From assembly GCA_022844165.1 (NCBI GenBank), contig JALHMH010000050.1:1-28902 (forward strand): a DNA stretch of 28,902 nt, written 5' to 3'. Of the stretch, positions 1 through 28,902 are shown one piece after another. Each line of letters starts with the position of its first letter. Position 1 is the stretch's first letter. Source of the DNA: Lysobacterales bacterium (GTDB lineage: Bacteria > Pseudomonadota > Gammaproteobacteria > Xanthomonadales > SZUA-5). The notes under the pieces are model-generated. The model had not been told where the DNA came from. It did not search any database and saw only the letters and a program-made list of their open reading frames with translations. The position numbers and the translations under genes were made by a program.

Positions 1-282
1 CCCGCGCCAGTTCGACCGGCTCCGCTCCAGACCCAGGCGCTGCGCACCATGGATACCTTCCACTTCCGCAAATACGATAGACAGCGATCGCCCTCGCGAA
101 ATCAGCTGGTCGTGATCGTGGCAGCGAAAACTGCGTCCGTAACCCAATAGATGAAGACTCTCCAGGACGCTCGTTTTCCCCGACCCGTTCCCACCCAAAA
201 TGACATTCAGCCCAGCCGATGGGCTGATCTCAACTTTCGATAAACAACGCACTCCATCGACACGCAGCGAAATGACGCGCAT
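1..282 (-). CDS. recF: DNA replication/repair protein RecF, 5' part (runs off the left edge)
   Basis: Not in the ORF track. Manual translation from ATG at 282 gives MRVISLRVDGVRCLSKVEISPSAGLNVILGGNGSGKTSVLESLHLLGYGRSFR, with the RecF Walker A (GxNGSGKTS) and GRSFR motif; lies directly downstream of dnaN. Confidence 0.93.
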   Translation of the reverse strand, partial: MRVISLRVDGVRCLSKVEISPSAGLNVILGGNGSGKTSVLESLHLLGYGRSFRCHDHDQLISRGRSLSIVFAEVEGIHGAQRLGLERSRSNWRG

Positions 283-292
283 CGACCTGACT

Positions 293-1393
293 TCACAGGC
301 GCAAGGGCATCACGACGTGCCGAGTCGTTGGATCCTCCGGCGACTCCACCAGGGCACTGCTGGCACCATCTCGTAGCCGGATCCGAACCGTCTCTGCCTG
401 TGTAGCGTTGATGGCATCTTGCAGGTAATTCACATTGAACCCGACTCCGATACCGTCGACGGTGGTATCAGCCTCGATTTCTTCGGTCGCCTCTTCCTGT
501 TCTGGGTTATGCGCAATAACGCGCAACACCTGCGGCTGAACTTCGATCTTGACGCCGCGATACTTTTCGTTCGACAGGATCGCAACCCGCGATAGAGCCT
601 GACGGATCAGATCGCGGTTGACCAGCACGACCTTATCTGCAGCCAACGGGATCACAGCTTCATAGTCAGGGAAGCGGCCGTCAATGAGCTTGGAACACAT
701 CGTGCTATCGCCCAATGATGCCCGCACGTGGTTCTTCGCAAATGCCAACTCTATGACGCCATCCGCACCACTCAAAAGCCGCTGCAGTTCCATGACGCCC
801 TTTCGTGGCACGATCACCTGGCGACGCACATCGCTCTCAGAGGCCCCCGCTGTTTCGGCCATCGCCAGGCGATGACCATCTGTCGCGACGGTTCGCAAAC
901 CGTTCTCCCGTAGCTCGAGAAGCAATCCGTTCAAGTAGTACCGAACGTCCTGAACGGCCATCGCGAACGCACTACGGTCCAACAACCGCTTCAAGCTCTC
1001 TTGATCAATCTCGATCCGTTCAACCGTTTCGCCAATGTCGGTCGCCGGAAACTCGCTCGCCGGCAATGACGCCAGGACGAACTTCGACCGTCCGCTGGTG
1101 AGTTGCACACGTTCTCCGCTCAGTTTGAGATTCACCATCGCGCCCTCTGGAAGCGCGCGGACGATGTCAAAGAGCTTCTTGGCGGGTACGGTAATGTCGC
1201 CACTCTCTGCGGTATCAACCGCCATCTTGGCGACCAATTCCACTTCAAGATCCGTCGCGGTAAAGCTTGCGACCGTGTCCTCTACACGAATCAGGATGTT
1301 CGCCAGAATTGGGAGCGTATGTCTGCGCTCGACGACACCGACGACTTGTTGTAATGGACGCAATAGCGCTTCTCGAAGTACGCTCAAACGCAT
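293..1393 (-). CDS. dnaN: DNA polymerase III beta sliding clamp
   Basis: 366 aa; ATDLEVEL, QDVRYYLNG, VATDGHRLA, GRFPDY and C-terminal VVMPLRL motifs; dnaA-dnaN-recF synteny. Confidence 0.99.
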   Translation of the reverse strand: MRLSVLREALLRPLQQVVGVVERRHTLPILANILIRVEDTVASFTATDLEVELVAKMAVDTAESGDITVPAKKLFDIVRALPEGAMVNLKLSGERVQLTSGRSKFVLASLPASEFPATDIGETVERIEIDQESLKRLLDRSAFAMAVQDVRYYLNGLLLELRENGLRTVATDGHRLAMAETAGASESDVRRQVIVPRKGVMELQRLLSGADGVIELAFAKNHVRASLGDSTMCSKLIDGRFPDYEAVIPLAADKVVLVNRDLIRQALSRVAILSNEKYRGVKIEVQPQVLRVIAHNPEQEEATEEIEADTTVDGIGVGFNVNYLQDAINATQAETVRIRLRDGASSALVESPEDPTTRHVVMPLRL

Positions 1394-1623
1394 CGGGGTG
1401 CTCCTTTTGCTTTTGCTTTTGTTTTAAAGAAAAGATTGTAGTAGTGATAGTGCCGCATAATTTCGGTGGATAACACGTAAGGCATTGTTTTATCAAATTA
1501 TTTCCAGACACCGTGCTGTGGATAACTGCCTTTGAACGTGTCGATCGCCTGGGGACAACCTGCGAGCAATAACTTATCCACAGGAAACCCACAAGGCCCA
1601 GGCCTGGTTTGTCCACGACCGAC
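1394..1623. other. oriC: Chromosomal replication origin oriC
   Basis: dnaA-dnaN intergenic region. Perfect DnaA boxes TGTGGATAA (1517-1525) and TTATCCACA (1574-1582); near matches GGTGGATAA (1465-1473), TGGGGACAA (1550-1558), TTGTCCACG (1609-1617); AT-rich tract 1405-1440; TAG-trinucleotide run at about 1438-1452. Confidence 0.92.
1478..1503. promoter_or_regulatory. Possible IHF-binding site within oriC
   Basis: TAAGGCATTGTTT reads AAACAA-TGCC-TTA on the minus strand and TATCAA-ATTA-TTT lies on the plus strand; each is one mismatch from WATCAANNNNTTR. Located between DnaA boxes. Confidence 0.45.
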
Positions 1624-2946
1624 TCAGGCGTTTAAGAGCCTGACCAACTTTTCCCAATCATCCCGAGTTTGACCATCGATCTCGACTTGTTTCTTCACTT
1701 CGCGACAAGCATGAAGCACTGTCGTGTGATCGCGGCCACCGAAAGCTCTGCCGATCTCCGGCAGGCTGTGCGTTGTCAGTTCTTTTGCCAACGCCATCGC
1801 CATTTGTCGTGGACGAACCACAGTGCGCGTGCGCTTCTTTCCAAGCAGTTCCGCAAGCGAAATCCGGTGAAAATCCGAAACCATCTTTTGTATGTTCGAA
1901 AGCGAGATCTGCGCCTCATGCGGGCGCAATACATCCCGGAGCGTTGCCTGAGCGAAGGCCAGATCGATATCCCTCTTGCCGAGCAAGTTGGCATGCGCAT
2001 GCAAGGTGTTTAACGCACCCTCCAGCTCGCGGACGTTCGAGCGCATGCGTTTTGCGATGAAAGCGCACACCTCTTCCGTCAATTGCATTCCCGCACCTTC
2101 GGCCTTGGTGCTCAGAATCGCCATCCGTGTCTCGAAGTCCGGTGGTTCAACTGCTACGGAGATACCCCACCCAAAGCGACTCTTCAAGCGCGGTTCCAGC
2201 TTCTCCAGTTCTTTCGGATAGCGATCGCAAGTCATGATGATCTGCTGTTTGCCATCGTACAGCGCGTTGAACGTGTGAAAGAACTCCTCTTGCGTTCGAT
2301 CCTTGCCGGCGAAGAACTGGATGTCGTCGATCAACAATGCATCAACCGATCGGTACAAGCGTTTGAACTGATCCATCTTGTCCTGACGCAACGCTTGAAT
2401 CATCTCGCGGATGAACTCCTCCGAGCGCACATACAAAATTCGCGCAGCCGGATTCTCCTGCAAAAGCAGATTTCCCGCAGCGTGCAGCAGATGCGTTTTA
2501 CCGAGACCTGTGCCGCCGTAGAGCAAAAGTGGGTTGTAGGCCTGACCAGGTTTTCTCGCAACCTGCAGCGCAGTCGCACGCGCCAACTGATTCGACTTGC
2601 CCTCGACGAAGTTGTCGAAGTTGTACCGCTGATCAAGCTTCGATTCGGGTGCTTTTTCACCGATGCTTCTGCTGCCGGATTTTGTCGTTTCCGACAACGG
2701 GCGCTCGCCATCGTCAAGATCGAGCCGCACCGTGGTGATTGTCGCATCCAGCGCCAGAACCAGTGCGGTAATCTCATCCAAATAGCTACGCTGCACTTTG
2801 TCGCGCACGAATGCGTTTGGCGCGGATAACACCAAAGTTTTATCTTTACTGCGCGCAATCAGCGGCTTCAGCCATGTCTGTACGTCTTCAGCGGGCAGCG
2901 ATGATGCGAGGCGATCTAGCGCCTTCTTCCAGGCACGATGAGTCAT
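1624..2946 (-). CDS. dnaA: Chromosomal replication initiator DnaA
   Basis: YNPLLLYGGTGLGKTHL Walker A, LLIDDIQF Walker B, QEEFFHTFN, SNVRELEGAL and domain IV GGRDHTTVLHA. ATG at 2946 preferred over GTG at 2979. Confidence 0.99.
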   Translation of the reverse strand: MTHRAWKKALDRLASSLPAEDVQTWLKPLIARSKDKTLVLSAPNAFVRDKVQRSYLDEITALVLALDATITTVRLDLDDGERPLSETTKSGSRSIGEKAPESKLDQRYNFDNFVEGKSNQLARATALQVARKPGQAYNPLLLYGGTGLGKTHLLHAAGNLLLQENPAARILYVRSEEFIREMIQALRQDKMDQFKRLYRSVDALLIDDIQFFAGKDRTQEEFFHTFNALYDGKQQIIMTCDRYPKELEKLEPRLKSRFGWGISVAVEPPDFETRMAILSTKAEGAGMQLTEEVCAFIAKRMRSNVRELEGALNTLHAHANLLGKRDIDLAFAQATLRDVLRPHEAQISLSNIQKMVSDFHRISLAELLGKKRTRTVVRPRQMAMALAKELTTHSLPEIGRAFGGRDHTTVLHACREVKKQVEIDGQTRDDWEKLVRLLNA

Positions 2947-3078
2947 GACAACGAACTTAAGCGCCAGAGCGCTGGGCACAGGAGCATAGCCCGAACAAAC
3001 CTAAGCGAAGGGATCGGGACAGCTAAATTTACTCTTTCGTTTCGCCAATAACGAACAACCATCCCGCAGTATCCGTGC

Positions 3079-4203
3079 ATGGACCTACGTAGCCTCGGCT
3101 TCTCTCAATCGATCATCCTGATCTTGCTGTACACGATGCTCGCGCTCGTCGTAAGCCGGGTCGGCGACGAGCCGGCGTACCGCGCACTGAAATACGGCGC
3201 CATCTGCGGGGCTGTGGGCGTAGGCCTCAATTCGCTGCAAGGCCTGCTGTCGCCACTGATACCCTTTGTGTTCGGCAATACCCTGATCGTATTGGGTTCG
3301 GCCTGGATTCTTGTTGGCGTACGACGACTGAGCGGCGAAGATCCGCCACTCACGCTGGTCTACGTCGCAGGTGCGGTTGTGGCAATGGGCGGATTTTACT
3401 GGGGCGTTTTCGCTCCAAATCTCACCGGCCGGTTAACCTTGGTCAACGGCACCTTGATGCTGCTCACTTCTGCCACGACCGTAACGCTGCTGTTCGATCG
3501 ACGACTCGCCACGATCGGCCCGATCATTCGTTGGCTGGGCGCCATGAACCTGGTCACCACCATTCTCTTGGCCATCCGCATTGCGATGCACTGGCTTTAT
3601 GCGATTCCCAGCCAAGATATCCTCGAACAGCACCCGGCTAACGTCGCGGTGTACTTCACCCTGCTTCTCAGTTACGCGACGTTCGCCATGGGCCTCAATT
3701 TGCTGGTTGTCAGCCGGCTGGTACACAAGGTGTACGATTTGGCGACGAGGGATGCGTTGACCGGAGCCTTGAATCGCGCAGGCTTGCAACGGGAACTCCA
3801 GGCGAATCCACTACCGACGATCAGCGGCGTTTTGTTGATGGATCTGGATCACTTCAAACGCGTCAACGATGAACATGGTCATGATGTGGGCGACCGGCTA
3901 CTGCAGAGGTTTACCGAGATCGTGCAAGAGCATTGCGCACCGGGAGATTTGCTCGTTCGAATGGGCGGCGAAGAATTCCTGCTGCTCGTCAGCGTCGGCG
4001 ATCCAGCGTCTGTCGCCGAGCGCGTCCGGGCAGGCTTTGCCGATCACGCAGCGGAATTGCAGGCCACCGTTTCGATCGGGGTAGTGCAGTTACACCCGGG
4101 CCGGCGGCTGGACCTGCGGCGCGATCTGAAAGCCGCCGACAACGCACTCTATGCGGCGAAACGTGCCGGTCGAGACCGCGTTTACCTGGCCGAACTCGCG
4201 TAA
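3079..4203 (+). CDS. Membrane-bound diguanylate cyclase (GGDEF domain)
   Basis: About 6-7 hydrophobic N-terminal segments, then DALTGALNR, DLDHFKRVND-HGHDVGD, RMGGEEF, TVSIG, AADNALYAAKRAGRDR. Confidence 0.93.
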   Translation: MDLRSLGFSQSIILILLYTMLALVVSRVGDEPAYRALKYGAICGAVGVGLNSLQGLLSPLIPFVFGNTLIVLGSAWILVGVRRLSGEDPPLTLVYVAGAVVAMGGFYWGVFAPNLTGRLTLVNGTLMLLTSATTVTLLFDRRLATIGPIIRWLGAMNLVTTILLAIRIAMHWLYAIPSQDILEQHPANVAVYFTLLLSYATFAMGLNLLVVSRLVHKVYDLATRDALTGALNRAGLQRELQANPLPTISGVLLMDLDHFKRVNDEHGHDVGDRLLQRFTEIVQEHCAPGDLLVRMGGEEFLLLVSVGDPASVAERVRAGFADHAAELQATVSIGVVQLHPGRRLDLRRDLKAADNALYAAKRAGRDRVYLAELA

Positions 4204-4395
4204 TCCATCCTGCGTGCTTAGCGCTGACGAACATTGCACAAAAGAACACTGGTACGCCAGGGGCGCTCGGGCGAAACTCCGGTGCGGCGTCGAAATCGCA
4301 AGGAAATGAGGCTGGTGATGCAAATGTGGAGGTCAGTTGTCGTGAACGAGGATCGCCACCGCGCTGCCGTCGCGACCAATCGGGGACCGTTGACA

Positions 4396-6279
4396 ATGAG
4401 CGAAGCGCAGGCGTGTTCTGGTCATCGAACCTCACGGCGGCAGAACATCTTTTGGAGTGGATGGCCAATCGCCATGATCATCGCGTTAACCAGCTGCGCT
4501 TCTGCGCCGCCCCAGAGCATTACGGAGGAAGCCGTCTTCGAACGGCGCGACGATCTGCTGACCGCAGGACTCGGTCTGGACGGCCTTCGGCAGTCAGTTG
4601 TACCTACAGCGACCGACGCCGCATCTCGCCGACGTCAAGCCACCTGGAGCAATTGGCGGGCGATAGCCGATGTCAGCGAAGGTGGCGGGTTGGACAACGC
4701 GTATGGCCGCGTTGCGCCGATTCCTGGTATCGAGATCAAGTCCTGGCTGGGAGAAGTCGGACTGTTCCATCCGCATGGCGTGATGTTGCAGATACCCGAT
4801 CGCTTCGACGTTACGCGCCCCTGTTTAGTCGTCGCGCCGGTCTCTGGTTCCCGTGGCATCTATGGGGCGCTGGCGACGGCTGGTGCCTGGGCTCTGACGC
4901 GCGGCTGCGCCGTGGTCTACACCGATAAGGGAGCAGGCACGGGCTTTTACGAATTCGCGGCGCGCGAGGGTATTGGTCTGGACGGAGCGCCCGTAACGGC
5001 GGGAGACATTGGCGGTTTTATTCCCGACGCACGTGGCGAAGGAGTTGCGATCAAACATGCGCATTCGAAAGACCATCCAGAGGCGCACTGGGGACGCATG
5101 ACCCTATCCGCCACGCGCTTCGCACTCTCCCTGTTGGAGCGGCAATTCCCTGGCAAGCGATTCACGGCGGGTAACACCCGGATCATCGCAGCGAGTATTT
5201 CCAATGGCGCCGGCGCGGTATTGCGGGCGCTCGAACAAGACACCGACGGGTTGATCGATGGGGTGGTCGCCGCGGCACCACAGGTATCGCTGGCGGGAAT
5301 GCCGAGTTTGCTTGAGTATGCGCAACGCGCGGCGCTGTTGGCGCCCTGCGCGCAGCTTCACCCGGACCTGGCTGGAGCTCCGATCGCACCGTTCTTGCTC
5401 GGTCGTACCGCAGAGTTTCAGGCGCGCTGTGCGGCGCTGGCCGAGCGTGGGCTTATCGCCGGCTCTGCACCGGGCGATCAGGCGAACGATGCGCTGCGCC
5501 AATTGATGGCTCTGGGTTTTTCGAAGAGCGCGCTCGACAATAACCCAACGAATCTCGCGGCCGACCTCTGGCGCGCCCTGGCGGTGACGTACACCCAGTC
5601 TTATGCCCGAGCCGGAATTGCAGAGCGCCTTTGCGGCTACCAATTCGCACCGACCGAGAACGGTCGGCCACGCGCTTCAACGGCAGCCGAACGCGGTCAA
5701 TGGTTTGGTACATCCAGCGGAATCGCACCAACCGCCGGGATCCAGATCGTGGCGCCTCAGGGCCCTGGTCCTGACCCGGCGCTTGAGGGCCTGTTGTGCC
5801 TGCACCAGGCTTTGATTGGCGATAGTCAAGTCGCGGATCGCGTGCGCACTGGCATCGTGCAGGTGCGGGCGACAGCGCGCTTGCCCAACGTGCCAGTGGT
5901 GGTTCTGCATGGCCGCGATGACGGATTGCTGCCGGTAGAAATCGCGCGCGAATACGCTCGACGCGCCTGGCGCAACGGTGCCCGGCGGCTGACCTATTGG
6001 GAAATCGAGAACGTCCAGCACTTCGATGGATTTCTCGGGCAACCGGCGTACGCGCAGCGCTTCTTGCCGTTGCTGCCCTACTTCTATCAGGCGTTGGATC
6101 AACTCTCGGGGCATCTCGATGGTGGACCCGCGCCTGCACCGAGCCAGGTCATACGCAGCAAACGGCGGGCGGGTACAGCAAGCGGCGTCGAAGCACTCAG
6201 CGCCGAACATTTGGGTTTCGCGCGATCAGAACCAGGCGTCGACGCGATCCAACTCGATCAGGAGGCTATTCCAGACTAG
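4396..6279 (+). CDS. D-(-)-3-hydroxybutyrate oligomer hydrolase family protein, probably exported or a lipoprotein
   Basis: DDLLTAGLG, SGSRGIYGA, GCAVVYTDKGAGTG, KHAHSKDHPEAHWG, catalytic AASISNGAGA, HGRDDGLLP and QHFD motifs; lipobox-like IALTSC. Start uncertain (4234 in the track, 4396 preferred). Confidence 0.85.
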   Translation: MSEAQACSGHRTSRRQNIFWSGWPIAMIIALTSCASAPPQSITEEAVFERRDDLLTAGLGLDGLRQSVVPTATDAASRRRQATWSNWRAIADVSEGGGLDNAYGRVAPIPGIEIKSWLGEVGLFHPHGVMLQIPDRFDVTRPCLVVAPVSGSRGIYGALATAGAWALTRGCAVVYTDKGAGTGFYEFAAREGIGLDGAPVTAGDIGGFIPDARGEGVAIKHAHSKDHPEAHWGRMTLSATRFALSLLERQFPGKRFTAGNTRIIAASISNGAGAVLRALEQDTDGLIDGVVAAAPQVSLAGMPSLLEYAQRAALLAPCAQLHPDLAGAPIAPFLLGRTAEFQARCAALAERGLIAGSAPGDQANDALRQLMALGFSKSALDNNPTNLAADLWRALAVTYTQSYARAGIAERLCGYQFAPTENGRPRASTAAERGQWFGTSSGIAPTAGIQIVAPQGPGPDPALEGLLCLHQALIGDSQVADRVRTGIVQVRATARLPNVPVVVLHGRDDGLLPVEIAREYARRAWRNGARRLTYWEIENVQHFDGFLGQPAYAQRFLPLLPYFYQALDQLSGHLDGGPAPAPSQVIRSKRRAGTASGVEALSAEHLGFARSEPGVDAIQLDQEAIPD

Positions 6280-6757
6280 AAAGGACACTCGCGTTACCCG
6301 CACCGGCGAATTCCAGTTGTCGCCACGCCTCGAATGCAACAACTGCCACCGCGTTGGAGAGATTCAAACTTCGCGAGCCAGGCACCATCGGCAGGCGCAA
6401 GCGCTGCTCAGGCGGCAGACCGTCGCGAATATCGGCGGGCAGCCCACTGGTTTCGCTACCGAATAACAAGACATCGCCGGCGGCAAATCGGGTGTCGTAC
6501 ACCGAGCGGGTCCCTTTTGTGGTGAGCGCAAAAGCACGGGGTGAATCGAGCGCGGTCAGACAAGTGCCAAGTGTCGGCCAGACCTTCACTCTGGCGTATT
6601 CGTGGTAGTCAAGACCAGCGCGCCGCAGCCTTTTGTCGTCGAGTTCGAATCCTAACGGTTCGATCAAATGAAGAGAGAATCCCGTGTTTGCGGCGAGCCG
6701 AATGGCATTGCCGGTATTGGGCGGGATCTCCGGTTGATGAAGCACGAGATGAAGCAT
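6266..6757 (-). CDS. trmL: tRNA (cytidine/uridine-34 2'-O)-methyltransferase TrmL
   Basis: HLVLHQPEIPPNTGNAIRL, LRRAGLDYHE, FGSETSGLP and RSLNLSNAVAV SPOUT motifs; start moved to MLHLVLH. Confidence 0.96.
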   Translation of the reverse strand: MLHLVLHQPEIPPNTGNAIRLAANTGFSLHLIEPLGFELDDKRLRRAGLDYHEYARVKVWPTLGTCLTALDSPRAFALTTKGTRSVYDTRFAAGDVLLFGSETSGLPADIRDGLPPEQRLRLPMVPGSRSLNLSNAVAVVAFEAWRQLEFAGAGNASVLSSLE

Positions 6758-6878
6758 CGAAAACACCTGACCCGGTCGAAGTGAAGCAGGCAACTATCGC
6801 TGAGCGACGCAAAATTGCCGCCAAGCATCGCGCAACACGCCATAATGCCGCATCAATGCTGCCGGCTCGGGAGGCCTC

Positions 6879-9686
6879 ATGGACCAAAAAGTCGACGTTT
6901 CGCGCACCGATGTCGATGCGTTGGAAACGCAGGAATGGCTTGACGCGCTGGAAGCGGTGATCGAGCGTGATGGCCCGGAACGGGCGCATTTTCTGCTCGA
7001 CCGTATGGTCGAAGTGAGTCGTCGCGCTGGCGCGTTTTTGCCGTTCGACCCGACCACCGAATATATCAATACCATCCCGCCGCACCTGGAAGCCAAGAGC
7101 CCCGGGGACGCCGCGATCGAATGGCGCATCCGTTCGATCTTGCGCTGGAACGCAATGGCGATGGTCGTCAGAGCGAATCGGCGTCCTGGGGAACTGGGCG
7201 GACATATCGCCAGTTTCGCGTCATCCGCTACGCTCTATGACGTGGGCTTCAATCACTTCTTCCACGCCGCCGGCAACGGCCATCCGGGCGATTTGTTGTA
7301 CATCCAGGGACACAGCTCGCCCGGCATCTACGCGCGCGCATTCCTCGAAGGGCGCCTGAAGGAAGAACAACTCGATAACTTCCGACGCGAAGTCGACGGC
7401 CAGGGCATCAGCTCCTATCCGCACCCTTGGCTGATGCCGGACTTTTGGCAAACGCCAACCGTGTCGATGGGCTTGGGCCCGATCACCGCGATTTATCAGG
7501 CGCGCTTTTGGAAGTATCTGGAACACCGCGGCCTGATTCCCAAGAGCAACCGCAAAGTCTGGTGCTTCATGGGCGATGGCGAGACCGATGAGCCCGAATC
7601 CCTGGGCGCTATTTCGTTGGCCGGGCGCGAGGGTTTGGACAACCTGATTTTCGTGATCAACTGCAACCTGCAGCGCCTCGACGGGCCGGTGCGTGGCAAT
7701 GGCAAGATCATCCAGGAACTGGAGGGCGTCTTCCGCGGTGCGTCGTGGAACGTGCTCAAGGTGTTATGGGGAAGCTACTGGGACGGCCTTTTCGCGCGCG
7801 ATGCCAAAGGCATGCTGCGCAAAATCATGATGGACACCGTCGATGGCGAGTATCAGAACTACAAAGCCAAGGGCGGCGCTTACACACGGGAAAACTTCTT
7901 TGGGAAAACGCCGGAGACCGCGGCGATGGTCACCAACCTCGCCGATGAGGACATCTGGCATCTGAACCGTGGCGGCCACGATCCGCACAAAGTGTACGCT
8001 GCCTATCACGCCGCCAGTCACCATCAAGGTCAGCCAACCGTCATCCTCGCCAAGACCGTCAAGGGTTACGGCATGGGCAAAGCCGGTGAGGCACAGAACA
8101 TCACGCACCAACAGAAGAAGCTGGATAACGCCGCAGTGCGCGCGTTCCGCGATCGCTTCAATATTCCGATTCCCGACGACAAAGTCGACGAAGTGCCGTA
8201 CTACCACCCGGGGCCGGATTCGCCGGAGGTCAAGTACGCTCTGGCACGTCGCACCGCACTGGGCGGGCCATTACCCGCGCGTCGACGCAAGGCGGACGAG
8301 TCCTTACCGACGCCCGAGCTGGCGGTGTTCGATCGACTGCTGAAGTCCTCCGGCGAGCGCGAAATCTCGACCACTATGGCCTTCGTGCAGGCGTTGAACG
8401 TGATCCTGCGCGATCAACACGTGGGCCCACGTACCGTGCCGATCGTCGCCGATGAGGCGCGCACCTTCGGCATGGAAGGGTTATTCCGGCAAATCGGCAT
8501 TTACGCGCCGTTCGGGCAAAAGTACAAACCGATGGACGCGGATCAGTTGATGTATTACCGCGAAGACGAGGCCGGGCAGGTGCTGCAGGAAGGCATCACC
8601 GAAGCTGGTGCGTTCTCGTCGTGGCTCGCGGCGGCAACCAGCTACAGCAGCAACAACCTGCAGATGCTGCCGTTCTTCATTTTCTACTCAATGTTCGGCA
8701 TGCAGCGCGTGGGCGATCTGGCATGGCTCGCAGGCGATATGCGCGCGCGGGGCTTTTTGCTTGGCGCCACTGCGGGACGCACTACACTCAACGGCGAGGG
8801 CCTGCAACACGAAGACGGCCACTCGCATTTGCTTGCTGGCGCAATCCCGAACTGCAAGAGCTACGATCCGACATTTGCGTTCGAGGTGGCCGTCATCCTG
8901 CAGCACGGCATGCAGCGCATGCTCACCGAGCAGCGCGACGAGTACTACTACATCACGCTGATGAACGAAAACTACCCGCACCCGGAAATGCCCGAGGGCG
9001 CGGCGCAGGGCGTGATTCGTGGCATGTATTTGCTGAGCACGGGGCACGGGGTACGGGGGCGCAGCGAATCGCTTGCGAGCGAAGCTCGCGATTCGCGGAG
9101 CGACGCCGAGCTGCGCTCGGCGGCCGGATCGGGGAGCGTGGCCGCGTCTGGGAAGGGCAAGGCCAAGAAAAAGGACAGTGACGCTCTGCACGTCAATCTT
9201 TTGGGCTCGGGTACAATCCTTCGCGAAGCGATGGCGGCGGCGGAGTTGCTTTCGGCGGATGAAGGCGTGAGCGCCAGCATCTACTCTTGCCCCAGCTTCA
9301 ACGAACTGCGCCGCGATGGCGCGGATTGCGAGCGCCACAATCGTTTGCATCCGGGCGCCGAACCGCGCGCGAGCTATGTGTCGCAGGTGCTCAAAGGCGC
9401 CAGCGGCCCGGCCATCGCCTCCACCGATTATGTGCGCGCCTACGCCGAGCAAATCCGCCCGTATCTGCCGCATGGCATGCGCTACAGCGTGCTTGGAACC
9501 GATGGCTTCGGTCGCAGCGATACCCGTGCGAATTTGCGCCGCTTCTTCGAAGTTGACCGTTACCACATCGCCGTCGCTGCACTCTCGGCGCTGGCCGACG
9601 AAGGCAGCATCGAACGCAGCCGGGTCGCGGCGGCGATCAAGCGCTACGGAATCGACACAGAGAAGGCGAATCCGGAGACGGTGTGA
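6879..9686 (+). CDS. aceE: Pyruvate dehydrogenase E1 component (homodimeric type) with an in-frame insertion
   Basis: DVDALETQEWLDAL, GGHIASFASSA, TPP-binding GDGETDEPES...NCNLQRLDGPV, GRTTLNGEGLQHEDGHSH, LGTDGFGRSD; GGAGG RBS upstream. Confidence 0.98.
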   Translation: MDQKVDVSRTDVDALETQEWLDALEAVIERDGPERAHFLLDRMVEVSRRAGAFLPFDPTTEYINTIPPHLEAKSPGDAAIEWRIRSILRWNAMAMVVRANRRPGELGGHIASFASSATLYDVGFNHFFHAAGNGHPGDLLYIQGHSSPGIYARAFLEGRLKEEQLDNFRREVDGQGISSYPHPWLMPDFWQTPTVSMGLGPITAIYQARFWKYLEHRGLIPKSNRKVWCFMGDGETDEPESLGAISLAGREGLDNLIFVINCNLQRLDGPVRGNGKIIQELEGVFRGASWNVLKVLWGSYWDGLFARDAKGMLRKIMMDTVDGEYQNYKAKGGAYTRENFFGKTPETAAMVTNLADEDIWHLNRGGHDPHKVYAAYHAASHHQGQPTVILAKTVKGYGMGKAGEAQNITHQQKKLDNAAVRAFRDRFNIPIPDDKVDEVPYYHPGPDSPEVKYALARRTALGGPLPARRRKADESLPTPELAVFDRLLKSSGEREISTTMAFVQALNVILRDQHVGPRTVPIVADEARTFGMEGLFRQIGIYAPFGQKYKPMDADQLMYYREDEAGQVLQEGITEAGAFSSWLAAATSYSSNNLQMLPFFIFYSMFGMQRVGDLAWLAGDMRARGFLLGATAGRTTLNGEGLQHEDGHSHLLAGAIPNCKSYDPTFAFEVAVILQHGMQRMLTEQRDEYYYITLMNENYPHPEMPEGAAQGVIRGMYLLSTGHGVRGRSESLASEARDSRSDAELRSAAGSGSVAASGKGKAKKKDSDALHVNLLGSGTILREAMAAAELLSADEGVSASIYSCPSFNELRRDGADCERHNRLHPGAEPRASYVSQVLKGASGPAIASTDYVRAYAEQIRPYLPHGMRYSVLGTDGFGRSDTRANLRRFFEVDRYHIAVAALSALADEGSIERSRVAAAIKRYGIDTEKANPETV
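9037..9122. repeat. Heptamer tandem repeat plus two GC-rich hairpins (REP-like element) inside aceE
   Basis: (GYACGGG)x3 at 9037-9057; hairpin GCGAATC-gctt-GCGAGC-GAA-GCTCGC-GATTCGC at 9064-9096; perfect hairpin CGCCGAGC-TGC-GCTCGGCG at 9104-9122. Confidence 0.75.
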
Positions 9687-10300
9687 GCCAGGGTCAGCCG
9701 CGCAAACGGATCGGCCGCTGGGTCGATGCCCTATCGCGGCTCGCATCGTCATGGCGTCGGCCGCCGGAGTCGCTGCCCAATTTCCAGCGCGACTATTCGC
9801 ATATCCGGGTCGGGTTGGCGACACCCAGCATGGCCGAGCAGATCGCAGCGATGTCGCGCGATGAGGTTGAAGTCGGACTCGGCTGGCAATGGACGCCGCA
9901 ACGTGTTTGGGAGTCGATCCGCGACCGCCGCTGCAATGTCGCAGTGGTGCGCGAACATCAGCGCGTGTTGGCGTTCGCCATCATGCGCTATGAAGAAACC
10001 ACCGCGCACTTGATGTTGCTGGCCGTACGGCCAGAATTTCGCCGCAAGGGTTTTGCGAGCGCGTTGATCCGCTGGTTAGAAGACGTCGCCCGCGAAGCCG
10101 AGTTGCGATGCATTTTCGTCGAGTGCCGTCGCAACAACGACGCCGCGCGGCTGCTGTACCTCGAATGCGGGTTCTACGAAACCACCCTCCAGCCGCGGAT
10201 GTACCGCCGCCGCGAGGACGGCATCCATCTGGAAAAGTGGCTGCGCACCCCTGAGGCAGCGTCCGACTGGCGGCGATGGCCAAAGACCGATCGACGGTGA
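9683..10300 (+). CDS. GNAT (RimI-like) N-acetyltransferase
   Basis: AHLMLLAVRPEFRRKGFASAL acetyl-CoA motif, NDAARLLY..GF, Y...EDG; GTGA overlap with the aceE stop. True start could be downstream. Confidence 0.85.
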   Translation: MSQGQPRKRIGRWVDALSRLASSWRRPPESLPNFQRDYSHIRVGLATPSMAEQIAAMSRDEVEVGLGWQWTPQRVWESIRDRRCNVAVVREHQRVLAFAIMRYEETTAHLMLLAVRPEFRRKGFASALIRWLEDVAREAELRCIFVECRRNNDAARLLYLECGFYETTLQPRMYRRREDGIHLEKWLRTPEAASDWRRWPKTDRR

Positions 10301-10322
10301 TGCAGAGGCATTGAGGGAACGC

Positions 10323-10786
10323 ATGGCAACGATCAAGGACCTGACCCCTTGCCCGGCGCAGCCACTTGTTGAGGATTCGCTGCGCGCAATTGCTTGGCCA
10401 GGTCGCGAAAGTCAGTTCGCTTGCGGTAACGTGCCCGCGAACTTCTTCGCAAAGCTGGCGCAGATCAGTGCGAGCTGTGTCAGTTCAACAGTCCGAGCTT
10501 TTCGGCCAATGTCTTTGTTCCAGGCAACAACTGCATCTTCATCGCGCCCGTCGCAATCGTCCATTACGTCGCCGCGCCTTGGTATGTGCCGCCTGCGGAG
10601 TTCATTCATGCAACGATGACTTGCCCGCCAACGCGCAGTATCGGCTACATGAAGATGTTGTTCGCTAACGGGGCCGTGTTTTGCTCGCAGGGCGCGATTG
10701 AGCAGTACCCCTTACGTGGATGTCTCGATGGCTGTGGGACGGAACCGGTCTGCCTAAAGTTGGCGTTCAGGAACAATCGTTGGTAA
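10323..10786 (+). pseudogene. Frameshifted conserved-hypothetical gene (CxxC...HY...YxPP type)
   Basis: One frame gives MATIKDLTPC...RAIAWPGRESQFACGNVPANFFAKLAQ. A second frame from 10463 gives DQCELCQFNSPSFSANVFVPGNNCIFIAPVAIVHYVAAPWYVPPAEFIHATMTCPPTRSIGYMKMLFANG. Joined, they resemble a recognisable hypothetical family. RBS-like GAGGGA upstream. Confidence 0.65.
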
Positions 10787-11479
10787 CCAGAATGGCGCCG
10801 CTCCGGCATCTGAGCGCGCATCGAAAAGCGTCCGGTCTTTAACTTCGGCGCGAACCAGCGTCAGTGCACGGTGCACATCGCCACTGTTGTCGAACATCAG
10901 CGTGGCATCCGCAATCTTTCGGGCGGCCGAAATGGCGGCTTGGGTTCTGGGGAATCGATCCCGCAGCTTCTGCTCGGGGACATTGTGTCCGCCGCGCGCC
11001 ACGCGCGACAGCACGCGTGCGATCGACAACTCGACATTCGCCAAGCCCACAAAAATGAGCAACACGAAATAGCCGGCAACTTGGAGCTTCTCGATCTTGT
11101 CAATCTTGGACTTCGGTCGAGCACCGTCGCCTTGCGGCTGCCAGTAGGAAAACACAGTCTCGAAAGCAAACGGCAATCCTTCGCGCATCGCCCCGACCGT
11201 GAAGGCCTCGACGCTAGCCTGTGCTACACGCATCCAGCTTTCGTTGTCATCGCGCAGCGTCTGAGCCCAAGTCGGGAGCGGTCGCTCCCTATCTTCAGGA
11301 AGAATCGATAGCATCATGCGATCGGCGTTGATGAGCGGCATTTGCAGCTGATCGGACAAACGCCGATACCAGAGTGTCGACTTTCCGGAACCGTTGTGGC
11401 CCGCCAGCACAACGGCCATCGGTTTACCGGACGCGCGGTGGCCGGCAAAAACAGCAGTCTCGGCCTGCGCTGGCGTCAC
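10754..11479 (-). CDS. Zeta-toxin-like P-loop kinase/ATPase (COG4185 type)
   Basis: VVLAGHNGSGKST Walker A, INAD, FAFETVFS, RVLSRVARGGHNVPE and FDNS motifs typical of short zeta-toxin family proteins. Confidence 0.85.
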   Translation of the reverse strand: MTPAQAETAVFAGHRASGKPMAVVLAGHNGSGKSTLWYRRLSDQLQMPLINADRMMLSILPEDRERPLPTWAQTLRDDNESWMRVAQASVEAFTVGAMREGLPFAFETVFSYWQPQGDGARPKSKIDKIEKLQVAGYFVLLIFVGLANVELSIARVLSRVARGGHNVPEQKLRDRFPRTQAAISAARKIADATLMFDNSGDVHRALTLVRAEVKDRTLFDARSDAGAAPFWLPTIVPERQL

Positions 11480-11784
11480 GCTGCGACGAACTGGCCGTCG
11501 ACCAGATGCCCCTCTTCTCGCTTGCCATCAAGCTCGCGGATGAGAACCGCAGGCTTTCGCTCGTCGATAAAAAACTTCGGCACCGACGCCGGAAAATCGA
11601 GCTCGACGCCAGAGCGCACGAATACGCCTTGCGCTCGACGCAGAGCCTCCTGACTGGCCCTAACGTTGGCTGCAAAGACATCAGGATCGCGCTCAGCGCG
11701 AAGTTCAACGGAGCCAAAAGAGAGCGTGATCGGCTCGCCATTGGTCGCCTGTCTGGTCTTCTGGTCAATGATCATCTCTGGCAT
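11476..11784 (-). CDS. Small hypothetical protein, putative antitoxin/partner of the zeta-like gene
   Basis: 102 aa, GGAGG RBS just upstream of the ATG, 4-nt GTGA overlap with the downstream zeta-like ORF. Confidence 0.7.
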   Translation of the reverse strand: MPEMIIDQKTRQATNGEPITLSFGSVELRAERDPDVFAANVRASQEALRRAQGVFVRSGVELDFPASVPKFFIDERKPAVLIRELDGKREEGHLVDGQFVAA

Positions 11785-11885
11785 ACGTCCTCCAGATAAA
11801 CCTCACGTCCATCGTACCGCAACTCCATAACTACGCCAACGATGATGGGCAAGTGAACCGTGCCAACGATCGGTAACAGCAAGTC

Positions 11886-11909
11886 GCGGTCCGCAATACG
11901 CCGGACCGC
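11886..11909. terminator. Stem-loop downstream of htpX, possible terminator
   Basis: GCGGTCCG-N8-CGGACCGC perfect 8-bp stem; no clear U tract. Confidence 0.3.
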
Positions 11910-11945
11910 CGGTCGCTCAGGTTGGCTCGCGGCACGCCGCGGTTT

Positions 11946-12821
11946 TCACCCCTGTCGCAACGCCGCGATGCGCTCTTCCAGCGGTGGGTGTGTCATGAAC
12001 AGTTTCTTCAAGCCGCTGGCAACCCCGCCCGAAATGCCGAAGGCGGCGACCTCGCTGGGCAATGCACTCTGGCCACGGTTGTTTTGCAGCCGCGCCAGCG
12101 CGGCGATCATCTTGTCGCGACCCGCCAACGCGGCCGCCCCGGCATCGGCGCGGAACTCGCGGCGCCGTGAGAACCACATCTGGATCACCGAAGCGATCAA
12201 GCCGAAAATGATCTCCAACACGAATACGATCGCGAAGTAACCCAGGCCCGGGCCGTCGCCCGGATTGCGTTTGAAAACGACGCTATCGATCAATTGCCCG
12301 ATCACCCGCGACAGGAACACGACAAAGGTGTTGAGCACGCCCTGGATCAGAGCAAGCGTGACCATATCGCCGTTGGCGACGTGACTGACTTCATGTGCCA
12401 GCACGGCTTCGACTTCGTCTCGCGTCATGCCACGCAATAAGCCGGTGCTCACAGCCACCAGGGCATTGTTCTTGTTCATGCCGGTGGCGAAGGCATTCAA
12501 TTCCGGCGCGTCGTAGATGGCAACGTCCGGCATGCCGATCCCAGCCGCTTGTGCCTGACGCCGGACGGTATCGACCACCCAACGCTCCTCCGGCGTACGC
12601 GCATCTTTGATGATCTGGGCGCCGGTCGAACGCAGCGCCATCCACTTGGACATCGCCAGCGAAATAAAGCTGCCGGCAAAGCCGATGATCGAAGCCATGA
12701 TCAGCAAACCGGTCATGCTGCGTGGGTGAATCCCGAACGCAGGACCGATGATGCTCATCACGATGCTCAACATCGCGATAATGGCGATATTGGTGCCAAC
12801 GAAAAGCAGTACGCGGGTCAT
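11946..12821 (-). CDS. htpX: Membrane zinc metalloprotease HtpX
   Basis: NAFATG, AVLAHEVSHVANGDMVT (HExxH), FSRRREFRAD, THPPLEERIAAL. Confidence 0.97.
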   Translation of the reverse strand: MTRVLLFVGTNIAIIAMLSIVMSIIGPAFGIHPRSMTGLLIMASIIGFAGSFISLAMSKWMALRSTGAQIIKDARTPEERWVVDTVRRQAQAAGIGMPDVAIYDAPELNAFATGMNKNNALVAVSTGLLRGMTRDEVEAVLAHEVSHVANGDMVTLALIQGVLNTFVVFLSRVIGQLIDSVVFKRNPGDGPGLGYFAIVFVLEIIFGLIASVIQMWFSRRREFRADAGAAALAGRDKMIAALARLQNNRGQSALPSEVAAFGISGGVASGLKKLFMTHPPLEERIAALRQG

Positions 12822-12976
12822 GATGGAAACCTCAAACCAAGTTTTTCAGAAGATGGGTACAGTCTTGGGAACGCCAAGGGTACTGGAAGCTTAGACGACA
12901 TTTGCTTAAGGATTTGTTGAGGTTTGGCTGGGCGTAGCGATAAGCTCATGCCAGATATGGTCGCCGGCTGACCCCA

Positions 12977-13834
12977 TTGCCAGACAATCGCTTCTATCGT
13001 GGGCGTTTCGCGCCCTCGCCAACGGGGCCACTTCATGCAGGGTCTATCGTCGCCGCTCTGGCCAGTTGGCTGGACGCACGTGCCTACGGTGGACAGTGGT
13101 GGGTGCGCGTCGAGGACATTGATCCACCACGGGAAATCAAAGGCGCGAGTCAGGCCATACTGCAAACGCTGGCTCAGCTCGCATTGGTCAGCGATGCACC
13201 GGTGCTCTACCAACACACGCGTATCGCCGTCTATGAAGCGGAGATCGAGCGGCTGCTGAAAAAAGGCCTGGCATTCGAATGTCGCTGTTCGCGCCGGGAT
13301 CTTGCGCCCAGCGGAATTCACCGGGGCCGTTGCTCCCCACTTGCGGCGCGGCGGGCACCGTCCATTCGATTTTTGGTGCCGGCGGCAACGGTCGGTTTCG
13401 AGGACCGCTGGGTGGGCAGGTTCGCACAAGCGCTGCATGAGGCGGTTGGCGATGTGGTTTTGCGCCGCGCCGATGGACTCATCGCTTATCAACTTGCGGT
13501 CGTCGTGGACGACGCGTATCAGAGCATCACCGACATTGTTCGTGGTCGCGATTTGCTCGACTCGACGCCCAGACAAATTGCGCTGGGTGCGGCGCTAGGT
13601 TATCCGCCGCTGCGCTATCTGCATGTGCCCGTCGTGTGCGGCGAAGATGGCCAGAAGCTCAGCAAGCAGCGCCGGGCGGAAGGCGTCGATGCCAGCGATG
13701 CGCTCGCGGTGTTGAACCAAGCCGCGCGGCATCTGGGTTTAGCCAGCGCCGCGACCGATGATGTGGCCGCGGCGCTGGCGGTCTGGACCGCGCAATGGCG
13801 CGATCAGAACGCCCAGTTGGTCGTCAGCACGTAA
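12977..13834 (+). CDS. gluQ: Glutamyl-queuosine tRNA(Asp) synthetase
   Basis: YRGRFAPSPTGPLHAGS, RVEDIDPPRE, CRCSR, AYQLAVVVDD, VRGRDLL, KLSKQ; 285 aa with no anticodon-binding domain. Confidence 0.95.
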   Translation: MPDNRFYRGRFAPSPTGPLHAGSIVAALASWLDARAYGGQWWVRVEDIDPPREIKGASQAILQTLAQLALVSDAPVLYQHTRIAVYEAEIERLLKKGLAFECRCSRRDLAPSGIHRGRCSPLAARRAPSIRFLVPAATVGFEDRWVGRFAQALHEAVGDVVLRRADGLIAYQLAVVVDDAYQSITDIVRGRDLLDSTPRQIALGAALGYPPLRYLHVPVVCGEDGQKLSKQRRAEGVDASDALAVLNQAARHLGLASAATDDVAAALAVWTAQWRDQNAQLVVST

Positions 13835-14529
13835 CGCGATCCGTCGTTGCGACCGAACAGATTTTCGGTGGCGTGGACCCACTGCAGGCCCACGGTCATC
13901 GGCCCAAACTCCTTGCTGATGCCCACGCTGAAATCTTGGTAGGAATCGCCGAGGGCGTCGTCCAGGTCATAGTGGCCTGCACTGCCCGTCAGGTTCAACT
14001 CGCCCCACGGCAACGGATAGCTGCCGCTGACGCCGTAATAGATGCCGGTTTCGTCCGAGCCAAAAACGTCGTTCGAGTAGCCGAGCAGGAAACTCAGGTA
14101 GTCGCCGACGCCCAGCGAGACGAGCAACTCGTTGTAATCGTAAGCGCCATCCGGGACAACATCGCCATCGCTGTTGATAAAACGCTCTTGATCGATGTAC
14201 ACATAGCGCAAGATGGAGATGTCGAAGGACACGACATCGTTGATCGGTGTTGAAAAGCCGATGTACCAATCGGATTCGATATTGGCGCCATCGTTTGGTA
14301 CGAAGTCGACGCGCGAGGCCCAGACGCCCGCATAAAAGCCGCTGTCGTGCGCGTATTCAGCGGATGCCTGCCACGCCGGGCCTTCGTTGGTCTGCGACAC
14401 ACCGCGAAACGCGTAATCGCTCACGGCACCGAAAGAAAACGCAAACGGACTGGAAGCTTCTTCGTCCTGCGCAAGCGCTGGCAGCGACAAGGTGGCAAGC
14501 AAGGTGGCGGCAAGCAAAGTGCGAATCAT
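13804..14529 (-). CDS. TorF-family putative outer-membrane porin (TIGR02001 type)
   Basis: Signal peptide MIRTLLAATLLATLSLPALA, VSDYAFRGVSQT..GPA, GFYAGVWAS.VDF, YDYNE, C-terminal Phe. Confidence 0.88.
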   Translation of the reverse strand: MIRTLLAATLLATLSLPALAQDEEASSPFAFSFGAVSDYAFRGVSQTNEGPAWQASAEYAHDSGFYAGVWASRVDFVPNDGANIESDWYIGFSTPINDVVSFDISILRYVYIDQERFINSDGDVVPDGAYDYNELLVSLGVGDYLSFLLGYSNDVFGSDETGIYYGVSGSYPLPWGELNLTGSAGHYDLDDALGDSYQDFSVGISKEFGPMTVGLQWVHATENLFGRNDGSRYVLTTNWAF

Positions 14530-14684
14530 GGGTGTGGCTCCGTTGGGTGGGTCGGATGAGATTGTGAAGCTAATCTGACCACATTGGCTAGAGTCGTTGC
14601 TCAGCCAGTCAGCCATTTTCCTCACACTGACACAAGCATTCACGACTGCGTACACTTCGGTGGTCGAAAAAGCTGGGAAAACAA

Positions 14685-16049
14685 ATGCATCTCGAAGTCC
14701 TTGTGCCGGCCAAATCGGCCTGCCCGCTCGATGTGGTTCTGGAAACGGAAGCGAAGATCTGGCTTCAGCGGCAGACAGCCGCAGCGCAGGCGCAACTGGC
14801 GGCGCAGCGTTTCGACCCGCGCCGTTTTGCGCATGGCGTTATTTTCGGGCCGGACGGCGAACCGCAATCGGCCGTGGTTGTGGTCAAATCCCTGGCAGAC
14901 GGCTGGGGATTGAGCATGAGCGCCGCCACGTTGCCGCCGATCGCCTTCGCGGCGACTGTGGACTTGCCCGATTCGGTGCTGGTGGGTTTTGCACTGGGCA
15001 GCTACCAATATTTGCGCTACCGGCCTTCGATGCAGCGCCCGATGGCCAGTCTTGTGGTCGCACAAGATGAGCGCCGTGCGCGATTGAATGCCATCGTACG
15101 AGCGGTCTTCGGCGCGCGCGATTTGGTCAATACACCCACCGAGCATCTCGGACCAGACGAGCTCCAGGCCCACATCGAGGCGCTGGGTGGCCAATACGCT
15201 GCCAATGTGCGGAGTATCAGCGGTGATGCGCTGTTAGAACAGAACTTCCCCGCGATTCACGCAGTCGGGCGAGCCAGCCACCGCGCGCCGCGCCTGATCG
15301 AGTTGACGGCGGGCGATCCGCAGCATCCGCGGGTCGCGATTGTCGGCAAAGGCGTTTGCTTCGACACTGGAGGCCTTGATATCAAAGCCGCCGATGGCAT
15401 GGCATGGATGAAAAAAGACATGGGCGGCGCCGCGGTGGCGATAGAGCTGACGCGTCTGGTGTTGGGCGCGAGGTTGCCCGTGCGCTTGCAACTGCTCGTG
15501 CCCGCTGTCGAGAACGCCATCGGGCCGGACGCCTATCGCCCTGGGGAGGTGATCGCCACGCGCGCTGGCGTAACGGTTGAGATCGGTAATACCGATGCCG
15601 AAGGCCGCGTCATTCTGTGCGACGCGCTGACCTATGCACTGGAACAAAAGCCAGCGTTGCTGCTCGATTTTGCGACACTCACGGGCGCAGCGCGAATCGC
15701 GCTGGGCCCGGACCTGCCGGCGCTGTTTTGCAACGATGATAGCCTGGCCAATGGACTGCTCGCGGCGGGCAAGGCGGTCACGGATCCACTTTGGCCGATG
15801 CCGTTGTGGGACGACTATTGTCCGATGCTGGAGAGCAAAATCGCAGATCTCAACAATGCCGGCGCATCGAAGATGGCCGGCGCGGTGACCGCAGCGCTGT
15901 ACCTGAAGCGCTTCGTGCCGGACGCCACGCCCTGGGCGCATCTGGATACCTATTGTTGGAGCGACGGCAAACCGGGCCGGCCCGCCGGGGGCGATTGCCA
16001 GGGATTGCGCGCGGCCTTTGCGTATTTGAGCGAGCGTTACCCGGCGTGA
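14685..16049 (+). CDS. Leucyl aminopeptidase, M17 family
   Basis: VGKGVCFDTGGLDIK, MKKDMGGAA, NTDAEGRVILCD, DFATLTGAA, WAHLD. Confidence 0.95.
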   Translation: MHLEVLVPAKSACPLDVVLETEAKIWLQRQTAAAQAQLAAQRFDPRRFAHGVIFGPDGEPQSAVVVVKSLADGWGLSMSAATLPPIAFAATVDLPDSVLVGFALGSYQYLRYRPSMQRPMASLVVAQDERRARLNAIVRAVFGARDLVNTPTEHLGPDELQAHIEALGGQYAANVRSISGDALLEQNFPAIHAVGRASHRAPRLIELTAGDPQHPRVAIVGKGVCFDTGGLDIKAADGMAWMKKDMGGAAVAIELTRLVLGARLPVRLQLLVPAVENAIGPDAYRPGEVIATRAGVTVEIGNTDAEGRVILCDALTYALEQKPALLLDFATLTGAARIALGPDLPALFCNDDSLANGLLAAGKAVTDPLWPMPLWDDYCPMLESKIADLNNAGASKMAGAVTAALYLKRFVPDATPWAHLDTYCWSDGKPGRPAGGDCQGLRAAFAYLSERYPA

Positions 16050-17155
16050 CGCTCGAAGAGATCGAGGCCAAAAGTTATCTGGTCGGCGGTGCAGTGCGCG
16101 ATCGCTTGCTCGGCCGCACGGTCGAAGATCGCGATTTTGTGGTTGTCGGCGTGTCTCCAGCCGCCATGTTGAGCGCCGGTTTTCAGGCGGTGGGCGCTGA
16201 TTTCCCGGTGTTCTTGCACCCGACGACCCGCGAGGAATACGCACTGGCGCGCACCGAGCGCAAATCGGGTCATGGTTACACAGGGTTCGTCGTGCACGCC
16301 GGGCCAGAGGTGACGCTCGAAGACGATTTGCGACGCCGCGATTTTACGATCAACGCCATGGCACTAGACCATCGCGGCACGGTCATCGATCCGTACGGCG
16401 GGCTATCCGATCTGGCGGCAGGCGTGTTGCGCCATGTCTCAGAAGCATTTGCCGAAGACCCGGTACGCATTTTGCGCGCGGCGAGATTTTTGGCGCGTTA
16501 CGTCCACTGTCGTCTGGCGGCCGAAACGCTGGACATGATGCGTGCGATGGTCGCCAACGGGGAAGTCGATCACCTGGTGCCCGAACGCGTCTGGCAAGAG
16601 CTGAAACGGGCTTTACTCGAAACCAGACCGAGTGCATTTTTAGCGTGTCTGCGCGATTGCGGCGCGCTCGTGCGAATCCTTCCGGAGCTTTGCGACGTGG
16701 CGCCGGCGATCGACCGTAGCGGTACCGCTGCCCCCGGCGATGATTTGATCGCCTATGCTGTACTGTGCGCGGAGTTAAGCCCCACAGCGGCTCTGCAATT
16801 GAGCACAAGGCTCAAGGTGCCCGGCGAACATCGCGACCTGGCCCGGCTGGTGTCTGCCAGGCGCTCTACGTATGAGCTATACGCCTCACTCGATGCCGAA
16901 CAACGGCTCTTGCTATTCGAATTCACGGACGCGATGCGCCGCCCCGAACGCGCCTTGCAGTTTGCCCAAGCCTGCGCAATCGCCGGGAACGCACCAGGCA
17001 ATCCTCAGTTCGCCGAAGACGTGCAGCGTATTCGCCGGGTCGATGTGGCCGGCTGCATCGCGGCGGGATTCACAGGCGCCGCCTTGGGCACGGAGTTGCG
17101 CCGGCGGCGATTGGCAATACTCACATCGTCCCCCGACGAATCGGATTGTGCATGA
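16046..17155 (+). CDS. cca: CCA-adding tRNA nucleotidyltransferase, short form without HD motif
   Basis: YLVGGAVRD, DRDFVV, EEYALARTERKSG.GY.GF, EDDLRRRDFTINAMA, EDPVRILRAARF, ERVWQE; GTG start at 16046 overlaps the peptidase stop. Confidence 0.93.
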   Translation: MTLEEIEAKSYLVGGAVRDRLLGRTVEDRDFVVVGVSPAAMLSAGFQAVGADFPVFLHPTTREEYALARTERKSGHGYTGFVVHAGPEVTLEDDLRRRDFTINAMALDHRGTVIDPYGGLSDLAAGVLRHVSEAFAEDPVRILRAARFLARYVHCRLAAETLDMMRAMVANGEVDHLVPERVWQELKRALLETRPSAFLACLRDCGALVRILPELCDVAPAIDRSGTAAPGDDLIAYAVLCAELSPTAALQLSTRLKVPGEHRDLARLVSARRSTYELYASLDAEQRLLLFEFTDAMRRPERALQFAQACAIAGNAPGNPQFAEDVQRIRRVDVAGCIAAGFTGAALGTELRRRRLAILTSSPDESDCA

Positions 17156-17598
17156 CCGAAGCCGAGCTGGAAACCGAGCTGTTGACAACCATCCCGCTGA
17201 CAAACGCAATGGCGCTGCGCGTCGGGGCGTGCGACGGTACTTCGCTGCAATTGATGGCGCCGCTTGCACCCAACATTAACGACAAAGGCTGCGCTTTCGG
17301 CGGCAGCCTCGCGAGCCTGCTGACACTGGCCTGTTGGGGCTTGGCGCGATTGACCCTGAGCCGGGCCGGACACCAGGCCGACATCTACGTCCAGGATTCG
17401 CAGCTGAGCTACTTTGCGCCCGTGTGGTCGGAGGTGATTGCCATCGCCAGCGCCGCGCCGGACGATTCGCTGCACGCGTTTGTGGACCGATTTGCGCAAC
17501 GTGGCAAAGCGCGCTTGTCGATGGTGGCGGATGTGTGCGAGGGTTCCACCTTGGCAACGCGCATGACGGCGCGCTTCGTAGCGCTACGCAAGCCCTGA
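17152..17598 (+). CDS. YiiD C-terminal-like hotdog-fold thioesterase
   Basis: IPLTNAMAL, APLAPNINDKGCAFGGSLASLLTLACWG; ATGA overlap with cca. Confidence 0.88.
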   Translation: MTEAELETELLTTIPLTNAMALRVGACDGTSLQLMAPLAPNINDKGCAFGGSLASLLTLACWGLARLTLSRAGHQADIYVQDSQLSYFAPVWSEVIAIASAAPDDSLHAFVDRFAQRGKARLSMVADVCEGSTLATRMTARFVALRKP

Positions 17599-17613
17599 CC
17601 GCAATCACTTGAC

Positions 17614-17634
17614 ACCACCAACCACCAACCACAA
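17614..17634 (+). repeat. Heptamer tandem repeat (ACCACCA)x2 plus ACCACAA
   Basis: Directly visible in the intergenic spacer, running into the AAGGA RBS of the lipoprotein gene. Confidence 0.7.
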
Positions 17635-17644
17635 GGAACAGCCC

Positions 17645-18049
17645 ATGCGTACAGGTTGGATTGTCCTGCTGGCGCTGGCGATGACGCTGCCGGCTTGCCA
17701 GAGCGCAGAGAAAAACGACAGCTTGCGAGCGCGCCTTTACCAGTACTCGGCCGCTATTCGTTGGAACGAAATCGATCAAGCACTCGCGTTCGTCGAGCCG
17801 GCGCATTTGCTCGAGCGGCCGTTCACCGAGGAGGATCGCCAACGCTGGCGTGCAACACAGGTGGCTCGCTACTTCGACGGTCCACAATCGACCGACGCCA
17901 ACGGCGATGTGCGCGTTTCAGTGCAACTGGAGCTGATCGATCGCGATTCGCAGTCGGTGCGCAGTGTGGTCGATCGCCAGGTCTGGCGTTACGACGAGGC
18001 AACCAAGACATGGTGGCTGACCACCGGGTTGCCAGACATCCGCCAGTGA
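17645..18049 (+). CDS. Conserved hypothetical lipoprotein
   Basis: AAGGA RBS; MRTGWIVLLALAMTLPAC lipobox; YSAAIRW and W.YD...K.WWL..GLP motifs. Confidence 0.8.
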   Translation: MRTGWIVLLALAMTLPACQSAEKNDSLRARLYQYSAAIRWNEIDQALAFVEPAHLLERPFTEEDRQRWRATQVARYFDGPQSTDANGDVRVSVQLELIDRDSQSVRSVVDRQVWRYDEATKTWWLTTGLPDIRQ

Positions 18050-19575
18050 ATCGCTGGATCTGGCTGCTGGCCCTGCTTCCCGCGCTCGGCGAGGCAAGCG
18101 CGCTCGAGCGTGGCAACGGGCCTGAGCCGGATTCGCTCGATCCGCATCGAGCGCAGGGTTTGTCGGCGCAACACATCCTGCGCGATCTGTTCGAGCCTCT
18201 GGTCCGAGAGCGTGCCGGGGGCGAAATCCAACTTGCGGCGGCCGAGTCGGTGCAGGTCAGCGACGATGGTCTGATCTATACCTTCCAACTGCGCACCGAT
18301 GGTCGCTACAACGACGGCGCGCCGGTGACCGCCGCCGACTTCCAGGCCAGTTTCGAACGTGCGCTGCAGGCAACGACCGGAGCGCCATACGCCGCCATGC
18401 TGGCGCCCATCCGTGGCGCCACCGGGCGCTTGAACGGCGGCGACGGGGAACTCTGCGTCGAGGCCATCGATACGTTGACGCTTCAAATCTGCCTTGAGGC
18501 GCCGCGCGGCGATTTCTTACGGCGCCTGGCGTTGCCGATCGCGATGCCGGTGCCAAAACGGATGTTCGCATCGGGTGCGCGCATGACGCGTCCGGGTGTA
18601 CTGCTCGGCAATGGCGCATACCAATTGTCCGATTGGGTACCGCAGTCGGCCATCACGTTGACCCGCAACCCACATTATCGCCAACCACCCGCGATCGAGC
18701 GCGTGCGCTATCACGTGACCGAAGACGCCGCGCAGGAGCTCAAGCGGTTCGCCGCAGGCGAGTTACATCTGACCGACACCATACCGCCCGGTTCGGCTAC
18801 ACGACTCCGCGCCGAATTTGGCGATCAACTCAGAATCGCGCCGGCTTATGCGACGTTTTTCCTGGGATTCAATCTGCGCCAACCGGCGTTGGCAAATCCG
18901 GCGCTGCGTGAGGCGCTGAGCCTCGCGATCGACCGCGATGTGCTGACGCGCTATATCACCGGAAACGGCGAGTTGCCCGCGTATTCGTTGTTGCCGAATC
19001 GGCCTTTGCCCGCGAGCGCCACAGCTGCGCAGTTCCAATCGGAAAGGGCACAACGGGCCCGCGCGCTGTTCGCCTCCGCCGGGTTTCACCGGGACACCGC
19101 GCCCACCATCGAACTACGTTACAACACCAGTCTTCTGAATCGGCGCCTGGGGCTGGCTGTGGCTGCCATGTGGCGCGAGGTGCTCGGCGTGCATACTCGA
19201 CTGCGCCATGAAGAGTGGCGGAGCTTTGTGGTCAGCCGCCGCGAGGCGCGGGTCACGATGATCTACCGTGGCGGGTGGTTCGGCGACTATCAAGACCCGG
19301 TCAATTTTTTGGAACCGTTCACGCAAAACCATGCGCTCAATGCGACGGGCTTTGCCGACGAACCATTCGATCTGCTGGTGACACAAGCCGCCGCTGGCAT
19401 CGATGCTGCCGGCGCCATCGATCGTGCCGAAAGCCGACTACTTCACGCAAATGTGCTGATCCCTCTGTTTCAATACACCAGCAAACATCTCGTCAGCGAT
19501 CAGCTGTGCGGCTTCGAGGCGCATCCGCTGGATCATCACCCAAGCAGCGAATTGAGGTTTTGCGGTACACCATGA
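18046..19575 (+). CDS. oppA: Oligopeptide ABC transporter substrate-binding protein
   Basis: GTG start overlapping the previous stop; RGNGPEPDSLDPH, DLFEPLV, SDDGLIYTFQLR, PVTAADF, NGAYQL, LREALSLAIDR, GWFGDYQDP. Confidence 0.9.
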   Translation: MNRWIWLLALLPALGEASALERGNGPEPDSLDPHRAQGLSAQHILRDLFEPLVRERAGGEIQLAAAESVQVSDDGLIYTFQLRTDGRYNDGAPVTAADFQASFERALQATTGAPYAAMLAPIRGATGRLNGGDGELCVEAIDTLTLQICLEAPRGDFLRRLALPIAMPVPKRMFASGARMTRPGVLLGNGAYQLSDWVPQSAITLTRNPHYRQPPAIERVRYHVTEDAAQELKRFAAGELHLTDTIPPGSATRLRAEFGDQLRIAPAYATFFLGFNLRQPALANPALREALSLAIDRDVLTRYITGNGELPAYSLLPNRPLPASATAAQFQSERAQRARALFASAGFHRDTAPTIELRYNTSLLNRRLGLAVAAMWREVLGVHTRLRHEEWRSFVVSRREARVTMIYRGGWFGDYQDPVNFLEPFTQNHALNATGFADEPFDLLVTQAAAGIDAAGAIDRAESRLLHANVLIPLFQYTSKHLVSDQLCGFEAHPLDHHPSSELRFCGTP

Positions 19576-20498
19576 AGTGGCTGAAACGGATCGGGTTGAG
19601 GATGGTTGGCACAGCGCTCACCTTGTTGGCGCTGGTCGCGGTGTGTTTGATGTTGCTGCGCGCGGTACCGGGTGGGCCGCTCGATGGCGAGCGCGAAATG
19701 CCCAGCACGGTCCGAGCGGCGATCGAGGCGCAGTACGGCCTCGATTTACCGTTTTCCGAGCAATACGGTCGTTACGTGTCGAATGCGCTCGATGGCGAAC
19801 TGGGCCCGTCAATGCAGTATCCCGACTTTAATGTCGAGGAGTTAATCGCGCTGTCGGCGCCGATCACGATCACCCTTGGATTGTTGGCCACATTCCTCGC
19901 GCTCGGTGCGGCGATCCCGATTGCCGCGGCGATTGCCGCCGAACCGATGGCCTTGCAGGCGGCGCGCACCGGCACGCTGGTGATGCTTGCGGTGCCGAAG
20001 TTTGTGCTCGCGCCGCTGCTGGTGCTGGTTTTCTCCTTGAGCCTGAATTGGCTGCCTGTCGGTGGATTTGCCTGGCGCGAGCCGCTCACCTGGGTGCTAC
20101 CGGTGGCGTGCCTCGCGCTGCCGCAGTTTTTCGTGCTGCTGCGTGTGCTGATCGAAAACATGCGCGCCGCCATGGAGAAGTCGCCGGTGATCGCTGCCCG
20201 CGCCCGAGGTTACTCGCCGCTCCGTGTCGTCACGCGCCACGCGCTGCCGCTGGCGTTGGCCCAGACCTTCGGTTTTTTCGGTCCGATTCTCGTCGCATTG
20301 CTGACCGGATCGGCCGTCATTGAGCAGGTATTCAATATTCCAGGTCTTGGCCGATACCTGGTGCAAGCCGCACTCAATCGCGACTTCACACTGCTGATCG
20401 GCTGCGTGATCACCGTCGCCACGATCACCATTGTTGCGCACTTTGTCGTCGAGAGCCTGCAGGAACTCTTCGATCCGCGCGTGCGGGCGCGGGGGTGA
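19572..20498 (+). CDS. oppB: Oligopeptide ABC transporter permease
   Basis: ATG at 19572 overlapping the oppA stop; PGGPLDGER, YGLDLP, LGPS..Y, EAA-like ARARG, GSAVIEQVFNIPGLGRYLV, DPRVR. Confidence 0.92.
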   Translation: MKWLKRIGLRMVGTALTLLALVAVCLMLLRAVPGGPLDGEREMPSTVRAAIEAQYGLDLPFSEQYGRYVSNALDGELGPSMQYPDFNVEELIALSAPITITLGLLATFLALGAAIPIAAAIAAEPMALQAARTGTLVMLAVPKFVLAPLLVLVFSLSLNWLPVGGFAWREPLTWVLPVACLALPQFFVLLRVLIENMRAAMEKSPVIAARARGYSPLRVVTRHALPLALAQTFGFFGPILVALLTGSAVIEQVFNIPGLGRYLVQAALNRDFTLLIGCVITVATITIVAHFVVESLQELFDPRVRARG

Positions 20499-21808
20499 GT
20501 GTGTGGAATGCGGGCGACAAGTGCCGCAGAATGCCGGCTCCAACACGGAGCGCAAAAGTGGCGAACTTCAAGTCCCTCTACCAGGCACTGCCGCTCGAAA
20601 AGGCGATCGGTCCGGACGACCCCCATTACGTCGACTATTACGGGAGGGGGAATGCCTATGGTTACTCAGCTGATCCGATCGCACAATTGGCGACCAGCAT
20701 TAGCTTTAGCGATCCCGAAGGCCGTGGTCTGCACCTAGTCAGTGGTCAACGAGGAACCGGTAAGAGTAGCGAGCTGACGCGGCTGAAGCACATCCTTGAG
20801 GCGGATGGATTCGAAGTCTGGTTCACTGATCTTGAAGACCTTTTCGTACTCAGCGAGCCCATCGAGATCGGCGATTTCCTGATCGGCGCGACCAGCGCTC
20901 TGGTATCGCTCGGCATCGATAGCGGCAGCGATTTTTTTGATCGACTGCGGCAGTTCTTCCAGACGGAAATAGAGGTTGAAGGCTTGACGGTGGGCGCCGA
21001 TGCCGCCGTGTTCAAGGCGGAATTGGACGTCATGTTTCGCCAAAATCCAACCATTCGCCAACGTGTGCGCGAGAAGCTACGGGCGCGCGTCGATGCCATC
21101 TGGCGGCAGACTGCCGATTACGTCGAACATCTTGCGGCAAGTCGCAATAGGCGAGTCGTTTGGATCATGGATTCCATTGACCGAGCGTCGGGCCGCTTTG
21201 ATAACGCGGCGGCGGTTGCCGACAGCATCGTCGCATTGTTCAGTCAGCATGCCGACAAGTTGCGTTTCAAGCACATCGATACCGTGGCCGTAGTTCATCC
21301 ATGGCTATCCTCGGCGACTGGGGCGGCGCTGATTCCCACGACCAGTACCTTTCTGCCCAGCATCCGTGTTCGCCAGCGCACAGGAGAGGTCGATCCGCTG
21401 CGCATCGGCTTGCTGGTCGAAATCGCTCTCCGGCGCGAGCCCGGGTTATTCGCACTGGTGGAACGCAAACATGTAGAGCAGTTGGCGTTGATGTCCGGTG
21501 GCGACTTGCGCGAGTACTTCCGACTGTTGCGCTCCTGCGCGATCAAGGGCGGTGCGGCGGCCATCGAGCCGCCAGTGAGCGCGGCTGTGGTGACTGACGT
21601 CATCAACGAGCAGCGTAACGCGATGCTGCCGATCGCGGCCGACGAGCTGGATTGGCTGCGACAGATCTCGACCAGTAAACAGGCATCGTTGAAAACTCGG
21701 GGCGACGTCCTCGCGTTGGCCCGATTGCTCAACGGCAAGTTCGTGATGAATTACCGCAACGGCGATGACTGGTACGACGTGCACCCATTGCTGTTCGATC
21801 TGCTTTGA
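20495..21808 (+). CDS. P-loop NTPase (AAA+/STAND/KAP-like, not ABC type)
   Basis: LVSGQRGTGKSSEL Walker A, VVWIMDSIDR Walker B-like, helical SGGDLREYFRL, C-terminal Y.NGDDWYDVHPLL; no LSGGQ. Start is GTG 20495 or ATG 20531. Confidence 0.85.
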   Translation: MSVWNAGDKCRRMPAPTRSAKVANFKSLYQALPLEKAIGPDDPHYVDYYGRGNAYGYSADPIAQLATSISFSDPEGRGLHLVSGQRGTGKSSELTRLKHILEADGFEVWFTDLEDLFVLSEPIEIGDFLIGATSALVSLGIDSGSDFFDRLRQFFQTEIEVEGLTVGADAAVFKAELDVMFRQNPTIRQRVREKLRARVDAIWRQTADYVEHLAASRNRRVVWIMDSIDRASGRFDNAAAVADSIVALFSQHADKLRFKHIDTVAVVHPWLSSATGAALIPTTSTFLPSIRVRQRTGEVDPLRIGLLVEIALRREPGLFALVERKHVEQLALMSGGDLREYFRLLRSCAIKGGAAAIEPPVSAAVVTDVINEQRNAMLPIAADELDWLRQISTSKQASLKTRGDVLALARLLNGKFVMNYRNGDDWYDVHPLLFDLL

Positions 21809-23157
21809 TGGCCGAAACCGATCTCGACGAAATCGAGCGTGTCGTCCGTGAGTTGGTCACGCGGATCGAATTTGGGCGCGGCCAGTTTCACCTGGGATTC
21901 TTGTTTTGCGAAGAGTTGTGGCTGCTGAAGTCGATCGAAGAGCAAGTTCTGGCGCGAGCTGCCAAAGTTGTCGAGTCCTTCAAGTACCGTTCTTTTAGCG
22001 CCTTCGACGTCGACTCGACCTTGGCGGCATTGCTGGGCGAGCGGCGTGAGGAAGATTTTCATGTGTTCGAGCTGCACGACCTCAGCGAGGGCGAACTAAA
22101 ACAAATTCTCGTTGTACTGAACGAGCGCCGGACTTCGTTGATCGACCGCATCGGCGGTCTGTTGGTGCTGTCGATGCGCAACTCGCTCATGGGCGAGATT
22201 GGTTTTTTGGTGCCTGATCTTTGGTCGGTACGCAGCTTCGCGACAAAGGTCGCGGCAACGCAGCAGTGGCCGCCACAGATTCTGCCAATCGGGCCCCGCG
22301 TTATCGAACTGGGTGGCGTCGCTAGCGTGTCAGTTTCCGCAAGCGCCACGCTGGATAAGCGCAAGTTACTGTTGCTCGCCTCGCATGCCTTGCGCGACGG
22401 CAAGCCGGTACAGGCGATCCGCCTAGCGCGAGAAGCAAGTGCTATCGCCACGGAGACAGGCGACTGGGCCGCGTTGGGGGCAGCGGCCGACGTACTGGAT
22501 GACTGTCTCGATTACCGGTACGCTGCGGATGCTTACAAGAACGCGCTGACCAAAGCGCCCGGGGACGTCAACGTCGCGCGTTGGGCCAGGAAGCGCGCCG
22601 AGAACCTGATCGCAATCGGGGACTTCCAAGAGGCGGCGTTGTCGATTGAGCAGGCGAGGCAAGCCACGGCGGTATTGGTGGCCGATGACCGAGAACGACT
22701 GCTGACCGAAGTGACTCTGGGTGAGCTGGAGCTGTGGCGCGGTGGAAACTTGTTCGAGCGCCACTTGCGACGAGTCGCCAGAAAAGCAAAGCCATTATCC
22801 GCTGCGGAGGTTCGTGCGCTGACCGCGCTGGCTTATGCTGCGCTCCGCAGCGATTTGGCGTTGGCGTCTGTGCGTCTCGCAGAAGCGATCGCAGGCTCCG
22901 GGTTGCGCATCGTCCGATACGGAGCTACGCCGGCACGAGTCCTGCGGCATGCGGGTTTGTTGGCGGCACAGACTTGGATTGCGCAAATTCGCAACGACGA
23001 TGACCAGCAATCCGCCGTTACCTATCTCGATTGGGCGATGAAAGAACTTGGTCGATTCCCGGCGCTGAGCAACTATCGAGAACGCTTGTCGGAGTTCGCC
23101 TCCAGGGATGCCTTCAACCGCGCAAACCCCTCCGCCATCGACACTCGTGGCACATAG
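21808..23157 (+). CDS. Hypothetical protein: alpha/beta (probably degenerate NTPase) N-terminal domain plus TPR-like helical C-terminus
   Basis: TGATG coupling to the NTPase; N-domain LNERR...PDLWSVRS; Ala/Leu-rich helical repeats (AIRLAREA, AADAYKNAL, IGDFQEAALSIEQA, LGELELWRG). Confidence 0.72.
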   Translation: MAETDLDEIERVVRELVTRIEFGRGQFHLGFLFCEELWLLKSIEEQVLARAAKVVESFKYRSFSAFDVDSTLAALLGERREEDFHVFELHDLSEGELKQILVVLNERRTSLIDRIGGLLVLSMRNSLMGEIGFLVPDLWSVRSFATKVAATQQWPPQILPIGPRVIELGGVASVSVSASATLDKRKLLLLASHALRDGKPVQAIRLAREASAIATETGDWAALGAAADVLDDCLDYRYAADAYKNALTKAPGDVNVARWARKRAENLIAIGDFQEAALSIEQARQATAVLVADDRERLLTEVTLGELELWRGGNLFERHLRRVARKAKPLSAAEVRALTALAYAALRSDLALASVRLAEAIAGSGLRIVRYGATPARVLRHAGLLAAQTWIAQIRNDDDQQSAVTYLDWAMKELGRFPALSNYRERLSEFASRDAFNRANPSAIDTRGT

Positions 23158-24083
23158 CCAAAATCGCGCTCCGCTGCGCTGATGTTGTACCAGTGGGCGC
23201 TTGCGAGGTGTTCGGCGACGAAGCGTGTCATCAGCGGCTCGCCTTTGAGGTTGAGCTTGCTGTAGATCTGCTCTAACAGCCAACCGGCGCCGTAGGCGAG
23301 GCTAAACGGCATGCGGGCGTGCACCGGCGGCAGGCCGGCACAAGCGAGCAGGCCATTGATCACATCTTCGATCGCCATCGGTTCGCCGTTGCTGATGAAA
23401 TACGCGCGCCCCGAGTGGTCGCTGCCCGGAAATAAATGCTGCGCGGCAAGCAAATGCGCGTCGACCGCGTTGTCGATGTAGGTGGTGTCGATGCGTTTGC
23501 CCTTGGCGCCAATGAACTTCAAGCGCCCGGCTTTGGCGCGGGCGACGATGCGCGGCAGCAGGTGCTGGTCCCCCGGGCCCCAGATTAAATGCGGTCGCAG
23601 CGCGACAGTCGCAAAATCCGGCGCGTTTTCGATCAGCACGATGCGCTCGGCTTGCATTTTCGTGTACGGGTAGTGCGCCAGGTAACGCGCTGCGTATCGC
23701 ACCGATTCGTCGACGCCTTCCAGATCGTGCCCGGCGTGAACCACGCTGGGCGTGGACGTGTAAACAAGGCGCGCAATGCCGTTCGTGCGGCACGCGCGGA
23801 TCACATTCTCGGTGCCGGTCACATTGGCAGCATGGTATTGCGCATATGGACCCCAATGGCCCGCTTTCGCCGCCACGTGAAACACCTGATCGCAGCCTTG
23901 TGCGGCGCGAGCTACGCTGGATAGATCGGCCAGGTCGCCTTGCACAACTTCCACGCCGATGGCCTCCAGCGCGGGTGCCGCGGAGCGCTGCAAGGCGACG
24001 ACGTGTTTACCCTGCTCGCGCAGGCGCCTGCAGATGGCGCCGCCCAGGAATCCGCTGCCGCCGGTGACCAATGAGCGACTCAT
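23073..24083 (-). CDS. oleD: 2-alkyl-3-oxoalkanoate reductase OleD (3-beta-HSD-like extended SDR)
   Basis: LVTGGSGFLG, FHVAAKAG.WG, YTSTPSVVH, YPYTK, ALRPHLIWGPGD; overlaps oleC. Confidence 0.9.
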   Translation of the reverse strand: MSRSLVTGGSGFLGGAICRRLREQGKHVVALQRSAAPALEAIGVEVVQGDLADLSSVARAAQGCDQVFHVAAKAGHWGPYAQYHAANVTGTENVIRACRTNGIARLVYTSTPSVVHAGHDLEGVDESVRYAARYLAHYPYTKMQAERIVLIENAPDFATVALRPHLIWGPGDQHLLPRIVARAKAGRLKFIGAKGKRIDTTYIDNAVDAHLLAAQHLFPGSDHSGRAYFISNGEPMAIEDVINGLLACAGLPPVHARMPFSLAYGAGWLLEQIYSKLNLKGEPLMTRFVAEHLASAHWYNISAAERDFGYVPRVSMAEGFARLKASLEANSDKRSR

Positions 24084-25795
24084 ATCGTACGTTCCGCGCC
24101 GGCGGCGGCCGGCAGCGCAACGCCGAGACGGGCGCTGGCCCAGGCTTGCAGGTACTCACGGCCGATTTTGGCGTTGTGTCGGATGTCGACCGGAAATCGC
24201 GGATAAAAGAGTACGCGCTGGATGTCTCGTGTATGCGCGTGGCGACGTGCCAGAACAATTAACTCCTCACGTATCCGCTCGTGCTGTTCGCGCCCGATGT
24301 CGGGTTCGAGTTCGACGACCAGCACCGGCTCCTGCTGGCCCTTGGCGCCAACGCCGACCAGCGCGCTCCGGAACACCTGCGGGTGGGTATTGAAAATCGG
24401 TTCGACCTGCTCGGTACAAATGGGTCCGGAGGCGGTCTCGACGCGCTGACTTCTGCGCCCGCACATCCATAACCGCCCGCCGTCGTCGAAGTAGCCCAGG
24501 TCGCCCATACGGTGAACGCTGCGCTCGCCTTCGCGAATTTTGCCGATCGCATCGGCCTCGGGGCGGTTGAAGTAACGCTCGGTGGCGGTGGGTCCTGCCA
24601 CGGTAATCTCGCCGACGGTGCCGGTGGGAACTTCCAAATCGTCTTGCCACTGGGCGATCGGTGCATCGCTGATTTTGATGATGCGTACCTCATTGGGCGT
24701 GACGACACGACCGACCAGGGTGCCGGCGCCATGCTCGGTCCGCGCCCGCGCGAAATCTGTGAGCTCTCGCCCTTCGACGACGGCAACCGGCAAGCACTCG
24801 GTGGCCCCATACGGCGTCCAGAGCGTGGCATCGTCGGGCAGAAGCTTGCGCATGCGTTCCACCACCGCCACGGGCACCGGTGCGCCCGCCGAGATAACGC
24901 GTTTGAGCGTGGGCAGTTTGACGCCACGTGGTGCGCCCCAGCGCGACAGCGCATTGACCAAAGCGGGCGAAGCGAACATGTTGGTCACGCCGAAATCGTG
25001 GATCGTCTGGATCAGCTTGGACGGATCAGCCATCGCCGGTCGCGTTGGATCCATTTCCGGGATCACGGTGGTCATGCCCAGTGCCGGATCGAACAACGCA
25101 AATGGTGGGAAGGTCGGCAAGTCGATTTCGCCAGGGCGAATGTCGAATGCCTCACGCAGTAAATCGACCTGAGCCAGGAAATGCCGATGCTGATACACCA
25201 CGCCCTTGGGTACGCCCGTCGAACCCGAGGTAAACAGCACCGCCGCCATATCGTCGGCGCGCGTGTCGGCGAGCATGGCCGGGCAACGCTTGCGTGCATC
25301 GTTGCCATCGCGGCCGATCTTCAGCACTTCGGCGTAACTGTGCCCGCCGAACGGGAATTTGGGGCCAACCACCACCAGCTTCTTCACCGTCGCGCGTCCC
25401 CAACCGAGCGCAACGCGGGCCGCGTGTGCCAGCGGAATGCCGATAAATGCGGCCGGCTCGGCCTCGTTCAAACACTTCTTGAGTGCGGTTCGGGCGATGC
25501 CCGGGTCGACCAACACTGGCACGGCACCGGCCTTGAACAGGGCGAACATCAGCACAAAGAGCTCGACGCTGGGCCGTACCATCAGCACCGTGCGCACGCC
25601 GCGACCGATGCCAATTTGTGTCAGACCATGTGCGATCGCATCAGATTCTTCGTCGAGCTGCGCGTATGTCAGATGGGTATGCGCCGGGCGACCGGCCAGA
25701 TCGCTGCCGCAGGGGACAAAAATCGCGATTTGGTGTGGCCGCTCGCTGGCCATGCGGGTCAGTGCGCTGGCGATATTGGCCGATTGCAATACCAT
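24080..25795 (-). CDS. oleC: Olefin beta-lactone synthetase OleC (AMP-dependent ligase)
   Basis: NIASAL, AVPVLVDPG, FTSGSTGVPKGV, DLPTFPPFALF, TPYGATECLPV, HRMGDLG, FPVDIRHNAKIGRE; adjacent to oleD. Confidence 0.92.
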   Translation of the reverse strand: MVLQSANIASALTRMASERPHQIAIFVPCGSDLAGRPAHTHLTYAQLDEESDAIAHGLTQIGIGRGVRTVLMVRPSVELFVLMFALFKAGAVPVLVDPGIARTALKKCLNEAEPAAFIGIPLAHAARVALGWGRATVKKLVVVGPKFPFGGHSYAEVLKIGRDGNDARKRCPAMLADTRADDMAAVLFTSGSTGVPKGVVYQHRHFLAQVDLLREAFDIRPGEIDLPTFPPFALFDPALGMTTVIPEMDPTRPAMADPSKLIQTIHDFGVTNMFASPALVNALSRWGAPRGVKLPTLKRVISAGAPVPVAVVERMRKLLPDDATLWTPYGATECLPVAVVEGRELTDFARARTEHGAGTLVGRVVTPNEVRIIKISDAPIAQWQDDLEVPTGTVGEITVAGPTATERYFNRPEADAIGKIREGERSVHRMGDLGYFDDGGRLWMCGRRSQRVETASGPICTEQVEPIFNTHPQVFRSALVGVGAKGQQEPVLVVELEPDIGREQHERIREELIVLARRHAHTRDIQRVLFYPRFPVDIRHNAKIGREYLQAWASARLGVALPAAAGAERTI

Positions 25796-25900
25796 GCCGG
25801 TCTCGATCGATTCGGGTGGCGAAGGCTCGCCGGTTTATCGTAAGGCGTCAAACGGCAATCTCAGGTCCAAGCCGGACGCGTCGCCAACAGCGCGCTGTCA

Positions 25901-27229
25901 TTACGTTACGGCGCGTTCGACGCCGCGGGCCGCTACAGCGACCAGCCAGCGCAGCTCTTCGGCGCTGGCCACGTATGGCGGCATAAAGTACACCGTGTTT
26001 CCCAGTGGCCGCAGCAACGCGCCCTCGGTCAACGCATGTTGATAGACGCGCAATCCACGTCGCTCCTGCCACGCATACGGCGCACCATGCGCGTCGACCA
26101 GATCGAATGCAGCGATCATTCCAGTGCGGCGAATACCACGGACATGTGGATGATCGGCTAAGGCCGCGAGTGCTGTATCGAGAACAAGGCCGAGCTCGGC
26201 GTTACGCGCGAGAACCGGCTCCGACGCGAACACATCCAGGCTCGCCAAAGCAGCCGCGCATGCCAGCGGATTGCCGGTGTAGCTATGCGAATGCAGAAAC
26301 GCTTTGAGCGTTCGATATTCGTCGTAGAACGCGGCATAAACCGCCTCGCCGGTCAGCACACAGGACAACGGCAAGTAACCGCCGGTCAGACCCTTGCCCA
26401 CACACAAGAAGTCCGGCATCACGCCTGCCTGCTGGTGAGCGAACATCGTCCCAGTTCGCGCAAACCCAACGGCGATCTCGTCAGCGATCAGATGCACGTT
26501 GTAGCGATCGCACAAGGAGCGAACCTGGGCGAGATACGCCGGATCGTGCATGCGCATACCAGCGGCACACTGCACCAGCGGTTCGAGGAGCACCGCCGCC
26601 ACCGATTCGGCATGGGTCTCGAGCAGCGCGCCGAGCGCCGCCGCTGCGGCCTGCGATGCGCCTGCATCGATGACGCCAAAAGCGCCAGTCGGTGCCGGCG
26701 CGACGATCGGGTCAAGCAGCAGCGCGCCGTAGGTCTCGCGATAGAGGGGCACCTGGGTCATCGACAACGCGCCCAAGGTCTCGCCGTGATAGGCGCCCTC
26801 AAGGACGATGAAACGCTGCTTGCGCGGCAACCCAACGTTGCGCCAATAGTGAAAGCTCATTTTAAGCGCAACTTCGATTGCCGCCGAGCCCGAGTCGGCA
26901 TAAAACACGCGGGTCAGCGGCGCGCCGACCAACTCGACGAGCCGCTCCGCCAGATCGACTGCTGGTGGATGCGTGAATCCGGCAAGAATCACGTGTTCCA
27001 AGGTGTGCGCTTGCTGCGCAACCGCGGCGCTGATACGTGGATGTGCGTGGCCGAAGAGATTGACCCACCAGCTCGACACGCCATCGAAGTAGCGCGCGCC
27101 GTCCGCAGACACCAGCCACGGGCCTTCGCCGCGCACGATCGGTATGAGCGGCAACCACTCGTGATCGTGCATCTGAGTGCACGGGTGCCAGAGCACGCAA
27201 AGATCACGTTGAGTTAGAGACTTGGACAT
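25901..27229 (-). CDS. bioA: Adenosylmethionine-8-amino-7-oxononanoate aminotransferase
   Basis: WHPCTQM, DGVSSWWVNLFGH, DSGSAAIEVALKM, YHGETLG, IADEIAVGFARTG, GKGLTGGYLPLS, HSHSYTGNPLAC. Start is 27229 or 27238. Confidence 0.97.
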   Translation of the reverse strand: MSKSLTQRDLCVLWHPCTQMHDHEWLPLIPIVRGEGPWLVSADGARYFDGVSSWWVNLFGHAHPRISAAVAQQAHTLEHVILAGFTHPPAVDLAERLVELVGAPLTRVFYADSGSAAIEVALKMSFHYWRNVGLPRKQRFIVLEGAYHGETLGALSMTQVPLYRETYGALLLDPIVAPAPTGAFGVIDAGASQAAAAALGALLETHAESVAAVLLEPLVQCAAGMRMHDPAYLAQVRSLCDRYNVHLIADEIAVGFARTGTMFAHQQAGVMPDFLCVGKGLTGGYLPLSCVLTGEAVYAAFYDEYRTLKAFLHSHSYTGNPLACAAALASLDVFASEPVLARNAELGLVLDTALAALADHPHVRGIRRTGMIAAFDLVDAHGAPYAWQERRGLRVYQHALTEGALLRPLGNTVYFMPPYVASAEELRWLVAVAARGVERAVT

Positions 27230-27740
27230 CGGCGACATGGGATCAGCCAGGCTGGCGCGATGCGGCGCATCGGCACGGGGACCGTGAATGCTACCGATTC
27301 GTTGACGCAACCGCTTTGTCAGCGCGCGTGACTTCGCGAGTGCTGCGCTCGATCAGCGCAGATCAAAAATCGCCTGAACGCGCCGATCACCGACGGACAC
27401 GCCGTGCTGTAAGCGCGCGTCCCATTCTCAGCGGATTTTTCGTCAAGCGGCCAACAGTCGTTCTTGTCGCGTGGACAAGAAACGGGGCTCGAATGGAGTC
27501 CCGGTGAATGGATCGGCCAAGGAGTCATCGCGAGATGGTCGAAGAGAAAGAGACGTACAACCGACGCTCGCCGCTTGCCGCTGCCATCGCCGGGTCCAGG
27601 TGCGATGAACCAACGGCATCTGGAACTTCTTCTGTCATCTACAGTCTTTTTCTCCGCCCGGAGCGCAATGCCCAGTGCAGTAGAAAGCGACCGTCCACGT
27701 TCTCGGTTGCAACGCACTATCCAACTCTTTGGAGACCCCT

Positions 27741-28781
27741 ATGCAGAGCTTTAATCGCTTTGAGGCGGAGCCGTGGTCGATTGACGGCTTTGCCATCGTG
27801 AATGGCCGTTTGTACATCGATGGTTGGGCCTTTCCCGAGGATGGCAACGACCTCACCAGCCGCTTTTTCGTCAACGGCGAGCCGGTTGAAACCGCGATCG
27901 CCATCGATCGTCCGGACGTCGCGAAATTCTTCGAGCGACGCAACCGCGCACGAGATTGCGGTTTTCATCTCGAACATCCGGTCACGCCGTCGATATCGAT
28001 GCTGGAAGTACATTGCACATCGCGCCACGACACCGCGCGCGTCCGCGCAAGAAACAGTGTATTCGTGCCTCTCAAGGGCGCACCGGTAGAGCGACCGGTA
28101 CCGTCCGCCGAACAACGATTCAGGGTTATCGGCAACCGTGATCTGGATGGATTCCTGCGGATCGGCTGCACCGATGCCCACAAACTTCTGACACTTATTC
28201 GGGCCGACTTTCCCAGGCTGAGAGAGGTGCGCGCACTAGACTGGGGCGTTGGATGCGGGCGCATCGCACGGCACACCAGCGATCTATTCGGTTCGTTTAC
28301 CGGCGTCGATATCGATGCCGACAATGTTGGCTGGTGCTCCGCAAATCTGCCTGGGCGCTATGAAACGATCCTGCTGCGCGAACGCACGCAGTTTCCGTCC
28401 GGCGAGTTCGACGTGATCTATGGCGTGTCGGTGTTCACGCACTTGAGAGAGGACATACAGGACCTGTGGCTCGACGAGTTGCGACGGCTCCTGCGCCCTG
28501 GTGGGCGAGCGTACATCACGGTGCACGGCCGCACGGCCGTGGAATACAGTTGCCGGCCCGCAGCCGAAATTGCTGCGGCCGTGAGCCGGCTGGAGCGGGA
28601 ACAGTTTTTCGTTTCCAACGTCAACCATCAGCTGGATGGATTCGTTCCCGAACCAGGTGAATACGTCAACGTCTTCCATCACCCCGACTATGTACTGCGG
28701 CATTGGCGAAAGTACTTCGAGCACATCGAGATCATCCCCGGCTACATCTACACGCACGATCTGGTCGTCGTGCAGCGCTAG
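27741..28781 (+). CDS. Class I SAM-dependent methyltransferase with an N-terminal beta-rich domain
   Basis: GGAGA RBS; ALDWGVGCGRIAR, GVDID, FDVIYGVSVFTHL, ELRRLLRPGG; N-terminal IDGWAF...RPDVA...CGF domain. Confidence 0.88.
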   Translation: MQSFNRFEAEPWSIDGFAIVNGRLYIDGWAFPEDGNDLTSRFFVNGEPVETAIAIDRPDVAKFFERRNRARDCGFHLEHPVTPSISMLEVHCTSRHDTARVRARNSVFVPLKGAPVERPVPSAEQRFRVIGNRDLDGFLRIGCTDAHKLLTLIRADFPRLREVRALDWGVGCGRIARHTSDLFGSFTGVDIDADNVGWCSANLPGRYETILLRERTQFPSGEFDVIYGVSVFTHLREDIQDLWLDELRRLLRPGGRAYITVHGRTAVEYSCRPAAEIAAAVSRLEREQFFVSNVNHQLDGFVPEPGEYVNVFHHPDYVLRHWRKYFEHIEIIPGYIYTHDLVVVQR

Positions 28782-28786
28782 CCCGC

Positions 28787-28902
28787 TAGTGTGGTGTCCC
28801 AAAAATAACTACCATTAAATAGTAATCAATTTCCCTGCCGCACGAGCTACCGCTTCGATGATCGCATCGGCGCTCTTGCGCCAGATGAAGGGCTTGGGAT
28901 TG
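28787..28902 (-). mobile_element. IS630-family insertion sequence, downstream end (truncated by the window)
   Basis: Minus-strand translation NPKPFIWRKSADAIIEAVARAAGKLITI* matches the IS630 transposase C-terminal PKPFxW motif. The end reads ...TTTTGGGACACCACAC-TAG, with a TA target inside CTAG (28786-28789). Confidence 0.85.
28815..28901 (-). CDS. IS630-family transposase, C-terminal 28 aa (partial)
   Basis: Not in the ORF track; manual translation NPKPFIWRKSADAII..., stop TAA at 28815-28817. Confidence 0.82.
   Translation of the reverse strand, partial: NPKPFIWRKSADAIIEAVARAAGKLITI

Follow-up and report, generated by a model that had tools for sequence, protein, structure and literature searches.

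What do two overlapping genes set between opp-like and ole-like genes of a Lysobacterales bacterium encode? They lie in a 28,902-nt stretch of DNA (contig JALHMH010000050.1, assembly GCA_022844165.1), which is called the window below. A first-pass annotation of the letters had proposed a split sensor-switch, in which an active NTPase associates with an inactive paralogous domain carrying a sensor. Our analysis supported this interpretation overall. We consider it somewhat more probable than its denial that the two genes specify one heteromeric AAA+ machine, a split STAND/NLR-like sensor-switch of a conflict system that is accessory to the host and most likely directed at phages or other mobile elements.

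Direct reading of the DNA confirmed the proposed arrangement of two plus-strand ORFs joined by a TGATG overlap. In the junction sequence CTT TGA TGG, one base is common to the gene 1 stop (21806-21808) and the gene 2 ATG (21808-21810), and the gene 2 ORF runs from 21805 or 21808 to 23157. Translation of gene 1 may begin at any of three codons, GTG 20495, ATG 20531 and GTG 20558; the first overlaps the stop of the permease gene 5' of gene 1, and the third agrees with a 416-aa gene 1 product in the protein collection. The flanks were also as annotated earlier (oppB and oleD): SBP_bac_5 and BPD_transp_1 genes (oppA/oppB-like) lie 5' of the pair, and 3Beta_HSD/Epimerase and AMP-binding genes (oleD/oleC-like) lie 3' of it on the minus strand. 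In its own genome the pair occupies a synteny breakpoint. A same-genus genome has its opp and ole blocks 140 bp apart with no pair between them, and its own copy of the pair adjoins an error-prone-polymerase-like DNA polymerase III alpha gene.

Features of the two-gene cassette, in window coordinates
Feature	Position	Strand	Remarks
Gene 1, predicted active AAA+ ATPase (ORC/Cdc6-like base, lid, winged helix)	20495..21808	+	
Walker A / P-loop GQRGTGKS	20744..20767	+	residues 72-79 of the 425-aa form
Walker B strand VVWIMDSID	21155..21181	+	residues 209-217
Lid motif SGGDLR	21494..21511	+	residues 322-327; carries sensor-2-type arginine R327
Winged-helix hairpin motif NGDDWYDVHPL	21758..21790	+	model strands 405-410 and 412-417
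TGATG stop/start overlap	21806..21810	+	read directly; joins gene 1 to gene 2
Gene 2 N-domain, pseudo-AAA+ core without Walker A or B	21808..22287	+	predicted docking domain
LNERR motif	22117..22131	+	gene 2 residues 104-108; N105 and R108 invariant
PDLWSVR motif	22213..22233	+	D137 and R142 invariant
Gene 2 C-terminal arm, about 285 residues	22300..23157	+	TPR in most relatives, weakly TPR-like in this copy

The AF2 model of the gene 1 product (pLDDT 88.9, pTM 0.88) shows an AAA+ base, a lid and a C-terminal winged helix, a predicted layout of the Orc1/Cdc6 type. Its 11 top Foldseek matches, which run from E 1.1e-8 (7jk6_A) to 3.2e-7 with TM 0.35-0.48, are all chains of Orc1, Cdc6 or archaeal ORC. 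TnsC is also among its best structural matches, and mS29 stands at rank 38. The likeness is one of fold, and no sequence-family match put gene 1 among Orc1/Cdc6. Pfam AAA_16 and AAA_22 matched below threshold, and a PDB profile search returned clamp-loader P-loop and lid segments (best E about 1e-3, over the P-loop or the lid only). Across 23 gene 1 sequences, G72, G77 and K78 of Walker A, D214 of Walker B, R302, the lid residues G323, G324 and R327, and the hairpin residues N410, W414 and P419 are invariant; S215, Y408 and G411 are nearly so, as is H418 of the VHP motif in 16 sequences. The modelled strand 209-214 is the third core strand. Instead of E, S or G follows the Walker B aspartate, and the +3 position is acidic (D[SG]x[DE]). 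In the PDB profile search SGGDLR aligned with the RFC lid; distant paralogues carry SGGHPR in its place. A long helical insert separates Walker A from Walker B in the model, and the WYDVHP motif noted earlier corresponds to residues 414-419 of the 425-aa form. All gene 1 and gene 2 motifs quoted by the first-pass annotation were present and coincide with invariant or nearly invariant columns in relatives, which rules out chance.

In STAND NTPases the helical domain carries a GxP-type motif, and the winged helix contains a conserved histidine. Pfam nSTAND_NTPase5 matched gene 1 weakly (E 0.01). The gene 1 product stops after its winged helix; the sensor repeats that a STAND protein carries on the same polypeptide belong to gene 2.

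Gene 2 residues 1-160 were modelled with a pLDDT of 86.5 and a pTM of 0.80 as an N-terminal helix followed by five strands with helices between them. A GK[ST] after the first strand is absent from the consensus of 77 and of 113 N-domain sequences, in agreement with the earlier description of an alpha/beta domain without Walker A. Foldseek returned 34 PDB matches at E <= 1e-3, and all those listed are AAA+ or STAND proteins. VIA-align put Cdc6/Orc1 and Orc4 first (Z 11.2, rmsd 3.5-3.7 over 142-146 residues) and gave Avs5 a Z of 10.9. Among the closest solved matches are AAA+ subunits known to be inactive (clamp-loader delta, the ORC subunits Orc2/3/4, Sir3 and Rif2); Avs4, Avs5, CED-4, ZAR1 and NRC2 are also among the structural matches. 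The expected P-loop-type fold of this domain was thus borne out, and the inactive domain is an AAA+ core whose paralogy to gene 1 is shown at the fold level only. The STAND-class reading is limited by gene 1, whose nearest fold is Orc1/Cdc6 rather than a classic STAND.

Rubisco activase, NSF D2 and ClpB cores resemble the N-domain too (Z 9.5-10.2), and TPR adaptors often bring clients to ATPases. Both points would suit a chaperone that remodels or assembles proteins, in which a TPR adaptor recruits clients to an AAA+ motor. We regard such a chaperone as very improbable: the winged helix and the ORC/Cdc6-type layout of gene 1 speak against it, the cassette is distributed sporadically (see below), and its clients would vary.

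Only four columns of the N-domain, N105, R108, D137 and R142, are invariant in 77 sequences; a 113-row set adds P136 and W139. The motif PDLWSVRS spans residues 136-143, and R142 directly precedes the last core strand, a position that we take to be that of the clamp-loader Box VII arginine finger. A search with the N-domain found 2999 cluster representatives at E <= 1e-3, and in 149 of the 150 listed the domain begins within the first 20 residues.

The two products are predicted to bind each other, as the first-pass annotation had supposed. Models of the complex gave ipSAE values of 0.87, 0.84 and 0.87 against 0.20 for the best control; in the tool's calibration 58 of 80 solved complexes attained that mark, as did 2 of 110 mismatched pairs. 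Our runs departed from the calibration in that we supplied the alignments ourselves and included a riding ATP. The runs share at least 67% of contacts, with a partner pLDDT of at least 78. AAA+ subunit interfaces memorised by the model may account for part of this result. The modelled interface comprises gene 2 residues 98-99, 102-103, 105-110, 112, 136-137 and 139-147 and, on gene 1, P-loop residues 74-75, R327 and the lid; residue 140 of gene 2 contacts R327, and residues 142-144 contact residue 331 of gene 1. All four invariant residues of gene 2 sit on the gene 1 ATP site in the model.

In most relatives the gene 2 arm consists of true TPR_12/TPR_10 arrays, and TPR is the arm in about 118 of the 131 representatives whose C-terminus has at least 60 residues. 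The arm of the window's copy (residues about 165-449) is not demonstrably TPR. Pfam TPR models matched it at E 0.13-0.33, the probability was 0.1 when hhalign aligned its profile with those of relatives' TPR arms, and a solved-structure profile search found no match below E 0.06. TPR was indicated only by its language-model look-alikes (Atlas), which are TPR clusters (0.93-0.94, 141-165 shared features) and which we treat as a lead. The earlier description of gene 2 therefore held for the N-domain, but the TPR-like helices were not verified in this copy. Rare arms occur on the same N-domain: TIR_2 (P0025, L056), SEFIR/TIR (P0072), WYL+WCX (P0143) and NACHT+FGE-sulfatase (L039); the TIR, WYL and NACHT forms make up about 3 of the 150 closest representatives. 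The gene 1 products of L030 and L056 are 80% identical; L056 has a TIR arm, and the L030 arm, its sequence cut, is 73% identical over 118 residues to the arm of L067, which is TPR. This comparison suggests that arm modules may be swapped in gene 2. Of the two genes, gene 2 was the faster to diverge in 7 of 7, 71-78 of 78 and 283-304 of 319 pairs, which are not independent of one another. No nuclease, TIR or other effector is visible in the window's pair, as had been noted before.

Pairing of the two genes is close to obligate. Of 84 distinct loci, 81 have an N-domain partner beside gene 1, and in 75 of the 84 the partner's ORF start overlaps the gene 1 stop or follows it within 33 nt. Partners were also present in all 12 distant paralogous loci (10 by HMM, 2 by eye) and in both plasmid loci that were read. 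The cassette itself is accessory and sporadic, not housekeeping, as was anticipated: it occurs in 3 of 39 related genomes, the window's own included, and in 5 of 61 genomes of the family of a Zoogloea-labelled MAG, that MAG included. A homologue was found on nine plasmid records and in none of 50,697 phage records. One such homologue, on an Acaryochloris plasmid, adjoins a NACHT gene, HicAB and integrases. Single genomes may hold many copies: Enhygromyxa salina gave 11 matches and a Comamonadaceae MAG 6.

Occurrence on plasmids and at a synteny breakpoint would also fit the DNA-transaction ATPase pair of a cryptic mobile element, an ORC/Cdc6-, TnsC- or MuB-like loader or target selector with its adaptor, acting in the element's replication, partition or transposition. 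The Orc1/Cdc6 and TnsC matches of gene 1 point the same way, as do structural matches of the gene 2 N-domain to TnsC and DnaC and weak Phage-MuB_C matches in 3 of 113 partners. However, among the loci surveyed the pair has no recurrent third gene, be it a transposase, an integrase or a replication gene, and no flanking repeats were found around it within the window. The cassette has two genes only, across very different contexts, and known loaders have neither long TPR arrays nor TIR arms. We judge this explanation quite improbable.

Searches of defence libraries and of the neighbourhood bore on the role of the cassette. Neither gene matched any of the 5027 models of PADLOC (PADLOC-DB 2.0.0); the best row for gene 1 was PDC-M49A (E 0.083, P-loop only), and there was none for gene 2. 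NCBIfam and above-threshold Pfam gave no match for either gene. Housekeeping genes make up most of the 118 immediate neighbours (threonine synthase 9, homoserine dehydrogenase 7, GreA 3), and only a handful match defence models: mad2/mad3 in two cases and IetS, DRT, MTase, BrxH, SngC, PsyrT and DpdF once each. Defence-island enrichment is therefore not evident among the immediate neighbours; of the neighbourhood features looked for, near-obligate pairing and variable C-termini were found.

Ordinary metabolic genes as neighbours would be in line with a MalT/AfsR-type switch for signalling or regulation, divided over two proteins and independent of housekeeping, whose TPR arm would sense a ligand from the cell or its environment and whose gene 1 winged helix would bind DNA and control transcription or another host DNA transaction. 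The winged helix is of the Orc1/Cdc6 kind, MalT-like TPR models match 27 of 113 partner proteins, one partner carries the regulator-type WYL-WCX module, and the family is expanded in large, signalling-rich genomes such as that of Enhygromyxa. We nevertheless think this switch unlikely, if worth keeping in view. Conserved target genes are not found nearby, the commonest neighbour cluster after the partner occurring at 11 loci only, and the distribution is patchy among close relatives. That the winged-helix motif stays invariant from phylum to phylum is easier to reconcile with a conserved contact, structural or with a protein, than with operator DNA that varies, and TIR/SEFIR and NACHT-FGS arms are not regulator modules.

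For the heteromeric sensor-switch, whose defence role we consider likely, we propose the following mechanism. Gene 1 would be the active subunit, with P-loop, Walker B aspartate, a lid with the sensor-2 arginine, and the winged helix. Residues 1-160 of gene 2 would be a dead AAA+ core that has lost nucleotide binding and kept the polar face N105/R108/D137/R142. This face is predicted to pack onto the gene 1 ATP site, where it meets the P-loop, R327 and the lid helix, so that ATP is probably bound at a composite interface. Gene 2 probably provides an arginine acting in trans, by analogy with Orc4-Orc1 and delta-prime-gamma. The variable arm may be an input or output module, and a TPR array would bind the trigger. 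Trigger binding would alter the pseudo-ATPase/ATPase interface, leading to ATP-dependent oligomerisation or hydrolysis.

This design recalls several known systems. Avs/AVAST, NB-ARC-TPR and MalT receptors likewise combine an NTPase switch, a helical lid, a winged helix and a repeat sensor, and no Avs or NLR model in PADLOC matched the window's pair. Unlike these single-chain STAND/NLR-like receptors, the cassette has two proteins, with the sensor on the dead NTPase rather than the live one, and this copy has no N-terminal effector. ORC (Orc1-Orc4) and the clamp loader (gamma, delta, delta-prime) also mix active and inactive AAA+ subunits, and in both the inactive neighbour (Orc4 for Orc1, delta-prime for gamma) supplies an arginine to the active site. 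The cassette differs from them in its lack of a replication context, its TPR/TIR arm, its sporadic occurrence and the absence of sequence-level membership.

The KAP family (PF07693), a feature of which is inserted membrane segments, resembles gene 1 in the long helical insert between Walker A and B. PGAP calls a cyanobacterial plasmid homologue 'KAP family NTPase', and KAP_NTPase is found on 14-95% of the members of look-alike clusters (Atlas). Gene 1 itself had no KAP_NTPase match at E <= 1. In the iSTAND and iSTAND2 ternary systems, which are defined by a MoxR-vWA pair (Kaur et al., 2020, PMC7159879; 2021, PMC8195603), an inactive STAND module is likewise a sensing or assembly component. The cassette differs from such systems; it has no recurring third gene, and no MoxR or vWA family is among the 25 commonest neighbour families.

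The closest published system is nSTAND2 (Kaur, Iyer, Burroughs and Aravind, eLife 2021, PMC8195603), a predicted mobile, counter-invader two-gene operon, both products of which have a STAND-type NTPase core. One product has eroded NTP-binding motifs, a retained conserved arginine and variable C-terminal modules, and a hetero-multimer was therefore predicted; GT4 and HEPN are the usual fused modules, and the family is placed near CR-ATPases and mS29/DAP3 (PMC8195603). The window's pair differs from that description in two respects. Its arm is mostly TPR, with GT4 and HEPN absent from the families listed (the 25 commonest of 63 families from 113 representatives, the precomputed Pfam of 30 proteins and individual scans of 38 partners), and gene 1 matches Orc1/Cdc6 best. 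Because so similar a system had been predicted (PMC8195603), the split-sensor idea is not wholly new. An arginine finger is conserved in both nSTAND2 proteins; in the window's pair, R108 and R142 of gene 2 are invariant and at the modelled interface, and R302 of gene 1 is invariant. As in nSTAND2, the genes are an adjacent pair with two STAND-type cores, one of them inactive.

The first-pass annotation had proposed a two-gene feature joined by a TGATG stop/start overlap. Both ORFs were read, as was their junction (CTT TGA TGG), in which one base is common to the gene 1 stop and the gene 2 ATG, and the feature is real. Gene 1 has three candidate starts: GTG at 20495, which overlaps the stop of the upstream permease gene, ATG at 20531 and GTG at 20558. 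The last of these fits the 416-aa product in the gene call of the protein collection. We numbered gene 1 from ATG 20531 (425 aa) and gene 2 from ATG 21808 (449 aa). The upstream flank carries SBP_bac_5 and BPD_transp_1 genes (oppA/oppB-like), and the downstream flank carries convergent 3Beta_HSD/Epimerase and AMP-binding genes (oleD/oleC-like). GC content was 0.59–0.62 across the pair, with the flanks much alike, and scans around the pair found no flanking repeats, promoters or terminators beyond chance.

Coordinates of the gene pair and of adjoining features in the window
Feature	Position	Strand	Basis or remark
ORF 1 (gene 1)	20495..21808	+	ORF read
ORF 2 (gene 2)	21805/21808..23157	+	ORF read
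3' overlap of gene 2 with oleD-like gene	23073-23157		85 nt, convergent 3' ends
opp-like unit	17656-20498		solute-binding protein and one permease only
146-aa ORF	17609-18049		lipoprotein-like N-terminus (LALAMTLPAC); no Pfam match

Because of the overlap with the 3' end of the oleD-like gene, there is no space for a terminator between this gene and gene 2. The opp-like unit was followed by no second permease or ATPase gene, either in the window or in G001, the same-genus genome used for comparison. The 146-aa ORF shares sequence with the start region annotated for the solute-binding protein ORF.

Gene 1 gave sub-threshold P-loop matches only in Pfam (AAA_16 at E 1.4e-5, below the cut-off, AAA_22, and nSTAND_NTPase5 at E 0.01). 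Its searches against PADLOC, NCBIfam and PHROGs returned nothing useful, and the NCBIfam search returned no match below E 0.07. In 23 aligned relatives, the invariant residues lay in Walker A (G72, G77, K78), Walker B (D214), the SGGDLR segment (G323, G324, R327) and a C-terminal winged-helix hairpin of pattern NGxxWYxVHP (N410, W414, P419), together with R302. The gene 1 profile matched clamp-loader and RFC subunits among solved structures, both at the P-loop and at the lid with the sensor-2 arginine. The AF2 model (pLDDT 88.9, pTM 0.88) consisted of an alpha/beta core, a lid and a winged helix, with residues 113-204 forming a long helical insert that separates the second strand from the third. 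Foldseek placed Orc1, Cdc6 and archaeal ORC chains at the top (1.1e-8 to 3.2e-7), followed by TnsC, the archaeal ATPases 2fna and 2qen, NOD2, RdrA and mS29. On the alignment, structure profile, model and Foldseek matches, gene 1 is predicted to be an intact AAA+ switch of ORC/Cdc6-STAND layout. An ABC-type ATPase was ruled out, as the fold is AAA+ and SGGDLR sits in the lid.

Residues 1–160 of gene 2 (the N-domain) had no Pfam match, and a profile of 77 N-domains found no relative by sequence among solved structures. The AF2 model from the 77-row alignment (pLDDT 86.5, pTM 0.80) showed an N-terminal helix and then five strands with helices between them. Foldseek returned 34 matches at E <= 1e-3, and every one listed was an AAA+ or STAND chain (query TM 0.36-0.54), among them Hda, clamp-loader delta, Sir3, ORC subunits, RuvB, Avs4, CED-4, ZAR1 and Rif2. 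An aligner independent of Foldseek ranked Cdc6/Orc1 (2qby_B) and Orc4 (7tjf_D) top, with Z 11.2 and rmsd 3.5–3.7 over 142–146 residues, and gave Avs5 a Z of 10.9. The N-domain has neither GK[ST] after the first strand nor an acidic Walker B. These results agree with the first-pass annotation, which had regarded this region as an inactive NTPase fold, and the model points to a nucleotide-dead AAA+ core. The sole invariant columns in the 77 sequences were N105, R108, D137 and R142; P136 and W139 were also invariant in a 113-row alignment. Among PHROGs, gene 2 matched phrog_5050 alone, a weak match of unknown function (E 2e-4).

We co-folded gene 1 (23-row alignment) with ATP and the gene 2 N-domain (77 rows). 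Three runs gave the two partners an ipSAE of 0.87, 0.84 and 0.87, against 0.20 for the highest-scoring of three controls. By the tool's own statement, 58 of 80 solved complexes and 2 of 110 mismatched pairs attain the pass mark of this test, counts that apply only roughly here because our own alignments and a riding ligand were used. The runs shared at least 67% of contacts, with partner pLDDT of at least 78. The pass may partly reflect the model's memory, since solved structures include many AAA+ subunit interfaces. On gene 1, the modelled interface comprised the N-terminal helix 6-23, P-loop residues 74-75, 100-108, 218-223 (just past Walker B), R327, the lid helix 331-343, 360-368 and 398-403. 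On gene 2, it comprised 11-31, 98-112 (LNERR) and 128-147 (PDLWSVR). Gene 1 R327 contacted gene 2 residue 140, and gene 1 residue 331 contacted gene 2 residues 142-144. Judged by these modelled interface residues, the four invariant N-domain residues would belong to the surface packed over the nucleotide site of the live partner, gene 1. R142 comes immediately before the last core strand of the N-domain model, the position occupied by the Box VII 'SRC' arginine in clamp loaders. Gene 2 may supply a trans-acting arginine to the gene 1 site.

To a word search, gene 1 relatives were scarce (23 proteins); a search of this kind with the whole of gene 2 recovered that protein alone, its candidate list being flooded. 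A pattern-limited scan of one genome per species (185,579 species) gave 196 matching stretches, at least 160 of which encode a gene 1 relative. We kept the best 80 of 160, which came from Lysobacterales, Methylococcales, Burkholderiales, Rhodocyclales, Syntrophales, Acidobacteriota, Myxococcota, Verrucomicrobiota and others; with the window and three paralogues from relatives, they made 84 distinct loci. Carriers of the pair include isolates of Methylomonas and Trinickia. An N-domain ORF followed gene 1 in 81 of the 84, a count that is partly circular because the partner HMM was grown from the same 84 loci; the first HMM round, with the window N-domain alone, already recovered 39 ORFs. The three exceptions were L006, with a divergent partner showing the same motif pattern by eye; L029, in which the DNA downstream of gene 1 was masked; and L055, described below. 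The partner ORF overlapped the gene 1 stop at its start or began at most 33 nt past it in 75 of the 84 loci, the exact overlaps being uncertain because the first possible start codon was taken as the ORF start. The partner was also found in all of 12 far more distant paralogous loci from three genomes (10 by HMM, 2 by eye) and in the two plasmid loci read. No third gene recurred beside the pair in the 84 loci; the next cluster was threonine synthase (11 loci).

At two loci (L028:7274-7687 and L035:7289-8280), an intact gene 1 stands next to a truncated or fragmented partner, with a product of 137 aa or with its parts in separate frames; such copies may be decaying. Two Parabeggiatoa loci carry a NACHT plus FGE-sulfatase protein. 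In L039 (8219-11425), these domains come after an N-terminal docking domain, 930 nt downstream of the gene 1 homologue. In L055 (4383-7142), the NACHT-FGS gene is next after the gene 1 homologue, and its product has a hydrophobic N-terminus and no docking domain.

Searched against 1.84 billion sequences, the N-domain profile matched 2999 cluster representatives (50% identity) at E <= 1e-3, 1313 at 1e-10 and 274 at 1e-30. In the 150 representatives listed (lengths 122 to 850), the N-domain started within the first 20 residues in all except one, and in none was it placed as in a gene 1 fusion. The C-terminal arms were mostly of TPR type. The 25 commonest of 63 Pfam families over 113 representatives included TPR_12 (76), TPR_10 (64), TPR_MalT (27), MIT (4) and TIR_2 (2), and among the 131 representatives whose C-terminus reached 60 residues, a BLAST comparison with TPR arms marked 118 as TPR-like. 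A further profile search among longer proteins found 30, and all those with Pfam annotation were TPR. Other arms were TIR_2 (representative P0025 and the L056 product), SEFIR/TIR (P0072) and WYL plus WCX (P0143), and two Enhygromyxa partners carried a second AAA_16/AAA_22 module.

Gene 2 diverged faster than gene 1 by pairwise identity, although the pairs are not independent. Median identities of gene 1, N-domain and arm were 96%, 89% and 81% where gene 1 was at least 90% identical (7 pairs), 75%, 66% and 59% at 70–90% (78 pairs), and 58%, 47% and 49% at 50–70% (319 pairs). L030 and L056 have gene 1 copies 80% identical; the L056 arm is TIR, and the L030 arm, cut by the contig end, aligned at 73% over 118 residues to the TPR arm of L067 (alignment only). 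In the window clade (window, L007 and L008), the arm of about 285 residues had no Pfam match and no profile similarity to TPR arms; language-model look-alikes were the sole pointer to TPR there.

The cassette is accessory. A gene 1 query matched 3 of 39 related genomes, one of them the window's own; when that one is set aside, matches remain in 2 of 22 genomes of the same family and in no other family sampled. In G001, the opp block and the oleC-oleD block lie 140 bp apart with no pair between them, and the ole block has the opposite orientation to that of the window (window 17152-20498 and 23110-25855 against G001:C2:104058-110326). The remaining window, including both outer flanks, had no match in the 39 kb compared in G001. 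The pair therefore sits at a rearrangement breakpoint. Mere insertion of the pair into otherwise conserved synteny was rejected, given the inversion of the ole block and the lack of a match for either outer flank in G001's 39 kb. G001 has its own gene 1 copy, 60% identical, next to a gene of DNA polymerase III alpha type.

In some Burkholderiales and Rhodocyclales genomes, the pair is flanked by homoserine dehydrogenase on one side and threonine synthase on the other, as in L026, L028, L049, L053 and further betaproteobacterial loci. In the family of one of these, the Zoogloea-labelled MAG of L049, gene 1 occurred in 5 of 61 genomes, that MAG included, which suggests a recurrent insertion site or repeated loss.

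The 118 immediate neighbours at 74 loci were mostly housekeeping genes (threonine synthase 9, homoserine dehydrogenase 7, GreA 3). Few had a PADLOC match at E <= 1e-5: mad2/mad3 and TPR twice each, and IetS, a DRT model, a type II MTase, BrxH, SngC, PsyrT and DpdF once each. No defence-island enrichment was seen among these neighbours, which is against, or neutral to, a role in defence.

Full-length gene 1 homologues (24–30% identity) were present in nine plasmid records of Nostoc, Acaryochloris, Calothrix and Acidisarcina, under PGAP names such as 'KAP family NTPase' and 'P-loop NTPase fold protein'; phage records gave no match. The pair on Acaryochloris marina pREC1 neighbours a NACHT gene, HicAB and two integrases, and that on Acidisarcina pACPOL1 is near a CHAT-TPR pair, an IS6 transposase and an integrase. 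The pREC1 partner (L114, 7299-13061) is a 1920-aa protein in which residues 1–138 match the pseudo-AAA+ docking domain, and its gene has a 4-nt overlap with that of the 'KAP family NTPase'. Some genomes hold many copies (Enhygromyxa salina, 11 matches; a Comamonadaceae MAG, 6).

The architecture is well supported, and the anatomy is most likely that of a STAND/NLR-type switch cut in two. One chain would be a live NTPase with lid and winged helix; the other, a dead NTPase core, would dock on the nucleotide site of the live one and bear the variable arm. A conflict system fits best, because the spread is patchy, large genomes hold many diverging copies, the arm evolves fast and TIR/SEFIR, WYL or NACHT-FGS arms occur occasionally. 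We lean cautiously towards the whole reading, defence role included. Of the rival readings, we consider a ligand-sensing regulator unlikely, a cryptic mobile element's loader or target selector improbable and a chaperone very improbable. In the TPR form, no output is visible in the pair, and either the ATPase itself or an unlinked partner may be the effector.

A bolder proposal, which we hold only tentatively and think rather doubtful, is a new class of split NLR-like receptor with a composite nucleotide site, in which the ATPase is the effector in the TPR form and the pseudo-AAA+ domain a portable adaptor. The sensor-bearing pseudo-ATPase would give a catalytic arginine to a separate ORC/Cdc6-like ATPase, and the sensor would bind a phage or plasmid protein. 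The ATPase would then assemble on DNA via its invariant winged helix, or burn ATP, and replication would stop. The adaptor could plug TPR, TIR/SEFIR, WYL or whole NACHT receptors into one ATPase.

If the split-switch reading is true, the cassette is an immune-type switch of wide occurrence without a name in the libraries searched (Pfam, PADLOC, NCBIfam and PHROGs), and its place outside defence islands means that island-based searches would miss it. Its logic would differ from that of single-chain bacterial NLRs, because the sensor rides on a dead ATPase that completes the active site of the live one. The coupling of sensing to hydrolysis could then be tested with two separable proteins, and a bacterial example would be added to the mixed active/inactive AAA+ design of ORC and clamp loaders.

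In the available text of the literature found, including PMC12803255 and PMC13092281, whose supplements could hold one, there was no description of the cassette. The iSTAND systems require a MoxR-vWA pair (Kaur et al., 2020; PMC7159879), and a ternary system of this type was rejected, as no vWA or MoxR partner appears among the 25 commonest neighbour families. The closest published description found was the nSTAND2 two-gene operon (Kaur et al., 2021; PMC8195603). Both of its products are STAND modules that keep the arginine finger; one has eroded NTP motifs, and this inactive protein bears variable modules, mostly GT4 or HEPN. Compared by description only, the logic is the same, whereas the fused modules differ: GT4/HEPN are those of nSTAND2, and the cassette carries mostly TPR, with no GT4 or HEPN arm in any listing (for the 113 representatives, the 25 commonest families). 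The cassette is related to paired active/inactive STAND-like systems and to NLR-like sensors, as a variant of them.
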